64,000 bases of DNA, from the NCBI GenBank assembly GCA_049614265.1, contig JBMZDK010000001.1, forward strand, positions 1,400 through 65,399. The letters run 5' to 3'. Below are positions 1-64,000 of this stretch, in pieces (within the stretch, counting starts at the first letter, position 1; each line of letters begins with the position of its first letter). The notes below the pieces were generated by a model that ran no database searches, was not told where the DNA came from, and was given only the letters and a program-made list of their open reading frames with translations. The translations under genes were made by a program, and so were the position numbers. Source of the DNA: Thiolinea sp. (GTDB lineage: Bacteria > Pseudomonadota > Gammaproteobacteria > Thiotrichales > Thiotrichaceae).

Positions 1-124
1 CAGTCAATCCTGCAATAGCATCAGCTTTCAATACATCCGGATTTTTCAGTTCACCAATCCAGAAACGAAATGGCAAAAAACGCCCTTTCCAGTCCAGCAA
101 TACTGCTGCCAGCCAGTTTTTCAT
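1..124 (-). CDS. SulP-family anion transporter, N-terminal fragment (runs off the left edge; not in the ORF track)
   Basis: Manual translation from ATG at 124: MKNWLAAVLLDWKGRFLPFRFWIGELKNPDVLKADAIAGLT. The 'LKADxxAGLT' SulP N-terminal motif matches the SulP at 23507-25300 (LKADVMAGLT). A purine-rich RBS (GGAAAGGGGG) lies upstream. Confidence 0.8.
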   Translation of the reverse strand, partial: MKNWLAAVLLDWKGRFLPFRFWIGELKNPDVLKADAIAGLT

Positions 125-224
125 TGGCTGCCTGCCCCCTTTCCATCCTCTCAAATTCTCCGGGCAATCAATGCAACCGGATAACGCGACAATTCATAGA
201 GTATGTTGCCATCTGAGAGACAAC

Positions 225-293
225 ACACTTCTATCAATCAATTGCCTGCGCAGCCTACTCAACTGTTACTGACTTAGCAAGATTTCGTGGTTT
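225..293 (-). other. attTn7-type target region (3' end of glmS plus downstream insertion point), apparently unoccupied
   Basis: The conserved glmS C-terminal codons ([11 protein letters not shown]) are the established TnsD recognition site. No Tn7 genes follow; a SulP gene starts 130 bp downstream. Confidence 0.6.
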
Positions 294-2090
294 ATCCACA
301 TCGGTTCCTTTGAGTACCGCCACATGATAAGACAGCAGTTGCAAAGGCACGCTATATACAATCGGGGCCAATAATTCCGGCACCGTCGGCAGTTCTATGA
401 CATGTACATTATCAGATGCTTCCATGTTTGCAGCCTTATCTGCAAATACATACAGCTCCCCACCCCGCGCACGTACCACTTCCAGATTAGACTTAAGTTT
501 TTCCAGTAATACTGTATTGGGGGCAACAGCAACAATCGGCATCTCGCTATCCACCAAAGCCAATGGCCCGTGCTTCAACTCCCCGGCCGGATATGCCTCA
601 GCATGAATATAGGAAATTTCCTTAAGTTTCAACGCTCCCTCAAGCGCGACCGGATACTGCTCACCACGCCCAAGATACAGAGCATGGTTTTTTTCCAGAA
701 AACGTTCAGCCAATGATTCAATCTGAGGGTTTAACTCTAATGCCTGTTCAATTAAAGTTGGCAGCTTTAATAAGTCCGCAGCCAGCTTTTGTGCCAGCAC
801 AGGTTCGTCATTCTGTACCTGCATCAATAAACCAGTCAGCATCTGCAAAGCAGCCAGCTGCGTGGTGAATGCCTTTGTCGAGGCTACACCAATCTCCGGC
901 CCGGCATGTGTCAGGAGTGAAAGGTCAGATTCCCGTACCAGTGAACTCTCAGCAACATTACAAATCGTCAGAGCAGCAAGACACCCCTTACTCCCTTTCA
1001 CTTTTTCCAATGCCGCCAGCGTATCTGCTGTTTCACCGGACTGTGAAATGGTCACCACCAGCATATTGCGACCCGCTGGCTGTCGCCGGTAACGGTATTC
1101 ACTCGCCACTTCAATCCGGCAGGGAATTCCGGTCAGCGATTCAATCCAGTGTTTGCCGACCAGACCGGCATGATAACTGGTGCCGCAGGCAATAAACTGA
1201 ACTTCTTCCACCTGTTCAAGCAGGGCTTTAGCATCTGCACCATTAACGCAATGTAAGACCTGGTCAGCTGATAAACGCCCTTCGAGAGTATTATTAATCG
1301 CCACTGGCTGCTCAAAAATCTCTTTCAGCATAAAATGGCGGTATTCACCCAGGTCGGTGCTGCTGTCACGGGCAACAGACTCCTGCACCGGCCGTTCCAC
1401 CTGCTGGCCATCAGCATCAAATATTTCTAATTGATGTGTCTTCACAACCGCGACATCACCGTTTTCCAGATACATAAAACGATTTGTGACCGGCAACAGA
1501 GCCTGCACATCGGAGGCAATGAAATGCTCACCTAGTCCAACGCCTAAAACCAGCGGACTGCCCTGACGAGCCACCACCATCGTATTAGGCTCATCCGGGG
1601 AAACAACGGCTAAAGCGTAGGCACCCTCCAGTTCGCCACGGGCAGCCATAACTGCTTTCAGCAGAGTCCCTTCACGCTTAAGAAAGTAATCAATCAGGTG
1701 CGCCACCACCTCTGTATCTGTCTCAGACTCCAGCTGATAGCCCATTTCAGCGACACGGGCGCGCACCGCATCATGGTTCTCAATCACACCGTTATGTACA
1801 ATGCCAACCCACTCTCCACTAAAATGCGGATGGGCGTTTTTCTCTGCCGGCTTACCATGCGTTGCCCAGCGGGTATGCGCTATACCGGTTTTACCTTCCA
1901 CCGGTTCCAGTGTCAGCTTGCTGGCCAGTTCAGCCACCTTGCCCAAAGCTCTGACCCGGCGTAAACGATTGCCGGGTTCAATGACAGCCACTCCGGCTGA
2001 GTCATAGCCCCGGTATTCAAGCCGCCGCAAGCCTTCAAGCAATATTTCAGTTACCGGGCGTTGTGCAACAGCACCTACAATTCCACACAT
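255..2090 (-). CDS. glmS: Glutamine--fructose-6-phosphate aminotransferase (isomerizing)
   Basis: N-terminal MCGIVG (Ntn Cys), [32 protein letters not shown]-terminal [11 protein letters not shown]. Confidence 0.99.
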
Positions 2091-3457
2091 TATTTTTTCT
2101 CCTTCACCGGTCGTTGCCAGTCCTGAATTGCTACCTGTTTGGCCCGGGTTAATGCCAGAGAGCCTGCGGCTACCTGTTTGGTAATCGTTGAACCGGCACC
2201 AATAGTCGCTCCCGCCTCAATACTCACCGGCGCAACCAGCTGACTACCCGAACCAACAAATACCCCGTCAGCAATCATCGTTATATGTTTATTAGCGCCA
2301 TCGTAATTACAGGTAATCGTTCCGGCACCAATGTTGACATCATCCCCCATATTGGTGTCACCAACATAACTTAAATGATTAACTTTACTGCCCCTGCCAA
2401 TCTTTGCTTTTTTAGTCTCAACAAAATTACCAATTTTTGCACCCTCAGCGAGTTCAGTTCCTGGCCTGATACGGGCAAAAGGCCCAATATCACAATTAGC
2501 AGCAACACTAGCCTGTTCCAGGTGTGAATTCGCTTTGATATGACAGCCATCACCCAAAACAACATTTTTCAACACGCAGTTAGGCTCGATTACCACATCG
2601 TTACCAAGCGTTACTTCACCCTCTAACAATACGTTAATATCAATAAAAACATCCGAACCAACACTCACTGAACCACGAATATCCAGCCGTGCCGGATCAG
2701 CCACACTGGCTCCAGACAACATGATATCTTCTACCTGCCGCCGTTGAGCCTCACGCTCCAGTCTCGCCAGCTGCACCCGGTTATTGGCCCCTTCAACTTC
2801 GAGTGGATCATCACAAAGCACGGTATTCACCCGTAGTCCCTCAGCAACTGCCAACCCCACGCAATCCGTAAGATAATATTCCCCCTGGCTATTTTTCGGC
2901 GTTAACTGTCGCAACCAGCGTTTTAAATCTGCTCCCCGGGCAGCAATAAAGCCAGAATTTACTTCTGTAATCTGCCGGATTTCATCATCTGCATCTTTCT
3001 CTTCAGTAATTGCGGTGACATTACCCTGTGCATCACGCACTATCCGTCCATAACCTTTGGGTTGTTCCAGACAGGTCGACAAAACACACAAATCACTGTT
3101 TTCTAATCCTGCTGTTAATGCCTGTAAAGTCTGAGCACGAATCAAAGGCACATCGCCGTAAGCAACCAGCACCGCATCTTCATCTGCAGCCAGATCAATA
3201 GCCTGTGCCACTGCATGTCCGGTGCCCTTTTGTTCAGCCTGTAATGCCCAACTAATTTGCGGATGCCTTATTTTCTGCTGTACCAATTCACCACCATGGC
3301 CATACACAACCGCTAATTGTTTGGTATCCAGCTCAAAACAGGCGTCAACCACGTGCTGTAACATGGGTTTACCGGCAATAGCGTGAAGAACTTTGGGAAG
3401 AGAAGAATGCATACGGGTGCCTTGCCCGGCAGCAAGGACAATAGGAAATATTTTCAT
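2090..3457 (-). CDS. glmU: Bifunctional UDP-GlcNAc pyrophosphorylase / glucosamine-1-P N-acetyltransferase
   Basis: [28 protein letters not shown], hexapeptide repeats, [10 protein letters not shown]. The start is refined to ATG 3457 (455 aa). The TAA stop overlaps the glmS ATG (TAATG). Confidence 0.98.
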
Positions 3458-3521
3458 GTATTGGATCTTGTACGAAAACCAGAACTGAACACAATGATAG
3501 CACGCCACAGTTTGGTTAGAT

Positions 3522-3546
3522 GCCCCTTCCCGGGAAAAGAAGGGGC
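3522..3546. terminator. Hairpin GCCCCTTC-N9-GAAGGGGC downstream of the outer-membrane protein gene
   Basis: Perfect 8-bp GC-rich stem 20 bp after the stop at 3567; there is no clear U-tract. Confidence 0.45.
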
Positions 3547-3566
3547 TAAAGCGTTATTTCTGCAGA

Positions 3567-4742
3567 TTAACGTAAACGGTAGCGCACACCCATTAACAGT
3601 GCACGGTCAGTACCATCCGGATTATTCATATCACTGCTACCGCTGACATTGGAAATTCGTGCCGTAGTCGTAAAGTCCAGAGAATTGCTGATTTCATAGA
3701 TAAATGAAGAACGTATTGAATTCGTTGTTACATCATCACCGCTCGCTGTATTTTTAGCGTAATTCAGATTCCAGGTATTTTCCCAATCAATACGGTCATC
3801 CACTTCGTGGGTCAATGACAACTGATTATTAAAATTATACCCATTATCACCATCATTCACGATTGCATTAAAGGTTGCTTCATTAGACAACTGGGTCTGG
3901 TTACTCAGCGGCTGATGATATTCTGCACCAGCAGTCAACAGGGGCTTATCCGTCAAACCGTCAAAATTAGTTCCCACATACCCCAGGCCGGCACGCACTT
4001 TCCAGCCATAACGACGCAATGAGATGTTCTCATCAACCAACACATCACGAATTTTCAGAACCCCGGCGGCTCCCAAATTTGCAACACCACCGCCGCTTTT
4101 AATGGCCGTCTCAATATCTCCCAGCCACTTCAGCTCATAATCACTACCGTGTCGACTGGCATACTCTGATTCTTTAGCAACGATCCCGGCCACTTGCTGA
4201 TAAACCGATTTAGCGGGCTTAGCATTCAAAATACCACGATGAACCAGCTCATCCATTACACGAATCGTTTTTGCCATTGGCGTTACATTCGTAACCCGGC
4301 CATAACCAACACCAGCACTGGCAGTGGTTTCTAAATCATCAAAGGCATCATTAGCCCGCAAAGAGGCGCTGCCAAACCAGAACGCGCCATTGCTGCCCGG
4401 TACAAAATACTTATCATACGTTGCGCTCAGGCCTGCGGTATAGCTGCTCTCGCTATCAGCACCTGAGGTACCGGCACGGCTCACGCTGCCATTCAGATCA
4501 CCTCTTACATTGAGATCCCGGTCTGCTGAACTTAAGGTGCGGTCAAAATCAACACCCAGATTCAGATTATAAGCAGCCTGATCATCCCCCCGGTTTTTAG
4601 TGACATTTAAATCACCGGATACATAAGCATCTTCATACGCGCTGCTGGCTTCCTGATAATCGTATAATGTTACTTCAGCCTGAACCAGAGATGGCCCCAA
4701 TAATGCACCGCAAACCACAGTTGCTAAGTAATTTTTTTTCAT
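3567..4742 (-). CDS. Putative outer-membrane beta-barrel protein (DUF481-like C-terminal half)
   Basis: Sec signal peptide (MKKNYLATVVCGALLGPSLVQA), alternating amphipathic beta-strands, C-terminal strand GVRYRLR. Confidence 0.7.
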   Translation of the reverse strand: MKKNYLATVVCGALLGPSLVQAEVTLYDYQEASSAYEDAYVSGDLNVTKNRGDDQAAYNLNLGVDFDRTLSSADRDLNVRGDLNGSVSRAGTSGADSESSYTAGLSATYDKYFVPGSNGAFWFGSASLRANDAFDDLETTASAGVGYGRVTNVTPMAKTIRVMDELVHRGILNAKPAKSVYQQVAGIVAKESEYASRHGSDYELKWLGDIETAIKSGGGVANLGAAGVLKIRDVLVDENISLRRYGWKVRAGLGYVGTNFDGLTDKPLLTAGAEYHQPLSNQTQLSNEATFNAIVNDGDNGYNFNNQLSLTHEVDDRIDWENTWNLNYAKNTASGDDVTTNSIRSSFIYEISNSLDFTTTARISNVSGSSDMNNPDGTDRALLMGVRYRLR

Positions 4743-4997
4743 TAGGTGTAACTCCTGAGTTAATAATTTAATTGATATAAAGAACGAAAAGCCGAATCAC
4801 ACAGCACAATGTATGCTTATTCATCCTGTGGCTTAGTCGCTGGCACAGCCATAATGGTTATAGATTTTTTACCAGACATGCCCTGATTGCTTAAATTATG
4901 TAAAACATAATGTCTGATGCAAATATGCAACAGTGAACCTCAATGAAATCTGAACAAAACACTTCACACCCTTTTAGCAACAAGGCTCCACCGGCCT

Positions 4998-5045
4998 TTT
5001 GTCGGAAAAATAATCAGGTGAAAATACCGTTGTTTTTCCGACAAA
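4998..5045. promoter_or_regulatory. 13-bp perfect inverted repeat TTTGTCGGAAAAA-N22-TTTTTCCGACAAA
   Basis: Read directly in the 570-bp divergent intergenic region. The function is unknown. Confidence 0.5.
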
Positions 5046-5312
5046 TTTAATCAAACCACTTCAGATGAACAAAATAACGCCATGATAAATCAATCAATTC
5101 TCTTACAGTGAAAGCTCCGGTTGCGGAAACCTGAAAAGCAGCCAAATACACAAAGATTATCTGAGTGCCTGTAGCAATCATTAATTAGCGTAAAATGCTC
5201 AACAGTGAGATAAAAGCTCTCAGGAACCAAAAGCCCTTTGCCTTACGGCGCAAAAACTCCTGCCAACTTTTATGCACGACTTATCCGGAATGATTAAAGG
5301 AAAAACCTGTTA

Positions 5313-6587
5313 GTGAACATTGATGCAACACTGGAATGGTTCAGAATCTATACCGTCTATGTCACAGATTGGTTGTTTACAACAGATCGGGTGATTCAAT
5401 ACGCCATTGTGGTATTTAGTTTTATTTTCGCTGCCTACCTTAGCCGTTATGTCAGAGCAACGATCCCTGCTCCGGAAAGCGTGCTCGGGCGCCACTATAT
5501 CAAACGTTTTTTTCATCGCCTGTCCCGACGCACTGCTTTTCCTGTTGGTTTGCTCATTTTGCTGGGCGCAGGAATGCTCTGGCATGAATATTATCAGGCG
5601 AATCATAATATTCTGACCCGAACCAGCTATCTCGCTGTTGCCTGGCTACTTATCAGGATGGGCTCAACTTTTATCAGCAATCCAACAATTAGCCGAACCG
5701 TTTCTACGATTATATGGACCGTAGCCGCACTGAGTTTACTGGATTATCTCCCCCTGACGATAAGCTGGCTGGATAACATTAAACTCGATTCTGCCCCCGG
5801 AGGTCTGACGGTATACGATATTATTGTTTCCAGCCTCTCAGTTGCTGCTTTTGTCTGGGCCGCGCTTTCATTATCTGAAATCATTGATCGCTCACTTAAA
5901 AATAAATTAGGTCTGAGCCTTTCAGCCCAGGCATTACTTAGTAAAATTTTCCGCTTTAGCTTATTAGCTATCGCCTTTCTGATCGGTTTATATGCTGTCG
6001 GCATCGATTTAACCGCCTTTGCTGTTTTTGGTGGAGCAATGGCTGTTGGTATTGGTCTGGGTTTACAAAAAGTCTTCTCCAACCTCATTGCCGGGATTAT
6101 TTTGCTCTCTGACAATTCGATCAAGCCGGGTGACACCATTGTTTCGGAAGGACGTTATGGCAAGGTAAACAAACTCAGTGCCCGTTATATTTCTATTGTT
6201 ACCCGCGATGGCACCGAACACCTGATCCCCAACGATGTACTTATTAATCACCGCGTAGAGAACTGGTCACACTCGGATGAAAATGTACGTTTGAAATGCC
6301 CGATAGGAGTCCACTATGATTCCGATGTTCATGCTGCTATCGCTTTATGTATAGAGGCTGCCAGTGTTACACAGCGGGTACTGAAATATCCCAAACCAGT
6401 TTGCCTGCTTAAAGACTTTGGTGACAGCGCTGTTAATCTGGAGTTACGGTTCTGGATACGCGATCCCATGAATGGCTGCTCAAATGTCAAAAGCCAGGTA
6501 CTACTCGAAGTCTGGGACAAATTCCATGAAAACGGCATAAAAATACCGTATCCTCAGCGTGATTTACATATCCACCCTGTAGCATAA
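5313..6587 (+). CDS. MscS-family small-conductance mechanosensitive channel with extended N-terminal TM region
   Basis: GIDLTAFAVFGGAMAVGIGLGLQKVFSNLIAG (TM3), IKPGDTI, LIPND, YPQRDLHI. GTG start. Confidence 0.93.
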   Translation: MNIDATLEWFRIYTVYVTDWLFTTDRVIQYAIVVFSFIFAAYLSRYVRATIPAPESVLGRHYIKRFFHRLSRRTAFPVGLLILLGAGMLWHEYYQANHNILTRTSYLAVAWLLIRMGSTFISNPTISRTVSTIIWTVAALSLLDYLPLTISWLDNIKLDSAPGGLTVYDIIVSSLSVAAFVWAALSLSEIIDRSLKNKLGLSLSAQALLSKIFRFSLLAIAFLIGLYAVGIDLTAFAVFGGAMAVGIGLGLQKVFSNLIAGIILLSDNSIKPGDTIVSEGRYGKVNKLSARYISIVTRDGTEHLIPNDVLINHRVENWSHSDENVRLKCPIGVHYDSDVHAAIALCIEAASVTQRVLKYPKPVCLLKDFGDSAVNLELRFWIRDPMNGCSNVKSQVLLEVWDKFHENGIKIPYPQRDLHIHPVA

Positions 6588-6602
6588 TACTGAGAGGCAT
6601 AT

Positions 6603-7040
6603 ATGGATCCATTAATGACAGGATGGCGTGAGTGGATTACGTTCCCGGAACTGGGCTTACCCAAAATTAAGGCTAAAATTGATACAGGCGCCCGTACATC
6701 TGCCTTACATGCCTTCAACATACAACGCTATAGTCATGACAGTGAAGACTGGGTTAGCTTTGACACGCAACCAGTACAGTATGCCCGGGGGCCAACGTTA
6801 TCTTGTCAGGCGCCCCTGAAAGATATCCGCATTATTACTGATTCCGGTGGCCACAAAGAACAACGCTATGTCATTGAGACATTATTGAAAATGGGCAATC
6901 AGGAATGGCCAATCGAACTGACTCTGACTGACCGTAATAAAATGAAATTTCGCATGCTGCTGGGACGGCATGCAATGCGTGGCAGAATGCTGGTTGATCC
7001 CGGTAAATCTTTCCTGACATCACGCCGTAAAAAGCTATAA
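6603..7040 (+). CDS. RimK-associated retropepsin-like aspartyl protease (annotated family 'ATP-dependent zinc protease')
   Basis: GWREW, AKIDTGARTSALHA (DTG catalytic motif), ELTLTDR..MKFRMLLGR. Confidence 0.9.
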   Translation: MDPLMTGWREWITFPELGLPKIKAKIDTGARTSALHAFNIQRYSHDSEDWVSFDTQPVQYARGPTLSCQAPLKDIRIITDSGGHKEQRYVIETLLKMGNQEWPIELTLTDRNKMKFRMLLGRHAMRGRMLVDPGKSFLTSRRKKL

Positions 7041-7195
7041 TTACGAAGTACGTGCGCAATAGTCTTCAGGAATTTTATGCCCTTTGTTCCACGGGCTGGC
7101 AACATTAAACATCCGGGAACTTTTCCCACACTGCTTATCATCAAATGTGCAGCTTAATCTGCACGAACAACAACAGTAACAGACAAGAGACCACC

Positions 7196-8101
7196 ATGAA
7201 AATCGCCATTCTGTCACGGAACCGCAAGCTTTATTCAACCCGTCGCCTGATTGAAGCTGCTGAAGAACGTGGCCATACCGTTAAGGTGATCGATATTCTG
7301 CGTTGTTACATGAATATTGCTTCCCACAACCCAATGGTTTATTACCGTGGCGAACCTCTTCAGGGATTTGATGCGGTTATTCCCCGCATTGGTGCTTCGG
7401 TGACATTTTATGGTGCTGCGGTCTTACGGCAGTTTGAGATGATGGGTGTTTACCCCTTAAATGAGTCCGTTGCTCTGACCCGCTCCCGCGATAAATTACG
7501 CTCACTCCAGTTATTATCACGTCGTGGTATTGGTTTACCGGTCACCGGCTTTGCCAATAAACCGGATGATGTTAAAGAAGTCATTAAACTGGTCGGCGGC
7601 GCCCCGGTTGTCGTCAAGCTGCTGGAAGGAACACAGGGTATTGGTGTTGTCCTGGCAGAAACACAAAAAGCTGCCGAAAGTGTTATCGAAGGCTTTATGG
7701 GATTAAAAGCTGACATCCTGGTACAGGAATTTATTAAGGAAGCGGGTGGCTCTGATATTCGCTGCCTGGTTGTTGGTGGCAAAGTGGTCGCAGCGATGAA
7801 ACGTCAGGGAGCACCGGGCGAATTCCGGTCTAACCTGCATCGGGGCGGCTCAGCACACCTGATACGCATCACGCCTGAAGAGCGCTCAACGGCTGTACGC
7901 GCTGCTAAAATTATGGGCTTGAACCTGGCAGGTGTTGATTTGCTACGTTCGAATCATGGCCCTGTTGTTATGGAAGTGAACTCCTCGCCCGGTCTGGAAG
8001 GGATTGAGCGGGCCAGTAATAAAGATGTCGCAGGCATGATCATCAAATTTATTGAAGACAAAGCTAAACCGGGTAAAACAGCAACGATTGGCAAAGGTTG
8101 A
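7196..8101 (+). CDS. rimK: RimK ATP-grasp alpha-L-glutamate ligase
   Basis: [62 protein letters not shown]. Start refined to ATG 7196 (301 aa). Confidence 0.96.
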
Positions 8102-8228
8102 CCAAATAACACACCAAATGCTTCCTTCCACTAACACACCGTCTTGCTGCGTATAATAATCAGCACAAACTTTTTCCTTCAAATATGGTAAAAGAGTGGC
8201 GAAAGTGTCAAACAGGGGAAAACGGGTA

Positions 8229-9263
8229 ATGAAACAGGGCGCAATAACCATTGGTGGAACCACCATCCTACCGGGCGAACGCAAATATATCGATCTGCCA
8301 CTGCCACATCTTTATACTCATGCTCATATGGCAATGCCGGTTCATGTGATTCATGGCAAAAAACCGGGGCCAGCCATTTTTGTCTGTGCAGCCTTGCATG
8401 GTGATGAAATTAATGGCGTGGAAATTATCCGCCGCCTGTTACATACCAAATCACTGAATAATTTACGCGGTACACTCATTGCGGTACCTGTCGTTAATGT
8501 CTTTGCTTTTGTTACCAAATCCCGTTATTTACCTGATCGCCGTGACCTTAATCGTTCCTTCCCGGGTTTCGAACGTGGCTCACTCGCCGGGCGCATTGCC
8601 CATTTGTTTATGGAAGAAATCGTTTCACGCTGCGATTATGGTATTGACCTGCACACGGCAGCCTCCGGACGCACTAACCTTCCACAAATCCGCGCTGACC
8701 TCAGTAATAATCCTGACCTTAAAGACATTGCCTGTGCCTTTAACAGCCCGGTAGTAGTGAACTCATCATTGCGGGATGGCTCACTACGTGCGGAAGCAGG
8801 TGAGCAGGGAACCGCTATTATGCTCTATGAGGCCGGGGAAGCCCTACGATTTGATGAAATCCCCATCCGGGCTGGCGTTCGCGGCGTGATTTCAGTACTC
8901 CGCCATCTCAGTATGCTTCCCCCCGGCAAACAACGTAAAGCACCTTATCAGTCTGTTATCAGCAATAGCAGTAAATGGGTTCGGGCCCCCCAAAGCGGCA
9001 TCCTGCGCACCGTGCAGTCTATGGGCAAAAAGATTAATGAAGACGATATTCTCGGCTATGTCGCCGACCCGTTTGGCACAACAGAAGAAGTCATTCGCTC
9101 CCCCTCTTCAGGCATTATGATCGGACGCTCCACGCTTCCCCTGGTGCATGAAGGTGAAGCACTGTTCCATATTGCAGAGATAGACGACAACACAGATATC
9201 GACAACACACTCCGCCAGTTCCACCATGAGATGGACCCAGATATGGAAAACCCTTTCCGATAA
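8229..9263 (+). CDS. Succinylglutamate desuccinylase / aspartoacylase-family (M14) Zn hydrolase with C-terminal lipoyl-like domain
   Basis: ALHGDEING (HxxE), RDLNRSFPG, IDLHT, LYEAGE. Start is ATG 8229 or GTG 8196. Confidence 0.92.
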   Translation: MKQGAITIGGTTILPGERKYIDLPLPHLYTHAHMAMPVHVIHGKKPGPAIFVCAALHGDEINGVEIIRRLLHTKSLNNLRGTLIAVPVVNVFAFVTKSRYLPDRRDLNRSFPGFERGSLAGRIAHLFMEEIVSRCDYGIDLHTAASGRTNLPQIRADLSNNPDLKDIACAFNSPVVVNSSLRDGSLRAEAGEQGTAIMLYEAGEALRFDEIPIRAGVRGVISVLRHLSMLPPGKQRKAPYQSVISNSSKWVRAPQSGILRTVQSMGKKINEDDILGYVADPFGTTEEVIRSPSSGIMIGRSTLPLVHEGEALFHIAEIDDNTDIDNTLRQFHHEMDPDMENPFR

Positions 9264-9373
9264 AAACCGGTTCAACCGTTTACAGAAAAAACCCTACCAC
9301 TGGAGAAAATCAACAGACTATATTGTGTGCGAACTAACCATAATCATGGAGTCAGGACATGAGGGAAAACACC

Positions 9374-9607
9374 ATGATTTCATCAGGCAACGGTCTGGAA
9401 AACAACCGTTTTGCGGAACACTACGGCAGCACATTCAACGCACTCAGCAATCCATGGAGCAACAGTAATACCAACCCGTTTATTGATCACCCAACACAAT
9501 ACGGAGACTTCAGCGACGGGCATCCGTCAAAAGTTTTGCTGGTATTGAGCCTGATTCAGGCACTGGTTGCTACCATTGGTAGCGAACGCGTGAACAATGA
9601 GCAATAA
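9374..9607 (+). CDS. Small hypothetical protein (77 aa from ATG 9374)
   Basis: RBS-like GAGGGAAAAC before the ATG. It fills an otherwise empty gap and is followed by a hairpin (about 9635-9665). No recognisable domain. Confidence 0.5.
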   Translation: MISSGNGLENNRFAEHYGSTFNALSNPWSNSNTNPFIDHPTQYGDFSDGHPSKVLLVLSLIQALVATIGSERVNNEQ

Positions 9608-9680
9608 ATAAAAACTTACTCACCGCTTATGGCGCTCCGGCTCAGTCAAAACAGCTGAACCGGAGAACAAAAATTCAGTA

Positions 9681-12098
9681 TCAGCTACGTAATAACGAGG
9701 CATCCGCATCATACAATGGTTGCGTGATAACTTGTGCCGCCCGCTTTTCACCCAAAATTTCAATCTCTACCTCAGCACCTTCGGCAATCATCTCAACCGG
9801 CATAAAACCAATCGCCACCGACTTCTGCGACCAGTGCGCATAACCACCGGAAGTAACAAACCCCACAATCTCACCCGCCTTCCAGATCGGTTCGTCTGCA
9901 TTAACATCGGCTGTATCTGCGTCGACCACAAACGTGGCTAATTTACGTATAGCCCCGGTATTACGTTCTTCCAGAGCAGCCGCTTTACCGATAAAGTCAG
10001 CTGTTTTGTCATAAGCCACAAACCGATCCAGCCCGGTCTCCATCGGCAGGTAATCCGGCTTAAACTCGCGCAACCAGGAACCAAACCCCTTTTCAAGCCG
10101 CAAACTCATCATTGCCCGCATGCCAAATGGCTTCATACCAAATGCTTCACCAGCCTCAGCTAATGCCTTATAGAGTGAGACCTGCTGGCTATTGTCTACG
10201 TAAATTTCATAACCAAGCCCACCGGTATAACTAACGCGCTGCACAATGGCGTCACACAACCCCACTTCACCCTTGCGCACGCCCAAAAATGGAAACGCCG
10301 CAGTCGACAGGTCAATATTTGTTACTTTAGCCAGTACATCACGCGCTTTAGGCCCGGCAATCTGTAAGCCAATACGCTGTAGTGAAATATTACGCAGCTC
10401 AACACCAGACTCAGGCAAATGCTGTTCAAACCAGCGTTGGTGATAAGCCTGTGCACCATAGGATGATGTCAGCTGATAATGATTCTCCGCCAGACGCGAA
10501 ATCGTGAAGTCACCAATAATTTTACCCCGGGGGCTTAACATGGGTGTCAGGGTAAGACGCCCAACCTTAGGTATGCGGCCGGCCATAATCACATCAAGCC
10601 AATCGGTAGCGCCTTCGCCGGTGACCTCAAACTTACCAAAGTTATGAATCTCATTAATCCCCACCGCTTCGCGTACCGCACGGCATTCTGCAGCGACCGC
10701 TTCAAACGCATTAGAACGGTGGAAACTGGGTGTTTCAAACAACGGCTCACCTTCCGGCGCAAAGTAATTCACGTGCTCAAGTCCAAATCCCTGCCCGAAA
10801 ACAGCGCGTTGCTGCTGCCAGACACCATACATTGGCGTAGTGTGTAACGGACGTCCGGCCGGGAGTTCCTCGTTTGGATAGGATACTGAAAAACGTTTCT
10901 GGTAATTCTCAATGACCTTATTACGTGTGTAAGAACGCGTACAAAAATTACCAAAGCGTGCAACGTCCATCGCCATGACATCACGCGACGGCTCACCCTC
11001 AATCATCCATTCCGCCAATGTCAGGCCCACACCACCACCCTGACTAAAACCGGCCATCACCGCACAGGCAGACCAGAAGTTACGTAAGCCCGGAACCGGC
11101 CCCACCAGAGGGTTACCATCCGGTGCAAAGGTAAACGGGCCGTTAATGACTCGTTTCACTCCGGCCTCAGCCAACACCGGAAAACGCTCGTACGCAATAT
11201 CCAGCGAATCACCAATTTTCTCCAGCTTGTCATTCAGCAACTCATGGCCAAAACTCCAGGAAGTACCGTCCACCGCCCATGGTTCACAGGCCTGCTCATA
11301 AAAACCAATGCACAACCCCCGCCCTTCCTGCCGCAAATAACTTTCCCCGGCCGGATCCATTACGTGTGGCAGTTCAGTATCGCGGTTATATACTTCCGCA
11401 ATTTCATCCGTAATCAGATACTGATGTTCCATCGGGTGCAGTGGCAGATTCACACCAACCATATGCCCTACTTCACGCGCCCATAATCCGGCGGCATTGA
11501 CCACATGCTCAGCAACGATAGTGCCTTTATCTGTTTGTACTTCCCAACTGCTATCAGGACGCTGCTGCAAGCCTTCAACATGGGTATACAAGTAAATTTC
11601 CGCCCCTTTCATCTTCGCCGCATTAGCGTAGGCATGCGTAGTGCCATAAGGATCCAGGTGACCATCCAGCGGGTCGTATAAAGCACCAATAACACCGTCA
11701 GTATTAGTGATTGGGGAAAGTTTACGAATTTCTTCCGGGCCAACAATTTCAGTGTTCAGCCCCATGTACTGATGTTTAGCACGTTCAGCTTTCAAATAGT
11801 CCATACGCTCAGGTGTAGTCGCCAGCGTGACACCACCAACATGATGTAAGCCACAGGACTGGCCGGAGACTTCTTCCAGCTCTTTATAAAGTTCAATGGT
11901 ATAACCCTGGAGTGCGGCCATATTAGTATCGGCATTAAGGGTATGGAAACCACCGGCTGCATGCCAGGTAGAACCGGAAGTCAGTTCAGAGCGCTCAATC
12001 AGCACCACATCAGTCCAGCCAAGTTTAGTGAGGTGATAAAGTACGCTGGCCCCGACGACACCACCGCCAATGACGGCAACCTGAGTATGTGATTTCAT
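9681..12098 (-). CDS. GcvT-family FAD-dependent oxidoreductase (dimethylglycine/sarcosine dehydrogenase-like)
   Basis: VIGGGVVG FAD motif, GSTWHAAG (covalent-FAD His), PFTFAPDGNP, C-terminal folate-binding domain (SLRLEKGF, GFVTSGGY). RBS AGGAG. Confidence 0.92.
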   Translation of the reverse strand: MKSHTQVAVIGGGVVGASVLYHLTKLGWTDVVLIERSELTSGSTWHAAGGFHTLNADTNMAALQGYTIELYKELEEVSGQSCGLHHVGGVTLATTPERMDYLKAERAKHQYMGLNTEIVGPEEIRKLSPITNTDGVIGALYDPLDGHLDPYGTTHAYANAAKMKGAEIYLYTHVEGLQQRPDSSWEVQTDKGTIVAEHVVNAAGLWAREVGHMVGVNLPLHPMEHQYLITDEIAEVYNRDTELPHVMDPAGESYLRQEGRGLCIGFYEQACEPWAVDGTSWSFGHELLNDKLEKIGDSLDIAYERFPVLAEAGVKRVINGPFTFAPDGNPLVGPVPGLRNFWSACAVMAGFSQGGGVGLTLAEWMIEGEPSRDVMAMDVARFGNFCTRSYTRNKVIENYQKRFSVSYPNEELPAGRPLHTTPMYGVWQQQRAVFGQGFGLEHVNYFAPEGEPLFETPSFHRSNAFEAVAAECRAVREAVGINEIHNFGKFEVTGEGATDWLDVIMAGRIPKVGRLTLTPMLSPRGKIIGDFTISRLAENHYQLTSSYGAQAYHQRWFEQHLPESGVELRNISLQRIGLQIAGPKARDVLAKVTNIDLSTAAFPFLGVRKGEVGLCDAIVQRVSYTGGLGYEIYVDNSQQVSLYKALAEAGEAFGMKPFGMRAMMSLRLEKGFGSWLREFKPDYLPMETGLDRFVAYDKTADFIGKAAALEERNTGAIRKLATFVVDADTADVNADEPIWKAGEIVGFVTSGGYAHWSQKSVAIGFMPVEMIAEGAEVEIEILGEKRAAQVITQPLYDADASLLRS

Positions 12099-12220
12099 GC
12101 TGTTCTCCTGTGCTGAACTGAACGCATGATAACCTGTTGCTGAGTCTCAATGAATACCTCTGCAAAGGGTTTTAACGGAAATTAAGACCTGGTGGAATGT
12201 AGCAGAACCCAGAGACCAGA

Positions 12221-14005
12221 CTAATAGGTAGCCGCCCCTGTTTTTTCATGAGCTGAAAGCTTACAGCGGTAAGTAGCAACCTGATTCCGCCCGGCAGATT
12301 TCGCCTCATACATAGCCTGATCAGCAAAGCGTAGTAGCTCCTTGGTAGACAATCCGCCGGTATTATATTGCCTCACTGTGCCAATGGAGAGCGTAAATGG
12401 CAGTTGCTCACCTTCCATTTCAAGTGGTTCCTGTTCTGCACAACGGCAAATATTTTGCGCACACTCCGCCAGAACAGCCTTACTTGCCTGATGAATATAC
12501 ACAATAAATTCATCGCCACCCAGGCGTGCAGCCAGATCACCGGGTCGTATGGAGCGTTGCAAAATAGCAGATAAATGCTTCAGAGCCTGGTCACCCGCCT
12601 CATGACCATAACAATCATTGAGGTGTTTAAATTTATCAACATCAATCATGATGATGCCAATATACTCACCGATCTCCTGCTGCAAGACACCACTTAAATA
12701 TTCGGTAAAATAGCGCCGGTTTGATAACGATGTCAGATAATCCTGAGTACTCTGTTCATAGAGTTGCCGGTTTTTTTCACGCAACTCTGCAGTAGCCAGT
12801 TCGATATCTCTTTTAAGAGAAGCATTCAAACGCTGAACTTCTGTATGAGAATGTTGCAAACCGGATAACAAATGTGAGAATGAATCCCATAATTGCATTA
12901 TTTCGCCGGGCGTATTGGGCGGTGCCTCACCAAGGTTGGCCGTGACATAATTTCCGTCGGACTTATGTGTAAGCCGGGTAAGCAAATTTATTGGCTGAGT
13001 AATTTTTCTGGTTAGCAGCGCGGCAGTGATTAAAGCGATGAACACCCCAATCAACAACCACACCATGGTTTGTGAACGGGCATCATCAAGCATTTGGGTC
13101 AATTCTGCTTTTGGCTGGACAATCATAATCCCCCAGCCCAGCGTAGGTATCGTACTGAATCCGGCGACCATATCTTTCTTTAACACAGGAGAATAGAATT
13201 CTGAGATTCCGGACTCTCCCGCCAACATCTTTTTTACAATACTTACCTTAGACAGATCTTTTATTGACTGAACCCACTTCTTATTTGGATGAGACGCCAG
13301 TTGCCCGGCACTATCAACGACTGCACAATGGCCTTTCACACCAAATTTGATCAGTGAACACATGGAACTGATCTGTTCCAGAGAAACCTCAGCGTAGATA
13401 ACCCCTGTGTTCTTTTTATTCTGATCAACAATGTGGTGTTTCATCAGGATTACCGGCTTGTTGGCCAACAAACTACTGAACATTGGGGACAGATAATCCC
13501 TGCCACCCTCGCTTCCATCTAAAACCGGCAATGCTGACAACTTTAATCCTGAATAGTCAGGTCTTTGCCATTCATGATCCCGGGAACCAAATTTAGTAAT
13601 ATACTCTACCGTCCCTTCGGGGTGACTGACATAGGATAACGCCACAAAATTTCCGAAGGAGTTCAGGTACCTATCTAATAAACGATAAACCCTGAGCTTT
13701 TTATTTTCCGGCTGGAATGGTTTAGAACCACCATTCAGCCTTTGTATTGAGTCAAGGCTCCGCAACTCCTGCCCCAGAGCATGCAGTGCTTCCTGACGGG
13801 TAGAAAAGAAAAGCGAGAATGGCTTGATTAGCGCTTCAGAAATCAAATGGTGTTTTTCGACCATGCGTTTTTCAACCTGTTGCCATGAGTTTTGGAACAG
13901 GCTGTAAACAAAGAAACCAATCGGTAGAAGCAGTACAAGTACAAAACTTGCCATAATCAGGCGTTTAATTGACCGCTCAAAGTAGTCCGCGAAGTATACC
14001 TTCAT
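12221..14005 (-). CDS. Membrane-bound diguanylate cyclase with periplasmic Cache-like sensor domain
   Basis: Two TM helices flank the periplasmic domain; QDYLTSLSNRR, MIDVDKFKHLND, RPGD (I-site) and RLGGDEF are intact. Confidence 0.93.
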   Translation of the reverse strand: MKVYFADYFERSIKRLIMASFVLVLLLPIGFFVYSLFQNSWQQVEKRMVEKHHLISEALIKPFSLFFSTRQEALHALGQELRSLDSIQRLNGGSKPFQPENKKLRVYRLLDRYLNSFGNFVALSYVSHPEGTVEYITKFGSRDHEWQRPDYSGLKLSALPVLDGSEGGRDYLSPMFSSLLANKPVILMKHHIVDQNKKNTGVIYAEVSLEQISSMCSLIKFGVKGHCAVVDSAGQLASHPNKKWVQSIKDLSKVSIVKKMLAGESGISEFYSPVLKKDMVAGFSTIPTLGWGIMIVQPKAELTQMLDDARSQTMVWLLIGVFIALITAALLTRKITQPINLLTRLTHKSDGNYVTANLGEAPPNTPGEIMQLWDSFSHLLSGLQHSHTEVQRLNASLKRDIELATAELREKNRQLYEQSTQDYLTSLSNRRYFTEYLSGVLQQEIGEYIGIIMIDVDKFKHLNDCYGHEAGDQALKHLSAILQRSIRPGDLAARLGGDEFIVYIHQASKAVLAECAQNICRCAEQEPLEMEGEQLPFTLSIGTVRQYNTGGLSTKELLRFADQAMYEAKSAGRNQVATYRCKLSAHEKTGAATY

Positions 14006-14095
14006 AGGAAACGATTATTATTTTTTTAATCCCAGGCCAGATGTCGCTATATTACAACACCAGAAATCAGCACACGCAGATTTCCGACAATCCGT

Positions 14096-15121
14096 TTAGC
14101 CCGATGAAGAAGCTGCCCAAAGATTGATTCCGGCTTCCAGCGCATAACGATCGATTTCCGCCAACTCCTCAGTGCTAAAAGCACGCTTTGCCAGTGCCCC
14201 GACACAATCATCAACCTGTTCAACTGAGCTGGCCCCAATCAGTGCGGTGGTCACCCTGGAATCACGCAACACCCAGGCAATTGCCATTTGTGCCAATGTT
14301 TGTTCACGGCTAGCTGCAATGTCATTCAATGCCCGGATATTCGCCAGATTTTCTGCTGACAAAAAATCCGGATTCAGTGACTTTTCTTTGGCAGCACGAC
14401 TGCTGTCCGGCACACCATTCAGATACTTCGTGGTTAACATGCCCTGTGCCAGCGGAGAGAACACAATTGAACCGACGCCCAAATCCTCCAGTGTATCCAG
14501 CAAACCATCGTCTTCCACCCAACGATTCAACATGGAATAACTGGGTTGGTGAATCAAACATGGCGTACCCAGTTCATTCAAAATCGCTACAGCCTCACGG
14601 GTGCGCTGCGAATTATAAGATGAAATTCCTGCATACAACGCTCGTCCGGAACGAACGATATGATCGAGTGCCAGCATGGTTTCTTCTAACGGTGTATCCG
14701 GATCAAAGCGATGTGAATAGAAAATATCGACATAATCCAACCCCATACGTTTCAGACTCTGGTCACAACTGGCAATCAGGTATTTGCGGCTGCCAAATTC
14801 ACCATACGGCCCCGGCCACATGTGGTAACCGGCTTTAGAAGAAATAATGAGTTCATCTCGATAAGCAGCGAAATCCTGTTTCAGAATTTGTCCAAAAGCA
14901 AGTTCAGCTGACCCCGGAGGCGGGCCATAATTATTGGCCAGATCAAAGTGAGTAATGCCGAGATCGAAAGCGCGACGGCATATCGCCTGTTTAGCCCCAT
15001 GAGCGACATCATCGCCGAAGTTGTGCCATAACCCCAAAGAAATAGCCGGAAGCTGTAAACCGGAGCGGCCACAGCGTTGATAGGTCATAGTGTCATAACG
15101 GTTCTGACTGGCTTGCCACAT
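14096..15121 (-). CDS. gpr: Aldo/keto reductase (L-glyceraldehyde-3-phosphate reductase YghZ/Gpr type)
   Basis: LPAISLGLWHNFG, FDLANNYGPPPGSAE, ISSKAGY, DYVDIFYSHR. Confidence 0.9.
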   Translation of the reverse strand: MWQASQNRYDTMTYQRCGRSGLQLPAISLGLWHNFGDDVAHGAKQAICRRAFDLGITHFDLANNYGPPPGSAELAFGQILKQDFAAYRDELIISSKAGYHMWPGPYGEFGSRKYLIASCDQSLKRMGLDYVDIFYSHRFDPDTPLEETMLALDHIVRSGRALYAGISSYNSQRTREAVAILNELGTPCLIHQPSYSMLNRWVEDDGLLDTLEDLGVGSIVFSPLAQGMLTTKYLNGVPDSSRAAKEKSLNPDFLSAENLANIRALNDIAASREQTLAQMAIAWVLRDSRVTTALIGASSVEQVDDCVGALAKRAFSTEELAEIDRYALEAGINLWAASSSG

Positions 15122-15180
15122 TGTTCTTTACTCCATAGTTTTGAGGAAATTGCACTTCTGATCAGCAGACACAATAAGCA

Positions 15181-16140
15181 TCAGCACAACCCGGCTTTAG
15201 CTGCTTCATATTCCCGTTTGAATCGTGCAATCAAATCTCCGGCCGGGCCGATTTGTTCAATCGCGCCAATACCCTGGCCACAGCCCCAGATATCTTTCCA
15301 GGCTTTCTTTTTACTTTCCCGCGCCGAAGAAAAATCCATTTTGGTCGGATCGGCTTCCGGCAAGTTATCCGGATCCATGCCTGCGGCACTAATGGATGGC
15401 TTTAGATAATTACCATGAATACCGGTAAAATAATTCGAATAAACAATGTCTTCTGCACCATTTGCCACAATGCACTGCTTATACTCTTCCGATGCACGTG
15501 CCTCATTAGTAGCAATAAACGGGGAACCAATATAAGCAGCATCTGCCCCCATCGCCTGAGCCGCCAGTATCGCCCCGCCATTTGCAATCGAACCGGATAA
15601 TAGTAATGGCCCGTCAAACCACTGCCGAATTTCCTGCGTGAGTGCAAATGGCGAGAGTTTGCCGGCATGACCACCTGCTCCGGCAGCAACCGCAATTAAA
15701 CCATTAGCCCCTTTATTTATAGCGGAGTGAGCATGTTTCTGATTCGTAATATCGTGGAAAGTAATTCCACCATAAGACTGAACAGCCTGATTAACCTCTG
15801 GCACCGCTCCCAGTGAAGTAATCACCATTGGCACCTTGTATTTCACACATAATTCCAGATCAGCCATCAGACGCTCATTGGATTTATGCACAATTTGGTT
15901 TACTGCAAATGGGGCAGCTGGTTGTTCAGGGTTTGCTGCATTGTAAGACTCCAGCGTCTCCGTAATTTCCGCCAGCCATTCATCCAGCTGTGCAAGCGGC
16001 CGGGCATTCAAAGCAGGAAATGAACCAACAACTCCAGCTTTGCACTGAGCAATCACCAGTTTTGGATTAGAAATAATAAATAGTGGTGCACCCACTACCG
16101 GAACTGATAAACGCCCTTTCAGCAAATCTGGTAAAGCCAA
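15181..16140 (-). CDS. Nitronate monooxygenase / 2-nitropropane dioxygenase-family FMN oxidoreductase
   Basis: PVVGAPLFIIS, GAGGHAG, LLSGSIANG, AYIGSPFIAT. TTG start. Confidence 0.88.
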   Translation of the reverse strand: MALPDLLKGRLSVPVVGAPLFIISNPKLVIAQCKAGVVGSFPALNARPLAQLDEWLAEITETLESYNAANPEQPAAPFAVNQIVHKSNERLMADLELCVKYKVPMVITSLGAVPEVNQAVQSYGGITFHDITNQKHAHSAINKGANGLIAVAAGAGGHAGKLSPFALTQEIRQWFDGPLLLSGSIANGGAILAAQAMGADAAYIGSPFIATNEARASEEYKQCIVANGAEDIVYSNYFTGIHGNYLKPSISAAGMDPDNLPEADPTKMDFSSARESKKKAWKDIWGCGQGIGAIEQIGPAGDLIARFKREYEAAKAGLC

Positions 16141-16331
16141 GTGTATTCCCCTTATCTGTTAAAACACTTCCATCAGCTATTTCAGCTAAGTAGAAGCTAT
16201 TCAGTTTGATTAACAGATTTTACACATGATTCGTGCATATTACTGTATCTCAGGAAAAATGCTGGGAGGTTATTACTGACAAGCGAGGGGGGAGTTAGAA
16301 GTGCTTTACAAAAGACGGGAAAATTACCCGG

Positions 16332-16359
16332 AACCCTTCCCCAATAAAGAGGAAGGGTT
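16332..16359. terminator. Hairpin AACCCTTCC-N10-GGAAGGGTT after the aap operon
   Basis: 9-bp stem just downstream of the stop at 16372. Confidence 0.55.
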
Positions 16360-16371
16360 AAAATTAGCTGA

Positions 16372-17148
16372 TTAGTGACCTAAAATCTGGCTCAGGAACA
16401 ACTTAGTCCGGTCGCTTTGTGGATTCCCAAAGAATTCATTTGGCTCATTCTGCTCAATAATCTGACCAGCATCCATAAAGATCACCCGGTTTGCCACTTC
16501 CTTAGCAAAACCCATCTCATGGGTTACACAGATCATCGTCATGCCTTCGTGTGCCAGTTCAATCATTACATCCAGCACCTCCTTGATCATTTCCGGATCA
16601 AGTGCCGAGGTTGGCTCATCAAACAGCATGATTTCAGGTGACATACACAATGCACGGGCAATAGCTACACGCTGTTGCTGACCGCCGGACAGCTGTCCCG
16701 GATATTTGTGCGCCTGTTCAGGAATTTTTACCCGTTCCAGATATTTCATCGCCGTTTTTTCAGCTTCTTTCTTAGGTGTTTTTTTCACCCAGATCGGAGC
16801 CAAAGTACAGTTTTCCATCACTGTCAGATGCGGAAAAAGATTGAAGTGCTGAAACACCATACCGACATCACGCCGAATGGAATCAATATTCTTCAGGTCA
16901 TTGGTGAGTTCAACACCATTCACCTCAATCAAACCTTTCTGATGTTCTTCCAAACGATTGATACAACGGATCAGGGTGGATTTCCCTGAACCTGATGGCC
17001 CACAGACGACTATCCGCTCACCTTTGGACACTTCCAGATTAATATCACGCAGCACATGGAACTGACCATACCATTTGTTCATTCCCTCGATGCGGATCAC
17101 AGTCTCATCCGAGATCACCATATTTTGAGATTGAGCTTGTGCACTCAT
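16372..17148 (-). CDS. aapP: General L-amino acid ABC transporter ATP-binding subunit
   Basis: [37 protein letters not shown]. Confidence 0.92.
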
Positions 17149-17160
17149 CTATATTACTCC

Positions 17161-18618
17161 TTAAGATCTGTGGCCAGTATCGAGCTTGCGCTCAAGATAG
17201 ACCGAATAACGTGACATGCCAAAACAGAACACCCAGAAAATTGCCGCACAAACCAAGTAGCCCGTAGACGTTGTTGTGGGTGTCGACCAGGAGGAATCCG
17301 TAAAGGTGGACTGGATCATGCCCAGCAAATCAAATATCCCGATAATCAACACCAGCGTCGTGTCTTTAAACAAACCAATAAAGGTGTTCACAATTCCCGG
17401 GATAACGATCTTTAATGCCTGCGGTAAAACAATCAGACGTGTCATTTGTCCATATTGCAGACCAAGCGCCATTGCTCCTTCAAACTGCCCTTTAGGAATA
17501 GCCTGCAATCCACCACGGATCACCTCTGCCATATAAGCAGCAGAAAACAGCGCCACGCCGATGAGAGCACGTAACAGCTTATCGAATTCCCAGCCTTCAG
17601 AAATAATTACGGGATTTCCCGCATCATCCAGCAATGTTTTTCCGGCTGCATCCACAGCATATTCTGTACCGGGCAGGAAAAACGGCAGCATGACCGAGGA
17701 CATAAACAGCACGGTAATCAGGGGAACACCACGCCAGAATTCAATGAAACCGATCGACAGATAACGGATCAATGGCATCTGAGAACGCCTTCCCAGGGCA
17801 AACATAATACCCAGTGGCAGAGAAGCCGCAATACCGGTTAAAGCAACCACCAGCGTAACCAGAAGTCCACCCCAGAGAGAGGTCTCGACATGAGTTAAAC
17901 CAAAATCGACTGCGCAGAATATAGCAGCAACAAATAACCAGGCACTGGTATAACCGATCAGAGCAAACATATCGGCAAAAGCTTCAAAAACCGGGCCAAT
18001 TTTCCCCTGTCTGCCGAAATAAGATAAAACGATGCCTCCGACACTGAGAACTGCCAACATAATGAACGTTGAAGTCTCAATTTCAAAATGACCGCCAGTC
18101 AAAAGGATCAGGGTAATAACCGGGAAAATAGTAAGCATAAAAATGCCAACTATTTTGCGGAAAGGCGCCTTCTCAATAATCAGCCAGGCAATACCCACAG
18201 CGAGCATAACGAATACCAGATTGACCCGCCACAACTCCTCTCCGGGAAATGCTCCGTATACAATCAGTTTACTTTTGGCTGCAATATAAGGCCAGCAGGC
18301 TCCGACAGTGCCGGTAGCTGTTCCACCCTGATTTTCATTGGCACAGACTAAGCGTTTAATCCCCTCAGGATCATTCCAGATCGCTGAAATAAACGAAAAG
18401 TCAACCAAGCCAATAATGATGCCCACGCCTGAATACATCAACAGGAACGTAAGACCAATCATCAACAAAGACCGGATGGCATTACCAAACGAATTGAACT
18501 GTGCCATGGAAGCAAACATATTGTGCCATAGCCACCCCATCACCCCGCTTTCAGAAGCCGGGGCCGGTAAAGTAGGTGCTTCTTCTGTCCGCAGGTAAGC
18601 GTAAGATTTAGTACTCAT
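17161..18618 (-). CDS. aapM: General L-amino acid ABC transporter permease (AapM/BztC type, long)
   Basis: LWGGLLVTL, FWRGVPLITVL, AYMAEVIRGGLQAIPKGQFE, FKDTTLV. Confidence 0.9.
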   Translation of the reverse strand: MSTKSYAYLRTEEAPTLPAPASESGVMGWLWHNMFASMAQFNSFGNAIRSLLMIGLTFLLMYSGVGIIIGLVDFSFISAIWNDPEGIKRLVCANENQGGTATGTVGACWPYIAAKSKLIVYGAFPGEELWRVNLVFVMLAVGIAWLIIEKAPFRKIVGIFMLTIFPVITLILLTGGHFEIETSTFIMLAVLSVGGIVLSYFGRQGKIGPVFEAFADMFALIGYTSAWLFVAAIFCAVDFGLTHVETSLWGGLLVTLVVALTGIAASLPLGIMFALGRRSQMPLIRYLSIGFIEFWRGVPLITVLFMSSVMLPFFLPGTEYAVDAAGKTLLDDAGNPVIISEGWEFDKLLRALIGVALFSAAYMAEVIRGGLQAIPKGQFEGAMALGLQYGQMTRLIVLPQALKIVIPGIVNTFIGLFKDTTLVLIIGIFDLLGMIQSTFTDSSWSTPTTTSTGYLVCAAIFWVFCFGMSRYSVYLERKLDTGHRS

Positions 18619-18620
18619 GT

Positions 18621-19835
18621 CTAGCGCTCCACCAATTTAATTCGAGAGTTAAACCAGTTCATAAACAGCGACGTCCCCAGCGATATCACCAGATAAACCA
18701 GCATCATCATAAAGACCATCTCCAGTTCCTGACCCACCTGATTCAGCGCTGTACCGGCAAATACCGATACCACATCAGGATAAGCAATCGCCACAGCTAA
18801 TGAAGAGTTTTTGGTCAGGTTGAGATATTGCGATGTCAGTGGTGGAACAATGACACGCATAGCCTGTGGAATGATAACCAGGCGTAACGCAACATTGGGT
18901 TTTAATCCCAAAGCGGCACTGGCTTCAGACTGCCCTTTATGAACAGACAGTATTCCGGCCCGTACAATCTCAGCAATAAATGCAGCGGTATAAAGAGACA
19001 GGGCTAGCCAGACCGCCATCATCTCAGGCTTGATGACCATTCCCTCATCGCCAAATCCACGCTTAAAAATGGGGCCATCTTCTTTAAAGGTCGGCATCTC
19101 CCACTCCAGTGGGCTGCCATTGATGAGATAAACCAGAAAAGGCAGGCCAAGAATCAAAGCGACCTGAGTCCAGAACACAGGTAACTGCTTACCTGTATTA
19201 GCCTGTAATTTTTTGGCGAAATTAGAAAAGAGTATGGCGAGTACGATAGCACCGAAAAATGCGATCCAAACCGCATTAAAACCATCTTGAGGCATCGGGG
19301 CTGGCGCATATAAACCAGTGATATTAATCCCTATTTTTTCGCCAACCAGATCAATCTTTGAACGCGCATCAGGCATGGAGCGCAATACAAAGAAATACCA
19401 GAAAAAAAGCTGCAGAAGCAAAGGAACATTGCGCAGCACTTCGACATATACCGTAGCAAAGCTTTGCAAGACGATATTTTTAGAAAGCCGCATCACTCCC
19501 ATAATGAAACCGATAACAGTCGCTGCAATTACACCGAGTAAAGCAATGATGAGAGTATTCACTACCCCGGTAACGAATACGTCCCAGTAGGTAGAAACAC
19601 CAGGCGTATAATTGGTTACGCTGGTACCAAGAGAATCCAGAATCTGGAAGCCGGCAGTTTCACCGAGAAAGTCAAAGCCGACCTTTTTTTCCTGCTGTTG
19701 CAGGTTAGCAGCCGTGTTTGTGGCGACCCATACGACAAAAGCGACTAGTGCCAGTGCCACCAATACCTGAAATAAACCACTGCGATACTTCTGGTTATAA
19801 ATCAGTTTATAAAGAAAATTACTATTGCTGGCCAT
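18621..19835 (-). CDS. aapQ: General L-amino acid ABC transporter permease (AapQ/BztB type)
   Basis: GFDFL, RNVPLLLQ, AFIAEIVRAGILSVHKGQSEA, LNLTKNSSLA. Confidence 0.9.
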   Translation of the reverse strand: MASNSNFLYKLIYNQKYRSGLFQVLVALALVAFVVWVATNTAANLQQQEKKVGFDFLGETAGFQILDSLGTSVTNYTPGVSTYWDVFVTGVVNTLIIALLGVIAATVIGFIMGVMRLSKNIVLQSFATVYVEVLRNVPLLLQLFFWYFFVLRSMPDARSKIDLVGEKIGINITGLYAPAPMPQDGFNAVWIAFFGAIVLAILFSNFAKKLQANTGKQLPVFWTQVALILGLPFLVYLINGSPLEWEMPTFKEDGPIFKRGFGDEGMVIKPEMMAVWLALSLYTAAFIAEIVRAGILSVHKGQSEASAALGLKPNVALRLVIIPQAMRVIVPPLTSQYLNLTKNSSLAVAIAYPDVVSVFAGTALNQVGQELEMVFMMMLVYLVISLGTSLFMNWFNSRIKLVER

Positions 19836-19868
19836 GCGCCCTACCCACAGTCAGAATCAAAAGATAAA

Positions 19869-19919
19869 CAAAGAGGCCACATAAAGTGACCTCTTTGAAG
19901 TTACCGGATAACCGGTAAC
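19869..19919 (-). terminator. Two tandem hairpins between aapJ and aapQ (GTTACCGG-N4-CCGGTAAC, and CAAAGAGG..CCTCTTTG followed by U-rich sequence on the - strand)
   Basis: Perfect 8-bp stem at 19900-19919 and a near-perfect stem at 19869-19897. This position after a binding-protein gene is typical of mRNA stabilisation or partial termination. Confidence 0.65.
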
Positions 19920-19949
19920 AAGATCAGATCATACTAAACCAGTGCTGTA

Positions 19950-20960
19950 TTAGCGTACCGGTGGAGCATACATCAGACCACCACTCTTCCACAGCGCATT
20001 AACGCCGCGCTGAAGTTTCAGTGGTGTTTCAGGGCCAACGTTGGCTTCATAGCTCTCGCCGTAGTTACCAACCTGCTTGATGATTTGCATTGCCCAGTCA
20101 GCTGGCAGACCCAGTTTTGCACCGAACTCACCTTCAGTACCCAGCAGACGCTTAATTCCAGGGTTGTCAGACTCAGCCATTTTGGCAACATTACCTGAAT
20201 CAATACCCATTTCTTCAGCGTTAACCATTGCGTTGTGTACCCACTTCACAATGTTGAACCATTGATCATCACCCTGACGAACAACCGGCCCTAACGGCTC
20301 TTTAGAGATAATTTCAGGAAGTACAGTGTGTGCAGCAGGATCATCTAACTTCAGACGCTGTGCAGCCAGACCAGAACGGTCAGTGGTGTATACGTCACAA
20401 CGACCAGCGTTATACGCCTGAACAACTTCATCTGCTTTTTCAAACGCAACCAGCTCAAACTTCATGTTATTGGCACGGAAATAGTCAGTGATGTTCAATT
20501 CAGTAGTGGTACCTGTATTAGTACAGATATTAGCGCCATCCAGTTCCTTAGCAGATTTAACGCCTAATTTAGACGGAACCATCATGCCCTGACCATCGTA
20601 GTAGTTAACACCAGCGAAGTTCAGACCTAACTGCGTATCACGTGTCATAGTCCAGGTAGTGTTGCGCGATAATACGTCAACTTCACCGGAACTTAATGCA
20701 GTAAAACGCTCTTTAGCCGATAGGGGGCTAAATTTAACTTTTTCTGCATCACCAAAAACTGCTGCCGCAATACCACGACATAAATCAACGTCAAGACCAG
20801 TCCATTTACCGGAGTCATCCTGGTTAGAAAAGCCTGGTAAGCCCTGGCTCACACCACACTGTACGTGACCTTTGGCTTTAACATCATCTAAGGTAGCCGC
20901 CTGTAGAGATCCAGCCAGTGCAACACCAGCAACCGCGAGAATAGTTTGATTGAGTTTCAT
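19950..20960 (-). CDS. aapJ: General L-amino acid ABC transporter substrate-binding protein
   Basis: Signal peptide, CGVSQGLPGFS, DVLSRNTTWT, ISKEPLGPVVRQGD, GLMYAPPVR. Start refined to ATG 20960 after GGAGG. Confidence 0.94.
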   Translation of the reverse strand: MKLNQTILAVAGVALAGSLQAATLDDVKAKGHVQCGVSQGLPGFSNQDDSGKWTGLDVDLCRGIAAAVFGDAEKVKFSPLSAKERFTALSSGEVDVLSRNTTWTMTRDTQLGLNFAGVNYYDGQGMMVPSKLGVKSAKELDGANICTNTGTTTELNITDYFRANNMKFELVAFEKADEVVQAYNAGRCDVYTTDRSGLAAQRLKLDDPAAHTVLPEIISKEPLGPVVRQGDDQWFNIVKWVHNAMVNAEEMGIDSGNVAKMAESDNPGIKRLLGTEGEFGAKLGLPADWAMQIIKQVGNYGESYEANVGPETPLKLQRGVNALWKSGGLMYAPPVR

Positions 20961-21208
20961 GTAGTCCTCCAATTGAAAAATCAAGCTTGTAAGCGCTTAC
21001 ACCCTCTCCAAAATTTATGCGTGCAAAGCCCCCAAACTTGGACTATGAAATTCAAACATGCCGGAGGGTAATCGTCAAGCGCTATGATGGCCTATTTTAT
21101 TGGCCATCGACGCAGACAATCACGAAAAAAGTAACCTTTAAACAATAGGTTAATTTAAAAAAAACAAAAAAGGGCCTGATAGCCCCTTAAGAAATCACAA
21201 AAAAATTA

Positions 21209-21224
21209 TTGACTGTTTAGTCAA
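21209..21224. promoter_or_regulatory. Perfect 6-4-6 palindrome TTGACT-GTTT-AGTCAA, candidate operator upstream of aapJ
   Basis: Read directly, about 250 bp upstream of the aapJ start. Confidence 0.4.
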
Positions 21225-21352
21225 CTATGCTGCAAATCCATACAGAAATAACCCTGAATAGATTTCAGGCACACTAAAACAGAACTCCGTCAATACAACC
21301 CGCTCCGCTCTCATAAAACCCACTCACAATGGGTAAAATTTCGCGCAAACAC

Positions 21353-22426
21353 TTATGAATACACTAAAGGAACCCGTCGGGTAACACCGGTAAACAGCGT
21401 GTAAGCAATCGTATCACTCATTGCTGCCACATCATTAGCTGCAACACGCTTACCCCATAATTCCACAGGGTCACCTACCACCGCATCAGGTATGTCGCTC
21501 AAATCTACCGTCAGCATATCCATGGATACCCTGCCAATGATGCGGCTGCTCTGCCCCTTAACCAGCACCGGCGTTCCATCTTTTGCATGACGGGGATAGC
21601 CATCAGCGTACCCCATTGCCACCACGCCGACACGGGTTTGCCCCTCACAACGAAAACGGGCACCATAGCCAATACTCTCACCGGCACTAAGTTCACGCAC
21701 AGCAATCAGTTCAGACTCAAGACTCATCGCCGGTCTTAGTTGTGCAGAATACTGATTGGCCTGATCCAGAGGGTCAGCGCCATACAGCATAATGCCTGGT
21801 CTGACCCAATCACCGTGTGCAGCAGGCCAGGCTAGCAAACCAGCAGAATTAGCCAGACTTGACTGGGCTTCAATTCCTTTTACTGCAGCGACAAAACGAT
21901 CAATCTGCACTGCAGTAAAATTCTCATTTACCTCATCCGCACGTGAAAAATGCGTCATCAGGGTAACGCTGCCTACATGAGCACAGTCTTTAAGCTGAGC
22001 ATAAATCTCACGGGCAAGCTCAGGTGAAAAACCCAGTCGATGCATGCCGGTATCCAGCTTCAGAAAAACATTCAGCTTGTTTTGCAGACGTGCGGCTAAC
22101 AACCATTGCAGTTGCTCCGGAGTGTGTAACGCCACTGCCATGTTGAGGCGATCTGCAAGTACCAGTTCATCCGGAGTAAAAACCCCTTCCAACAACAGGA
22201 TTTGCGGCGTAATACCGGATTCACGCAACTCCAGTGCTTCCTCTATACAGGCAACACCAAAGGCATCTGCTTCATTCTGCAATGCTTGCGCCACACGAAC
22301 AGCACCATGCCCATAGGCATTAGCCTTAATAATCGCAGCAGCTTTACTACCACTGATCCGTTTAGCCAACTGGTAATTATGCTGAATGGCAGCAAGATCA
22401 ATACGCGCTTTTGCCGGACGCCCCAT
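21353..22426 (-). CDS. alr: Alanine racemase
   Basis: AIIKANAYGHG (PLP Lys), KLDTGMHRLG, VRPGIMLYG, IGYG, GYADGYPR, GRVSMDM. Confidence 0.96.
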   Translation of the reverse strand: MGRPAKARIDLAAIQHNYQLAKRISGSKAAAIIKANAYGHGAVRVAQALQNEADAFGVACIEEALELRESGITPQILLLEGVFTPDELVLADRLNMAVALHTPEQLQWLLAARLQNKLNVFLKLDTGMHRLGFSPELAREIYAQLKDCAHVGSVTLMTHFSRADEVNENFTAVQIDRFVAAVKGIEAQSSLANSAGLLAWPAAHGDWVRPGIMLYGADPLDQANQYSAQLRPAMSLESELIAVRELSAGESIGYGARFRCEGQTRVGVVAMGYADGYPRHAKDGTPVLVKGQSSRIIGRVSMDMLTVDLSDIPDAVVGDPVELWGKRVAANDVAAMSDTIAYTLFTGVTRRVPLVYS

Positions 22427-22464
22427 TGCAAGTCCCCTTTGATCTGATTGCAGAGATAAGGTGC

Positions 22465-22866
22465 TTAGAAAGAGTACTCAGTTCCCAAAACCATCGTACC
22501 TTCAACTTCCACCTGAACCCCCAGTGGCAAAGCAGCAACGCCAATGGCAGCACGCGCCGGAAACGGTTCATCGAAGTAACGCTTCATCGCGTCATTCACC
22601 AGGGCAAAATTACTTAAATCAGTCAAATAAATATTTAATTTCACGAAATCTTTACAGGAACCACCAGCCGCTTCAGCCACCGCTTTCAGATTGCTAAACA
22701 CCTGTTCAGCCTGCTCAGCAAAATCCTGCGTTTCAACCTTCATCGTTTCAGGGTTTAACGGGATCTGGCCGGAGCAATACACGGTATTATCAACACGGAC
22801 AGCCTGCGAATACGGGCCAATAGCCGCCGGAGCGGATTCGGTAGCAATAATAGTTCTTTCGGACAC
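22465..22866 (-). CDS. ridA: RidA/YjgF-family enamine/imine deaminase
   Basis: [38 protein letters not shown] (catalytic Arg present). GTG start. Confidence 0.93.
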
Positions 22867-22999
22867 GGGACTATTCCTTATGAGTAGCGTTTAGAAAGCT
22901 CCGCATGTTGCATACAATCCGGTGTTTCAGCAAGTATTTTATTAGCCTTATCTTTCCCGAAAGCCAGACATAGGCAAATTCAGGCTTTTTCAGTGCTTT

Positions 23000-23491
23000 C
23001 TAATCTTCCAATGCCTCAAACTTCAGATCTTCATAATTTTTTCGCACCTTACCGGCCTCAAACACCTCGCCATTAATAACAATATACACACCAGCAGGCA
23101 AGCATTGCACAGCCGTCAACGCACACCCCAGATTAAATAAACCATCTGAATCCTTCATGATAAAGGGAATCATCGCGCCAGTAAGCACGACCGTCTTTTC
23201 CAGATTTGCAGCAGCCAGTAAAGCGGCGGTTTCCACCATGGTATCGGTGCCATGGGTAATCACAATACGTTGTTCGGCATTAACACGACAGGCAGCTTCA
23301 AGTGCCTCCCGGTCTTCAGCTGTCATATCCAGGCTATCTTTCAGCAAAACCTGTTGCACAACTACTTCAGCAGTACAGCGCCCCTGTAATAAAGCTGCCT
23401 CAATATGACTGTCGGCAAAATCCAGATCACCATTTGATGCATTGTAATGTTTATCAATCGTTCCGCCAGCCAATAATAATCTGATGCTCAT
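23000..23491 (-). CDS. Short single-domain L-asparaginase/glutaminase-like protein
   Basis: AGGTIDK and ITHGTDTM (both catalytic Thr motifs), VLTGAMIP. Only 163 aa. Confidence 0.85.
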   Translation of the reverse strand: MSIRLLLAGGTIDKHYNASNGDLDFADSHIEAALLQGRCTAEVVVQQVLLKDSLDMTAEDREALEAACRVNAEQRIVITHGTDTMVETAALLAAANLEKTVVLTGAMIPFIMKDSDGLFNLGCALTAVQCLPAGVYIVINGEVFEAGKVRKNYEDLKFEALED

Positions 23492-23506
23492 TTCATCTCA
23501 CCTTGC

Positions 23507-25300
23507 TTAAAATTTATCAACCTGTTCCGGTATTTTACCACTGGACAGCGGCGGCAGGTGGCACTCGTCAAATACACGATGAGGGCAAGACTGACATTGC
23601 CGATGATCCAGCGCAACAGTGACAATTTTCTTGATTGCTTCCTTCTTCTCCACGAAGAAGTACTGCGCCCCAATATGCTCATCAAAGTGACCACGATGAA
23701 TAAAATTCTCCACCTTTGGCTTTAGCTCGCCAAAGTACAAGCCGCCGCCCTTCTCCTGCAAACGGTCTGACTCCTGCTCCAGCATTTCCGCACCATTAAG
23801 ATCAATAAAGTTCACTCCGGTACCGATAATCAACACATGTTTTATGCCTTCTTTTTCCGTCACCCGGTGCAAATAACTTTGGATGTGGTTCGCCGATCCA
23901 AAGTAAATGGACATATCAATGCGAATAATTTTTAGCTGTGGGCATTCCTGCAAATGGCTGGCAGAGCATTCTTTCACCAAAGTACGCTTGCCACTATCCG
24001 GGTCACGATCCGGTGCCAGGCTCACAATATCCGGGATAGAGGTACGGGCAAGAAAAATCACCAGCGATAGCAGCACACCGAAATAAATCGCAAATTCCAG
24101 CTCCAGAAAGAGCGTGGCGAAAAACGTAGTCAGCAACACGCTGGTTTCAGCACGACTGGTTTCAATGATCTTACGGATATGGTCAAAATTAATCAGGTTG
24201 TAAGCTACCAGTAAAATGATCCCGCCCATAGCAGCAATCGGCAGATAAGCTGTTAATGGCGCCACCAGGAGGATAATCAGCGCCAGAAACACAGCAGCGA
24301 AGATTGCCGACAATGGAGTGCGTGCCCCGGCAGAATAGTTCACTCCGGATCGTGTGAATGAACCGGAGCCGGCGTAGCTTGAAAAGAAGCTACCAACAAT
24401 ATTGGATAAGCCCTGACCAAAGAACTCCTGATTACCGTCAATACGCTGATGAGATTTTGAGGCAATCGCCCTGCTAATTGACACCGCTTCTATCAAACCT
24501 AGCAAAGCTACCGCAAAGGCCTGCGGAGCGAGCATTTTGAGTGTTGCCAGTGAAAAGTCCGGTGCTGACAAAGGTGGCAGTGTTGCCGGGATTTCACCGA
24601 CAAACTGTATATTCACTGCTTCGCCGCCAAGCAAGACCGCACAACCACTGCCCACAATCAATGCAAACAACATATTAGGCAAGCGAGGTGCGAATTTTTT
24701 TATAAGCAATGCACTGGCCAGAGTCACCAGCGCCACGGTGAGAATAAAAACATTAGTTACCGGTAGCTGATGAAATATATCAAGCCAGGTATGAAGAAAA
24801 GATTCGCCACGCGGAATTTCAACACCAAGAATATTTTTGATCTGGCTGGTTGCGATCAGTATCGCTGCCCCCGCAGTAAAGCCAATCACTACCGTATGTG
24901 AAACGAAATTCACCAGGACGCCCAGCCGGGCCAACGCAAAAGCCAGCTGATAAACGCCTGCCAGAAAAGTGATGGTTAACGCGGTACTGATAAACTCCGG
25001 TGACTCCGGCGCAAAGCCATGGGAACTCACGGTAGAAAAAATCACAATCGAGATAGCAGTGGTTGGCCCGGAAATCAGATGCCAGGATGAACCAAACAAC
25101 GCTGCAATGATTGGCGTCACCATCGCTGTATATAGCCCGTATTGCGGTGGCAAACCAGCAATTGTGGCAAAGGCCACTCCCTGCGGCAACACAATGACAG
25201 CACCGGTTAAACCGGCCATCACATCTGCTTTCAGTGATTCACGGGTGATACCCGGCAACCAGAGAGTAAAAGGAAATAAAAACTGCAGCAGTGTATTCAT
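23507..25300 (-). CDS. SulP/SLC26 anion transporter with STAS domain
   Basis: ADVMAGLTGAVIVLPQGVAFATIAGLPPQYGLY, SGPT, NQEFFGQG, GSFTRS, C-terminal STAS (DMSIYFGS, FIDLNGAEML). Confidence 0.95.
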   Translation of the reverse strand: MNTLLQFLFPFTLWLPGITRESLKADVMAGLTGAVIVLPQGVAFATIAGLPPQYGLYTAMVTPIIAALFGSSWHLISGPTTAISIVIFSTVSSHGFAPESPEFISTALTITFLAGVYQLAFALARLGVLVNFVSHTVVIGFTAGAAILIATSQIKNILGVEIPRGESFLHTWLDIFHQLPVTNVFILTVALVTLASALLIKKFAPRLPNMLFALIVGSGCAVLLGGEAVNIQFVGEIPATLPPLSAPDFSLATLKMLAPQAFAVALLGLIEAVSISRAIASKSHQRIDGNQEFFGQGLSNIVGSFFSSYAGSGSFTRSGVNYSAGARTPLSAIFAAVFLALIILLVAPLTAYLPIAAMGGIILLVAYNLINFDHIRKIIETSRAETSVLLTTFFATLFLELEFAIYFGVLLSLVIFLARTSIPDIVSLAPDRDPDSGKRTLVKECSASHLQECPQLKIIRIDMSIYFGSANHIQSYLHRVTEKEGIKHVLIIGTGVNFIDLNGAEMLEQESDRLQEKGGGLYFGELKPKVENFIHRGHFDEHIGAQYFFVEKKEAIKKIVTVALDHRQCQSCPHRVFDECHLPPLSSGKIPEQVDKF

Positions 25301-25500
25301 GCGCGCTAAACTCGCGTTAAATTAGCCGGGTGCGGCTTTGCATCCTCATCAAGAGGCTCGGAATTAAAGGCGCATTAGTCTACGCTCATTAGCTTTTTAA
25401 AAAAGCAAAACCTGCGCAAAATCACACCGTTTATCAAAAAACCTGCTATTCGCTATCTCCAACTGCATAGGTAAGATAGGACGCTACCTAAAAAGTGGCA

Positions 25501-25528
25501 TTGACGGCTTGTTCCGGCGTTATATAGT
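25501..25528 (+). promoter_or_regulatory. Candidate sigma70 promoter TTGACG-N16-TATAGT for the rhodanese-MBL gene
   Basis: Near-consensus boxes about 95 bp upstream of ATG 25623. Confidence 0.5.
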
Positions 25529-25622
25529 GCTGTTAAATCAGCTCATATTACTTTGTCAGTAGTGCAGCAACAGCTTCCGGATTATAAGTCCACCAGCCAA
25601 TGAAGCAGAGGTTATAAAACTC

Positions 25623-27050
25623 ATGAAAACTTTCGCGCCTGCATTTATGCCATCCACAATTACAGCGCTTCTTTTCAGCACCCTCCTCACGCTTCCGGCA
25701 TGGCTGGCAGCAGAAGAAAAAGCCACAACAGATAGCCAACAGGAAACAACGCAGCAAGGTGCAGAAGAACCTGACGAACGTTTTATACCTGCCCTGACTG
25801 CACATGCCAAAGCAGCACTGGATCAGGTCAACCAGCGCATCAACAATATTGATACGACAGAATTGCAAACTTTGCTGGCTGAGCACCCGGAAACTCAACT
25901 GATTGACGTTCGCTCAGCACAGGAAATTACGGTGCTGGGTGGCCATATTGATGCTCCCCGCCATCGTAATATTATGCGGGGCTGGCTGGAAGTTCAGGTT
26001 GACGGCCTGATTCCGGATAAGGACACACCCATTGTTGTTTACTGCGGAGTGAACCAACGCAGCCCCTTTGCAGCAGATACGCTGATGAAGCTGGGCTATC
26101 GCAATGTAAAGAACTATGCAGATGGTTTTTTTGCCTGGAAAGATGCCGGTTTACCCGTTGAATACACAGATAAAGCCCTGGATTCATTCCTATATAGCAA
26201 GCCGGTTGAAGTCATACCCGGTGTTTGGTCAGCAATCGGTGCGACCGCTCCGGGCACGTACGATAACTCCGGCCATAATAACAACCTGTCTTTTATCATT
26301 ACGGGTGAAGGTGTTGTAGTGATGAATGCCGGGGATAATTACCTGCTCGCCAAAGCCCTGCATGATGAAATTAAACAACGCACTGATCAACCGGTAAAAT
26401 ATGTACTGCTGGAGAATGGACAAGGCCACGCTATGCTTGGCAGCAATTACTGGCAGGAACAAGGGGCAAAAGTCATCATCCATCAGGACGCCTGGCATGA
26501 AGTGGAAGAACGTGGTCATGAAATCATTGAGCGTATGCGGCGGCGCAACCGTGACAAAGCCTATCGCACCGAAATTGTGAAGCCTGACATTATTCTGGCA
26601 GAAGACAGGATGGATCTCAGCCTCGGTGACTGGAAAATTGAAGCCCGTTTGCTTGGCCCCGCACATAGTCCCGGTGATATTATGATGTGGCTACCTGAGA
26701 AAAAACTGGCAATTACCGGTGACCTTGCTTTCCATCAACGCCTGTTACCGGTGTTTGAGGAAACAGATACAGCAGCCTGGCTGGAAACATGGGAAGCATT
26801 CGTAGCGCTGGAACCGGAGTACATTATCCCCGGCCATGGCGAAGCAACGAATATTGCCGAAGTCACACAATATACCAAAGATTATCTGGTCGATATGCGT
26901 ACGCAAATTGGCGGTATTATCGACCAGGGCAGCACATTGCAGGATGCTTATGAACAGGTTGATTCCTCAGCCTGGTCACACCTGGATACCTATGATGAAT
27001 TGGCACTACGGAATATCGGCATGATATTCCGTGCGATGGAATTTGAGTGA
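25623..27050 (+). CDS. Exported rhodanese + metallo-beta-lactamase-fold (SoxH-like) fusion protein
   Basis: Signal peptide; rhodanese domain LIDVR...VVYCGVNQRS...NYADGFFAW; MBL domain NNNLSFII, GPAHSPGD, ITGDL, IIPGHG. Confidence 0.85.
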   Translation: MKTFAPAFMPSTITALLFSTLLTLPAWLAAEEKATTDSQQETTQQGAEEPDERFIPALTAHAKAALDQVNQRINNIDTTELQTLLAEHPETQLIDVRSAQEITVLGGHIDAPRHRNIMRGWLEVQVDGLIPDKDTPIVVYCGVNQRSPFAADTLMKLGYRNVKNYADGFFAWKDAGLPVEYTDKALDSFLYSKPVEVIPGVWSAIGATAPGTYDNSGHNNNLSFIITGEGVVVMNAGDNYLLAKALHDEIKQRTDQPVKYVLLENGQGHAMLGSNYWQEQGAKVIIHQDAWHEVEERGHEIIERMRRRNRDKAYRTEIVKPDIILAEDRMDLSLGDWKIEARLLGPAHSPGDIMMWLPEKKLAITGDLAFHQRLLPVFEETDTAAWLETWEAFVALEPEYIIPGHGEATNIAEVTQYTKDYLVDMRTQIGGIIDQGSTLQDAYEQVDSSAWSHLDTYDELALRNIGMIFRAMEFE

Positions 27051-27066
27051 CAGTTTAATTTATAAC

Positions 27067-28242
27067 TTAAACCGCAGCCAATCGATTCAGCGCCTGCTCC
27101 AACACCTGCATACTGGTGGCAAAAGATAAACGGATGTGCCCGTCCAAACCAAAAGCAGAACCGGGCACCAGCGCCACACCAACGCTGTCCAGCAAATGAC
27201 TGGCCAGCTCAGTATCATTTTCCAGTCCGAGCCGCCTGATCATGCCATCCACATTAGGGAAGCTATAAAAAGTACCGTCCGCTGGCAGACAACGTACACC
27301 ATCAATCTGATTCAGACGTGCATACACATAATCATGGCGCTCCTGATACGCTTCCAGCATTGGCTGGATACAGGATTGATCACCATTTAATGCTTCCGTC
27401 GCCGCAGCCTGTGAAATCGAACAGGGGTTGGAAGTACTCTGCGACTGTATTTTTTTCATCGCCGCAATCAGCTCTGCAGGCCCACCGGCATAACCCAACC
27501 GCCATCCAGTCATCGCATAGGCTTTAGAGACGCCATTCAGCACAATTGTACGGTCGAATAAATCGGGGCAGGCATTCACAATATTCACAAACTCCGCCCC
27601 GGAAAACATAATATGCTCATACATATCATCGGTGGCGATAATAATTTGTGGGTGCCTGCGTAAGACAGCACCTAACAGACGCAACTCATCAGCGCTATAT
27701 GCTGCACCGGTTGGATTCGACGGGCTATTAATCACAAACAAACGGGTCTGCGGGGTGATTGCTGCCTCTAATTTCTCAGGCGTTAACTTAAAATGATCAT
27801 CCTGAGTGGTATTCACAATCACAGGTGTAGCATCGGCCAACTTAACCATATCGGGATAAGAAACCCAGTATGGGGCCGGTATGATCACCTCATCACCAGC
27901 CTGCAGCAGCGCCTGGCAAAGATTATAAAAGCTTTGTTTTCCACCACAGGAAGCCAGAATTTGTTCCGGGGTGTAATCCAGCTGATTTTCACGACTGAAT
28001 TTAGAAATAATGGCCTGTTTCAGCTCAGTAGTACCATCAACAGCGGTGTAACCGGTCTGTCCGGCGTCCATCGCTTTTATTGCAGCAACACGAATATGCT
28101 CCGGGGTGTGAAAATCCGGCTCTCCGGTTCCTAAACCAATAATATCGCGCCCCTCTGCCCGCAATTTTGCCGCAAGTGCAGAAACTGCCAGTGTAGGAGA
28201 GGGTTTAACGCGTCCAATGCGCTCAGCTAGTTGAATAGTCAC
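27067..28242 (-). CDS. aspC: Class I PLP-dependent aminotransferase (aspartate aminotransferase type)
   Basis: GEPDF, PYWVSY, NSPSNPTG, DDMYEH, NGVSKAYAMTGWRLGY. Probable GTG start at 28242 (the ORF track starts at 28260). Confidence 0.9.
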   Translation of the reverse strand: MTIQLAERIGRVKPSPTLAVSALAAKLRAEGRDIIGLGTGEPDFHTPEHIRVAAIKAMDAGQTGYTAVDGTTELKQAIISKFSRENQLDYTPEQILASCGGKQSFYNLCQALLQAGDEVIIPAPYWVSYPDMVKLADATPVIVNTTQDDHFKLTPEKLEAAITPQTRLFVINSPSNPTGAAYSADELRLLGAVLRRHPQIIIATDDMYEHIMFSGAEFVNIVNACPDLFDRTIVLNGVSKAYAMTGWRLGYAGGPAELIAAMKKIQSQSTSNPCSISQAAATEALNGDQSCIQPMLEAYQERHDYVYARLNQIDGVRCLPADGTFYSFPNVDGMIRRLGLENDTELASHLLDSVGVALVPGSAFGLDGHIRLSFATSMQVLEQALNRLAAV

Positions 28243-28437
28243 TGTTTTTTGGCCTTTCATTCATGTTGGATAACAGTTTGTACCGAAACCGGCTCTTTCC
28301 GCTAAGATAACAGAGATTCCGCCACGGAACAGCACAGATAAGGGGATATATAACACCGCTACGGATATTTTGTGTGTCAACTTTAACGCTCCCACTGATA
28401 CCGATAGAATGTGATTATCTAATGACGGAGCTTCCCC

Positions 28438-30477
28438 ATGGCCGCAGCAGGCACACAATCCTTCCAGCTTCAGACAGAATACCAACCAGCGGGTGACCAA
28501 CCTACTGCAATACAATCGCTGGTCAATGGCCTCAATGATGGTTTGCTTCACCAAACGTTGCTGGGGGTAACCGGCTCAGGCAAAACCTTCACCATCGCCA
28601 ATGTCATTCAGAACACCCAGCGCCCGGCAATTATTCTCGCACACAATAAAACGCTGGCTGCACAGTTGTATGGTGAGATGAAGGAATTTTTCCCCAATAA
28701 CGCAGTGGAATATTTCGTTTCGTATTACGATTATTATCAGCCGGAAGCCTATGTGCCTTCACGCGACCTATTTATTGAAAAAGACGCCTCAGTAAATGAT
28801 CACATCGAACAGATGAGACTGCTGGCTTCAAGGAATCTGTTTGAACGCCCTGATGTCATTATCGTAGCAACAGTTTCCGCCATCTATGGCCTGGGAGATC
28901 CTGAGTATTACCTGAAAATGCGGCTGATTCTGGCTCGTGGCGATAAGATCAATCAGCGCAGTATTCTGCGACGCCTCGCAGAGCTGCAATACACACGCAA
29001 TGACCTCGATTTACAGCGGGCAACTTTCCGGGTGCGTGGTGAAGTTATTGATATCCACCCAGCGGAATCCGACAAGGAAGCCGTGCGCATTGAACTATTC
29101 GATGATGAAATAGAACAACTCAGCTACTTTGACCCGCTAACCGGTGAAATTCTTCGCCGTGTTCCCAGCCTCACTATTTATCCGAAAACGCATTACGTCA
29201 CACCGCGTGAAGTGCTATTGGGCGCCGTTGAACACATCAAAGACGAACTCAAAGACCAGCTGGATAAAATGCGTGACAACGGCAAACTGGTTGAAGCACA
29301 AAGACTGGAACAGCGGACGGTCTATGATATGGAAATGATCATGGAAACCGGCTATTGCTCAGGCATTGAGAATTATTCACGTTACCTGTCCGGACGGGCA
29401 GATGGTCAACCGCCCCCCTGTTTGTTTGACTACCTGCCTGACAATGCCCTGATATTCATTGATGAGTCGCATGTTACTGTTCCCCAGTTCGGTGGCATGT
29501 ATAAAGGCGACCGTTCCCGCAAGACCACCCTGGTTGAATATGGCTTCCGCCTGCCCTCAGCACTGGATAACCGCCCGCTCAAGTTTGATGAATTTGAGTC
29601 CATGATAACTCAGGCAATTCATGTTTCAGCCACCCCGGGCAACTATGAACAGGAACATTCAGATAATGTTGCTGAGCAAGTGGTACGGCCAACCGGACTG
29701 ATTGACCCCGAAGTTGAAATCCGCCCGGTGATGTCGCAGGTTGATGATGTGATGTCGGAAATTAATGACCGTGCTGCTAAAAATGAACGCGTGCTGGTAA
29801 CAACGCTAACCAAACGCATGGCGGAAGATCTGACTGATTATCTGATGGAACATAATGTCAAAGTCCGCTACTTACATTCTGACATCGACACTGTCGAACG
29901 GGTTGAAATCATTCGCGATCTACGCAAAGGTGAATTTGATGTGCTGGTAGGCATTAACCTGTTACGGGAGGGGCTGGATATTCCTGAGGTTTCACTGGTT
30001 GCCATCCTTGATGCGGACAAAGAGGGTTTTCTGCGTTCCGAACGCTCACTCATTCAAACAATAGGCCGCGCTGCACGTAATGTGGAAGGCAAGGCAATTC
30101 TATACGCCGATACCATCACCCGCTCGATGAAGGCCGCAATCGATGAAACACAGCGACGGCGACAGAAGCAGATTGAATTCAATCAAACACACAACATCAC
30201 CCCGCAGTCGATCAAAAAACGCATTGCTGATGTTATGGAAGGTGCTTACGCTCATGCTGCCCGTGGCAAAAACAAAACCCGCCGTGGCCGTGAAGTTTCC
30301 GAAGTGGCTGAAGAAGCCGCGAACTACAAAGCCATGTCACCGGATCAGGCTGTTAAGAAAATAAAGAAACTGGAAGAAAAAATGATGAATCATGCCAAGA
30401 ACCTCGAATTTGAAGAAGCGGCAGCAACCCGCGACGAGATAGGATTGATTCGGGCGAAGATTTTTGGGGCCGTGTAA
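28438..30477 (+). CDS. uvrB: Excinuclease ABC subunit B
   Basis: [56 protein letters not shown]-terminal LEFEEAA. Confidence 0.99.
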
Positions 30478-30560
30478 TCCACTTGCTGTTGCATCAGAAA
30501 TGACAACCGCCAAGGCAAAAAATGCACAGGCGGTGACGGCAAAATGATTGATTTAAAAAA

Positions 30561-31037
30561 TCAGGCAGCAGGCAGAATCGGTTGAATAATCTGTTCTTTA
30601 TGGCGCAGGATTACCGGTTTAGCATTTTCAGATCGTGCTATATGGCTGGCCAACCAGGACGCCAGACGCAAACCACTTAGCAAACCACAAACGCCCGCCA
30701 GTACAGCACCGGCATCTGCGTGAAGATTTAATGCTGAAAATAACTCTTTTCCAAGAAAAGCAAAGGCAATCATACTCAACAGTGGCAGCAGATACGCGAA
30801 CACAGAATACATCAGCAATGCATTACCCTGCATGCCAATGACGACTTCATCACCAGGTTTAGCATGTAGCGGATTAGCCACATACATCTTCTCTGCTGCT
30901 GGCTTCATAAAGTCAAACAAGCCATCTGAAGAACAATTTTTTTCAGATTTACAAGAACCACAATAACCAGCTTTTGCCGGTAAAACCCAAGCATATCCTC
31001 TTTGAATGCTGACTACTTTTGCTGTTTGTTCAATCAT
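30561..31037 (-). CDS. rseC: RseC/MucC-family protein
   Basis: MIEQTAKVV, CGSC...C, GDEVVIG, AYLLPL, two TM helices. Start refined to ATG 31037. Confidence 0.88.
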   Translation of the reverse strand: MIEQTAKVVSIQRGYAWVLPAKAGYCGSCKSEKNCSSDGLFDFMKPAAEKMYVANPLHAKPGDEVVIGMQGNALLMYSVFAYLLPLLSMIAFAFLGKELFSALNLHADAGAVLAGVCGLLSGLRLASWLASHIARSENAKPVILRHKEQIIQPILPAA

Positions 31038-31095
31038 TTTGTCGTCCCGCCATTTATTGTTATTACTCATGATGATTATTTTTTAATCATCAATA

Positions 31096-31971
31096 TTATG
31101 GGTCAACATGCCTTAAGCCATTCTGAATAGCTTGCAGGGTTTCTCTGGGTACTTCACCTACCATGGTTACCGTGTGTTGGGCAGTTTTGTGGGTCAGAAT
31201 GTTCGTGGCACCTGATGCCGGAAAGTGTTTTTTTGTATCGCCGGTGACATCACCCGGTTCGATGAATACTGACACAAAAGTCAGGCCGTCTGAAAGCACT
31301 ATCTGATGAGCGTTGGCTTTACCGGGGATCTGGCTAACCTGAGTCACATCAAAACCACGTGGCAGGTCACTAAAATCCCAGGTTTCCGGCATCATGTTAT
31401 CTGCTGCGACAGGTGCCCTCTGAATCACTTCAGAATTCTGCTGCGCCTGTCCCCCGGCTCCAACACTAAGCTGGGTAAACATAAATTGTTCCAGTAACTG
31501 CTGCTGACGGTTCATCACCGAATAACGCAGTAACATGCCGGAATCAGGACTGATGCAGTAACGGTGCAGATAACGCATCTTATCTTTTGGCCTGACTACC
31601 ACCACCTTGCAAGGCAGACCGGCAACCCTGGCTTCACCACCGATATCAATGCTATAAGCCTGTTGATTCGGTAAACGCAGACTATTGGAATTGATCAGAG
31701 AGAATTGTTGCTGACCGGAAGCTGTATTATCCTTATCAAGCTTAATGACTGTCTCTGCACTACTTCCCTGTCCTGGCTGATGTTCAATCTGATACTCAGA
31801 CAATTCACCACCCTTGGAGAAAACCAGCTTGCCATGATAGCTTAATGAATGCACAGCTGACTGCATACTTCTCAGCAATTCGCTACCTTCGTTGGCTAAA
31901 GCCGGTGCCACTCCCAGAACAGGTACTGCTAATACAGCCCCTAACAGAGTCCGTTTAATTTGAGAGTTCAT
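31096..31971 (-). CDS. rseB: RseB/MucB periplasmic anti-sigma-E regulator
   Basis: Signal peptide; MQSAVHSLSYHG, RVAGLPC, PKDKMRY, SDGLTFVSVFIE, TMVGEVP. ATGA overlap with rseA. Confidence 0.88.
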   Translation of the reverse strand: MNSQIKRTLLGAVLAVPVLGVAPALANEGSELLRSMQSAVHSLSYHGKLVFSKGGELSEYQIEHQPGQGSSAETVIKLDKDNTASGQQQFSLINSNSLRLPNQQAYSIDIGGEARVAGLPCKVVVVRPKDKMRYLHRYCISPDSGMLLRYSVMNRQQQLLEQFMFTQLSVGAGGQAQQNSEVIQRAPVAADNMMPETWDFSDLPRGFDVTQVSQIPGKANAHQIVLSDGLTFVSVFIEPGDVTGDTKKHFPASGATNILTHKTAQHTVTMVGEVPRETLQAIQNGLRHVDP

Positions 31972-32639
31972 TTTGAGTAGGAAACCGCCTGAATCGAAGG
32001 AACAATGCCATTATTAGCCCGATGCTGCATATGCAGCGTGACATATTGTTTCAACGCATCGCGGGTTTGCCAGTCAAGATGTTTGTTACTTTGGCGGATA
32101 CGGGATGAGTCCGCAAGGTTCAGTGTTCTTTCTGTCCCGACAGCGTCACTGCTGGTGACAGGTTTAGCTACAGCTTTTGGCTCAGTCGCATTACTCAGCT
32201 GTACCGGACGGCTAACAGCAGCCTGAGTTTCATTTGCCGCTATATTGCCATTATCAACAACCGGCGTCTCGCCTGATTGAAGCAACAACACGCCTGCAAT
32301 AGCCGCGACAGCGACCGAAGCAGCCATAGCAAAAGGCATTGCACTTTTACGCCATTGTCTGTCGTTAGCAGCCACTGATTCATCAGCAAACTGCACAACG
32401 GTTTCACTGTATTCAGGCTCATCTTCCAAAGCAGCATGGATGCCTGACAAGAACTGTTGCTTATCACCCGCCATACTCGCTTGTTTACCACGCATCACTT
32501 CACCCACTAATGCATAGCGACTTAGCGTCTGCCCCAATTCATCATCCCGGTTAAGTTCATCCAATAACCGTCTACGTTCGAATTCACCTGCCTCATCATC
32601 TAAAAATGCTGAGAGAAATTCGTTTTTACTCGTGTTCAT
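31968..32639 (-). CDS. rseA: RseA/MucA anti-sigma factor
   Basis: EFLSAFLDDE, SRYALVGEVMR, single TM AMAASVAVAA, YVTLHMQH. Start refined to ATG 32639. Confidence 0.9.
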   Translation of the reverse strand: MNTSKNEFLSAFLDDEAGEFERRRLLDELNRDDELGQTLSRYALVGEVMRGKQASMAGDKQQFLSGIHAALEDEPEYSETVVQFADESVAANDRQWRKSAMPFAMAASVAVAAIAGVLLLQSGETPVVDNGNIAANETQAAVSRPVQLSNATEPKAVAKPVTSSDAVGTERTLNLADSSRIRQSNKHLDWQTRDALKQYVTLHMQHRANNGIVPSIQAVSYSK

Positions 32640-32675
32640 AATTCCACCTGAGTCCAAAGCTCTGCCCCGGTCTTA

Positions 32676-33251
32676 TTAACTGACCAGTGGCTTTAATACC
32701 TTGTCAATCGCTTCACGCGCACGGAAAATCCGTGAGCGTACGGTACCTATCGGACAATCCATTGTCACGGCTATTTCGTCGTAGCTCATTCCTTCGAGTT
32801 CACGCAGCACTATCGCCGTGCGTAAATCATCAGGCAGTGCCTCGATGGCATTACTGATCGCTGCCTGAATTTCATCCTTTAACACTTCACGCTCGGGTGT
32901 GCCGTACTCCTTTAGAGCAGACTCACCTCCATATTGTTCCGCTTCTTCTGCATCAATATCTGTCGCCGGTGCCCTACGTCCCTGAGAAACCAGATGATTT
33001 TTCGCTGTATTAATTGCAATCCGGTATAACCAGGTATAAAAAGCAGAGTCCCCACGGAAGTTCTTCAGGCCGCGATAAGCCTTGATGAAAGCCTCCTGAG
33101 CGACATCCTGCGCAGCATCGTGATCATGTACATAGCGCATGATCAGATTGATGACCTTATGCTGATATTTTAACACCAGGACATCAAATGATTTTTTTTC
33201 TCCTGACTGTACTTTGCGTACCAGTTCAAGATCCGTCTGGTTAGCGCCCAT
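32676..33251 (-). CDS. rpoE: ECF sigma factor sigma-E (RpoE/AlgU)
   Basis: DLELVRKVQSGE, LVLKYQHK, FRGDSAFYTWLYRIAINTAKN, CPIGTVRSRIFRARE. Confidence 0.98.
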   Translation of the reverse strand: MGANQTDLELVRKVQSGEKKSFDVLVLKYQHKVINLIMRYVHDHDAAQDVAQEAFIKAYRGLKNFRGDSAFYTWLYRIAINTAKNHLVSQGRRAPATDIDAEEAEQYGGESALKEYGTPEREVLKDEIQAAISNAIEALPDDLRTAIVLRELEGMSYDEIAVTMDCPIGTVRSRIFRAREAIDKVLKPLVS

Positions 33252-33363
33252 CCGGGCTTCACTCCTTATTAGTCTGTTCCCGGAGCAAACTGCCCGGACG
33301 GTGTATTATGCTACAGTGTGAGCCACAAGAACAGGATACACACGCGATCAAATAACAGCCAAA

Positions 33364-35023
<1,660 letters not shown>

Positions 35024-35036
35024 CAAACCTAATGAT

Positions 35037-35942
35037 ATGATGACCAGGCCTGTATGTGAGACACACGACACTTCCCCCTCTCTGTCACTATCTTCAGCAG
35101 GCCTTCTGACATGTCTCGGTGAAATAAGCGTTGAACAATTTCTGGAAGGCTATTGGCAACAACAGCCCTTGTTGGTTCGCAACGCTTTTCCCGGTTTTAT
35201 CACTCCGGTCACACCGGATGAATTAGTGAGCATGGCTTGTGACACTGATGCTTCACGACTGGTATTAGAACAAGGTGGACAAGAGCCCTGGGAAGTACGG
35301 CACGGGCCATTACTGGAACGTGACTTTACCGAACTACCTGATTCACACTGGTCGCTGTTAGTCAATGATACTGAACAACTGAAACCGGATCTGGAGCAGA
35401 TTATTGCCCCGTTCCGTTTCATCCCGGACTGGCGTATTGATGACTTGATGATTAGCTATGCAGTGGATGGTGGTTCAGTCGGCCCACACGTGGATGCTTA
35501 TGATGTGTTCCTGTTGCAGGGTGCCGGGGAACGCCGCTGGCAGATTAGCACCCAGCCGGTAGACGACGATAACTTCATTCCGGATATTGATCTTAGAGTG
35601 CTGGCACACTTTGAACCGGAGTATGACTGGATATTAAAACCGGGCGATATGCTGTATTTACCACCTGGTGTGGCACACTATGGTGCTGCCATTGGTGAGT
35701 GTATGACATACTCGATTGGCTTTCGTGCACCATCACAGGCAGATTTGCTTGAGGATTTGTTAGGAGAGCTACTGGAGAACCCGGTATTACAACAGCGTTT
35801 TGCTGATCCGGGGCGCACTTTACAGCACGACCCGACAAAGCTATCCACACAGGATCTGGAACGACTGACAGATTTTGTAATGGAGGTATTACCGGATCGA
35901 CCTGCGGTCAAAGCGTGGCTGACTGAGGCTTATAGCAGCTAA
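35037..35942 (+). CDS. roxA: JmjC/cupin 2OG-Fe oxygenase, RoxA/YcfD (L16 arginyl hydroxylase) type, short C-terminus
   Basis: FLEGYWQQQPL, PDWRIDDLMISYA, GPHVDAYDVFLLQ (HxD), LPPGVAHYG (distal His), TYSIGFRAP. Located next to purB. Confidence 0.85.
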   Translation: MMTRPVCETHDTSPSLSLSSAGLLTCLGEISVEQFLEGYWQQQPLLVRNAFPGFITPVTPDELVSMACDTDASRLVLEQGGQEPWEVRHGPLLERDFTELPDSHWSLLVNDTEQLKPDLEQIIAPFRFIPDWRIDDLMISYAVDGGSVGPHVDAYDVFLLQGAGERRWQISTQPVDDDNFIPDIDLRVLAHFEPEYDWILKPGDMLYLPPGVAHYGAAIGECMTYSIGFRAPSQADLLEDLLGELLENPVLQQRFADPGRTLQHDPTKLSTQDLERLTDFVMEVLPDRPAVKAWLTEAYSS

Positions 35943-35957
35943 AGAAACGGGCTGAAA

Positions 35958-36917
35958 TTACGTCCCGCTCCGCTCTGCTAATTCCCGTTTGCGCGCTTCC
36001 TTCGATCTCACCAGTTCACGCATATTCGCCCCCACATGCTTCTTACCACGTTGTGTAGCAAGATCGATCTGTTTTTTACGCTCACGAAACCGTGATTTTT
36101 GTTGTTCAGTGGTCTGTGAAAAACACAAATGGCAGCTTACGCCATCTTCATAATACTCATGCTGCTTATCCTCCTTAGATAAGGGATAACCACAGGAATG
36201 GCACAAGTCATAACTACCAGCATTCAATTCATGATCTACTGACACCCGGTGATCAAATACAAAACATTCCCCTTGCCACAGGCTATCCTCCGCCGGAACT
36301 TTCTCCAGGTAATTCAGAATACCACCGTCAAGGTGATACACCTCTTCCACACCTTGTGACAACGCATAACCCGTCGACTTTTCACAACGAATACCGCCGG
36401 TACAATACATGGCAATTTTTTTGACTCCACCCTTTTCAATGACGTCATCAAGGTAAGTCTTAAATTCCATAAAACTATCAACCTGAGGGTCTTCTGCACC
36501 GTTAAAAATGCCGATCTGAGTTTCATACTTATTTCGTGTATCCAGCAGCAGCACATCATCTGCCTGTACCAACTCATTCCACTTTTCCGGTGCAACGTAA
36601 GTACCAACCGTTTTGTGCGGCCCAACCTCCTTATTATGGAAGGTGACGATCTCTTGTTTCTGCTTGACTTTAAAGCGGTGAAACGGATTTTTCCCGCAAA
36701 AAGAATATTTCGGCTGCAATTCACCAAACCAAGGCTCTAAACCAGCAATAAAAGCATCAATATGGGCATCCTCACCAGCAATCGTCGAGTTCACCCCCTC
36801 ATCCGCCACAATCAACGTACCAAATACTTCATATTGTTCACGTAAAGCTTTGATACTCTCAGCCACCTGAGCAGGATTATCCAATGCCATGAATTTATAA
36901 AAAGCTGCTACTTTCAT
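35958..36917 (-). CDS. trhO: O2-dependent tRNA uridine(34) hydroxylase TrhO (YceA rhodanese family)
   Basis: AAFYKF, DEGVNST, LDTRNKYE, MYCTGGIRCEK, GGILNYL, GECFVFDHR. Confidence 0.93.
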   Translation of the reverse strand: MKVAAFYKFMALDNPAQVAESIKALREQYEVFGTLIVADEGVNSTIAGEDAHIDAFIAGLEPWFGELQPKYSFCGKNPFHRFKVKQKQEIVTFHNKEVGPHKTVGTYVAPEKWNELVQADDVLLLDTRNKYETQIGIFNGAEDPQVDSFMEFKTYLDDVIEKGGVKKIAMYCTGGIRCEKSTGYALSQGVEEVYHLDGGILNYLEKVPAEDSLWQGECFVFDHRVSVDHELNAGSYDLCHSCGYPLSKEDKQHEYYEDGVSCHLCFSQTTEQQKSRFRERKKQIDLATQRGKKHVGANMRELVRSKEARKRELAERSGT

Positions 36918-36939
36918 CGTCTAAACCACACCCAACCGT

Positions 36940-37515
36940 TTAAAAGTAATCCGGTTCATTACCTGCTTTCCATTTGATATTGCAGCCAATAGAAGCTTTC
37001 TGATCATTTGGCGGATACAGGCCTTTCAGCAAAGCATCCATAGCATTCCGCATATCTTCACCGGTAGCTGCAATATTGTTACCGGGACGTGCATTGTCAA
37101 ACTGACCACGATAAAACAAATGATGATGTTTATCGAACAGGAAAAAATCAGGCGTGCAGGCCGCACGATAGGCCAGTGCGACCGCCTGAGATTCGTCATA
37201 TAGATAGGGAAAGCTATAACCGGCTTTATGGACTTCTTCCACCATCTTTTCGGGACTGTCATCAGGATAATTAGCAACATCATTTGCATTAATCGCAACC
37301 ACCGAAATACCTTTTTCCTGATATTCATGCGCCAGCTGTGCCAGTGCATCGCGAATCAGCACAACATAGGGACAGTGGTTACAAATAAACGCCACCATGA
37401 TTGGTTTGCCGGCAAAATCATCCAGCGACACAATATTACCGCTGGCAGGCTCGGGCAAAGCAAACTCCGGGGCATCTGTACCCAATTCCAGCATTGTAGA
37501 TTCCTTAGCTGCCAT
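36940..37515 (-). CDS. Thioredoxin-fold AhpC/TSA-like redoxin
   Basis: AFICNHCPYV, YPDDSPEKM, YRAACTPDFF, SIGCNIKW. Confidence 0.9.
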   Translation of the reverse strand: MAAKESTMLELGTDAPEFALPEPASGNIVSLDDFAGKPIMVAFICNHCPYVVLIRDALAQLAHEYQEKGISVVAINANDVANYPDDSPEKMVEEVHKAGYSFPYLYDESQAVALAYRAACTPDFFLFDKHHHLFYRGQFDNARPGNNIAATGEDMRNAMDALLKGLYPPNDQKASIGCNIKWKAGNEPDYF

Positions 37516-37625
37516 GATTTACTCCTTAAATTCTCAAACGTATGATCCCGATTATATCGGTTTTAGCAGCTCTGAGGCGATTTTCGGTATAATCTCTCCC
37601 AAAAGCCCCGGACTAAGGAAGCACT

Positions 37626-38543
37626 ATGAAAATCGGCACTTGCCAATATATTGAACAACAATACATTTTTATTGATAACGGCAATCACTATATTCTGCCG
37701 GCCCTGAGCCAGGATGCCGGGATATTACCTGACAACCCGGCCTGGCAGGATATGCATGCCTTCATTGAGCAATACCCTGAGCTAACAATAACACTGAAAA
37801 AAATACTGGCAAATCAGGATCCGGCAGCAGTAATAGCTTATGATCACCCTGAGTTCGCCTTGCTGGCCCCGATTCCCAGACCGCGCAAAAATGTGATGTG
37901 TCTCGGCCTCAACTACCTTGAACATGCTGAAGAAACAGCTGAACATGTTGGACGCAGCGCAAAAAAACCTAAATACCCCATCGTATTTACCAAAGCCACT
38001 CATTGTGTCACCGGACATGAAGCGACTATTCCCTATGACCCTGATAGCTGCTCACAGCTGGACTGGGAATCAGAGCTGGGAGTGATTATCGGCCGTGGCG
38101 GACGCAAGATCAGTGCAGAGAATGCACTGGATCATGTCTTTGGTTACACAGTCATTAATGACCTGAGCGCACGTGACCTGCAGCATAATCACAAACAGTT
38201 TTTCCTCGGTAAAAGCATTGATGGAGGCTGCCCCATTGGCCCTCACATTATCACCGCCGATGAAATTACCGACCCGCAAAACCTTGATCTCAGCTGCAGG
38301 GTTAATGGAGTGACCAAACAGTCTTCAAATACCCGACACATGATTTTTGGTATTGCTGAAACCATTGCCACACTTTCACGCGGCATGACACTGGAACCGG
38401 GCGATATTATTGCTACCGGCACCCCAAGTGGCGTTGGTTTTGTTCGCGAACCGGCGGAATTTTTATTACCCGGTGATGTGGTGGAGTGTGAAGTGGAAGG
38501 AGTTGGTGTACTCCGTAATACCATTGGTCAACCACAAGAATAA
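37626..38543 (+). CDS. Fumarylacetoacetate hydrolase-family protein
   Basis: CLGLNYLEHAEE, FTKA, LDWESELGVIIG, NDLSARD, GDIIATGTPSGVG. Confidence 0.93.
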   Translation: MKIGTCQYIEQQYIFIDNGNHYILPALSQDAGILPDNPAWQDMHAFIEQYPELTITLKKILANQDPAAVIAYDHPEFALLAPIPRPRKNVMCLGLNYLEHAEETAEHVGRSAKKPKYPIVFTKATHCVTGHEATIPYDPDSCSQLDWESELGVIIGRGGRKISAENALDHVFGYTVINDLSARDLQHNHKQFFLGKSIDGGCPIGPHIITADEITDPQNLDLSCRVNGVTKQSSNTRHMIFGIAETIATLSRGMTLEPGDIIATGTPSGVGFVREPAEFLLPGDVVECEVEGVGVLRNTIGQPQE

Positions 38544-38558
38544 ATGCTGCAGTATGCC

Positions 38559-40067
38559 CTACCCTGCCGACAATCTGTCCATTGCCCGGTAAGATAGAGC
38601 TTCAGATAAGTGCCTGGTCTGGATAGCCGCCTGATTATCCAGGTCAGCAATGGTTCGTGAGACCTTGAGAATACGGTGATAAGCCCGTGCTGACAGCTTA
38701 AAATGCTCCATGGCATGACTGAGGAGATTACGATCTTTGTCTGTCAGCAAACAGTGCTCATCTACTTCACGACTACTCAATGCATGATTAGTTTTTTGCT
38801 GTCTTTCCTGCTGACGCTCGCGGGCCTGCAATACCCGTTCCCGAACAGCCCTACTACTTTCACCACCGGTTAACGATTGTAAATCTTCCTGCTTTACCCG
38901 TGGCACATCAACCTGTAAATCAATCCGATCCATAAATGGTGCAGAAATGCGTGAGCGATGGCGCTTTTGCTGCTCAGGAGTACACTCACAATTATCCGCC
39001 CGATCACAGGCCCGCCCCTGTGGACAGGGGTTCATTGCTGCTACCAGTTGAAAATTTGCCGGATACGTGGCCTGACGCGCTGCACGGGAAAGCGTTATTT
39101 TTCCGGTCTCCAGCGGCTCACGCAAGACATCGAGCACCTTACGATCGAACTCGGTTAGCTCATCAAGAAACAAAACACCATTGTGGGCCAATGAAATTTC
39201 ACCCGGCTTGACGTGTGAACCACCACCCACCAGGGCCACTCCCGATGCAGTATGATGTGGCTCACGCACCGGTCGCTTACCCCATTGAGTAGCATCAAAG
39301 CCCTGATTGCTGATTGAAGCAACGGTAGCCGACTCTAATGCCTGCTCTTCACTCAGATCCGGCAAAATGGTTGTCAAGCGGCTGGCCAACATAGTCTTTC
39401 CGGTTCCCGGTGGCCCGACCATCAATAAGTTATGTCCACCGGCAGCTGCAATCTCCAAAGCCCGACGAGCAGCGAACTGCCCTTTCACATCACTGAGATC
39501 AAAAGGGTAATGCACCGGGGCCGTATGAATCTCCTGATGATATCGTGGCAAATCCGCCCCTCCCTGTAAGTGCCCAACCACTGCCTTAAGGTCAGCAGCC
39601 GGATGAACGCTCAAGCCTTTAATCAGACTCGCTTCTTCAGCATTTCCTTCTGGCAATATCAAGCCATGTTCATCAGCCATTACATTCAGTGCTGTAGGTA
39701 AAACGCCATGGACAGCACGCAGCTGCCCCCCCAGAGAAAGCTCGCCAATAAACTCATACTTTTCCAGTGCAGTTAACGGAATCTGATCACTGGCAGCTAA
39801 TATCCCCAGTGCAATGGGTAAATCAAAGCGGCCGCCATCTTTGGGAATATCTGCCGGTGCCAGATTGACAGTAATTCGCTTAACCGGAAAAGCATACCCT
39901 GAGTTTGTGATCGCAGCCCTCACCCGATCACGACTTTCTTTCACGGCTGTTTCCGGTAACCCCACAATTGAAAAGGCTGGCAAACCATTCGCCAGATGAA
40001 CTTCAGCACTGACCAGAGGAGACTCCAGACCAGCATTAGTACGGCTATAAACAATCGCAAGACTCAT
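38559..40067 (-). CDS. comM: YifB/ComM Mg-chelatase-like AAA+ ATPase
   Basis: VGLPETAVKESRDR, VNLAPAD, GPPGTGKT, SLAHNGVLFLDE, AAMNPCP, SARAYHRILKV. The gene is intact. Confidence 0.94.
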   Translation of the reverse strand: MSLAIVYSRTNAGLESPLVSAEVHLANGLPAFSIVGLPETAVKESRDRVRAAITNSGYAFPVKRITVNLAPADIPKDGGRFDLPIALGILAASDQIPLTALEKYEFIGELSLGGQLRAVHGVLPTALNVMADEHGLILPEGNAEEASLIKGLSVHPAADLKAVVGHLQGGADLPRYHQEIHTAPVHYPFDLSDVKGQFAARRALEIAAAGGHNLLMVGPPGTGKTMLASRLTTILPDLSEEQALESATVASISNQGFDATQWGKRPVREPHHTASGVALVGGGSHVKPGEISLAHNGVLFLDELTEFDRKVLDVLREPLETGKITLSRAARQATYPANFQLVAAMNPCPQGRACDRADNCECTPEQQKRHRSRISAPFMDRIDLQVDVPRVKQEDLQSLTGGESSRAVRERVLQARERQQERQQKTNHALSSREVDEHCLLTDKDRNLLSHAMEHFKLSARAYHRILKVSRTIADLDNQAAIQTRHLSEALSYRAMDRLSAG

Positions 40068-40244
40068 GATTTATTTTTTATTAGCAGGCAGAGTTACATG
40101 ATTCTGCATTCCGGGTTACACGCAGGCAAGCAAACGACGACGGATGGGGCAAACATTAATCAGGTTCAACACTCCGTCAATAATACGCCTCCGGCCAACC
40201 TGCAAGCGAGATTCAGGCACCACGCATATTGATATAAAAACCTT

Positions 40245-40496
40245 ATGGAAAAACATACTTCGCTGTTGATAATGCTCTACCTGACCGGGCTGGTCTCAGG
40301 TATTACCGGTGCACTCATACTTTCACCGGATCCACTCAATAATCAGCTACCAGTTTGTCTGACTTCAGTGTGTGCCACCCTTCCCTCGATTCCCCAAATT
40401 TTTGCTTTGTTATTGATCTCCGGAACAATAGCAGCATTGGCAATTCTGCTTTTATCCCGTGCTCTGCACTGGTTGTTTTTTGTTGAAAATGACTGA
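40245..40496 (+). CDS. Small hypothetical membrane protein (two hydrophobic segments)
   Basis: 83-aa ATG ORF filling the gap, with two TM-like stretches. No family recognised. Confidence 0.45.
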   Translation: MEKHTSLLIMLYLTGLVSGITGALILSPDPLNNQLPVCLTSVCATLPSIPQIFALLLISGTIAALAILLLSRALHWLFFVEND

Positions 40497-40632
40497 TGCA
40501 TGAACTTTCTGCTTGTAAAACTTACTAATTCAAGTATAGAATAATTTGATAAAAAATTTTAAGATCAATCTGTTAGCAGAGTAATCCGAAGTAGTTTCTG
40601 CGCAAATATTGATGTAAGGGGGGAATAACAAT

Positions 40633-40860
40633 ATGGAAACCACCATAATGGAAGTCGATTTTAAACATCCTATTCGGCTTAATGCCTGTAGTCCTACAGT
40701 CAGCAGTCATGTATCCGTTTATCGTAAAGAAACTGATGGTTTATTTGGTTATATTGGGACTAATACCGGGGAGGTTGGCGGATTTCTCAGTGAATCTGCA
40801 GTATTAACTGAATTACGCGAGCAGGGTGCTCAGATACGTCACATCTGTCGTTTGGTGTAA
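40633..40860 (+). CDS. Small hypothetical protein (75 aa)
   Basis: Strong RBS (AAGGGGGG), an upstream TTGTAA-N18-TAGAAT promoter candidate (40513-40542) and a downstream terminator. Confidence 0.6.
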   Translation: METTIMEVDFKHPIRLNACSPTVSSHVSVYRKETDGLFGYIGTNTGEVGGFLSESAVLTELREQGAQIRHICRLV

Positions 40861-40879
40861 GGGAAACCATGCGCGAGTC

Positions 40880-40903
40880 AACCCGGCTATATGCCGGGTT
40901 TTT
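40880..40903 (+). terminator. Rho-independent terminator AACCCGGC-TATAT-GCCGGGTT-TTT
   Basis: Perfect 8-bp stem with a T-tract, between convergent genes. Confidence 0.85.
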
Positions 40904-40919
40904 CATGTAATCATAATAA

Positions 40920-43829
40920 TCAGGCTTTAATCTTTTGTTGTGCTTTTAACCACTTGCTGAGTTTGGCTGATAATTCATCAATACGTACAGGCTTGGATAA
41001 ATAATCATTCATACCCACCATGTAGCACTTTTCATCATCACCCTTCATCGTATGCGCAGTTAAAGCCAGAATAGGCAGCTTCTGAAACTGATCTTCTTCC
41101 AACTTGCGAATTTTACGTGTTGCCTCATAACCATCCATAACCGGCATCTGACAATCCATCAAAATCAGATCATAATCAACGGCCTGAACAGCAGTTAAGG
41201 CCTGCTCACCATTAGCAGCATGATCAACGTTTAGATAACCCAGCTTTTTCAGCATCGCCAGCGCCACCTTCTGATTCACCAGATTATCCTCAACTAATAA
41301 CAAACGGGCTGCCAATAGTTCGTTTTTTATCTCTTTTTCAGGCTGAGATAATTTTGCCGGATTGGACGATGCTGCTTCATCTTCCTCTTCATTGACATTA
41401 GCCTTGCCTTCTTTCCAGCTCTGGAGATCACTCTCAGATTCCCGGACAGGTTTATCGGAAACATGCCCCAGGCGCTGTAAGTAGCTTAGAATGATCGAGT
41501 GTTTGATCGGCTTGGGCAAAATATGAATGCGCCGCCCCAAATCAATACCGCCCAGTGCCTCCAGTTGCTTATTATTGCCATAAATAATAATGGCTTCCTG
41601 TGTAATCTCTCTGATGGCAGCAATAACTGAAAGCATTCCCAATGGGTGTCTCGGTTTGTGGTAAACCATGTCGGCATCCAGGGCGATAACAGAAAAGCTA
41701 TTGTTTTCCTCCAATGCTGCCAACAGATTATTCAGGGTATTTGTGACTACCGGAAGCAAGTGCCAATCCAACAGCTGTTTTTCATAATAATTATTAAGCG
41801 TTAAATTATTTCCCAACAATAACACAGAGATATTATCAGCCAGCTCGGGGGCCATTTTTTCACTGCCAGCAGGTTCAACCATAATGGTTGCCCAGAAAGT
41901 AGACCCCTTACCATGCTTGCTGCGCAGCCCAATCTCGCCTCCCATCAGGTGAGTAAGGCGTTTACAAATGGTTAAACCCAAGCCGGTGCCGCCATGCTGA
42001 CGGGTACTCGAACCATCAACCTGAGTAAAGGCTTTAAACAGCGTTTCCTGCGCGTCTAAAGGTATACCTGACCCACTGTCATGTACCTCAAAACACAGCT
42101 TGGATTTTGTATTATCCTCATCCTGCTCCGGTGCCGAAATGACTAAAATGACGTAACCACGATCAGTAAATTTAATTGCATTGTTTATAAGGTTAATCAG
42201 AATCTGGCGAATACGAATAGGGTCAGCAATCAGCCGTTGTGGAACGTCAGGATCCACAAAGTAAGCTAACTCAACGTTTTTGCAATATGCCTGTTCGCCA
42301 AGCAAATCCATCACGCCTTCAATAAGCGGCATCAGATCAAAGCTGGAATTATTGATTGTCAGTTTGCCTGCCTCAATCTTTGAGACATCCAGAATATCGT
42401 TAATAATGCGTAACAGGGACTCTGCACTTTGCAGAACCGTTTGTGTCAGTTCACGCTGGGAACGATTCAGGCCACTGTCCAGCAATAAAGTGCTCATACC
42501 AATGACACCATTCATTGGAGTACGAATTTCATGACTCATATTAGCCAGGAATTCCGATTTCATCCGTGTCGATTGCAGCGCTTTCTCATGAGCCTGCTCA
42601 AGCTCACTCGCAGCCTGCAATTGTTGGGTGATATCCCGGACAACACCGGTGAAGATAACCGTGTCTTCTACTCTGGCCTCATTGACTGACAGCTCAATCT
42701 GAAACAGAGTGCCATCCTTACGCCGGGCTTCCATTTGGCGCATCTTCCCGACATAACCATACCCCCCGGTATTCAAATAATTTTGCAGGTAGCTGTCATG
42801 ATGAGTCGCGACATTTTCTGCCATTAACAAGCTAATATTACGGCCGATTAACTCCTCAGGCGTGTAACCAAACAGATCAAGCACGGCAGGATTGGTTTCA
42901 ATAATTGTGCCCTGATTGTTGATGACGATAATGGCATCCAGAATTGAATCAACAATGGCTTTGGTTTTGATTTGACTGGCATGTAAATCACGGGACAGTC
43001 TTTCTCTCTCATCAATCCCGGACAGTAATTTTTGGTTCGCTATTTTGGCCTCTTTCTCAGCCACTTTGGCATTTACCAGAGACACACGCATGCTGCGCAA
43101 TGCCAACATCAGAACAATGAGCAATGTCGCACCCATAATCGTCAGCATCAAAAATGACTGCAGCATCAATTCACGTGTTTCAAATGCCAGAGAACCCAGT
43201 GGCTGCGTAATTGATAAAACCCCGCGAACATCCCCTTCCTTCCAGTCCGTTTTAGGTGTTCCGGGATAGCTGTTATGACAGGAGACACAACTGGCTGACA
43301 GACGATCGGCACGCGCATAACGCAAGACACTACTGCCATCCTGATCTTCAATTCGCCAGACCGGCTGCTTTGGGTTTGCCCGTAACTGTTCTATCGCCCA
43401 GCGTTCAAAATCATCTTTCGCTCCGCCCTCATTTTTCGCTACCCGCCATGGAAAGGGGTGATTACTGTATAAGCGCACGCCAACACTGGAGTTCTCCGCC
43501 GCCAGAAATTTGCCAAAGTCCATCGACAAGGTAGCAGGCAGCGGTAATTTTCCGGAGTTCTGATAGTCATGACTAAACTCGATACCGTGTGTTTTTGCCG
43601 GGCCAACAACTTTTTGAGAGTAAAAGGTTCTGAATTTAGCCACTGAATCAGCAAAATTACTGGCTTCATTAACCAGTGTACGTTCCTGAATCGACTGGCT
43701 TTGCTGTTGATTAAACCAAAAAACAAATGCAGTCCCCACTACAATGAGAGTGGACAAAATATAAGCTACATAACGACTCAGGAAACCGCCTTCCCGCACA
43801 CTCAGAAACTTATCAATGTTATTATTCAT
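40920..43829 (-). CDS. Hybrid sensor histidine kinase: periplasmic DUF3365-like (CxxCH), PAS, HisKA, HATPase, two receiver domains
   Basis: TM-periplasmic-TM layout; CVSCH; FLANMSHEIRTPMNG; NLINNAIKF, DSGSG, GGTGLGL; LLVEDN, LILMDCQMP, YLSKP. The start is uncertain (43829, 43853 or 43877). Confidence 0.93.
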   Translation of the reverse strand: MNNNIDKFLSVREGGFLSRYVAYILSTLIVVGTAFVFWFNQQQSQSIQERTLVNEASNFADSVAKFRTFYSQKVVGPAKTHGIEFSHDYQNSGKLPLPATLSMDFGKFLAAENSSVGVRLYSNHPFPWRVAKNEGGAKDDFERWAIEQLRANPKQPVWRIEDQDGSSVLRYARADRLSASCVSCHNSYPGTPKTDWKEGDVRGVLSITQPLGSLAFETRELMLQSFLMLTIMGATLLIVLMLALRSMRVSLVNAKVAEKEAKIANQKLLSGIDERERLSRDLHASQIKTKAIVDSILDAIIVINNQGTIIETNPAVLDLFGYTPEELIGRNISLLMAENVATHHDSYLQNYLNTGGYGYVGKMRQMEARRKDGTLFQIELSVNEARVEDTVIFTGVVRDITQQLQAASELEQAHEKALQSTRMKSEFLANMSHEIRTPMNGVIGMSTLLLDSGLNRSQRELTQTVLQSAESLLRIINDILDVSKIEAGKLTINNSSFDLMPLIEGVMDLLGEQAYCKNVELAYFVDPDVPQRLIADPIRIRQILINLINNAIKFTDRGYVILVISAPEQDEDNTKSKLCFEVHDSGSGIPLDAQETLFKAFTQVDGSSTRQHGGTGLGLTICKRLTHLMGGEIGLRSKHGKGSTFWATIMVEPAGSEKMAPELADNISVLLLGNNLTLNNYYEKQLLDWHLLPVVTNTLNNLLAALEENNSFSVIALDADMVYHKPRHPLGMLSVIAAIREITQEAIIIYGNNKQLEALGGIDLGRRIHILPKPIKHSIILSYLQRLGHVSDKPVRESESDLQSWKEGKANVNEEEDEAASSNPAKLSQPEKEIKNELLAARLLLVEDNLVNQKVALAMLKKLGYLNVDHAANGEQALTAVQAVDYDLILMDCQMPVMDGYEATRKIRKLEEDQFQKLPILALTAHTMKGDDEKCYMVGMNDYLSKPVRIDELSAKLSKWLKAQQKIKA

Positions 43830-44088
43830 ATTCTTTTCTGTTTTTTGACGCATAACCGCGAACGAAAACGCACGCAAAGGCCAGTTTTTCCACTACACCG
43901 ACAAAGCTACACCCCGAACCTTAACTTTACGATGAATGGCATCCTCCCAGACAACGATTCAGAAGGTGAAGACACGGGAAAACACCCGGGAGCATCATAA
44001 CGCCATCACACTGAATGCAGAGAAATTTCAGACCAATTGTATGGCTACCCCACCAACCATTACATCTTATCCAACCGGCAAACCCTCA

Positions 44089-44532
44089 TTAGCCAGCTGT
44101 ATTTTTTTCAACCCAACGCGTCTCACCGCCCGCCAACGTTTCACATTTCCAGAACGGCGCATTATGTTTAAGCGCTTCCATAATCGAACGACAGGCCTCA
44201 AAGCTGGCATTACGATGTGCTGACCATACCGCGACCAGAACGATCGGATCACCCGGCAAGATATCCCCTACCCGGTGCAAAAGCAGGACATGATCCAACC
44301 CCCATTGCGTTACAGCAGAATCAACAATTATCGACAGCTGTTTTTCGGTCATCGCCGGGTAATGTTCCAGTCGCATTGCCTGGACATCATCACCTTCATT
44401 AAAATCACGCATCGTGCCAATAAAATTCGCGTTTGCGCCACACTGACTGGCAATAAAAGCGTCCTGAGCCTGAAAATTTACCAGTTCAACCCAGGGATCC
44501 AAACTATTCTCATGAACCGCAATGCGAATCAT
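44089..44532 (-). CDS. moaE: Molybdopterin synthase catalytic subunit
   Basis: FIGTMRD, LEHYPAMTEK, LHRVG, SAHRNASF, LKHNAPFWK. Confidence 0.95.
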   Translation of the reverse strand: MIRIAVHENSLDPWVELVNFQAQDAFIASQCGANANFIGTMRDFNEGDDVQAMRLEHYPAMTEKQLSIIVDSAVTQWGLDHVLLLHRVGDILPGDPIVLVAVWSAHRNASFEACRSIMEALKHNAPFWKCETLAGGETRWVEKNTAG

Positions 44533-44533
44533 C

Positions 44534-44764
44534 TCACCCTCCGGTCACCGGTGGGAAAAAAGCGACTTCATCCCCGTCTGCTACCATAGTATCAGCATGG
44601 CAATATTCCTGATTGCAGGCAACCAGCGTACTTTCTGCTAAACCATCATCACCAACGATTTGTTGCCAGAGGCCACCTGTTGTCATTCCATCTTTCCAAT
44701 CAAGCTCTACCCGGCTTTGCCCGGTTTGCTCACGCAGGCTGGCAAAAAACAGTACCGTTACCAT
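44534..44764 (-). CDS. moaD: Molybdopterin synthase sulfur carrier
   Basis: VLFFASLRE, ACNQEY, DEVAFFPPVTGG (C-terminal GG). Start refined to ATG 44764. Confidence 0.95.
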   Translation of the reverse strand: MVTVLFFASLREQTGQSRVELDWKDGMTTGGLWQQIVGDDGLAESTLVACNQEYCHADTMVADGDEVAFFPPVTGG

Positions 44765-44780
44765 ATTCTCTATCCTTTCT

Positions 44781-47270
44781 TCAGATGTGCCCAAAGGGCT
44801 GAACAGTTACCAGATCACCCTTGCTCACACCGGCATTCGTTTCAGGCAGCACTATAAAGCAGTTTGCACGACTCATTGACGTCAGAATGCCCGATCCCTG
44901 GTGCCCGGCTTTTTCCACCGTTAACCTACCCTGATCATCATGATGCAAAATCGCCCGCAATAATTCAGTGCGCCCCGGCTTTTTGCGTAAATTATTCTGG
45001 CATGCCGCTTGTACAAGCAGTGGCTCATAATCCCGCTCACCAGCCAGCTTAATCAGCGCCGGTTTGACAAACAGGTGAAAGGTCACCATGACTGCAACCG
45101 GATTGCCCGGCAAACCAAAAAACAATGCATCACCAAGACGACCAAATGTTAGCGGCCGCCCCGGCTTAATTGCAATTTTCCAGAAATTCATTTCCCCAAG
45201 CCGGCTCAGAATCCCCTTGATATAATCCGCTTCCCCCACTGAGACGCCACCGGATGTAATAACCACATCCGCATTTGCGGATGCCTCACGAAACGCGGCT
45301 TCCAGTAATTCAGGTTCGTCAGGAACCACTCCCATATCAATGATATCCATCCCCAAATCACTGAGCAGGCTGTACAGAGTGTAACGGTTGCTATCATAAA
45401 TACACCCCGTTTCAAGCGGCTCGCCAATCGAGCGTAATTCATCCCCGGTTGAGAAAAATGCAACCCTGGGACGCCGATACACTTCGGTTTCAGCAATCCC
45501 CAGTGAAGCCAGCAATCCCATGTCTGCTGCCGTAATACGGCGCCCACGGATTAATACAGTTTGTCCGGCTGCAATATCCTCTCCGGCATGACGCACATTT
45601 TGACCGGCCTTATGACCACATCCCAGTCTAACCCGCTCACCTGACAGAGCTTCGCTCTGCTCCTGCATCACAACCGTGTCCGTACCTTCCGGCATTATTG
45701 CACCGGTCATGATTCGCACACACTGCCCTGTTTCACATAGCTCATTAAAAGGCTTGCCTGCAAACGCAGTACCAACAACCGGGTAATCACGCACTGTATC
45801 GACTGGCAAGCCGGAACCCGCCAGAGCATAGCCATCCATTGCAGAATTAGTATGTGCCGGAACATTTAACGGGGAAATAATATCTCCGGCTAACACCTGA
45901 CCCAGGGTATCTCTCAGCGGACGTTTAATATAGGAAGTTAATGGTTTAACAGCTGCCATTAAATTCTGCCTGGCCTCCTGTAACGAAAGGCTGTCCGGAT
46001 CGCTGGCATCTGCACAGCTGGGGGCGGAGCGAATCGTATTGCCAGCGGTATTATTTTCAGATTGTTGAGGCATCCCGGCAAAATACCCGGCAGCATTCTG
46101 GTCTGATGATTTGGTCAGCTTTAGTGCCGGAGGTAATGGTAAATTCCCGTTAACAACCCGCGCCATAATGAATTGCACAATATCTTCCGGGGCATTCAGA
46201 TCCAGCTGCAAAATGTTTCGTGTTGTCTCCGCAACCTCTGGAGGCGTATCACAGATCAGGGCAATAATGTGTTTGTCTTCGGGAAACAATAAAGGTTTAT
46301 TGAGCACAGGGCGGTGAACTTCCAGCTTAGGGAAGGCCTCATGCTTAAACCCCTCAACCAGAATCAGATCTGCACAATCCGGATTCACCAACTTCATGGC
46401 ATCCTGCAGCGAAGGTTCTGTCTGCCCGGAACATTCCTGCATAATTGCCATACGGGTGCTGGCAGCAAGAATTACCTGATCCGCTCCGGCCTCACGAAAC
46501 TTAAAACTGTCTTTTCCGGGCTGATCCAGCTCTATTTTATGGTGGCCATGCTTAATCACCGTAAGATTCAGCCCTTCTGCTTTCAGCAATGGGATCAACT
46601 GGGTTAGCAGGGTTGTTTTTCCAGTACCGCTATAAGCACAGATACCTACAATAGGCGTTGCCTTCATCGCATCTTCAAGTGCCAATTTTTGCTCAGGAGT
46701 ATTCATATTACGAAACATTGTCGGCACATCGGAAAAGTCCACAGTCGCCATTTTATGTTGTGCATACCAACGATCAATTTTACGTTCACCACTGGCAAGA
46801 AAAGTATTCAGGCTCTCCAGCAGAGCAACCGGAATCAATGCATGCACCGGTTGCAGGCGTTCACCATCATGCGCCACGGCTAACTCCGCACCTTCATTTC
46901 GCACGGCGTCCAGCATACGCTGCGCCATATCAGGCGCAACCTCCGGCCCATCACAGGGCAATGTCATAATCCAGGGAGTATCAACATGCTGCAGTGCAGT
47001 GGCAAAACCAGCCAGCGGCCCCTGAAAATCACTGAGTTGGTCGCTGACAACGTCCACACCGTAACGCTGATAAACCTCCTGGTTACGATTCGCATTAATC
47101 AGTACCTGGTTCAACTGTGGCTTCAGTGCGGTCAGCAAATAATCCACCAGTGGTTTGCCATTCAGTTCAACCAGTCCTTTATCCTGCCCACCGAGGCGTC
47201 TGCCCATGCCCCCCGCCAGAATAACACCGGTAATTAACTGTTGTGCCTGGGTTTTCGCTGAATCGCTCAT
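44781..47270 (-). CDS. mobA-mobB-moeA: Triple fusion MobA (MGD guanylyltransferase) - MobB (adaptor GTPase) - MoeA (molybdopterin molybdotransferase)
   Basis: One open frame: ILAGGMGRRLGGQDKG (MobA), AYSGTGKTT / IKHGHH / LVEGFK (MobB), SAMDGYAL / STGDEL / TSGGVSVG / GLPGNP (MoeA). Probable start ATG 47270. Confidence 0.93.
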   Translation of the reverse strand: MSDSAKTQAQQLITGVILAGGMGRRLGGQDKGLVELNGKPLVDYLLTALKPQLNQVLINANRNQEVYQRYGVDVVSDQLSDFQGPLAGFATALQHVDTPWIMTLPCDGPEVAPDMAQRMLDAVRNEGAELAVAHDGERLQPVHALIPVALLESLNTFLASGERKIDRWYAQHKMATVDFSDVPTMFRNMNTPEQKLALEDAMKATPIVGICAYSGTGKTTLLTQLIPLLKAEGLNLTVIKHGHHKIELDQPGKDSFKFREAGADQVILAASTRMAIMQECSGQTEPSLQDAMKLVNPDCADLILVEGFKHEAFPKLEVHRPVLNKPLLFPEDKHIIALICDTPPEVAETTRNILQLDLNAPEDIVQFIMARVVNGNLPLPPALKLTKSSDQNAAGYFAGMPQQSENNTAGNTIRSAPSCADASDPDSLSLQEARQNLMAAVKPLTSYIKRPLRDTLGQVLAGDIISPLNVPAHTNSAMDGYALAGSGLPVDTVRDYPVVGTAFAGKPFNELCETGQCVRIMTGAIMPEGTDTVVMQEQSEALSGERVRLGCGHKAGQNVRHAGEDIAAGQTVLIRGRRITAADMGLLASLGIAETEVYRRPRVAFFSTGDELRSIGEPLETGCIYDSNRYTLYSLLSDLGMDIIDMGVVPDEPELLEAAFREASANADVVITSGGVSVGEADYIKGILSRLGEMNFWKIAIKPGRPLTFGRLGDALFFGLPGNPVAVMVTFHLFVKPALIKLAGERDYEPLLVQAACQNNLRKKPGRTELLRAILHHDDQGRLTVEKAGHQGSGILTSMSRANCFIVLPETNAGVSKGDLVTVQPFGHI

Positions 47271-47349
47271 GCTGTTACCTGTGGAATCAAAAACCGGGCC
47301 ATCAGACCGGATGTAAGAGGCGGTGAAAACAAGACCATCATTATCCTGT

Positions 47350-48009
47350 TCATGTTGCTGCGGTCGCAACTTTCTGTTGCTCAAGGTGAAGATGACGCTC
47401 AGCCATGCCCTTGAAAAGCACCGGGTCATGGCTAGTCACCATTAGCGCAACACCTTCAGCACATAACTGACGCATCAACTCCAGCGTTTTATCACGTGCC
47501 TGACTATCCATGCTCGCAGTTGGTTCATCCAATAACAAAGCCTGCGGCCGTCGTAGCCTGGCCCGCGCAATCGCAACCCGCTGGCACTCACCACCTGACA
47601 GGCTTTTAGCATTGGAATCAATAATATCACCCAACCCCGCCCAGGCACTAATGGCCTGAATTTGTTGCTGTCGTTCTGTTTTGTTCAACTGACGTGGCAA
47701 AGCATAATCAAGATTATGCCAGACTGTGCCACTAAACATATAGGGTTGCTGATGCAGATACATGACTCTTTTTTGCAAAAGATTTCGGCCTGCCCGCCAG
47801 TTATATTCATCATTGCCAAATGCCACCAGGCATGTATCCGGCTTCTCCAGGCCGGCCAGAATACGCATCAGCGTTGTTTTCCCGCTGCCATTTTTTCCGG
47901 TCAGCAAAATACATTCGCCCGCCGTCAGCGTCAGGTCAACATTCTTCAGCACCGTGCGTTTGCCAAAACATTTGCTCAGCTGGCTATAAACCAAACGGGA
48001 TACTGTCAC
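47350..48009 (-). CDS. tupC: Tungstate-type ABC transporter ATP-binding subunit
   Basis: GKNGSGKTT, LSGGECQR, LLDEPT, TSHD. GTGA overlap with tupB. Confidence 0.8.
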   Translation of the reverse strand: MTVSRLVYSQLSKCFGKRTVLKNVDLTLTAGECILLTGKNGSGKTTLMRILAGLEKPDTCLVAFGNDEYNWRAGRNLLQKRVMYLHQQPYMFSGTVWHNLDYALPRQLNKTERQQQIQAISAWAGLGDIIDSNAKSLSGGECQRVAIARARLRRPQALLLDEPTASMDSQARDKTLELMRQLCAEGVALMVTSHDPVLFKGMAERHLHLEQQKVATAAT

Positions 48010-48707
48010 GGTGTGATATGCCCCCTACCCTGGAAATATTGCAACAGAATATTCAAAGTAAAAGCCATCAACAGTAAAACCATACCCAGTGCAATACCCT
48101 GAGCAAATTCGCCTTTGCTGGTTTCCAGCGCAATTGCAGTGGGAATATTACGCGTGTAATTAAGAATATTCCCCCCCAGCATCATCGATGCCCCAACCTC
48201 GGCAATAATCCGCCCAAATGCTGCCAGCATCGCCGCCATCAGGCCAAAACGCACCTCAAACAGCACCGTAAGAAAAGCACGCGCTTTCGAAGCACCTAGC
48301 ATACGCGCCGTTTCCCAGGCCCTGCGGTCAGAGGCCTGCAGACTCACATGGCACATAGACACCAGCAAAGGAAACGCCAGCGCTATCTGGCCCAACACCA
48401 TCGCCGACTGAGTGAACAACAAGCGTAAATCGCCCAATGGCCCTTGTCGTGATAAGACCAGATACAGTGTCAGTCCAATGACGACTGCCGGAACCGACAT
48501 TAGGGTAGAAAAAATGGAAATCAGCAAACGCCGCCCCGGAAACTGTGCATAAGCCAGCGCAAATGAAATCAGTAATGCCGGGAAGATAGCTATTGCCAGC
48601 GCGGTCGTTGACACCCGGAAAGAAATGGCCACAATATTCCACAGTTCCTGGTCACCGGTAAACAGTAACTCCCACGCATTCAGGGTATGAGCAATAAGGG
48701 CTTCCAT
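48006..48707 (-). CDS. tupB: Tungstate ABC transporter permease
   Basis: FPGRR, PAVVIGL, SRQGPLG, LLFTQSAM, FGRIIAEVGASMMLGGNI, TAIALETSKGEF. Confidence 0.88.
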   Translation of the reverse strand: MEALIAHTLNAWELLFTGDQELWNIVAISFRVSTTALAIAIFPALLISFALAYAQFPGRRLLISIFSTLMSVPAVVIGLTLYLVLSRQGPLGDLRLLFTQSAMVLGQIALAFPLLVSMCHVSLQASDRRAWETARMLGASKARAFLTVLFEVRFGLMAAMLAAFGRIIAEVGASMMLGGNILNYTRNIPTAIALETSKGEFAQGIALGMVLLLMAFTLNILLQYFQGRGHITP

Positions 48708-48943
48708 CTTGTGTCAATCACAGGCTCAGATTAAAGTCAGTGGCGAATCCTACCAGTAATAACGGCACATGCAAAAAGTATCAGGAATTTTACCACGGGT
48801 TTGCCTGCAACATGATAAGGCTGTGTAAACCGGAAACTTGTGGTACTGCTTGTATCCGGAATAAACGGCATAAATCATGCTGAAAAAGCCTACAAAATTT
48901 ATCCCGGATACAAAAAGTGCCTAATCATTTCTACCCCATGAGT

Positions 48944-48970
48944 GATATAATATGGCCCCCGAGATATAAT
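48944..48970 (+). promoter_or_regulatory. Tandem GATATAAT (two consensus -10 boxes) upstream of icd
   Basis: TATAAT at 48946-48951 and 48965-48970, 60-85 bp before ATG 49031. Confidence 0.5.
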
Positions 48971-49030
48971 CCGCTGTATTTCCCGCAGTGATTTTTCGGA
49001 ACGGTTTCTCAATTTCTAACAGGTAGTCTT

Positions 49031-51286
49031 ATGGCCGATAATGCTAACAGCAATACTTCACCCACCATCATCTATACCAAAACAGATGAGGCACCTGCGC
49101 TGGCAACGCGTTCTCTTTTGCCAATTGTTCAGGCTTTCGCAGCAACAGCGGGAGTAAATGTGGAAATCCGCGATATTTCACTCGCCGGACGTGTCATTGC
49201 TGCTTTTCCGGAATATCTGAGTGAAGAACAACGTATTTCCGATGCGTTAAAGGAACTGGGGCAACTGACACAATCAGCTGATGCCAATATTATCAAACTG
49301 CCCAATATCAGTGCATCTATTCCACAACTGCGCGTAGTCATTGCGGAGCTGCAGGAGAAAGGCTATGCCCTGCCTGATTACCCGGATGAACCGGAAAATG
49401 ATGAACAGGAAAATGTTAAAGCCCGTTACAGCAAAATACTGGGCAGCGCTGTCAACCCGGTATTGCGTGAGGGTAACTCTGACCGCCGTGCTCCTGCTTC
49501 CGTAAAACAGTATGCCCGTAAAAACCCACACAGTATGGGTGTCTGGAGCATGGCCTCCCGCTCACATGTTGCCCATATGAAAGGCAAAGGTGATTTCTAC
49601 TCCAGCGAACAATCCACCGTGATGGATAAAGCCGGTAATGTCCGGATAGAATTTGTTGACAAGGCCAGTGGCGAAGTCACTGTGCTGAAAGCAGAAACAC
49701 CATTATTGGCGGGTGAAGTCATTGATGGCATGTTTATGAGTAAAAAAGCGTTGCGTCAGTTCTTTGAAGAACAAATGGAAGATGCGCGCGAGACAGATAT
49801 GCTGTTTTCGCTTCATGTTAAAGCCACCATGATGAAAGTGTCACACCCCATTGTTTTTGGTCATGCGGTGACCGTTTTTTACAAAAAACTGTTTGATAAA
49901 TGGGGTGAGACTTTCGAAAAGATTGGTGTTAATCCCAATAACGGCCTTGGCAATGTGTATATGCGCATCCAGGAACTGCCACAATCCAAGCGTGCCGAGA
50001 TTGAAGCCGATATCCGGGCCTGTTACATCAATCGCCCGGAAATCGCGATGGTGGATTCAGATCGTGGTATTTCTAATCTGCACGTACCGAGTGATGTGAT
50101 TGTGGACGCCTCTATGCCTGCAATGATTCGTAACTCCGGTAAAATGTGGGGCGCAGATGGCAAGTTGAAAGACACCAAAGCCGTCATCCCGGAAAGTACT
50201 TATGCCACCATCTACCAGGAAGTCATCAACTTCTGTAAAACCCACGGTGCTTTTGATCCGACCACCATGGGTACCGTGCCAAACGTTGGTTTGATGGCGA
50301 AAAAAGCAGAGGAATACGGCTCACACGATAAAACCTTTGAAATGACTGCTGACGGCACCATGCGGGTTGTCGATGATGAAGGCAATGTTCTGCTACAGCA
50401 TGAGGTTGAAGAAGGCGATATCTGGCGCATGTGCCAGACTAAGGATGAAGCCATTCGTGACTGGGTAAAACTGGCAGTGAAGCGCTCCCGTGCCTCTGGC
50501 ATGCCCGCTATTTTCTGGCTGGATCGCGGGCGGGCGCATGATATGCAATTACGTGACAAAGTGCAGGAATATCTGAAAGATCATAATACCGAAGGCCTGG
50601 ATATTCGCATTCTGTCTCCGGTTGTTGCTATTCGCCGTACCATGGAACGCCTGATTCGCGGCAAAGACACCATCTCCGTTACCGGCAATGTTCTGCGTGA
50701 TTATCTGACAGATTTGTTCCCGATTCTGGAACTGGGAACCAGTGCCAAAATGTTGTCCGTTGTACCACTGATGAATGGTGGTGGCATGTTTGAAACCGGA
50801 GCTGGTGGTTCCGCCCCCAAACACGTGCAGCAGTTCAATGAAGAAAACTACCTGCGCTGGGATTCACTGGGTGAGTTTCTGGCATTGGCAGTCTCACTGG
50901 AACACCTGTCTGAGAACACCCAGAACACACGGGCGCGTATTCTGGCGGACACGCTCGATATTGCTACCGGACAGCTATTAGAAAACAACAAATCCCCGCA
51001 GCGCAGAATCGGTGCGCTCGATAACCGTGGCAGCCATTTTTATCTTGCCTTTTACTGGGCACAGGCCCTGGCAGAACAGACAGAAGATAGCGAGCTACAG
51101 ACCGTGTTCAGTAAATTATCAGAGCAGCTCACCACAAATGAAAATGCTATTGTCAATGAACTAAACAATGTGCAGGGTGAAAGCACGGACATTGGTGGTT
51201 ATTACATGCCAGATGATGAAGCCGCCGACAAGGCAATGCGACCAAGCGCGCTGTTTAACGCAGCACTGGCATCACTGGCTTCATAG
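49031..51286 (+). CDS. icd: Monomeric NADP-dependent isocitrate dehydrogenase
   Basis: [62 protein letters not shown]. 751 aa. Confidence 0.98.
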
Positions 51287-51305
51287 TTAACGCAAGACTA
51301 TTAAC

Positions 51306-51337
51306 ACCTCCCTTTGTTCTTTTAAGCGAAGGGAGGT
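51306..51337. terminator. Hairpin ACCTCCCTT-N14-AAGGGAGGT after icd
   Basis: 9-bp stem 20 bp after the stop; no U-tract. Confidence 0.5.
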
Positions 51338-51385
51338 AGGCTACCTCTTATACGATTCAGCAAAGTCACATAAGGAGTCGCCTCA

Positions 51386-53341
51386 ATGACAAATCAACCA
51401 TTCCCCAACCTGCTGTCTCCGTTGACTATTGGTAATCTCACAGTCCGGAATCGCATCCTGGTTTCGGCGCATGTTCCGGGCTTTGCTGAAAACAATAAAC
51501 CCGGTAAAAAATACATAGCCTATCATCGCCAATACGCTAAAAACGGAGTCGGTCTGCAAATTACCGGTGGCACACCGGTGCATGAATCCGGATTACTCGG
51601 GGTTACCAGTGATGCTTTATGGAATCTGGATGACGGCATTATCCCGGGATATCAACATCTGAGTCAGGCTGTGCATGAAGAAGGTGGCCGGATACTGGCT
51701 CAACTCGCTCACAGTGCAGGCACAGTACTAATCAACCAACCCGGTCGTGCCAGCTGGTCGGCGTCAGCCATCCGATCTGAAACCACCGGCAACATCTCTC
51801 ATGCCATGACACATCATGAAATCCGGGAGGTGGTTAATGCTTTTGCAGCAGGAGCAGAACGGGCCGCCGCAGGTAATATGGATGGCGTTGAAATTCTCGG
51901 TGCATTTGGTTTTCTACCACAGGCGTTTCTGTCTCCGCTGACAAACAAGCGTGATGATGAATACGGTGGCTCACTGGATAATCGCCTGCGTTTTGTAATT
52001 GAACTATTAACAGCGGTACGTGCAGCACTGGGCAATGACCGCATTCTCGGCTTACGTCTTCCGGGTGATGAATTTGAGCCAGGCGGCTTAACGGTGGAAG
52101 ACATAGTCGTCATTAGCAAACGCCTCGCTGATACCGGACTCATCGACTACCTCAATATTATTGCACATACCAATATCACTCACACCGGACGCGCTAAACA
52201 CTGGCCGCCAACACCTGCTCAACATGGACTCTTTGTTCCTCTGGCAACAGCCATTCGCCATGAAGTTTCGATTCCGGTATTCACCGCAGGACGCATTACC
52301 AACCCACAGCATGCCGAGCAAATTATAGCTAATGAACAGGCGGATATGGTTGCCATGACGCGTGCGCATATCTGTGACCCTGAATTGGTAGCAAAAATTC
52401 ATCGTAACGAACTCCGTCACATCCGCCCGTGCGTAGGTGCAAATACCTGCATTGCTAACCGCTATGTCGGGAAACCAATCAACTGTATGCATAACGCCAC
52501 GGTCGCCAAACCAGGCTTTCTGCCCGAACCAGTGGTGCTATCAAAATCAATTGCTATCATTGGCGGCGGACCGGCAGGCCTGGAAGCGGCCCGTGTCGCA
52601 GCAGAGCGCGGACACAGGGTAGAGTTATTTGAAGCCAGCAAGCGTTTAGGTGGCCAGCTGGGACTCTGGGCTGCAGCCCCTTCAATGGGCGAACTGGGCA
52701 ATATTATCCGTTGGAGGCTGAGTGAACTACAACGCCTTGGAGTAACTGTCCATCTTAACCACTCGATTAAACCCGAAGGTCTCGCAACGCTAAACTACGA
52801 TGAATTAGTCATCGCTACCGGATCAACAGATTTTATTCAACCCATAGCCGGTGAACACCCGATTCGCACCATAACACCACATACCCTATTGCGTGGCGAA
52901 CAAATCCAGGCAAGCAACGCACTGGTCATCAATGAAGGTCGTGGCCAGGCAGGACTGGCGGCGGCTGAAGTATTGCTGCGTAATGGCTCGCGGGTGGAAA
53001 TTATCACCAGCGACGTTGCTGTTGCTAATGACATTGACCCAACCAATCGCTCCTCCTGGTATGCACGGCTGGGTGAACAGGGATGTGATTTCACCGCCAT
53101 GCACATCGTCGACCGTGTTACGGCAGGCAGGGTACAGTGCCGCAATGTGTATGACCAACGTATACGTTACCGGGATAATATTGATTTAATTGTCAACTGG
53201 CAGGGTTGCAGGGCAGTCAATCTTTTTAGCCACCAGCCTGCAACAAACAGTAAGCCAATCCACTTTGTCGGTGATTGTATTACTCCGCGTACCGTTGAAG
53301 TTGCCATAGCCGAAGCCGAAACATTAGCGAACCGGCTATAG
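51386..53341 (+). CDS. Old-yellow-enzyme-family FMN/Fe-S/FAD oxidoreductase (DgcA/StcD/FadH-like)
   Basis: NRILVSAH, KRDDEYGGSLDNRLRF, Cys cluster CVGANTC...CMHN, IIGGGPAGLEAA, IATGS. Confidence 0.88.
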   Translation: MTNQPFPNLLSPLTIGNLTVRNRILVSAHVPGFAENNKPGKKYIAYHRQYAKNGVGLQITGGTPVHESGLLGVTSDALWNLDDGIIPGYQHLSQAVHEEGGRILAQLAHSAGTVLINQPGRASWSASAIRSETTGNISHAMTHHEIREVVNAFAAGAERAAAGNMDGVEILGAFGFLPQAFLSPLTNKRDDEYGGSLDNRLRFVIELLTAVRAALGNDRILGLRLPGDEFEPGGLTVEDIVVISKRLADTGLIDYLNIIAHTNITHTGRAKHWPPTPAQHGLFVPLATAIRHEVSIPVFTAGRITNPQHAEQIIANEQADMVAMTRAHICDPELVAKIHRNELRHIRPCVGANTCIANRYVGKPINCMHNATVAKPGFLPEPVVLSKSIAIIGGGPAGLEAARVAAERGHRVELFEASKRLGGQLGLWAAAPSMGELGNIIRWRLSELQRLGVTVHLNHSIKPEGLATLNYDELVIATGSTDFIQPIAGEHPIRTITPHTLLRGEQIQASNALVINEGRGQAGLAAAEVLLRNGSRVEIITSDVAVANDIDPTNRSSWYARLGEQGCDFTAMHIVDRVTAGRVQCRNVYDQRIRYRDNIDLIVNWQGCRAVNLFSHQPATNSKPIHFVGDCITPRTVEVAIAEAETLANRL

Positions 53342-53357
53342 ACTCAAAACCCGGGCC

Positions 53358-56123
53358 TCAGGGTAACCACGTCAGCCAGATTTTCTTTGCTTCAGCGCTA
53401 TTGAATACCCCAAGCGCATCAGCTAACCGTTTTGCCTCCGGTAACTGTGTCCGGTAAGCCACATCCTCCAGCTTATCTAACGGCAGGCCAATTTGTGGTG
53501 CGTACATAATAGCGGAAGCAAGTTTCACCGGCTTCTGCAATGAATCTGCCAGTGAAGCAGCACGTGTTTTCTGCCAGGCTGCTAAACGTTCCTGCTCCGG
53601 AGGTGTATCAGCCAACTGCTGTAAGATGGCTGTAATACGTTGTTTCACCATCGGGACTTTATCCGGATCACAACCCAGCTGAACGGTCAGGGTAAAATCC
53701 TCCAGCGCCTGTAAGCCACCTTCCAGCGTTGTATTGACTGAATATACCAGCCCGTCTTTTTCCCGCAGTTCTTCCAGCAATACGGCATCCAGCCAGAAAC
53801 GCAGATAGGATAACTGCGTAAAACGCAATCCACTGATTGCCGACTTTGGTAGCGATAATTTATGAATCAATATAGCAGCACGGTCACCACTACCTTTGAC
53901 TTCAATATCTTCCGATTGTGTGATGCCGGGGAAAGGACGTTGTGACTCAGAGCTCATTTCAACAGTTTTTGGCAAAGTCGCAATGCTCTCTTCAACGGCA
54001 GCTCTTGCTTCTTGTTCAGACAGATCACCAACAATCGCTAACTGGTAGTTCTGTGCACCGGCAAAGTCACGGTCATAAATTTCCTTTAACTGTTCAGGTT
54101 TTACTGCGTTCAACTCGTCCAGCGTCAACAGGCGAAATGCAGCATCATTTGCATACAAAATCCGGTCAGTCTGTTTACGCCAGGGATAAGTACGGCTTTT
54201 CGCTAACTGCCCGAGCTGCTGGCGATTATTTTCCAGATTATGCTGCCAGGCCTGATCAGCTACCTTCGCCTCCGTCAGCGAAATATGCAGCAAACGCATG
54301 AGCCGGGCAAAGTTCTGCTTATCGCTGTCACCATAAATACCACGATCAAAAAAACCAAAGTAAGGCTGTAGCGACATATTATTATTAGTCAGCCATTGAT
54401 CCAGCTGCGGCCCGTTCATGTCACGTAAGCCACTGCCACCAATTGTTTCCAGCGCCAGTCGTGCCTGTATGCTTTCTTCCTGATTCAGATTATTAGTACC
54501 ACCAATACCAGAGAGCTGATACCAAACTCTGCCCGGCTTATGGCCGCTATAGCGGTAATACACATCGATCCCATTGTTTAGTTTCCACTCCTGAAGGTGT
54601 TTTCCAATGGTACGCTCTGCAGTAATTTCACCTTTCTTCGCCGGTTGGATAGGCCAGTCACCAGCATCCTGGTCATCTGCCACAGATAACTCGCGCCCTG
54701 CTCCGCTTTCTGTGCTGCTGCTGATCCACGCCTGCATCTGTTTTGCAGTGGGAACTTCAATATCCGGATTATGTACGACCAAACTATGCACAGGCCCGCT
54801 TAACAACTGGTGTAAACGTTCATTAACCGTCTTGCGCTCCAGCTCAGGCAGACGCTGCTCCAGCATATTCAGCCATTCAGATTGTTCCTGTAAAGGATTG
54901 TCGTACATCACATGGCGCACAGCCTGATTGGCCAGACTCTTTGCGTTATCAGTGTAAGTGCGGTTACGGGCAAATGTTTTCGCTTTCCAGGCTTCTAACT
55001 CTGCTTCAGTCACCCCTTTTTCCAGCAGAAATGCGATTTCTTCTGCCAGCAGACGGGTAGCAACTTCCACACCATTCCCCGGAACAATGGCACCAACAGA
55101 AATCGCTAAGATATCCTGCGAAGGATAATTCCAGCCGACATGCACACTACTAACCTTGCCTGCCGTTTCCTGAACCTGTGCATCAAGACGCTGCTTCAGA
55201 ATATCCAGTGCAGCCACCCAAACCTGGCGCTCATAAACCTCCTCACGATCATCAGGGCGACTCAGTGGTATAAAATAGCTGAACTGCAATGAATTAGAAT
55301 CAACCTTTTTATCACTCAGTGTTAAATGGCGGCTAAATGATTCAGGGGAGATATTATAAACCTGCTGTGTAATCTCCCGGCTTTGCTGCCAGGGGGAAAA
55401 GTACTTATCAACCAGCTTGTTCACCACATCAGACTCGACATGACCAGTCACAATCAAGGCAGAATTCTCTGGTTGATACCAGCGCTGGTAAAAGGCTTCC
55501 AGACTTTCTGCGGTGGCAGATTCGATAACCTCCAGCTCACCTATAGGCAGCCGGTCAGCAAAACGGCTGTCCCGGTATAACTCTTTAATGTACCTGGCCT
55601 GCCAGCCTGTTTCCTGAGGCTTGCGCAAACGCCACTCTTCCCGAATGACTCCTTTCTCAGCATCCACAGTTTTCTGATCAAACTGAACATGCATTGCCCA
55701 TTGCGACAGAATTTCCATCGCCTTATCCAGTTTCCCGGCAGTGACATCTTTTATTGTCAGCTTATAAATCGTGCTATCAAACCCTGTTTGCGCGTTACTA
55801 TGCGCACCAAAGCTCAAACCAAAGGCTTCCAGCTCACGGAATAAACTCTCTTTAGGGTATTTGGCGGTATTATTAAATGCCAGGTGCTCAACAAAATGGG
55901 CATAACCACGTTCGTCATCCTCTTCCGCCAGGCTGCCGGTCTTAATGACTAATTTTAATTCTGCATTTTTAACCGCATCGTCGTTATCTGTAGCCCAGAT
56001 CACTGTTTTTAAACCGCCATCAGTCAGACCAGTCTGATAATTGATGTTTTCCTGAGCATTGCAGGTTGCTGATGCTAAAAACCAAACAGCAGCGACAGAT
56101 AAAAGACACAGGCGACTGAGCAT
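53358..56123 (-). CDS. Exported M16 (insulinase/PqqL-like) zinc protease
   Basis: Signal peptide, GSLAEEDDERGYAHFVEHLAF (HxxEH), EKGVIREEWR, FYQRWYQP, LREKDGLVYSV. Confidence 0.92.
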   Translation of the reverse strand: MLSRLCLLSVAAVWFLASATCNAQENINYQTGLTDGGLKTVIWATDNDDAVKNAELKLVIKTGSLAEEDDERGYAHFVEHLAFNNTAKYPKESLFRELEAFGLSFGAHSNAQTGFDSTIYKLTIKDVTAGKLDKAMEILSQWAMHVQFDQKTVDAEKGVIREEWRLRKPQETGWQARYIKELYRDSRFADRLPIGELEVIESATAESLEAFYQRWYQPENSALIVTGHVESDVVNKLVDKYFSPWQQSREITQQVYNISPESFSRHLTLSDKKVDSNSLQFSYFIPLSRPDDREEVYERQVWVAALDILKQRLDAQVQETAGKVSSVHVGWNYPSQDILAISVGAIVPGNGVEVATRLLAEEIAFLLEKGVTEAELEAWKAKTFARNRTYTDNAKSLANQAVRHVMYDNPLQEQSEWLNMLEQRLPELERKTVNERLHQLLSGPVHSLVVHNPDIEVPTAKQMQAWISSSTESGAGRELSVADDQDAGDWPIQPAKKGEITAERTIGKHLQEWKLNNGIDVYYRYSGHKPGRVWYQLSGIGGTNNLNQEESIQARLALETIGGSGLRDMNGPQLDQWLTNNNMSLQPYFGFFDRGIYGDSDKQNFARLMRLLHISLTEAKVADQAWQHNLENNRQQLGQLAKSRTYPWRKQTDRILYANDAAFRLLTLDELNAVKPEQLKEIYDRDFAGAQNYQLAIVGDLSEQEARAAVEESIATLPKTVEMSSESQRPFPGITQSEDIEVKGSGDRAAILIHKLSLPKSAISGLRFTQLSYLRFWLDAVLLEELREKDGLVYSVNTTLEGGLQALEDFTLTVQLGCDPDKVPMVKQRITAILQQLADTPPEQERLAAWQKTRAASLADSLQKPVKLASAIMYAPQIGLPLDKLEDVAYRTQLPEAKRLADALGVFNSAEAKKIWLTWLP

Positions 56124-56207
56124 AGTTATTATCCTGATTATTAAACGGTTACCTTACGGAGCACCTGCTTGAATTGCAAGATTGCACCCCACTGCCTGAA
56201 AACGAAC

Positions 56208-56555
56208 TCAACTCAATGTGTACATGGCTTTGCCGTCTGCTAACCGCAGCCAGCCTTTCGCAACCCGGTAAATCAACCAGATAAAATTCAGCCCTAAAAT
56301 GGCATACCCAATCACGAAGACGATGGTTAACACGCCAATGATTGTCCATAGCAGTGAATACCAGAACGTCCGGATCTGCCAGCGAAAATGTGACTCCAGC
56401 CAGGTACCGCGAGCTTCTCCGCGTTTTATATAATTGATAATGATTGCTATAAAAGCAGTAAAACCAAGCAGGAATGAAGCAGCATGCAAAGCATAAACGA
56501 TGGTAGCAACCGTTTCCGCTGAAGTAGTTCGTCTGGTAGCAGGTTCAGTATTCAT
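56208..56555 (-). CDS. DUF4870-like small membrane protein
   Basis: IVYALHA, IINYIKR, WLESHFRWQIRTFW, IYRVAKGW. Start refined to ATG 56555. Confidence 0.85.
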   Translation of the reverse strand: MNTEPATRRTTSAETVATIVYALHAASFLLGFTAFIAIIINYIKRGEARGTWLESHFRWQIRTFWYSLLWTIIGVLTIVFVIGYAILGLNFIWLIYRVAKGWLRLADGKAMYTLS

Positions 56556-56918
56556 GGGTGTCCTTAAACACATCTGTTAAACGTTAAACTATAACAACAT
56601 ATTTTAAAGTAAAACCCACTATTCCTGCACTACAGGCTGTGGATACAGCTCAGTACTGTCTATCGTATCAACCGGATACAGCACGACCTCACCACCCGGA
56701 ATAAACTGGTAAGAATAATGAACTTAACACCATACAATCTGAAAAAAACCAGATAGAATAGCAACCGCACGGACAAACTGCTGAGCAAACCTTTGTTGTA
56801 ATAGGTGTGAAAAATATTCACCCCACAAAACAGGAATCTTTGGTTTTCACAGGGCGCAGAGTCATTACAACATTGCAGTAAAACCCGTAAAACGATTAAT
56901 TATTCGGAGGAGAGAATA

Positions 56919-58106
56919 ATGTTAGCAAAAATTATCCGCACAGCTTTAGTTGCCGGGGCACTGGCTACAACTGGTCTGGCACAAGCTGACAGCGTCAAAA
57001 TTGGCTTCATCACCACATTAACCACCCCGGCGGCGGTGATTGGTGAAGATATGAAAAATTCAGTTGAGCTGGCGCTGGAACATATCGACAATAAAATGGG
57101 CGATCTGGATGTCGAGCTGATTATGGAAGACGATGGTTTCAAACCTGATGTCGGTAAACAAAAAGCTGACAAGCTGGTCAAACAGGATGATGTCGATTTT
57201 GTTGCCGGTTTTATCTGGTCACACGTCCTGCTGGCTTCAGCTAATTCAGTACTGAAAGCTGATAAGTTCCTGATTAGTGCTAATGCCGGGCCATCTAAAA
57301 TTGCCGGTAAACGCTGCCACAAGAACTTCTTCTCCACATCATGGCAAAATGACCAAACCCCAATGGCAATGGGTGAACACCTGAATAAAGAAGGTGTAAA
57401 ATCCATCTACATTATGGCTCCCAATTATGCAGCCGGTAAGGACATGGTGGCTGGCGTTGAAAAGACATTTAAAGGTGAGGTTAAAGGTAAAGACCTGACA
57501 AAATGGGGCGCAGATGCACAGCTGGATTTCTCAGCTGAACTGGCTAAAGCAAAATCATCCGGTGCAGACGCAATTTTTGTCTTCTATCCGGGTAAAGCGG
57601 GCGGTGCATTTATCAAGCAATATCAACAGGCTGGCCTGCGTGATGAACTTCCTCTGTACACCGTATTTACGGTTGATTCCATTGGTCTGCCGAAGTTTCA
57701 GCAAGGCAAGCTGGAAGGTGTTCTGGGTTCAAAAATGACTCAGCAATGGTCACCGGATATGGATAATGCAGCCAATCAGAAGTTTGTCGCTGATTACCTG
57801 AAGAAGCACGAGAAGTACCCTTCATTTTACGGTGCACAGGCTTACGATTCCATTATGCTGATTGCCAGCGCGGTCAAAGCAGTGGGCGGCAAACTGGACG
57901 ACAAGGATGCCGTACGGGCAGCGCTGAAAGCCGCTGATTTTGACTCAGTGCGTGGCAAGTATACCTATGGAAATAACCATATGCCGGTACAGAATTTCTA
58001 CCTGCGTGAAGTAGTTGAGGATGATGAGGGGCGCTGGACAACTAAAATTGTCGAAACCGTCTATGAGAATCATCAGGATCCTTATGCAGCTGACTGCAAG
58101 ATGTAG
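56919..58106 (+). CDS. HAAT (LivJ-like) ABC substrate-binding protein
   Basis: Signal peptide, VKIGFITTL, EDDGFKPDVG, PNYAAGKD, LDFSAELAK, YGAQAYD. RBS GGAGG. Confidence 0.92.
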   Translation: MLAKIIRTALVAGALATTGLAQADSVKIGFITTLTTPAAVIGEDMKNSVELALEHIDNKMGDLDVELIMEDDGFKPDVGKQKADKLVKQDDVDFVAGFIWSHVLLASANSVLKADKFLISANAGPSKIAGKRCHKNFFSTSWQNDQTPMAMGEHLNKEGVKSIYIMAPNYAAGKDMVAGVEKTFKGEVKGKDLTKWGADAQLDFSAELAKAKSSGADAIFVFYPGKAGGAFIKQYQQAGLRDELPLYTVFTVDSIGLPKFQQGKLEGVLGSKMTQQWSPDMDNAANQKFVADYLKKHEKYPSFYGAQAYDSIMLIASAVKAVGGKLDDKDAVRAALKAADFDSVRGKYTYGNNHMPVQNFYLREVVEDDEGRWTTKIVETVYENHQDPYAADCKM

Positions 58107-58129
58107 CAATCCACATCGTTAATCGTTCT

Positions 58130-58168
58130 GCAGGCTTCTGCTCAGCTCCCTAACGAGTGGAAGCCTGC
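58130..58168 (+). terminator. Hairpin GCAGGCTTC-N21-GAAGCCTGC after the binding-protein gene
   Basis: 9-bp perfect stem in the SBP-permease spacer. Confidence 0.5.
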
Positions 58169-58231
58169 TAATACTGCCACAACCAATACGAATAGCTTTC
58201 ACCTGACCACCTGTTTTCCGGCTTTTGACCT

Positions 58232-59155
58232 ATGGACTGGAATCTCCTCATTACTCAACTCCTGAACGGCATCCAGCTTGGCTTGTTGTTGTTCCTGCTC
58301 GCTGCCGGACTAACGCTGATCTTCGGCATTATGGATTTCATCAATCTTTCCCATGGCTCCTTTTACATGATTGGTGCTTATTTCTGCGGCAGCATCGTAG
58401 CCAAAAGCGGTTCATTCCTGGTCGGTATACTTGGAGGCATGGCCGGTGTATTTCTGATTGGGGCACTGGTTGAGTGGCTTATTGCGCGCAAACTTTATCG
58501 CTCAGACCACCTTGATCATGTGTTGGTGACATTTGGCCTGATTCTGATTTTTGATACCACAGTACATATGATCTGGGGTGCCTCAGGGATGGCAATTCCA
58601 CTACCAACGTTCCTGGATGGGCAGTTCTCAGTGGGAAGTCTCGAACTACCGATATATCGTCTGGTAATCATTGCGGCAGGTCTGCTGGTTGCAGCATTTT
58701 TGTATATTCTGGTCAGCAAAACCCGGCTGGGAATGCTGATTCGTGCCGGAGCATCAAACCGACTGATGGTAGAAGCATTAGGGGTGAATATAAACCGGCT
58801 GTTTCTGATTGTGTTTGCCCTGGGTGCAATGCTGGCGGGATTAGCCGGGATGTTGATCGCACCGATTACGGAAGCCAGTATTGGTATGGGTAATGACATT
58901 ATCATTATCGCTTTTGTAGTGGTCATCATTGGAGGTATCGGTTCGGTTAAGGGAGCCTTTTATGCCGCATTAATAATGGGCTTACTCGATACGCTGAGTC
59001 GTTCATATCTGGACGACCTGATGAAGCTGTTTATGAGTGCTGATTATGCTGAAACAGCTGCACCGGCACTGTCAGCCATGCTGGTATATATCTTAATGGC
59101 CGCAGTATTAGCATTCAGGCCACAGGGGCTATTCCCACCGGCAGGAGCAAAATAA
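58232..59155 (+). CDS. HAAT ABC permease (LivH-like)
   Basis: NGIQLG, GLTLIFGIMDFINLSHG, TRLGMLIRAG, GGIGSVKGA, RPQGLF. Confidence 0.93.
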   Translation: MDWNLLITQLLNGIQLGLLLFLLAAGLTLIFGIMDFINLSHGSFYMIGAYFCGSIVAKSGSFLVGILGGMAGVFLIGALVEWLIARKLYRSDHLDHVLVTFGLILIFDTTVHMIWGASGMAIPLPTFLDGQFSVGSLELPIYRLVIIAAGLLVAAFLYILVSKTRLGMLIRAGASNRLMVEALGVNINRLFLIVFALGAMLAGLAGMLIAPITEASIGMGNDIIIIAFVVVIIGGIGSVKGAFYAALIMGLLDTLSRSYLDDLMKLFMSADYAETAAPALSAMLVYILMAAVLAFRPQGLFPPAGAK

Positions 59156-60120
59156 TGGGGGCAGTCATCTCCAGATACCTGCCGACCATAGCCAGTAGAG
59201 TTTACGCTGTTACGCTGATACTTCTGGCATTGGCTCCGTTTATTTTTCAGTGGATCAGCCAGCCGTTTTATCTGGATTTATTAAGCCGGGCATTAATACT
59301 GGCCATTGCAGCACTGAGCCTGAATCTGATTCTGGGTTTTGGCGGCATGGTGAGCCTGGGTCATGCTGCCTATATTGGCATCGGTGCTTACAGCGTTGGC
59401 ATTGCCTCATACTATGATTATTACGATGGCTGGCTACATATCGGGCTGGCGTTGGGAGTCAGTGCATTATTTGCGTTCATCACCGGGGCAATTAGCCTGC
59501 GTACTAAGGGCGTATATTTCATCATGATCACCATGGCATTTAGCCAAATGGTGTATTTTCTTCTGCTTAGTCTGGAAGAATACGGTGCAGATGATGGCCT
59601 GGTAATTTATCAGCGCAGCGAGTTTCCGGAAATCATCAGCATGGAGAGCAGCACAGCGCTTTATTACTGGGTATTTGCTGTACTCATTTTCACACTTTTT
59701 TTGATTCAGCGACTGGTCTATTCGCGTTTTGGCCGGGTGATTGTCGGCGCCAAATTCAATGAAACCCGCATGCAAACCTTAGGCTTTAATACCTATCGAT
59801 ATCGCCTGTTTTGCTATGTGCTTTCCGCAATGATCTGCAGTATGGCTGGTGTCCTGCTCGGCAATTTTACCGAATTTATCAGCCCGGACATGATTGGCTG
59901 GGCACGTTCCGGCGAATTAATTTTCATGGTGATTATTGGCGGCGTCAGCACCTTCTTCGGCCCGTTACTGGGTACACTAGCCTTTGTCATTCTGGAAGAA
60001 ATGCTGTCTAAAATCACTGTTTACTGGCACCTGATTTTTGGGGTTATGCTGGTGTTACTGGTGCTGTTTGGTAAAGGCGGAATTGTGGGTTGGTTGCAAA
60101 GGTTTAATAAAGATGACTAA
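59155..60120 (+). CDS. HAAT ABC permease (LivM-like)
   Basis: GMVSLGHAAY, GVYFIMITMAF, SRFGRV, IGGVSTFFGP. Confidence 0.92.
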   Translation: MGAVISRYLPTIASRVYAVTLILLALAPFIFQWISQPFYLDLLSRALILAIAALSLNLILGFGGMVSLGHAAYIGIGAYSVGIASYYDYYDGWLHIGLALGVSALFAFITGAISLRTKGVYFIMITMAFSQMVYFLLLSLEEYGADDGLVIYQRSEFPEIISMESSTALYYWVFAVLIFTLFLIQRLVYSRFGRVIVGAKFNETRMQTLGFNTYRYRLFCYVLSAMICSMAGVLLGNFTEFISPDMIGWARSGELIFMVIIGGVSTFFGPLLGTLAFVILEEMLSKITVYWHLIFGVMLVLLVLFGKGGIVGWLQRFNKDD

Positions 60121-60865
60121 ACCTTTACTCGAAATTCGCAACCTCAATAAGAGTTTTGGGGGCATTGTCGCCACCGACGACGTCAGCTTATCCGTAGCAG
60201 AAGGCGGAATTCATGCCATTATTGGCCCGAACGGTGCAGGTAAAACCACACTCATCGCCCAACTATGCGGCGAGTTAACGCCAGACAGCGGCGACATCGT
60301 TTTTGCCGGAAAAAGCCTTCTGCCGCTGAATATGCCGCAGCGTGCACGCGCAGGTTTAGCACGCTCCTTTCAGGTCACCAGTGTCGTAATGCCAATGACA
60401 CTGCTGGAAAATGTCATGCTGGCTGTACAGGGATGTTCCGGTCATTCCTTTCGCTTCTGGTCACCCGTCAGGCATGATAAACAGATGACAGCAACAGCCA
60501 TGGCGATACTGGCCGAAATCGGTCTGGATGACCGGGCCGACAAAATAGCAGCTAATGTTTCACATGGCGAACAACGTCAGCTCGAAGTGGCAATGGCGCT
60601 GGCAATGAAGCCACGAATGCTGCTGCTGGATGAGCCGATGGCGGGCATGGGCAAGGAAGAAGGCATGCAGATGGTTGAGATACTAAAACGCCTGCAGGGC
60701 GATAAAACCATTTTGCTGGTAGAACACGATATGGATGCTGTTTTTAGCATGGCAGACACATTATCAGTGCTGGTGAACGGGCATATTATCGCCACTGATA
60801 CCGTGCAGAACATCCGGAATAACCCTGAAGTGCAGAAAGCGTATCTTGGAGACGGGCATGGCTGA
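60113..60865 (+). CDS. HAAT ABC ATPase (LivG-like)
   Basis: GPNGAGKTT, SHGEQRQLE, LLDEPMAG, VEHDM, VQKAYLG. Start refined to ATG 60113. Confidence 0.93.
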   Translation: MTKPLLEIRNLNKSFGGIVATDDVSLSVAEGGIHAIIGPNGAGKTTLIAQLCGELTPDSGDIVFAGKSLLPLNMPQRARAGLARSFQVTSVVMPMTLLENVMLAVQGCSGHSFRFWSPVRHDKQMTATAMAILAEIGLDDRADKIAANVSHGEQRQLEVAMALAMKPRMLLLDEPMAGMGKEEGMQMVEILKRLQGDKTILLVEHDMDAVFSMADTLSVLVNGHIIATDTVQNIRNNPEVQKAYLGDGHG

Positions 60866-61580
60866 TGCAGCGCATACATTGCTGGAACTGAAGGGCATCG
60901 AAACCTTTTACGGCAATATCCAGGCGTTGTTTGGCATGAGCCTCTATTGTCAGCAGGGACAGGTTACCACCCTCCTCGGGCGTAATGGCATGGGCAAAAC
61001 CACAACAGTTGGCTCAATCCTGGGCACAGTACCCGCCCGCAGCGGCGAAATTTATTTTCAGGGGCACAGAGTTGATGGCAAGCCTGCCTACTACGTTGCC
61101 AAACAAGGCATTGGCCTGGTGCCAGAGGGGCGACAGATTTTCCCTAACCTCAGCGTGCGTGAAAACCTGATTGCAACTGCTGCAAACTACAGCTCCAGTC
61201 AGGATCGCTGGACACTGGACAAAGTACTGGCGTTTTTCCCCCGCCTGGCCGAACGACTTAGCAATATGGGAAACCAGCTTTCCGGCGGCGAACAGCAAAT
61301 GCTGGCGATTGGACGTGCATTAATGCTGAATCCAAAGCTGCTGATTCTGGATGAGGCGACTGAAGGTTTGGCTCCGCTAATACGGCAGGAAATCTGGCAG
61401 CGCTTAGCAGAACTGAAACAAACCGGAATGAGCATTCTGTTGATCGATAAGAATATTGACGAACTAACCGCTATTGCAGACCGGCATTATATTATTGAAA
61501 AAGGCCAGGTGGTTTGGGAAGGAGCCTCGGCTGAGTTAAGTGGTGATACAGCGCTAAAGTCCCGATACCTCGGGATTTAG
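60858..61580 (+). CDS. HAAT ABC ATPase (LivF-like)
   Basis: GRNGMGKTT, VPEGRQIF, LSGGEQQML, LDEATEGL. Start refined to ATG 60858. Confidence 0.93.
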   Translation: MADAAHTLLELKGIETFYGNIQALFGMSLYCQQGQVTTLLGRNGMGKTTTVGSILGTVPARSGEIYFQGHRVDGKPAYYVAKQGIGLVPEGRQIFPNLSVRENLIATAANYSSSQDRWTLDKVLAFFPRLAERLSNMGNQLSGGEQQMLAIGRALMLNPKLLILDEATEGLAPLIRQEIWQRLAELKQTGMSILLIDKNIDELTAIADRHYIIEKGQVVWEGASAELSGDTALKSRYLGI

Positions 61581-61592
61581 CCCGGAAAGTAT

Positions 61593-62534
61593 TTAGGCTA
61601 ACCCCAGCTCCCGCAATAAAAACAACCCGGCTGTCACCGCGACTACAGACAACAGTGAGGTCAGTGCGATCAATGCGGCTGCCAGATAATGATTTCCCCC
61701 CATTGACCGTATCATCGGATAACTGGCTGACGCGGTTGGTGCCGCTGTCATAAAGAACAGCACGCCTAAAGACTCACCACGAATCCCCAGCAACACTCCA
61801 ACAGTCACTATTAACCCCGGCACCAGCACCAGTTTAGCCAGGGTTCCCCAATACAAATTTACCGAACTATGAAACTCCCGCCAGCGGATTGCAGCACCGC
61901 CACACAGTAAAGCCAGCGGCAGTGCCATCGCGGCAAAATAATCCATTGTCTTCAGCATCATATCCGGCACCGGAATTCCCTGCCATGACACGAGCAAAGC
62001 CATGACAATTGCAATAATCAGCGGATTGCTGCTGATCTTTTTCAGCAGAATGAGCACAGGGGAACCACGATTCTCAACCGGAAGGTGCCGGTTAAGAGTA
62101 ATCAGCGACAAAACATTAAACAGGATAGTCATTGCTGCAATGTAAACTGATGCAACGGGTAAAATCTTATCGCCGTAGGCATTCAAGGCAAAAGCCAGCC
62201 CGACGATTCCCATATTACCGCGAAAAGCCCCCTGAACGAATGCACTGCGATCATTCTGTGGCAGCCACCCTGCAGCCAGCCATTCAAGCAGCACGAACGT
62301 CGCGACTGTTGCAGCAAGAGCGTAGCCCAGTAAGAACAAAGGAGGATTGCTGAAACTGACATCAATCAGCTTAGTAAACAGCAGGCAGGGCATGGCCACT
62401 TTAAACGCCAGGTCGGAACCAAGCCGGGCAAATTCATTGTTAATCAGCCCGACACGCTTCAGCGTAATGCCTGTTAAGATGATCAGGAAAATTGGCCCCG
62501 TCACACCGAATGAAAAGGCCAGATTTTCCAGCAT
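61593..62534 (-). CDS. AEC (auxin efflux carrier / membrane transport protein) family transporter
   Basis: About 10 TM helices, FRGNMGIVG, NPLIIA, AAPTASASY. Confidence 0.88.
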   Translation of the reverse strand: MLENLAFSFGVTGPIFLIILTGITLKRVGLINNEFARLGSDLAFKVAMPCLLFTKLIDVSFSNPPLFLLGYALAATVATFVLLEWLAAGWLPQNDRSAFVQGAFRGNMGIVGLAFALNAYGDKILPVASVYIAAMTILFNVLSLITLNRHLPVENRGSPVLILLKKISSNPLIIAIVMALLVSWQGIPVPDMMLKTMDYFAAMALPLALLCGGAAIRWREFHSSVNLYWGTLAKLVLVPGLIVTVGVLLGIRGESLGVLFFMTAAPTASASYPMIRSMGGNHYLAAALIALTSLLSVVAVTAGLFLLRELGLA

Positions 62535-62555
62535 AATTTAGTAATTCTCGCAGGT

Positions 62556-63146
62556 CTAAGACTTCTTCTCTCTTGGTAAGCGCCCCAGCAAATAAAACTC
62601 ATCATTAGCACGAATACTGGCCATGTTCACCATCCGGTTTGACAAGGCAAAAAATGCCGAGATAGCCCCAATATCCCAAATATCGTCATCACTAAACCCA
62701 TGCCCGTAAAGTGTTTGGTAATCCTCATCTCCAACCTCATAAGCTGTCAGCGAGACCTTAACCGCAAAATCCAGCATCGCTTGCTGACGCTCCGTAATAT
62801 CAGCTTTACGGTAATTGGTACCAATCTGATCCGCCAGCAGCGGATTCTTTTCCCGAATCCGGAGAATTGCCCCATGTGCTACCACACAATAAGTACACTG
62901 ATTGATTCCTGACGTTGCCACCACAATCATTTCACGCTCACCTTTCGTCAGACCACTGGCCCGCTCCATAAGGGCATCGTGATACTGAAAAAAAGCACGA
63001 AACTCGTCGGGCCGGTGAGCCAGTGCCAAAAACACATTGGGAATAAAACCGGATTTTTCCTGCACATCCAGAATTAATGCGCGCATATCTTCGGGAAGCT
63101 CGTTAATATCCGGAATGGGAAAGCGGCTGATGGGTTTATCTGACAT
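62556..63146 (-). CDS. AhpD-like peroxidase-related enzyme (carboxymuconolactone decarboxylase family)
   Basis: GFIPNVF, EREMIVVATSGINQCTYCVVAHG (CxxC..H). Start refined to ATG 63146. Confidence 0.9.
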   Translation of the reverse strand: MSDKPISRFPIPDINELPEDMRALILDVQEKSGFIPNVFLALAHRPDEFRAFFQYHDALMERASGLTKGEREMIVVATSGINQCTYCVVAHGAILRIREKNPLLADQIGTNYRKADITERQQAMLDFAVKVSLTAYEVGDEDYQTLYGHGFSDDDIWDIGAISAFFALSNRMVNMASIRANDEFYLLGRLPREKKS

Positions 63147-63208
63147 GAAGATTTCCTCTTTAAACGATGCTGCGTAGTGTAACAGACCCGGAATACACGG
63201 AAATAGCC

Positions 63209-64000
63209 ATGAAGCAGGATATACACGCTGACACCGCTGCAATCAGCCAGGATCGTTATGAACACCTGTGGCGGGTTGCACCCTGGTTATTTGTCTTACT
63301 CTGGGCCGGCGGCTATAGCTTCGCAAAACTGGGTTTAGCCTATATCGAACCGATGACATTACTGGCATTGCGTTATGGCATTGCAGTCGCTTTGCTGGTG
63401 CCACTGATGTGGTTATTGAAAGCTGCCTTACCTGTCAATCGCCAACACTGGCTGGCCTTAATTGTGACCGGCTTTCTGATTCAGAGTGTATATTTTGGGC
63501 TTGCCTATCTGGCCATGAAAGATGGTATGGGGGCGGGAACTACTGCACTGATCCTGTCGCTACAACCCATTCTTGTTGCTTTTCTCGCCCCGCTGCTGGT
63601 CGGTGAGCGCATCACCCGTTTGTTCTGGCTGGGTTTATTGCTGGGCTTTGGTGGCACGCTAATTGTGGTTTTTGCCAACTATACGATCGAAGCGGTTTCA
63701 TTGTTTGCTGTCAGTATGGCCGTTTGCGCACTGGCAGGAATAACTACGGCAACATTATTCGAAAAACGTTATGGCCAGAAAACTCACCCGGTTACCAATG
63801 CCTTTGTACAATACTGCGTCGGCTTTATCACACTGCTGCCCGTCGCTCTATGGTTAGAAGAGCAAACAGTGATCTGGCATCACGAACTGTTTATTGCACT
63901 GGCATATCTGGTAATCGGCAACTCCCTGATTGCAATCAGTCTGCTCATTGGGTTGATTCGGCGCGGTGCAGCCTCGAAAGTTTCTGCTTTGTTTTATCTG
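63209..64000 (+). CDS. EamA/DMT-family transporter, partial (runs off the right edge; not in the ORF track)
   Basis: Manual translation from ATG 63209: MKQDIHADTAAISQDRYEHLWRVAPWLFVLLWAGGYSFAKLGLAYIEPMTLLALRY..., followed by SLQPIL, GERI and ASKVSALFYL motifs. Confidence 0.88.
   Translation, partial: MKQDIHADTAAISQDRYEHLWRVAPWLFVLLWAGGYSFAKLGLAYIEPMTLLALRYGIAVALLVPLMWLLKAALPVNRQHWLALIVTGFLIQSVYFGLAYLAMKDGMGAGTTALILSLQPILVAFLAPLLVGERITRLFWLGLLLGFGGTLIVVFANYTIEAVSLFAVSMAVCALAGITTATLFEKRYGQKTHPVTNAFVQYCVGFITLLPVALWLEEQTVIWHHELFIALAYLVIGNSLIAISLLIGLIRRGAASKVSALFYL

Follow-up and report, generated by a model that had tools for sequence, protein, structure and literature searches.

Gene organization of the locus

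The window, i.e. the whole stretch of 64,000 nucleotides of Thiolinea sp. DNA that was analysed, contains at positions 5313-9263 four genes, all on the plus strand, which encode an MscS-family channel, a RimB-like retropepsin, RimK and an AstE/AspA-type zinc hydrolase. The same four co-oriented genes had been described in an earlier sequence-only reading, and the active site of the hydrolase is intact, as stated there. The gaps between successive genes are 15 nt, ~155 nt and ~94-127 nt.

The first gene (5313..6587, plus strand) encodes a mechanosensitive channel of the MscS family (424 aa), with an N-terminal membrane region of ~200 aa followed by the MscS core (Pfam E 7e-5 to 7e-16). The TM2/3 helices, the beta-domain and the C-terminal domain were all recognized, the matches to PF21088, PF00924 and PF21082 being at or above their cut-offs. 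Because its score reaches none of the NCBIfam equivalog cut-offs (MscS, MscK, MscM, YbiO), the protein is regarded as an MscS-family paralogue of YbdG/YnaI size. In two Thiothrix MAGs, full-length orthologues (64% identity in L001, 56% in L002) immediately precede rimB. The genome of the window has eight genes of the MscS family, a single rimB and a single rimK; with such numbers, chance would not be expected to place one of the eight just 15 nt before rimB.

The spacer that separates the MscS gene from the rimB-like gene (6588..6602, plus strand; TACTGAGAGGCATAT) contains a Shine-Dalgarno-like GAGAGG. With 15 nt it is too short to hold a terminator, and none was detected; judging from this arrangement, the MscS and rimB-like genes may be on one transcript. 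Terminator-like sites were found in none of the three intergenic gaps. However, a single four-gene transcript is not assured, because the spacers preceding rimK (~155 nt) and the hydrolase gene (94-127 nt) are unusually long and have promoter-like sites. The rimB-rimK spacer (7041..7195, plus strand) is associated with such a site at 7014-7041 (CTGACA-16-TATAAT); it matches no Rfam family, and its fold is no more stable than that of shuffled sequences (z -0.15). The first stable hairpin after the row (9635..9665; z-score -3.19, with 1 of 200 shuffles as stable) sits between the convergent ends of the row and of a minus-strand gene for a DAO/GcvT-type oxidoreductase, and is likely to be a terminator.

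The second gene (6603..7040, plus strand) encodes a protein of 145 aa, predicted to be a RimB-like cytoplasmic aspartic endopeptidase of the retropepsin type. It matches PF05618 with 132 bits (cut-off 27), and its DTGA motif (positions 6681-6692, residues 27-30) is part of a segment, KIDTGARTS (residues 25-33), that aligns with the DTGA of the PDB relatives 9g59 and 9g58. Because the best NCBIfam model is RimB (NF052261), yet the score of 128.9 bits is below the equivalog cut-off of 200, the protease was filed as RimB-like and not as a RimB equivalog; scores on the RloA models (RloA1-3) were lower, 58-73 bits. Inspection of the N-terminus (MDPLMTGWREW...; MDPLMTGWREWITFPELG) revealed no hydrophobic signal, and rimK is the next gene on the same strand; a cytoplasmic protease with an adjacent rimK is the pattern expected of RimB.

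The third gene is rimK (7196..8101, plus strand). The ORF is open from 7145, but the family models align from residue 18 of ORF 7145-8101, and therefore the likely start is ATG 7196 (MKIAILS), giving a protein of 301 aa. This scores 465.2 bits on NF007764 ('S6--L-glutamate ligase'; equivalog cut-off 331), contains the pre-ATP-grasp domain PF18030 (157 bits) and the ATP-grasp domain PF08443 (224 bits), and is 89-90% identical to RimK of the Thiothrix MAGs. RimK has been known since 1989 and, as its homologues do, the present enzyme would add alpha-linked glutamates using ATP. It shares the equivalog model and the two-domain ATP-grasp architecture with E. coli RimK, which, in contrast, stands alone, without a protease or hydrolase partner (PMC10092738).

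The zinc hydrolase

The fourth gene (8229..9263, plus strand) encodes an M14-like zinc hydrolase of the AstE/AspA family, belonging to a RimK-linked subfamily. Its ORF is open from GTG 8196, and the start is probably ATG 8229 (MKQGAITIGG; compare MKQAPITIGG in L001). The protein matches PF24827 (AstE_AspA_cat) with 134 bits. The zinc ligands H68 and E71 (in HGDE) and H153, as well as the catalytic E212 (all numbered from 8196), are invariant across 45 orthologues, as are eight arginines; the HGDE and DLHTA segments can be aligned with 3cdx. The folds nearest to its AF2 model (pLDDT 93.5) are those of DoeB (6twm), 3cdx and CphZ (8ein).

The scores of the hydrolase are below the equivalog cut-offs for DoeB (86 vs 403 bits), AspA (32.5 vs 180) and AstE (21 vs 306), and CphZ is reached only by profile (E 2.5e-4). 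On these sequence comparisons, it is a separate RimK-linked subfamily, apart from DoeB, aspartoacylase, AstE and CphZ. Its closest characterised relative is the N-acetyl-L-2,4-diaminobutyrate deacetylase DoeB/EutE (6TWL/6TWM; E 1e-17, TM 0.77-0.83), which has the same Zn site; unlike DoeB/EutE, the hydrolase is linked to rimK and has no ectoine-degradation context. That the nearest characterised sequence relatives are deacylases of small N-acyl amino acids, and not peptidases, counts against a peptidase reading.

It is conceivable that RimK and the hydrolase make and break a small metabolite with a glutamyl group, for instance an N-acyl-aspartyl-glutamate or a citryl-glutamate-like dipeptide osmolyte, that MscS releases on down-shock. 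This was the second option of the sequence-only reading. Characterised AstE/AspA enzymes do act on small N-acyl amino acids, DoeB being the closest in both sequence and fold; N-acetylaspartylglutamate and beta-citrylglutamate are made by animal RimK-like ligases (work cited in PMC10219603), and the dipeptide osmolyte NAGGN is made by bacterial ATP-grasp enzymes, a family that is a weak match here. However, the RimK of the window reaches 465 bits with the equivalog model for S6 ligases and is ~90% identical within the genus, and is therefore not a divergent ligase. Moreover, its conserved partner RimB is specific for runs of Glu (PMC11957791) and would be useless for a dipeptide, and the neighbourhood has no conserved gene for an acyl donor or an acetyltransferase. 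A metabolite of this kind therefore appears very unlikely.

By analogy with the role of CphZ in the cyanophycin system, the hydrolase could act as the finishing exo- or dipeptidase of a polyglutamate cycle. CphZ is a dipeptidase whose gene accompanies those of an ATP-grasp enzyme that synthesizes the polymer and of a peptidase that cuts it (PMC9974463). The cyanophycin system (CphA1, cyanophycinase, CphZ; PMC9974463) thus has an ATP-grasp polymer builder, a dedicated peptidase and, as a finisher, a co-encoded AstE/AspA-family zinc hydrolase, on which the model of the hydrolase superposes with a TM score of 0.73. On the other hand, its polymer is beta-Asp-Arg and not alpha-polyglutamate, its peptidase is a serine and not an aspartic enzyme, and the sequence similarity of CphZ to the window's hydrolase, whose substrate is putative, is marginal.

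Conservation of the trio and comparison with known systems

Conservation was evaluated in an even sample of 400 genomes of the window's class, from which 135 loci of the hydrolase (M14) gene were fetched with their flanks. An M14 orthologue is present in 140 of the 400 genomes. It is adjoined by rimK in 115 of the 135 loci, 84 of which show the order RimB-RimK-M14, and the M14 gene starts a median of 4 nt after the rimK stop (usually 0-11 nt). The hydrolase accompanies about two thirds of the rimK genes in this sample, while rimK was found in only 17 of 80 genomes without M14. Outside the class sample, the trio was found in Methanolobus, Mariprofundus and Desulfuromonadales. The neighbourhood analysis that the sequence-only reading had proposed thus showed the three enzymes to be a truly conserved unit. 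The idea, put forward in that reading, of a writer/eraser arrangement around glutamylation is likewise supported.

RimB and RimK are in fact a published writer/eraser pair for alpha-polyglutamate, described in Pseudomonas between 2016 and 2025 (PMC4741518, PMC7343187, PMC11957791), and their products, polyglutamate tails and free poly-alpha-Glu, have been characterised (PMC11957791), although the earlier reading knew of no established product. In the Pseudomonas RimABK/RimBK operons, as in the window, a cytoplasmic retropepsin-like protease is encoded beside RimK; RimK builds chains on RpsF or free, and RimB cuts and stimulates. More precisely, RimB is an endopeptidase that strips polyglutamate tails, cuts stretches of at least five Glu, and stimulates the synthesis of free poly-alpha-Glu by RimK (PMC11957791). 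As an eraser, it does not match the suggestion that the protease makes new C-termini as RimK acceptors (PMC11957791). The Pseudomonas operons differ from the row in the window because they contain neither an AstE/AspA-type hydrolase, an enzyme that does not figure in those papers, nor a channel gene, and because some of them encode the EAL protein RimA, which the row lacks; in addition, as mentioned above, the protease of the window is below the RimB equivalog cut-off. The model operons are therefore without a component that, in the class examined, occurs with most rimK genes. If the hydrolase indeed supplies the exo-acting step that is missing there, the system in its usual form would be a complete polymer cycle, similar to that of cyanophycin.

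A retropepsin-like protease and a RimK-related ATP-grasp ligase are also found together in the rloABC systems of Pseudomonas and Vibrio, mutation of which makes cells sensitive to hypo-osmotic stress; glutamate-polyglutamate homeostasis was raised as a possibility by the authors (PMC12239564). The row in the window is nevertheless not an rloABC system. The defining RloB, a 7TM inactive transglutaminase, has no counterpart in it. RloA is secreted with a signal peptide, whereas the protease of the window has none and scores lower on the RloA models than on RimB; RloC is ~24% identical to RimK, whereas the ligase of the window is RimK proper.

The acceptor of RimK

RpsF, which receives polyglutamate tails from RimK in Pseudomonas (PMC11957791), is the only in vivo target of RimK that has been demonstrated (PMC4741518, PMC7343187). 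The product of the single rpsF of the window's genome ends in ...ETAPAAE, i.e. with one terminal Glu and not with the Glu-Glu of E. coli, and is thus a bS6 with an acceptor-type C-terminus. Because of this Glu end, plain S6 modification is possible in this organism: RimK would tail bS6, RimB would trim the tail, the hydrolase would take the last residues, and MscS would be an unconnected, lineage-specific neighbour. The RimK score, at equivalog level for the S6-glutamate ligase of E. coli, and RpsF being the one demonstrated target agree with this explanation. However, bS6 is missing from four genomes of Methanolobus that contain the trio, and a terminal Glu is about as frequent in S6 of genomes with the trio (13 of 28, 46%) as in S6 of genomes without rimK (11 of 25, 44%). 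For these two reasons, bS6 is probably not the sole conserved target of the trio; if so, the polymer cycle would work also in organisms lacking bS6.

Channel genes beside the trio

An MscS-family gene is present within the fetched flanks in 16-18 of the 115 trio loci, leaving 85% without one, and the close relatives of the window's MscS in other species are near a trio in only 2 of 80 cases. In about two thirds of the trio loci, the ~7.5 kb to each side contain no channel gene. Both the scarcity of MscS and the dispersal of its relatives are what S6 modification with an unconnected neighbour would predict.

In contrast, the observed numbers of channel genes beside the trio exceed those expected from a simple random-placement model, for which whole-genome MscS counts are possibly underestimates: 16 vs 0.43 for CorA (37-fold), 15 vs 1.42 for MscS (11-fold) and 4 vs 0.54 for MgtE (7-fold). 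The excess extends over many lineages and gene arrangements; even against twice the background, P is 3e-7. Channel adjacency is dispersed over the RimK+M14 tree (12, 15 and 6 state changes), and of 17 rimK genomes without M14, three have a small MscS gene at most 2 kb away (0.08 expected). When rpsF was used as a control anchor, none of 30 genomes had CorA or MgtE at a distance of up to 10 kb. An enrichment across so many arrangements, and an MscS gene adjoining rimK even where the M14 gene is absent, argue against MscS being a mere bystander, and together with the S6 data they make ordinary S6 modification a possible but unlikely explanation of the whole locus.

The association with MscS put forward in the sequence-only reading therefore holds in that adjacency is above chance, but not in the sense of a conserved four-gene unit, the linkage being facultative. 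That reading had named MscS alone, and did not foresee that the Mg2+ channels CorA and MgtE would be linked to the trio at least as strongly. No mention of the CorA/MgtE/MscS enrichment was found in the searchable literature.

CorA is the commonest non-trio neighbour (19-22 of 115 loci), and in 11 of 16 genomes the neighbouring CorA gene is the only one. This raises the question of whether the trio is connected with magnesium and not with the control of glutamate or osmotic balance, with polyglutamate, S6-bound or free, chelating or buffering Mg2+ for ribosomes or raising the demand for Mg-ATP, and with MscS being secondary through CorA-MscS pairs. The enrichment of MgtE points in the same direction, and overlapping CorA-MscS pairs do occur, both with and without the trio. 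Yet CorA does not adjoin the trio in the window's own genome, in which the model used detected no CorA gene, and MgtE is on another contig; moreover, MscS is found without CorA beside the trio or rimK in the window and in L082, L121, L144, G003 and G321. A link to magnesium alone is hence quite unlikely.

MscS-type channels are known to export glutamate (PMC6110860, PMC12541555), which provides a biochemical reason for their linkage to enzymes that consume and regenerate it, and makes a link of the trio to glutamate and cation homeostasis plausible. MscCG of Corynebacterium glutamicum and MscS of Bacillus methanolicus, for which L-glutamate efflux is documented, share the MscS core with the channel of the window; however, they are not its orthologues, MscCG has an extra C-terminal transmembrane helix, and the cargo of the window's channel is putative. 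Since the documented cargo is glutamate itself, the proposal that the channel releases a glutamylated osmolyte or peptide found no support.

A possible alpha-polyglutamate cycle

The reading that we prefer, with moderate confidence, is that the trio is a make-and-break cycle for alpha-polyglutamate, and that the channel link reflects control of the glutamate pool. RimK would add L-glutamates one after another at the expense of ATP, either to a protein C-terminal Glu (here possibly the ...PAAE end of bS6) or to free glutamate, yielding poly-alpha-Glu. The RimB-like protease, as a homodimeric aspartic endopeptidase, would cut these chains, and the zinc hydrolase might then free single glutamates from the short pieces, or from the remnant of a tail, and return them to the free pool. 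Such a division of labour would parallel that among cyanophycin synthetase, cyanophycinase and CphZ. The gene that heads the trio in this lineage is that of the MscS channel, and the shared task would probably be the control of free cytoplasmic glutamate, which could be polymerised, regenerated, or vented by the channel as membrane tension rises.

Free glutamate is the main cytoplasmic anion, and the counter-ion of K+ and Mg2+. One might go further and regard alpha-polyglutamate as a reversible, osmotically near-silent store of this anion and of its Mg2+/K+ counter-ions, which RimK would fill by polymerisation and RimB and the hydrolase would release; in bacteria and some archaea, the cycle would be genetically coordinated with Mg2+ import by CorA/MgtE and glutamate efflux by MscS, and S6 tailing would be a secondary activity, or else a read-out of the pool, and not what the trio mainly serves. 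This extension is speculative, and we consider it rather unlikely in its full form. Two papers from 2025 leave open 'glutamate-polyglutamate homeostasis' as the role of these proteases, and the enrichment of CorA, MgtE and MscS observed here makes that question experimentally concrete, in terms of Mg2+, glutamate and osmotic shifts.

Organization of the locus

All four co-oriented genes that a sequence-only reading had placed at 5313-9263 are present as open reading frames on the forward strand. The first (5313-6587) encodes a 424-aa MscS-family channel that matches all three MscS core domains, and the second (6603-7040) a 145-aa RimB-like PF05618 protein that carries DTGA and lacks a signal peptide, and whose best NCBIfam model, RimB, scored 128.9 bits, below its cut-off of 200. 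They are followed by rimK (ORF 7145-8101), which scores 465 bits on NF007764 (cut-off 331) and likely starts at the ATG at 7196, since its alignment to the family models begins at residue 18, and by the gene for an AstE/AspA-type zinc hydrolase (ORF 8196-9263; PF24827, 134 bits), whose relatives start at the equivalent of the ATG at 8229. The flanking genes are unrelated and lie on the opposite strand, namely those for a DUF481 outer-membrane protein, glmU and glmS on the 5' side, and those for a DAO/GcvT-type oxidoreductase and a Cache-GGDEF protein on the 3' side. The genome holds one rimB, one rimK, eight MscS-family genes and one distant paralogue of the hydrolase, which is located on another contig (C6:38220-39290).

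The MscS gene is separated from the rimB-like gene by 15 nt that include a GAGAGG ribosome-binding site. The spacers before rimK (7041-7195, about 155 nt) and before the hydrolase gene (8102-8228, 94-127 nt), both on the forward strand, contain promoter-like sites and no terminator-like site, and the first stable hairpin past the row is found at 9635-9665. The genes are presumably co-transcribed, and internal promoters are a possible cause of the long spacers, which the window shares with Thiothrix metagenome-assembled genomes. A regulatory RNA in these spacers was considered and rejected, because they matched no Rfam family and folded no better than shuffled sequences. Likewise, a conserved small gene 3' of the hydrolase was rejected, as the candidate ORFs (9226-9468 and 9359-9607) had no relatives in any fetched locus.

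The DUF481 gene (3567-4742, reverse strand) diverges from the MscS gene and keeps this position in five related Thiotrichales-type loci of other genomes (L001, L007, L047, L054 and L065), which is local synteny and not a sign of membership in the system. The Cache-GGDEF diguanylate cyclase (12221-14005, reverse strand) lies 3 kb downstream of the row, and GGDEF-EAL proteins were seen near the RimB-RimK-hydrolase trio in 6 of 115 sampled loci. Regulation of RimK by c-di-GMP and the EAL protein RimA is known from Pseudomonas; as the GGDEF and EAL families have many members, such neighbours may be due to chance.

Distribution of the RimB-RimK-hydrolase trio

When the hydrolase was used as query, the best 80 loci from named genomes belonged to gammaproteobacteria, Desulfuromonadales, Mariprofundus, one alphaproteobacterium and four archaea of the genus Methanolobus. 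Within 6 kb of the hydrolase, RimK was encoded in 73 and a RimB-like gene in 67 of these 80 loci, in most cases arranged as RimB-RimK-hydrolase. Of 400 genomes sampled evenly across the class of the window, 140, from 111 of 308 genera, possessed a hydrolase orthologue (E <= 1e-60). Comparison of 20-kb stretches around 135 of these orthologues showed that RimK adjoins the hydrolase in 115, with the RimB-like gene also present in 105 of the 115; the canonical order was found in 84 loci, and the median distance from the rimK stop to the hydrolase start was 4 nt. Fourteen low-scoring matches (L203-L216; model score <400) form a paralogous hydrolase clade without RimK beside it. RimK was found at >=57% identity in 17 of 80 genomes lacking the hydrolase, and from these sample counts about two-thirds of the rimK genes in the class are accompanied by the hydrolase. 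The experimentally studied operons of E. coli and Pseudomonas thus represent the minority architecture in this class. In the window, a RimB/RimK variant that is very common but only half characterised is represented by a lineage-specific copy headed by a channel gene.

The rimK-hydrolase junction measures at most 40 nt in 101 of 112 other loci (median 4), against 94-127 nt in the window. Apparent RimK-hydrolase fusions (open frames of 650-727 aa) were rejected, since translation exposed a stop codon within the frame, followed by a new ATG two codons on. The complete trio occurs in four Methanolobus loci (L005, L006, L013 and L055), where RimK is about 80% identical to gammaproteobacterial RimK; this looks like a recent transfer from bacteria to archaea. 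In five to six loci per sample (among them L012, L032, L066, L070 and L099), tamA-tamB (Omp85/POTRA and a 1250-aa TamB) lies 3' of the trio.

The zinc hydrolase as a putative finishing enzyme

No variation was seen among 45 orthologues of the hydrolase in the zinc-binding H68, E71 and H153, in the catalytic E212, or in R110, R116, N119, R120, R159, N161, R166, R198, R218 and R263. Such an arginine-rich set would be of the type expected for an acidic substrate. The characterised AstE/AspA enzymes are all known to hydrolyse an N-acyl bond, setting free an amino acid whose alpha-carboxylate is unblocked, and an alpha-Glu-Glu dipeptide, or the last glutamate of a tail, would be compatible with this chemistry. 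The AlphaFold model of the hydrolase is confident (pLDDT 93.5), and among solved folds it is closest to the N-acetyl-diaminobutyrate deacetylase DoeB/EutE (TM 0.77-0.83), followed by several uncharacterised family members and the cyanophycin dipeptide hydrolase CphZ (TM 0.73); the protein is no equivalog of DoeB, AspA, AstE or CphZ. CphZ, an AstE-like enzyme, is encoded in clusters together with a polymer-building ATP-grasp synthetase and a peptidase for the polymer, and finishes the products of that peptidase (PMC9974463); it serves as a useful precedent for a hydrolase linked to RimK.

The RimB of Pseudomonas is a co-transcribed retropepsin-like endopeptidase that takes the polyglutamate off RpsF, cleaves wherever about five glutamates stand in a row, and boosts the synthesis of poly-alpha-Glu by RimK (PMC11957791; PMC4741518; PMC7343187). 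Because the substrate that we infer fits the family chemistry, and by analogy with CphZ, the hydrolase would follow RimB and complete the degradation in an exo-acting manner. The trio probably constitutes a polyglutamate cycle in which the hydrolase takes the last step.

Ion channels beside the trio

The sequence-only reading had let its proposal of an MscS-trio system depend on conservation of the channel beside the trio. By that measure, MscS does not belong to the conserved unit: directly 5' of rimB, a full-length orthologue of the channel in the window was found only in two Thiothrix metagenome-assembled genomes (L001 and L002), and a profile search from the channel side placed the trio near only 2 of 80 close MscS relatives in other species. 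Two other lineages (L017 and L066) have a channel 45-50% identical to that of the window close to the trio, and an 800-aa MscK-like channel lies directly 3' of the hydrolase in two loci of the window's genus (L082 and L121) and in the two Thiothrix genomes; therefore, the channel partners of the trio vary even among close relatives.

What did stand, besides the conserved trio, is an enrichment of channels. Unbiased clustering of neighbours ranked ion channels at the top. The commonest non-trio families were MgtE (10 loci), the window's MscS type (9), CorA (9) and MscK-like channels (8) in the first set, and CorA (19), LysR (11, a very large family), MscK-like channels (8) and MgtE (7) in the even sample, in which CorA, MscS or MgtE occurred in the fetched flanks of 37 of the 115 trio loci and within 1 kb in 22. 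Whole-genome copy numbers, available for 80 of the 115 trio genomes, were compared with a simple random-placement model. CorA was observed near the trio 16 times against 0.43 expected (37-fold; Poisson P 5e-20), and MgtE 4 times against 0.54 (7-fold; P 0.002). MscS was observed 15 times against 1.42 (11-fold; P 4e-11, or 3e-7 with the background doubled), although whole-genome MscS counts may be low (8 in the window genome by scan, 1-2 in two genomes of the same genus by a first-look search). The adjoining CorA was the sole CorA of its genome in 11 of 16 cases. A control with rpsF as the anchor, covering 30 of these trio genomes, showed neither CorA nor MgtE within 10 kb.

The arrangements are diverse, and include MscS-RimB-RimK-hydrolase with overlapping junctions (L144), RimB-RimK-hydrolase-MscS-CorA (L122), CorA-RimB-RimK-hydrolase (L085 and L110) and MgtE beside RimK (L099 and L186), with four size classes of MscS among the neighbours. 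On a tree of RimK and hydrolase, the channel trait needs at least 12 (MscS), 15 (CorA) and 6 (MgtE) changes, and the linkage is not one inherited block.

A role centred on magnesium, in which MscS merely accompanies CorA, would be in keeping with the CorA figures, and less so with the 17 genomes that have rimK and lack the hydrolase: there, comparison of gene coordinates from whole-genome searches located a small MscS 0.3-1.7 kb from rimK in three (expected 0.08, P 9e-5) and CorA near rimK in none. We consider such a role rather improbable. A real function shared between the channels and the trio is a tentative reading of the linkage, to which we give slightly less than an even chance.

CorA and an MscS-family gene also form a recurrent overlapping or abutting pair, whether the trio is nearby or not (locus positions: L277 6997-9314; L279 6997-9296; L342 7857-9930; L122 10531-12803; L182 11033-14319), and this pair may be an undescribed functional unit of its own linking Mg2+ and mechanosensitive channels. 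Four loci, including L102 (12147-13325), have a further ion-transport neighbour, a Na+/H+ exchanger gene that is flanked by the hydrolase gene and an MscS-family gene of 1170 aa.

Ribosomal protein S6 as a possible target

Since RpsF is a known substrate in Pseudomonas, the trio could be a system for S6 (bS6, encoded by rpsF) only, with the neighbouring channels a coincidence. The S6 of the window organism ends in ...ETAPAAE and may indeed be tailed with glutamate. However, no bS6 (PF01250) was matched in the four trio-bearing Methanolobus genomes, whose RimK is about 80% identical to that of the window, and among bacteria S6 ended in glutamate in 13 of 28 trio genomes vs 11 of 25 without rimK (Fisher P = 1). 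It is therefore unlikely that the conserved role of the trio is S6 tailing alone, and we rate the S6-only explanation, coincidental channels included, at about one chance in four; acceptors other than S6, or poly- or oligo-alpha-Glu in free form, have to be taken into account. In gammaproteobacterial rpsF loci (L217-L275), the C-terminal tails of bS6 are long, acidic, of low complexity and very variable, and the final residue is glutamate in about 45% and alanine in about 30%, irrespective of rimK.

A possible glutamate pool

Glutamate is the principal anion of the cytoplasm and balances K+ and Mg2+ as their counter-ion. MscS-family channels are established L-glutamate exporters (PMC6110860, PMC12541555). 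For these reasons, a single pool may link all four gene products: RimK would lower it by polymerising free glutamate, the RimB-like protease and the hydrolase would return glutamate to it, and the channel would vent glutamate at membrane tension, with Mg2+ channels replacing or joining MscS in other lineages. The family membership, motifs, synteny and enrichment were observed here and the activities of RimK and RimB have been shown in homologues, while the physiological role of the trio is one that we infer; a polyglutamate cycle combined with channels of shared function is, as a whole, evenly balanced between right and wrong. The small glutamyl-metabolite osmolyte of the sequence-only reading is disfavoured and appears very improbable, because RimK is a high-scoring orthologue and RimB, its conserved partner, acts specifically on runs of glutamate.

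Neighbourhoods of RimK, aspartyl peptidase and AstE-like genes were reportedly described by Iyer et al. in 2009. A full-text literature search returned no paper linking RimK with a desuccinylase/deacylase-type hydrolase, CorA, MgtE or mechanosensitive channels, and the papers on RimB/RimK and RloA (PMC11957791, PMC4741518, PMC7343187, PMC12239564) mention neither a desuccinylase/aspartoacylase-type partner nor a channel; the quantitative link of this trio variant to Mg2+ and mechanosensitive channels thus appears to be undescribed. The secreted RimB homologues RloA1-3 are required to survive hypo-osmotic stress, and their authors leave open a control of "glutamate-polyglutamate homeostasis" (PMC12239564). 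A Cs+-resistant E. coli strain with a point mutation in RimK (PMC10831881) was set aside as an anecdotal association. In a survey of aquatic genomes, rimK was commoner in brackish than in marine genomes (PMC10219603), which lends weak circumstantial support to the glutamate/osmotic reading.

Follow-up and report, generated by a model that had tools for sequence, protein, structure and literature searches.

The window is a stretch of 64,000 nt from a Thiolinea sp. genome (contig JBMZDK010000001.1), and the gene of interest (P0001; 25623..27050, plus strand, 475 aa, stop included in the coordinates) encodes a rhodanese domain fused to a SoxH-type metallo-beta-lactamase (MBL) fold domain, as judged from the ORF list, the translation, Pfam and NCBIfam searches and an AlphaFold2 model. 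Upstream, across a divergent intergenic region of 322 bp (25301..25622), lies a SulP/STAS anion transporter gene (P0002; 23507..25300, minus strand, 597 aa), a neighbour by position only, followed by a gene for a 163-aa asparaginase N-terminal-like protein (23000..23491, minus strand; PF00710, E 1.7e-28), which forms part of the context outside the SoxH unit. By Pfam, the window neighbours of the fusion gene are SulP, an aminotransferase, and UvrB, and sox genes are not adjacent. The intergenic region holds a sigma-70-like site at 25501-25528 on the plus strand (TTGACG-16-TATAGT), and a GAGG ribosome-binding site is found about 11 nt ahead of the fusion gene ATG, both as consensus matches only; an Rfam search of 25301..25622 gave no match, and no notable operator-like inverted repeat was seen there.

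The N-terminus (residues 1-29; 25623..25709, plus strand) starts with MK, continues with a hydrophobic stretch of roughly 20 residues and ends in LAA followed by EE, with pLDDT <50. By eye it resembles a Sec signal peptide. Hydrophobic N-termini were found in 20/20 aligned homologues, and the periplasmic location proposed in the first-pass annotation is retained as a putative one. An acidic, Thr/Gln-rich low-complexity linker (residues 30-57; 25710..25793, plus strand), gapped and little conserved across homologues and of low pLDDT, leads into the rhodanese domain (residues about 58-182; 25794..26168, plus strand), which matches PF00581 over residues 79-174 (E 5e-14; 53 bits, cut-off 22.2). 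The remainder (residues 183-475; 26169..27047, plus strand) is the MBL-fold domain, with a Lactamase_B match (PF00753) at residues 273-405 of 40 bits against a cut-off of 22.7. The AlphaFold2 model has a mean pLDDT of 92.3 and a pTM of 0.85, and this confident model shows the domains in a fixed arrangement. The elements on which the first-pass annotation was built, namely the two domains, the active-loop Cys, the ENGQGH, AHSPGD, GDL, and PGHG motifs and the divergent SulP gene, were all recovered at the positions it gave.

The identity of the MBL domain was established by comparison with Paracoccus. It aligns over 293 aa at 53% identity (E 2e-107) with the product in the soxH position of Paracoccus ferrooxidans plasmid pFER4 (L112:13941-14879, the final gene of soxXYZABCDEFGH), and it is 53.4% identical to its match on a P. 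pantotrophus replicon. Window protein and Paracoccus SoxH share GHNNN, a SoxH-clade signature (residues 217-221; 26271..26285, plus strand), ENGQGH at the place of HxHxDH (residues 264-269; 26412..26429, plus strand), AHSPGD (residues 347-352; 26661..26678, plus strand), GD (in longer form GD..F.ER; within GDLAFHQR, 26718..26741, plus strand; GDL is residues 366-368), PGHG (residues 403-406; 26829..26840, plus strand), and the C-terminal MEFE. As family signatures, the second and third of these read ENxQxH and AHxPGD. Because the domain is 53% identical to the eponymous SoxH and carries the same motifs, the window gene product is, on sequence grounds, a rhodanese-SoxH fusion with a genuine SoxH domain, and the ENGQGH-type motif is a hallmark of the SoxH family. 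The architecture differs: Paracoccus SoxH consists of one 312-aa domain, and the sulfurtransferase next to it is encoded by a gene of its own, while the window protein, at 475 aa with a rhodanese fused N-terminally, departs from the single-domain form of about 310 aa. Fusion is common nonetheless, since 9/23 family members in the class sample are rhodanese-fused and 14/23 are MBL-only. Both proteins come from Sox-containing organisms, and fusion relatives occupy sox clusters.

The name soxH dates from the description of the Paracoccus cluster, and Rother and colleagues reportedly saw no thiosulfate phenotype upon soxH disruption in Paracoccus in 2001. The literature still describes its function as unknown, and some papers give it speculative sulfate- or thiosulfate-releasing roles. 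The rhodanese-SoxH fusion is widespread, annotated only automatically, and a member of a known yet unexplained family; it is not uncharacterised as a kind, as had been thought at first, since it falls in a named family. The SoxH relation suggested at the outset holds well: besides the identity to the Paracoccus product, the best NCBIfam match is SoxH_rel_PQQ_2 (TIGR04559, E 2.5e-43), although its 148.5 bits lie below the cut-off of 280 and the other model for quinoprotein relay metallohydrolases, TIGR04558, likewise stays below its own (117.8 vs 300 bits). PQQ "relay" sets combine a CXXCW rhodanese-like protein (TIGR03865), a SoxYZ-like carrier (TIGR04557), and SoxH-like MBLs (TIGR04558/9), with PP_2666, PP_2677, and PP_2678 of P. 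putida as examples; the three types of exported component are the same (PMC12997753). Their MBLs have Q118, H120, H196, D221, and H263 in common with the window protein (standard MBL numbering). They differ in carrying NTGGQDH without GHNNN, in forming a separate clade in a quick tree, and in their genomic linkage, which is with PQQ dehydrogenases and not with sox genes.

The first-pass annotation had called the metal site degenerate. To place the MBL numbering on the family, we aligned homologue P0126 without gaps to CphA, a B2 enzyme, and obtained the register N116/Q118/H120/H196/D221/H263, corresponding to N265, Q267, H269, H348, D367, and H405; D367 pairs with Cys221 of CphA. Replacement of HxHxDH by ENGQGH, noted earlier, is upheld, whereas the register implied then, with E, G, G, and H at 116, 118, 120, and 121, is off by one: positions 116, 118, and 120 carry Asn, Gln, and His instead of Glu, Gly, and Gly. 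E264, N265, Q267, H269, H348, D367, R373 (within GDLAFHQR), and H405 are identical in 120/120 closest homologues, H218 and N219 of GHNNN are likewise kept in 120/120 and D352 of AHSPGD in 116/120, and R373 and H405 are invariant in the divergent homologue set too. Because the site residues are invariant in all 120 homologues and in Paracoccus SoxH, the motif marks a remodelled, selected site and is no product of decay, and the word degenerate has to be dropped.

The best Foldseek matches are 8d2z, 6uxu, and CphA, and the closest folds comprise an uncharacterised Burkholderia MBL, chlorothalonil dehalogenase, B2 lactamases (mono-zinc CphA and Sfh-I), and alkylsulfatases. CphA and Sfh-I, among the closest matches in both sequence and fold, share with the window protein Asn116 and the mono-metal logic at 120/221/263. 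The B2 site (D120, C221, H263) would become His-Asp-His in the SoxH domain, with ligands assigned by alignment; the remodelled site is probably mononuclear, and the mono-metal reading proposed earlier is plausible on the B2-type register. The window protein is no B2 lactamase: H118 is Gln, D120 is His, and C221 is Asp, so that only N116, H196, and H263 are kept, its 52.3 bits fall far short of the family cut-off of 240, and, unlike the B2 enzymes, the model has a long helical insertion (predicted at residues 288-313) and a C-terminal helical extension. With three canonical ligands (H116, H118, D120) replaced, the SoxH domain could also be conceived as a non-catalytic docking or binding module for thiosulfate, sulfite, or the SoxYZ carrier that presents substrate to partner enzymes. 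Catalysis might then be supplied elsewhere, for instance by the HYHADH MBL of a Thiothrix triple fusion (below); in Paracoccus, SoxH is paired with SoxG, which has a canonical HGHPDH motif. We regard this as unlikely, given that nine polar residues near the predicted site, among them three His and an Asp in ligand positions, are invariant in 120/120 homologues, a pattern typically seen at metal or catalytic sites, and that B2 enzymes and chlorothalonil dehalogenase are catalytic mono-metal MBLs. The rhodanese would, in such a docking protein, be a second anion-binding module.

The rhodanese domain is of the catalytic type: it has the sequence features of a rhodanese-type sulfurtransferase, namely the fold and a six-residue CX4R(S/T) loop that carries the active-site Cys. 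The loop, C141-G-V-N-Q-R146-S147 (CX4RS; 26043..26063, plus strand), has its Cys141 codon beginning at 26043 in the context YCGVNQRS, and aligns with the CGGGFRS loops of 6mxv, one of the PDB matches to this part (6mxv, E 7e-23; 1yt8; 1qxn, E 1.6e-11). 1qxn is Sud of Wolinella, a periplasmic polysulfide-sulfur transferase that likewise is an exported single rhodanese domain with a CX4R-type loop; Sud is a stand-alone protein, in contrast to the window rhodanese, which is fused to a SoxH domain. The SoxL-type rhodaneses of purple sulfur bacteria are also stand-alone, exported single rhodanese domains with a CX4R-type loop. R146 and S147 are kept in 120/120 closest homologues and Cys141 in 106/120, with 8 Ser and 6 Asp in the others; because Cys141 is replaced in these 14/120 close homologues, a persulfide relay is not essential family-wide. 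Divergent subclades without the rhodanese Cys still keep the MBL site residues. That 12% of close homologues and a divergent subclade do without this Cys is a further point for a binding module.

Persulfide dioxygenase (PDO)-rhodanese fusions (CstB, BpPRF 5ve3, and 3tp9) likewise unite a rhodanese with an MBL fold in a single chain and act in sulfane-sulfur chemistry, and a periplasmic analogue of these could be imagined in which an Fe(II) 2-His-1-Asp centre uses O2 to oxidise a persulfide to sulfite. The persulfide would be carried on Cys141 or on a thiol carrier. His-Asp-His candidates are at hand (H348 or H269, D367, H405), the pairing of domains recalls CstB and PRF, and 3tp9 and 5ve3 match the rhodanese part. 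They match that part only, the MBL domain having no PDO match at E <=0.01, and PDO families are absent among the Pfam and NCBIfam matches of the window protein. In addition, PDO fusions are cytoplasmic, of reversed domain order and canonical in HxHxDH, whereas the window protein is apparently exported and has Asn265 at position 116 (motif NGQGH), the place of the first, Fe-binding His. Denitrifying Thiobacillus and a MAG labelled Deltaproteobacteria also have family members, which likewise counts against this reading. A PDO-like activity is therefore very unlikely, in line with the distinction from cytoplasmic PDO-rhodanese fusions that had been drawn from the start.

The neighbouring transporter had suggested a different partner, i.e., a periplasmic sulfur-anion relay feeding, or fed by, the divergent SulP. 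Its gene product is a genuine SulP protein (PF00916, 330.9 bits; PF01740, STAS, 55.3 bits; TIGR00815 sulP, 407.4 bits vs cut-off 380.45), and it scored below the cut-offs of the DauA and BicA models. The shared 322-bp intergenic region between divergent genes fits such coupling, as does a 64%-identical SulP 4.5 kb from the fusion orthologue in another genus (locus L095). SulP genes lie near fusion relatives at about 4/104 other loci against roughly 1.3 expected by a rough estimate; at L051/L131, L074, and L118 they are unrelated SulP genes within about 2 kb, and such nearby SulPs belong to different subfamilies (28-32% identity). Within the genus the adjacency is not conserved. An orthologue of SulP is present in 13/15 sampled genomes and next to the fusion gene in 0 of them, while the fusion was found in 4/19 genus genomes in a separate search that counted the window's own genome. 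Only one of the 13 SulP carriers, G015, is known to have the fusion too, with the genes 292 kb apart. In G003 uvrB directly abuts sulP, which makes the fusion gene, together with that of the aminotransferase, an indel block. The asparaginase-like gene, in contrast, adjoins SulP in 8/12 genus relatives: the conserved downstream operon partner of SulP is this 163-aa gene, and SulP does not belong to the SoxH unit. The recurrent membrane proteins beside soxH genes are of the YeeE/SoxT type, not SulP. We conclude that functional coupling to the SulP transporter is most improbable, and this element of the first interpretation was given up.

Linkage to sulfur genes in other genomes, in turn, was supported by both gene neighbourhood and co-occurrence. 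Sox genes lie near fusion relatives in 12/80 species-level loci, and in 10 of these 12, from several families, the fusion gene sits inside a soxXYZAB(CD) cluster, directly adjoining soxB in three of the loci examined (L060, L076, and L086). Sox genes are absent nearby at 68/80 species-level loci, as at the window locus, and 20 evenly drawn gammaproteobacterial loci gave sox, rhodanese, or YeeE neighbours in 0/20. In a sample of 400 genomes, SoxY was found in 21/23 family carriers vs 168/377 non-carriers (odds ratio 13, Fisher p 1.2e-5), a statistic that disregards phylogenetic relatedness and is to be read with SoxY present in 47% of the sample. The host genome itself has SoxB, SoxY, and DsrA, with soxB, soxY, and dsrA on contigs other than that of the fusion gene. 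In Thiothrix lacustris, a gene between soxYZA and a DsrE-like gene codes for a 755-aa triple fusion, in which a canonical HYHADH MBL, a rhodanese, and SoxH are joined, and in Paracoccus a stand-alone sulfurtransferase gene and a YeeE gene come after soxH. Together with the common rhodanese-SoxH fusions, the Thiothrix protein and the rhodanese gene beside Paracoccus soxH are Rosetta-stone evidence that SoxH acts with a sulfurtransferase. One could still suppose that the substrate lies outside the Sox pathway and that the protein hydrolyses a lactam, lactone, sulfate ester, or organohalide, with a merely ecological link to sulfur oxidizers; the fold neighbours listed above and the absence of sulfur genes nearby at most loci agree with this. 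It is nonetheless quite improbable in view of the position inside sox operons of several families, the eponymous soxH position in Paracoccus, the fusion to a rhodanese, the strong SoxY co-occurrence among carriers and a score (52 vs 240 bits) far under the lactamase family cut-offs.

We favour a Sox-linked role in sulfane or thiosulfonate handling. Specifically, we propose, with a probability of roughly 0.55, that the fusion serves Sox-type sulfur oxidation as a periplasmic accessory, with rhodanese Cys141 and the SoxH metal site acting on sulfane-sulfur adducts. The architecture, the SoxH membership, the invariance of the site, the embedding in sox clusters of some relatives and the SoxY co-occurrence are observed; export, metal content, substrate, and reaction are what we infer from them. 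In the proposed mechanism thiosulfate, polysulfide, or a SoxY-persulfide would supply the sulfane sulfur that Cys141 takes up or hands on in persulfide form, and the SoxH domain would bind or cleave an anionic sulfur adduct via its remodelled, probably mononuclear site. That site is predicted to consist of H269/D367/H405, flanked by N265, Q267, H348, H218, and R373, and candidate substrates are a persulfide or S-thiosulfonate on SoxYZ, or a small polythionate. The mapping of the invariant motif onto N116/Q118/H120/H196/D221/H263 singles out specific residues for mutagenesis and predicts a single metal. If true, the proposed role would fill a gap, the exit of SoxY-bound sulfane sulfur from its carrier in organisms without SoxCD.

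A broader generalization, which we offer tentatively and consider rather doubtful, is that SoxH proteins are mononuclear His-Asp-His metalloenzymes with a dedicated rhodanese that strip sulfane sulfur or thiosulfonate from SoxYZ and pass it to sulfur globules or to YeeE/SoxT-type importers. If it were true, SoxH-rhodanese stripping would account for the release step that truncated Sox pathways leave unexplained, and would give SoxH a function. The dedicated rhodanese is fused to SoxH in the window protein and adjacent to it in Paracoccus.

The gene for the 475-aa rhodanese-SoxH fusion (25623-27050, + strand) and that for a 597-aa SulP/STAS transporter (23507-25300, - strand; Pfam Sulfate_transp and STAS, above the TIGR00815 cut-off) are divergent, with 322 bp between them. 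Pfam places Rhodanese at residues 79-174 of the fusion protein and Lactamase_B at residues 273-405. The first-pass annotation had the coordinates of the key motifs exactly right: the codon of the rhodanese active-site Cys141 begins at 26043, inside YCGVNQRS, and ENGQGH (residues 264-269), which replaces the HxHxDH motif of the metallo-beta-lactamase (MBL) fold, is encoded at 26412-26429 and followed downstream by AHSPGD, GDL, and PGHG. A GAGG ribosome-binding site lies 5' of the fusion ATG, and a sigma-70-like site, by consensus match only, lies upstream at 25501-25528; in the 322-bp intergenic region an Rfam search gave no match and an inverted-repeat search found nothing operator-like. The fusion protein starts with MK and about 20 hydrophobic residues, after which come LAA and EE; this looks like a Sec signal peptide, and a hydrophobic N-terminus followed by a variable linker is seen in 20/20 aligned homologues; the protein is predicted to be exported.

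The fusion protein has over 6000 matching database clusters, and both domains are present in all of the best 120. Residues H218, N219, E264, N265, Q267, H269, H348, D367, R373, and H405 are identical in 120/120 of these best homologues; the site residues are under selection. Cys141 is kept in 106 of the 120 (Ser in 8, Asp in 6); in divergent subclades (33-40% identity) the rhodanese Cys is gone and every MBL-site residue is retained. The 120/120 invariance rules out a decayed pseudo-site, and the description of the metal site as degenerate in the first-pass annotation is not borne out. On sequence evidence, we concluded that ENGQGH is a hallmark of SoxH and not a product of decay.

The register of the site was taken from an ungapped HMMER alignment of the B2 enzyme CphA with an MBL-only homologue (57% identity), in which PV..V and G.N.YW serve as anchors to either side. 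In standard MBL numbering, N265 corresponds to position 116, Q267 to 118, H269 to 120, H348 to 196, D367 to 221, and H405 to 263. The motif had previously been read off by one; in the CphA alignment Asn, Gln, and His stand at the three canonical positions. B2 enzymes bind a single zinc via D120, C221, and H263. The same positions are His-Asp-His in the fusion protein, and the other MBL metal site retains one His (H348) with Asn and Gln flanking, so that a remodelled mononuclear site is the most economical reading of the alignment.

An AlphaFold2 model built on an input alignment of 68 sequences is confident from residue 58 on (mean pLDDT 92.3, pTM 0.85); in it the rhodanese alpha/beta domain packs on the MBL sandwich, which has a long helix at 288-313 and a C-terminal helical extension. 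Among the best Foldseek matches in the PDB are an uncharacterised Burkholderia cenocepacia MBL (8d2z), chlorothalonil dehalogenase (6uxu), two mono-zinc B2 lactamases (CphA and Sfh-I), and alkylsulfatases. Structural neighbors of this kind would fit an unrelated hydrolase, an unlikely rival explanation in view of the family evidence from Paracoccus.

MBL-only relatives with 53% identity were found by tblastn in plasmid and chromid records of Paracoccus pantotrophus, P. versutus, P. denitrificans, and P. ferrooxidans. The P. ferrooxidans record is annotated, and there the cluster runs YeeE (soxT), regulator, thioredoxin, CcdA, thioredoxin, soxX, Y, Z, A, B, C, two c-type cytochromes, flavoprotein, MBL, and second MBL. 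The match to the fusion protein is the second MBL, the final gene of a textbook sox cluster, and by this position it is soxH. Paracoccus SoxH and the window protein have in common GHNNNLSF, VINENGQGHAMLG, GPAHSPGD, GDIAFHER, PGHG, and a C-terminal MEFE; on this evidence, the fusion protein carries a true SoxH domain. The MBL at the soxG position (L112:13030-13941, the P. ferrooxidans locus) has a canonical HGHPDH and a twin-arginine leader; the remodelled site belongs to the soxH product. A gene for a 194-aa sulfurtransferase weakly similar to the window rhodanese domain (E 3e-8) and a second YeeE gene lie 3' of soxH. Some gammaproteobacterial sox clusters have a second MBL (L079:4325-5305) that is AidB-like, has no relation to the fusion protein, and may be the counterpart of SoxG.

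NCBIfam holds no SoxH model, and the fusion protein falls far short of the cut-offs of the closest ones, SoxH_rel_PQQ_1 and SoxH_rel_PQQ_2, which are PQQ-linked. In the SoxH_rel_PQQ relatives NTGGQDH takes the place of ENxQxH and GHNNN is missing; in a quick maximum-likelihood IQ-TREE tree they cluster with canonical HxHxDH MBLs, separate from the ENxQxH sequences. Another rival explanation makes the fusion protein an oxygenase like persulfide dioxygenase (PDO). Sequence matches of the rhodanese domain are 6mxv, 1yt8, and Sud, a periplasmic polysulfide-sulfur transferase, and the likeness to the PDO-rhodanese structures 3tp9 and 5ve3 is confined to the rhodanese parts. PDO membership was rejected from NCBIfam, the PDB sequence matches, and the CphA register.

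Relatives occur in at least 579 species records, and the family is found in Thiothrix, Thiolinea, Cocleimonas, Thiobacillus, Thioalkalivibrio, Chromatiaceae, Granulosicoccaceae, Hyphomicrobiales, and others; the fusion itself is present in only 4/19 Thiolinea genomes sampled. The host genome encodes SoxB, SoxY, and DsrA, each on contigs other than that of the window. Gene neighbors were counted by tblastn; clustering of ORFs gave antisense shadow ORFs at high-GC loci. Across 80 species-level loci there is no universal neighbor. The linkage to sulfur genes in other genomes expected by the first-pass annotation was found, both as soxA, soxB, or soxY within 8 kb of the gene in 12 of these 80 loci and as co-occurrence with SoxY. 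The gene is embedded in sox operons in several families: at the loci L064, L076, L078, L079, L081, L086, L089, and L090 it lies inside or at the edge of a soxXYZAB(CD) cluster, it adjoins soxB directly in L060, L076, and L086, and YeeE/PF04143 genes flank it in L076, L079, L081, and L090. Ruegeria and Paracoccus sp. SMMA_5 have MBL, SoxH, and a convergent YeeE. Thioredoxin-like genes are often neighbors, and a thioredoxin-HEAT gene common to 15 Thiobacillus-group loci was scored as one lineage.

Thiothrix lacustris and Ca. T. namsaraevi encode a triple fusion of 755-785 aa (loci L013:7089-9404, from T. lacustris, and L015:3271-5628), in which an SHYHADH MBL, canonical and scoring as SoxH_rel_PQQ, is joined to a rhodanese and to a SoxH domain with ENxQxH; the triple-fusion gene is flanked by soxXYZA on one side and by DsrE-like and DUF4395 genes on the other. 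The P. ferrooxidans sox cluster pairs a canonical and a non-canonical MBL, as do the two MBL domains of this Thiothrix protein. In a metagenomic protein of 599 aa (P0124), a YghX/dienelactone-hydrolase-like domain is fused to a SoxH domain.

When 400 genomes were drawn evenly from the class and the family was called at E<=1e-60, it was present in 23 (9 fused, 14 MBL-only). SoxY is encoded by 21/23 family carriers vs 168/377 non-carriers (odds ratio 13, Fisher p 1.2e-5, relatedness ignored). One genome in the tally (G318, SoxY-positive and family-negative) is unpublished and has no bearing on the conclusion. A caution is that at 20 loci from this sample, sox, rhodanese, and YeeE neighbors were seen in none.

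We concluded that the fusion protein is a rhodanese-fused variant of the known SoxH family. Thousands of such fusions are in public databases under generic names; in the literature search, neither a fusion of rhodanese to SoxH nor the metal site of SoxH was described in any paper. What the analysis adds is the recognition of ENGQGH as the family signature, a fixed site register, and a documented rhodanese link. In Campylobacterota, SoxH has been proposed to release sulfate or thiosulfate from SoxY (PMC10045233; PMC11237559), and release of SoxY-bound sulfane sulfur toward SoxT importers is an unexplained step (PMC11582611). In the fusion protein, predicted to be exported, Cys141 would carry sulfane sulfur and the SoxH domain would bind or cleave an anionic sulfur adduct at a putative mono-metal His-Asp-His site, with persulfide or thiosulfonate adducts on SoxY as candidate substrates and R373, invariant even in the most divergent relatives, as a candidate anion clamp. 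A strict persulfide relay is at odds with the absence of the Cys in 12% of close homologues. A less likely rival explanation is that the SoxH domain is a binding module. The PQQ 'relay' trio (rhodanese, SoxYZ-like carrier, SoxH-like MBL) is a parallel (PMC12997753). On another contig of the host genome (G000:C186:3909-5380), a 270-aa SoxY-containing frame, possibly a SoxYZ fusion, lies beside a 321-aa SoxH-like MBL with 23% identity, and the pair looks like a PQQ 'relay'-type set.

Coupling of the fusion protein to SulP, proposed in the first-pass annotation, is a further rival explanation. A SulP orthologue (73-88% identity) is present in 13/15 Thiolinea genomes searched. In the genome G003 (locus L099) uvrB abuts sulP directly, so that the fusion gene and the aspartate aminotransferase gene (27067-28260, - strand) form a two-gene indel block, extra relative to G003. 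In G015 the fusion gene and SulP are 292 kb apart on the same contig, and in G020 the aminotransferase, fusion gene, and SulP lie within 17 kb; this suggests loose synteny with repeated loss. At L095, in another genus, the fusion orthologue and a SulP with 64% identity are 4.5 kb apart; L051/L131, L074, and L118 have unrelated SulPs of other kinds (28-32% identity) close to the gene. SulP proximity across loci is at best a weak excess. From the neighborhoods across loci, the G003 and G015 arrangements, and the low-identity SulPs, conserved coupling was rejected, and the adjacency in the window is treated as positional.

The gene 3' of SulP (23000-23491, - strand) encodes a 163-aa protein with only the asparaginase N-terminal domain (PF00710), and such a gene follows SulP in 8/12 Thiolinea relatives. 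The pair, in which a half-asparaginase is the fixed partner of SulP, often has RidA next to it. After the STAS domain, the cytoplasmic SulP tail (residues ~568-580; window ~23561-23599, - strand) has a Cys-rich motif, CQSCPHRVFDEC, which is conserved as CSQCEVKIFSEC in the 64%-identical orthologue of the other genus and may be a metal or redox sensor. The same assembly also has, at the end of a contig (G000:C349:2-712), a partial second SulP, 87% identical over residues 1-237, which could reflect strain heterogeneity or duplication.

Follow-up and report, generated by a model that had tools for sequence, protein, structure and literature searches.

A single-chain MobA-MobB-MoeA fusion with a probable tungsten-type insertase pocket, recurrent in Thiotrichaceae and encoded in a tup-mob-moeA operon of Thiolinea sp.

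The final steps of molybdenum and tungsten cofactor assembly are encoded in Thiolinea sp. by one gene, in which MobA, MobB and MoeA are joined in a single polypeptide of 829 residues. Our analysis of a 64,000-nucleotide stretch of contig JBMZDK010000001.1 (the window), and of the assembly to which it belongs, a 494-contig draft that is 97.6% complete, shows that this triple fusion is genuine. With reasonable though not high confidence, we regard it as the product of an operon collapse, functioning as a general finisher of bis-MGD with a tungsten-biased insertase module and not as a tungsten-only enzyme. Its metal preference, channelling between its modules and its clients are points that we infer.

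As the first-pass annotation had proposed, the gene is a single open frame with a stop-free translation, in which the MobA, MobB and MoeA regions are each recognized by Pfam and NCBIfam models and all signature motifs are intact (Table 1). The MobA region matches Pfam NTP_transf_3/MobA over residues 15-172 (E 1e-39), passes TIGR02665 with 230.7 bits (cut-off 151.85), and contains LAGG (18-21), PCDGP (105-109) and NMNTPE (188-193). In the MobB region, PF03205 is matched over residues 207-341 (E 1e-45) along the full 133-position profile, TIGR00176 is passed with 137.1 bits (cut-off 76.2), and both the Walker A motif GTGKTT (215-220) and LVEGFK (304-309) are preserved. Beyond an A/S/N/P-rich linker, the MoeA region comprises MoeA_N (428-591), MoCF_biosynth (606-739) and MoeA_C (755-826), scores 572.3 bits with PRK10680 (cut-off 440), and retains SAMDGYA (476-482), STGDEL (607-612) and GGVSVGEAD (674-682). 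The MobB/MoeA fusion model PRK14491 is also passed, at 718.1 bits against a cut-off of 532, with residues 203-827 aligned to model positions 9-595 of 598. The models for bifunctional MobA/MobB proteins (PRK14489) are failed (NF011057, 295.5 versus 541 bits; NF011056, 197.8 versus 379 bits). The best candidate for the start codon is the ATG at 47270; a longer, 882-aa reading from the in-frame ATG at 47429 was rejected because that codon falls within the gene for the ABC ATPase, and alignments with homologues start at about residue 10 of the 829-aa protein.

Table 1. Features of the tup-mob-moeA-moaDE region of the Thiolinea sp. window (positions are those of the window).
Feature	Position	Strand	Remarks
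Intergenic region, 323 bp	48708..49030	.	Presumed to hold the promoter; separates the operon from the divergent gene for monomeric isocitrate dehydrogenase
ABC permease, TupB-like, 233 aa	48006..48707	-	Best named match TupB
ABC transporter ATPase, TupC-like, 219 aa	47350..48009	-	Without TOBE domain; Pfam ABC_tran E 6e-31
MobA-MobB-MoeA fusion gene	44781..47270	-	829 codons and stop; no internal stop on translation
MobA module (residues 1-200)	46671..47270	-	Mo/W-MPT guanylyltransferase; TIGR02665 and motifs
Met202 codon	46667-46665	-	Start of MobB module
MobB module (residues 202-372)	46155..46667	-	P-loop GTP-binding adaptor; PF03205 and TIGR00176
Flexible linker, 55 residues (373-427)	45990..46154	-	Ends in conserved SCADASDPDS
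MoeA module (residues 428-829)	44784..45989	-	Metal insertase; PRK10680
MoeA pocket codons	Arg705 45158-45156; Ala726 45095-45093	-	
moaD, MPT synthase small subunit	44534..44764	-	Ends in GG; TIGR01682 74.6 bits versus cut-off 66.15
moaE, MPT synthase large subunit	44089..44532	-	PF02391 E 5e-33

A one-nucleotide indel merging mobA with mobB::moeA during sequencing or assembly could have produced such a frame, and the suspicion is a natural one in a fragmented draft whose closest genus-mates mostly keep mobA separate. We consider this highly improbable. A second contig, assembled independently, carries the gene for a protein identical at 822 of 829 positions (99%), gap-free and with the same frame and length, and four of its seven substitutions lie in the linker. 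Dozens of homologues with 60-72% identity are likewise single-frame, and equally short junctions join the modules in a genus-mate with an 822-aa frame (G068) and in several cultured Thiothrix species. An AF2 model of the fusion (mean pLDDT 88.8) contains three confident modules, with a helix running without a break into a strand at junction 1 (pLDDT ~85) and residues 388-414 of the linker, at pLDDT 30-50, modeled as disordered. The pTM of 0.55 does not give a confident inter-domain geometry, and no contacts were therefore inferred.

The permease and ATPase genes upstream of the fusion overlap by 4 nt and are syntenic as a pair in related loci. The permease scores 202.8 bits with ABC_perm1 (NF038017, cut-off 100) and only 100.8 bits with ModB (TIGR02141); TupB (NF041773) gives 195.3 bits, under the equivalog cut-off of 320, and is a best match, not a curated assignment. 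Profile matches to TIGR01682 and PF02391 bear out the earlier placement of moaD and moaE downstream. Translation of moaD probably begins at the ATG at 44764 (MVTVLFFASLRE, with the putative ribosome-binding site GAAAGGA), 16 nt past the fusion stop, and a TTG at 44794 that would overlap the fusion was set aside in its favor. Upstream of the operon, Rfam revealed no Moco or Tuco riboswitch, its sole match being a spurious lncRNA (E 0.14), and counts in a promoter and terminator scan, sigma-70-like matches included, were no higher than in shuffled controls.

Our survey of related genomes shows the triple architecture to be no rarity in its lineage. Frames of ~800 aa encoding all three modules occur in about 21 of 107 Thiotrichaceae genomes, named Thiothrix isolates among them. 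Among the related loci examined for synteny, single frames of this kind belong to T. lacustris, T. fructosivorans and T. caldifontis, to Thiolinea sp. and to one further gammaproteobacterial MAG (L017). Within the genus the commonest arrangement is mobA with mobB::moeA, the triple form being present in only two genomes, and many Thiotrichaceae genomes combine a MobA-MobB protein of ~380 aa with a separate MoeA. NCBI names the triple-fusion proteins "bifunctional MobB/MoeA", which omits the N-terminal 200-residue MobA module, and public annotation is therefore incomplete. A common and already characterized architecture was among the grounds for refutation given in the first-pass annotation. Common it is within this lineage; on the second point, and in agreement with the first-pass annotation, the literature searched yielded no paper on a characterized MobA-MobB-MoeA fusion. 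The pairwise MobA-MobB and MobB-MoeA fusions that it had mentioned are indeed known, being represented by NCBIfam PRK14489 and PRK14491, respectively, and GSU3147 of Geobacter is a MobA-MobB fusion (PMC2700814).

The genes that make up the fusion have a conserved setting. Of 80 related loci, 48 (from Thiodiazotropha, Sedimenticola, Chromatiaceae, Thiothrix and Thiolinea) have tupB-tupC directly upstream of moeA, and in 42 of these 48 mobA/mobB stand in between, so that tupB-tupC-mobA-mobB-moeA follow one another on the same strand, as distinct genes in most cases. A TupA orthologue is present in 46 loci, mostly directly 5′ of tupB. Because the same genes are adjacent but separate in many other gammaproteobacteria, the fusion is best described as a lineage-specific collapse of tupA-tupB-tupC-mobA-mobB-moeA. 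In split relatives mobB begins at an ATG in a different frame from mobA, and the mobA stop lies a few codons before this ATG or overlaps it, at the exact position of junction 1; Met202 is thus what is left of the start of a formerly separate mobB. We propose that in Thiotrichaceae three neighboring genes, coupled in translation and part of a conserved tup-mob-moeA operon that here continues into moaD-moaE, merged with one another. Loss of the mobA stop would have joined its frame to the mobB start, now Met202, leaving a very short connector, and mobB and moeA would already have been linked through a flexible linker.

The insertase module aligns with the E. coli MoeA structures (1G8L/1FC5; 388 bits, residues 9-405 of 1FC5). 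At its metal pocket, the segments IKPGR and GNPVA place Arg705 at the position of E. coli Lys282 and Ala726 at that of Ser303. The canonical Mo-insertase pair, Lys282/Ser303 as in E. coli and Cnx1E, is thus replaced by the Arg/Ala pair of Methylobacterium extorquens MoeA1 (positions 291 and 312), a comparison made with the residues named in PMC13197769 and not with the full MoeA1 sequence. In M. extorquens the moeA1-mobB-tupBCA cluster constitutes a W-specific branch (PMC13197769), and Arg291 together with Ala312 (E. coli Ser303) was reported in 2026, on the evidence of docking and partial in-vivo mutagenesis, to bias insertion toward tungstate (PMC13197769). MoeA1, MobB and MobA (plus FdhD) reconstitute W-bis-MGD synthesis in E. 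coli (PMC13714276). The search for a second moeA that had been suggested was successful: a standalone MoeA of 426 aa (P0122, contig C25), 50% identical to the fused module, has the Lys/Ser pocket of E. coli, and the MoeA tree places the two paralogues in separate clades. Among the 48 tup-linked loci, Arg is found at the pocket in all and Ala as well in 45. In a wider sample the Arg/Ala pair was present in 125 of 152 fused MoeAs; it is no fusion-only signature, being carried also by 39 of 112 standalone MoeAs (35%). As a clade character, the pocket may reflect ancestry and not metal choice.

A genome-wide inventory bears on the metal supply and the likely clients. The profile for MobA has only one match in the genome, MobB is likewise single-copy, and moaD and moaE give a single tblastn match each. 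A TupA-like protein with a TTTS motif is encoded outside the operon on contig C21; TupA is its only match at E≤1e-20, and its 246 bits with NF041772, against a cut-off of 400, mark a best match and not a curated member. The tup linkage is that of the M. extorquens MoeA1 type, with tupB-tupC directly upstream and mobB fused; tupA, unlinked here, is adjacent in relatives. A separate modABC is also present. The alpha subunit of a formate dehydrogenase (FDH) scores 1336.8 bits against W-containing MeFDH1 (7VW6_A/7E5Z_A) versus 617-620 bits against the Mo enzyme FdsA (6TG9/9WXB); it contains the motif HCTRLCHASS, with an active-site Cys, and the gene for a 590-aa NuoE/F-fusion beta subunit lies upstream. 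We take this predicted MeFDH1-type FDH to be a presumed client of the fusion. The genome further encodes FdhD, two AOR-family proteins, a BisC-like reductase, additional bis-MGD enzymes and two or three XO-family proteins; sulfite-oxidase-family clients were not found in it. An MeFDH1-type FDH accompanies the fusion in 11 of the ~21 triple-fusion genomes of the family and is mostly absent from a Thiothrix-like genus (g8). Strict co-occurrence was thus rejected, and the FDH cannot be the fusion's only reason.

In the scheme that we propose, TupBC and the unlinked TupA-like binding protein would import tungstate, and the MoeA module, whose oxyanion pocket carries Arg705/Ala726 (Lys/Ser in E. coli) and which probably prefers tungstate, would load adenylylated molybdopterin with the metal. 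The tethered MobB module may hold or organize the metal-MPT intermediate while the MobA module adds GMP to yield bis-MGD, which FdhD could then pass to the NAD-linked formate dehydrogenase of the MeFDH1 type; the cofactor would also reach other bis-MGD enzymes. Fusion would set the modules at 1:1:1 and keep them close together. The standalone Lys/Ser-type MoeA would make Mo-MPT, presumably fed by ModABC, and since MobA, MobB and MoaDE are single-copy, the fusion must also process this Mo-MPT. Of the tungsten-dedicated branch at which the first-pass annotation had hinted, the tungsten half gains support from R705/A726, from tupABC synteny in relatives and from the MeFDH1-type FDH; the word "dedicated" has to be given up, because the operon holds the genome's only MobA, MobB, MoaD and MoaE. 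A bolder version, which we offer tentatively and think rather unlikely, is that nature has here produced a W-bis-MGD synthase in a single chain, in which a tungstate-selecting pocket is tethered via MobB to MobA so that air- and mismetalation-sensitive W-MPT stays in complex. One gene would then suffice, together with FdhD and a Tup transporter, to mature CO2-reducing formate dehydrogenases of the MeFDH1 type in a heterologous host, and Met202 could give rise to an additional MobB-MoeA product that tunes the ratio of insertase to guanylyltransferase.

A rival and less probable view is that joining the modules improves neither kinetics nor fidelity, and that small indels at overlapping stop and start codons of a tightly packed operon produced the fusion as a nearly neutral side effect, with fixed 1:1:1 expression the most that it brings. 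The position of junction 1, exactly where the mobA stop of relatives meets the mobB start, fits this explanation, as do the predominance of mobA plus mobB::moeA over the two triple forms in the genus and a linker that varies from ~14 to 55 aa among triple fusions (median 28, with that of Thiolinea sp. the longest at 55). The MoeA tree requires no fewer than 7 changes of the triple state inside a clade of 61 members and no fewer than 11 in all; such frequent gain and loss among close relatives speaks against a strong selective advantage, and the fusion may therefore be nearly neutral. The substrate channelling suggested in the first-pass annotation goes beyond what these comparisons support. 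However, BACTH assays show that MoeA, MobA and MobB interact physically in E. coli and M. extorquens (PMC13197769), so that tethering plausibly affects hand-over, and the recurrence of A-B, B-E and A-E fusions across phyla is a classic sign of functional coupling. Taking both sides together, we judge a near-neutral origin to be a real possibility but not a probable one.

A further alternative, which we think rather improbable, divides labor by cofactor branch and not by metal. Here the fused MoeA would serve bis-MGD synthesis for the DMSO-reductase family with whichever metal is available, the standalone MoeA would supply Mo-MPT to MobA-independent XO-family/MCD proteins and perhaps to AORs, and the tup link would reflect only a transporter family carrying both oxyanions. 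Such a division is consistent with the joining of an insertase to the genome's only guanylyltransferase, with the presence of XO-family proteins beside several bis-MGD enzymes of no assigned metal, with the half of triple-fusion genomes that have no W-type FDH, and with the occurrence of the Arg/Ala pocket in standalone MoeAs. Set against it are the constancy over many genera of synteny with a TupABC-type, not a ModABC-type, transporter, and the separate modABC of Thiolinea sp. AOR enzymes need W-MPT without GMP, and under this division they would rely on the Lys/Ser MoeA. Finally, the pocket residues are exactly those that shift W/Mo usage in M. extorquens (PMC13197769). We thus continue to favor a general bis-MGD finisher with a tungsten-biased insertase module.

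The closest counterpart is the tungsten branch of M. extorquens AM1, which resembles that of Thiolinea sp. in its components (MobA, MobB, a Tup-type transporter and a MoeA whose pocket is Arg/Ala), in its likely client, of the MeFDH1 type with a NuoE/F-fusion beta subunit and FdhD, and in having a further MoeA of the Lys/Ser type, modABC serving molybdenum. In contrast to M. extorquens, the three maturation proteins of Thiolinea sp. form one polypeptide, the operon also includes moaDE, tupA is unlinked, and MobA and MobB are single-copy, hence presumably shared between metal branches. Relative to bifunctional MobB/MoeA (PRK14491), whose whole model it matches, the Thiolinea sp. protein has the extra N-terminal MobA of 200 residues. 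With MobA-MobB fusions (PRK14489), such as GSU3147/Gmet_0300 of Geobacter (PMC2700814), it shares the order MobA then MobB and a short junction, but the chain runs on into MoeA and scores below the PRK14489 model cut-offs. The separate, interacting MoeA, MobA and MobB of E. coli have the same folds and catalytic motifs; the differences are the two pocket substitutions (Lys282→Arg, Ser303→Ala), the covalent linkage and an N-terminal SCxDxxDP extension of the MoeA module. MobA-MoeA fusions of ~600-700 aa, annotated mostly from Betaproteobacteria/Burkholderiales, also couple insertase to guanylyltransferase, with the Arg/Ala pocket in 55 of 64, but they are without a MobB module and form a separate clade of the MoeA tree.

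Since physical contacts among MobA, MobB and MoeA, and fusions of two of them, are on record, the fusion itself will not surprise a specialist. Two 2026 papers have shown that tungsten formate dehydrogenases need the MoeA1-MobB-MobA module, and that its supply is a bottleneck for making CO2-reducing tungsten FDHs in E. coli (PMC13197769, PMC13714276); the Thiotrichaceae fusions are a natural one-gene version of this module. They come with built-in controls, in the form of split, doubly fused and triply fused versions across sister genomes, plus a Lys/Ser paralogue within the same cell, and these make it possible to test MobB as a scaffold for insertase-to-guanylyltransferase hand-over and the Arg/Ala pocket as the setter of metal choice. 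They also expose a systematic under-annotation, triple fusions being named "bifunctional MobB/MoeA". Recurrent in Thiotrichaceae, and the product of a conserved tungstate-uptake operon that has collapsed, the fusion is useful rather than surprising.

Translation of the minus strand yields one open frame of 829 codons without interruption, and translation, Pfam, NCBIfam and motif searches agree that it encodes MobA, MobB and MoeA with their motifs intact, as the first-pass annotation had proposed. Each module passes its curated NCBIfam cut-off (MobA, 230.7 against 151.85; MobB, 137.1 against 76.2; MoeA, 572.3 against 440), as does the fusion with the MobB/MoeA fusion model PRK14491 (718.1 against 532), and the full set of catalytic and nucleotide-binding motifs was found. 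An AlphaFold2 model built from 121 homologues (mean pLDDT 88.8) predicts three confident modules, with low confidence in the linker (388-414), a MobB loop (272-282) and the first four residues; helix 192-202 continues into strand 207-211 at the MobA-MobB junction, and at a pTM of 0.55 the model does not define how the modules are arranged relative to one another. Next to the insertase lies a Ser-Cys-x-Asp..Asp-Pro motif whose S418, C419 and D421 are kept at 90% or more across the 121 homologues; E. coli MoeA lacks it, a second, standalone MoeA of this genome has a related ISCDE at residues ~15-20, and the Cys could contact metal or pterin.

Features of the fusion operon and related genes (positions refer to the window unless a contig or residues are named)
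Feature	Position	Strand	Basis or remark
Permease gene	48707-48006	minus	best named match TupB
ABC ATPase gene	48009-47350	minus	operon gene 5' of the fusion
Fusion gene	47270-44781	minus	translation
MobA-like NTP transferase domain	residues 15-172		Pfam
MobB domain	residues 207-341		Pfam
Ser-Cys-x-Asp..Asp-Pro motif	45990-46019 (residues 418-427)		directly N-terminal to MoeA_N
MoeA_N domain	residues 428-591		Pfam
MoCF_biosynth domain	residues 606-739		Pfam
MoeA_C domain	residues 755-826		Pfam
moaD	start reassigned to 44764	minus	sequence
Hybrid sensor kinase gene	40920-43877	minus	directly downstream of moaE
TupA-like gene	C21:23994-24845		detached from tupBC
Aldehyde:ferredoxin-oxidoreductase-family genes	C79:999-2870; C23:14379-14972
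Formate dehydrogenase alpha gene	C56:85-2859

An assembly or sequencing artefact is unlikely, because the frame recurs in independent material. A separately assembled 58.9-kb contig encodes a protein identical at 822 of 829 residues, with no gap and four of the seven substitutions in the linker; public data hold twenty-odd clusters at 90% identity in which all five domains are present (750-845 aa, 41-72% identical), partly from multi-megabase contigs; and uninterrupted frames of ~800-870 aa occur in about 21 of 107 genomes from this order, which represent one family and eight genera. Clustering of public proteins at 50% identity gives only about two to four clusters with this architecture, which is therefore uncommon globally though frequent locally, and labile in evolution. 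The fusion is a further member of an existing architecture, for which the literature searched offers no experimental characterization and which is publicly annotated though misnamed, since the NCBI name 'bifunctional MobB/MoeA' leaves out the MobA module. Triple fusions of 775-838 aa are also called 'molybdopterin molybdotransferase' or 'molybdenum cofactor guanylyltransferase', and none of the homologues' names covers all three modules. Other arrangements include MoeA-MobB in reverse order (two proteins) and numerous MobA-MoeA fusions that lack MobB (600-700 aa; P0066-P0120 and the A-E class), mostly from Betaproteobacteria/Burkholderiales where the source is named, some of them labelled 'gephyrin-like molybdotransferase Glp' or merely MobA.

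The fusion gene begins 79 nt after the ABC ATPase gene and ends 16 nt before moaD, whose stop is one base from the moaE ATG, so that moaD and moaE follow as first described. A 323-bp gap separates the operon from a divergent monomeric isocitrate dehydrogenase gene, and no Moco riboswitch was found upstream of the operon. The sensor kinase beyond moaE (985 aa) combines Tll0287-like periplasmic, PAS, HisKA, HATPase and receiver domains.

We located counterparts of the window's seven proteins in the 80 loci of species-representative genomes that resemble it most closely. In 48 of these loci, among them Candidatus Thiodiazotropha, Sedimenticola, Chromatiaceae, Thiothrix and Thiolinea, tupB-tupC sit just ahead of moeA in the same orientation, with mobA/mobB between them in 42 and a TupA orthologue (47-74% identical to the C21 protein) immediately upstream of tupB in most. 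Separate mobA, mobB and moeA genes are the rule; mobB and moeA are fused in L019, L026, L027 and L034, and one triple frame is found in Thiothrix lacustris DSM 21227, T. fructosivorans ATCC 49748, T. caldifontis DSM 21228, a Thiolinea MAG and one other MAG. In split relatives the mobA stop lies a few codons 5' of the mobB ATG or overlaps it, in another frame; in the window that stop is gone and the former mobB start is kept as Met202 (MKATPIVGICAYSGTGKTT). The fusion arose when a conserved tupABC-mobA-mobB-moeA operon collapsed. In the MoeA-domain tree it falls within a clade of 61 proteins (support 0.98), 61 of 61 being fusions, in which the triple state changed at least seven times by parsimony; such frequent gain and loss suggest a weak selective effect, and the fusion may provide channelling or no more than a fixed stoichiometry.

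A tungsten-dedicated branch had also been hinted at, and Methylorubrum extorquens offers a directly relevant case. Its moeA1-mobB-tupBCA cluster is tungsten-specific: MoeA1, whose interaction partners are MobA and MobB, is needed with MobB for the W-dependent formate dehydrogenase MeFDH1 and both are dispensable for Mo-FDHs, while Arg291 and Ala312 (E. coli Ser303) shift insertion in favor of tungstate, Mo-insertases having Lys and Ser (PMC13197769, 2026). MoeA1, MobB, MobA and FdhD together reconstituted W-bis-MGD maturation in E. coli (PMC13714276, 2026). Compared with E. coli MoeA (1FC5/1G8L), the fused MoeA has IKPG-R at position 282 and GNPV-A at 303. The second moeA that the first-pass annotation recommended seeking is present on contig C25 (426 aa, 50% identical, unrelated neighbours); it carries K and S at these positions and belongs to a different major clade, together with E. 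coli MoeA. Across 267 MoeA domains, those fused to MobA and/or MobB carry the Arg/Ala pair in 125 of 152 cases and standalone ones in 39 of 112; Arg is present in all 48 tup-linked loci, with Ala in 45. MobA-MoeA fusions without MobB have the pair in 55 of 64.

The remaining gene inventory is in keeping with an economy based on two metals. A complete modABC lies on C256 and a TupA-like protein with a TTTS motif is encoded on C21, divergent from genes for a sigma-54-type response regulator (444 aa) and a histidine kinase (704 aa), which may be a sensing arrangement or a plain operon break. The FDH alpha subunit scores 1337 bits against tungsten-containing MeFDH1 structures and 617-620 against Mo-FdsA; a NuoE/F-fusion beta gene adjoins it, and FdhD adjoins moaA. 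The alpha subunit is 96% identical to its counterpart in a genus-mate (G075, with a 604-aa MobB-MoeA), against only 74% for the MoeA domains of this pair of genomes, a disparity which suggests that FDH genes were recently transferred horizontally between members of the genus; FDHs of other genus-mates are 59-80% identical. Also present are a BisC-like reductase, several other bis-MGD enzymes, NuoG and two or three XO-family proteins; no sulfite-oxidase-family protein was found in the genome. Aldehyde:ferredoxin oxidoreductases are typically tungsten enzymes with W-bis-MPT lacking GMP, and the two family members of this aerobic-looking Thiotrichaceae genome would require a tungstate-inserting MoeA but not MobA.

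The pocket, the tup synteny and the MeFDH1-type FDH speak for tungsten, but not for a dedicated branch. The only copies of MobA and MobB detected by tblastn and profile search in this 97.6%-complete genome are those in the fusion, and moaD and moaE are single, which makes this the cell's general operon for the late cofactor steps rather than an accessory reserved for tungsten. A credible alternative is that the specialization of the fused MoeA concerns the bis-MGD branch and not the choice of metal, since only the insertase is duplicated, both Tup proteins fall below NCBIfam equivalog cut-offs, tupA lies outside the operon, and MeFDH1-type FDH occurs in only 11 of ~21 triple-fusion genomes, being mostly missing from one whole genus. 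The Arg/Ala pocket is, moreover, largely a clade character, with published functional support from docking and partial in vivo mutagenesis (PMC13197769). On balance we favor, with some reserve, an enzyme that completes bis-MGD in general, has an insertase module biased toward tungsten, and counts the MeFDH1-type FDH among its clients. The main value of the fusion is as a natural one-gene version of the module that limits heterologous tungsten-FDH production, for which sister genomes supply built-in split and fused comparators.
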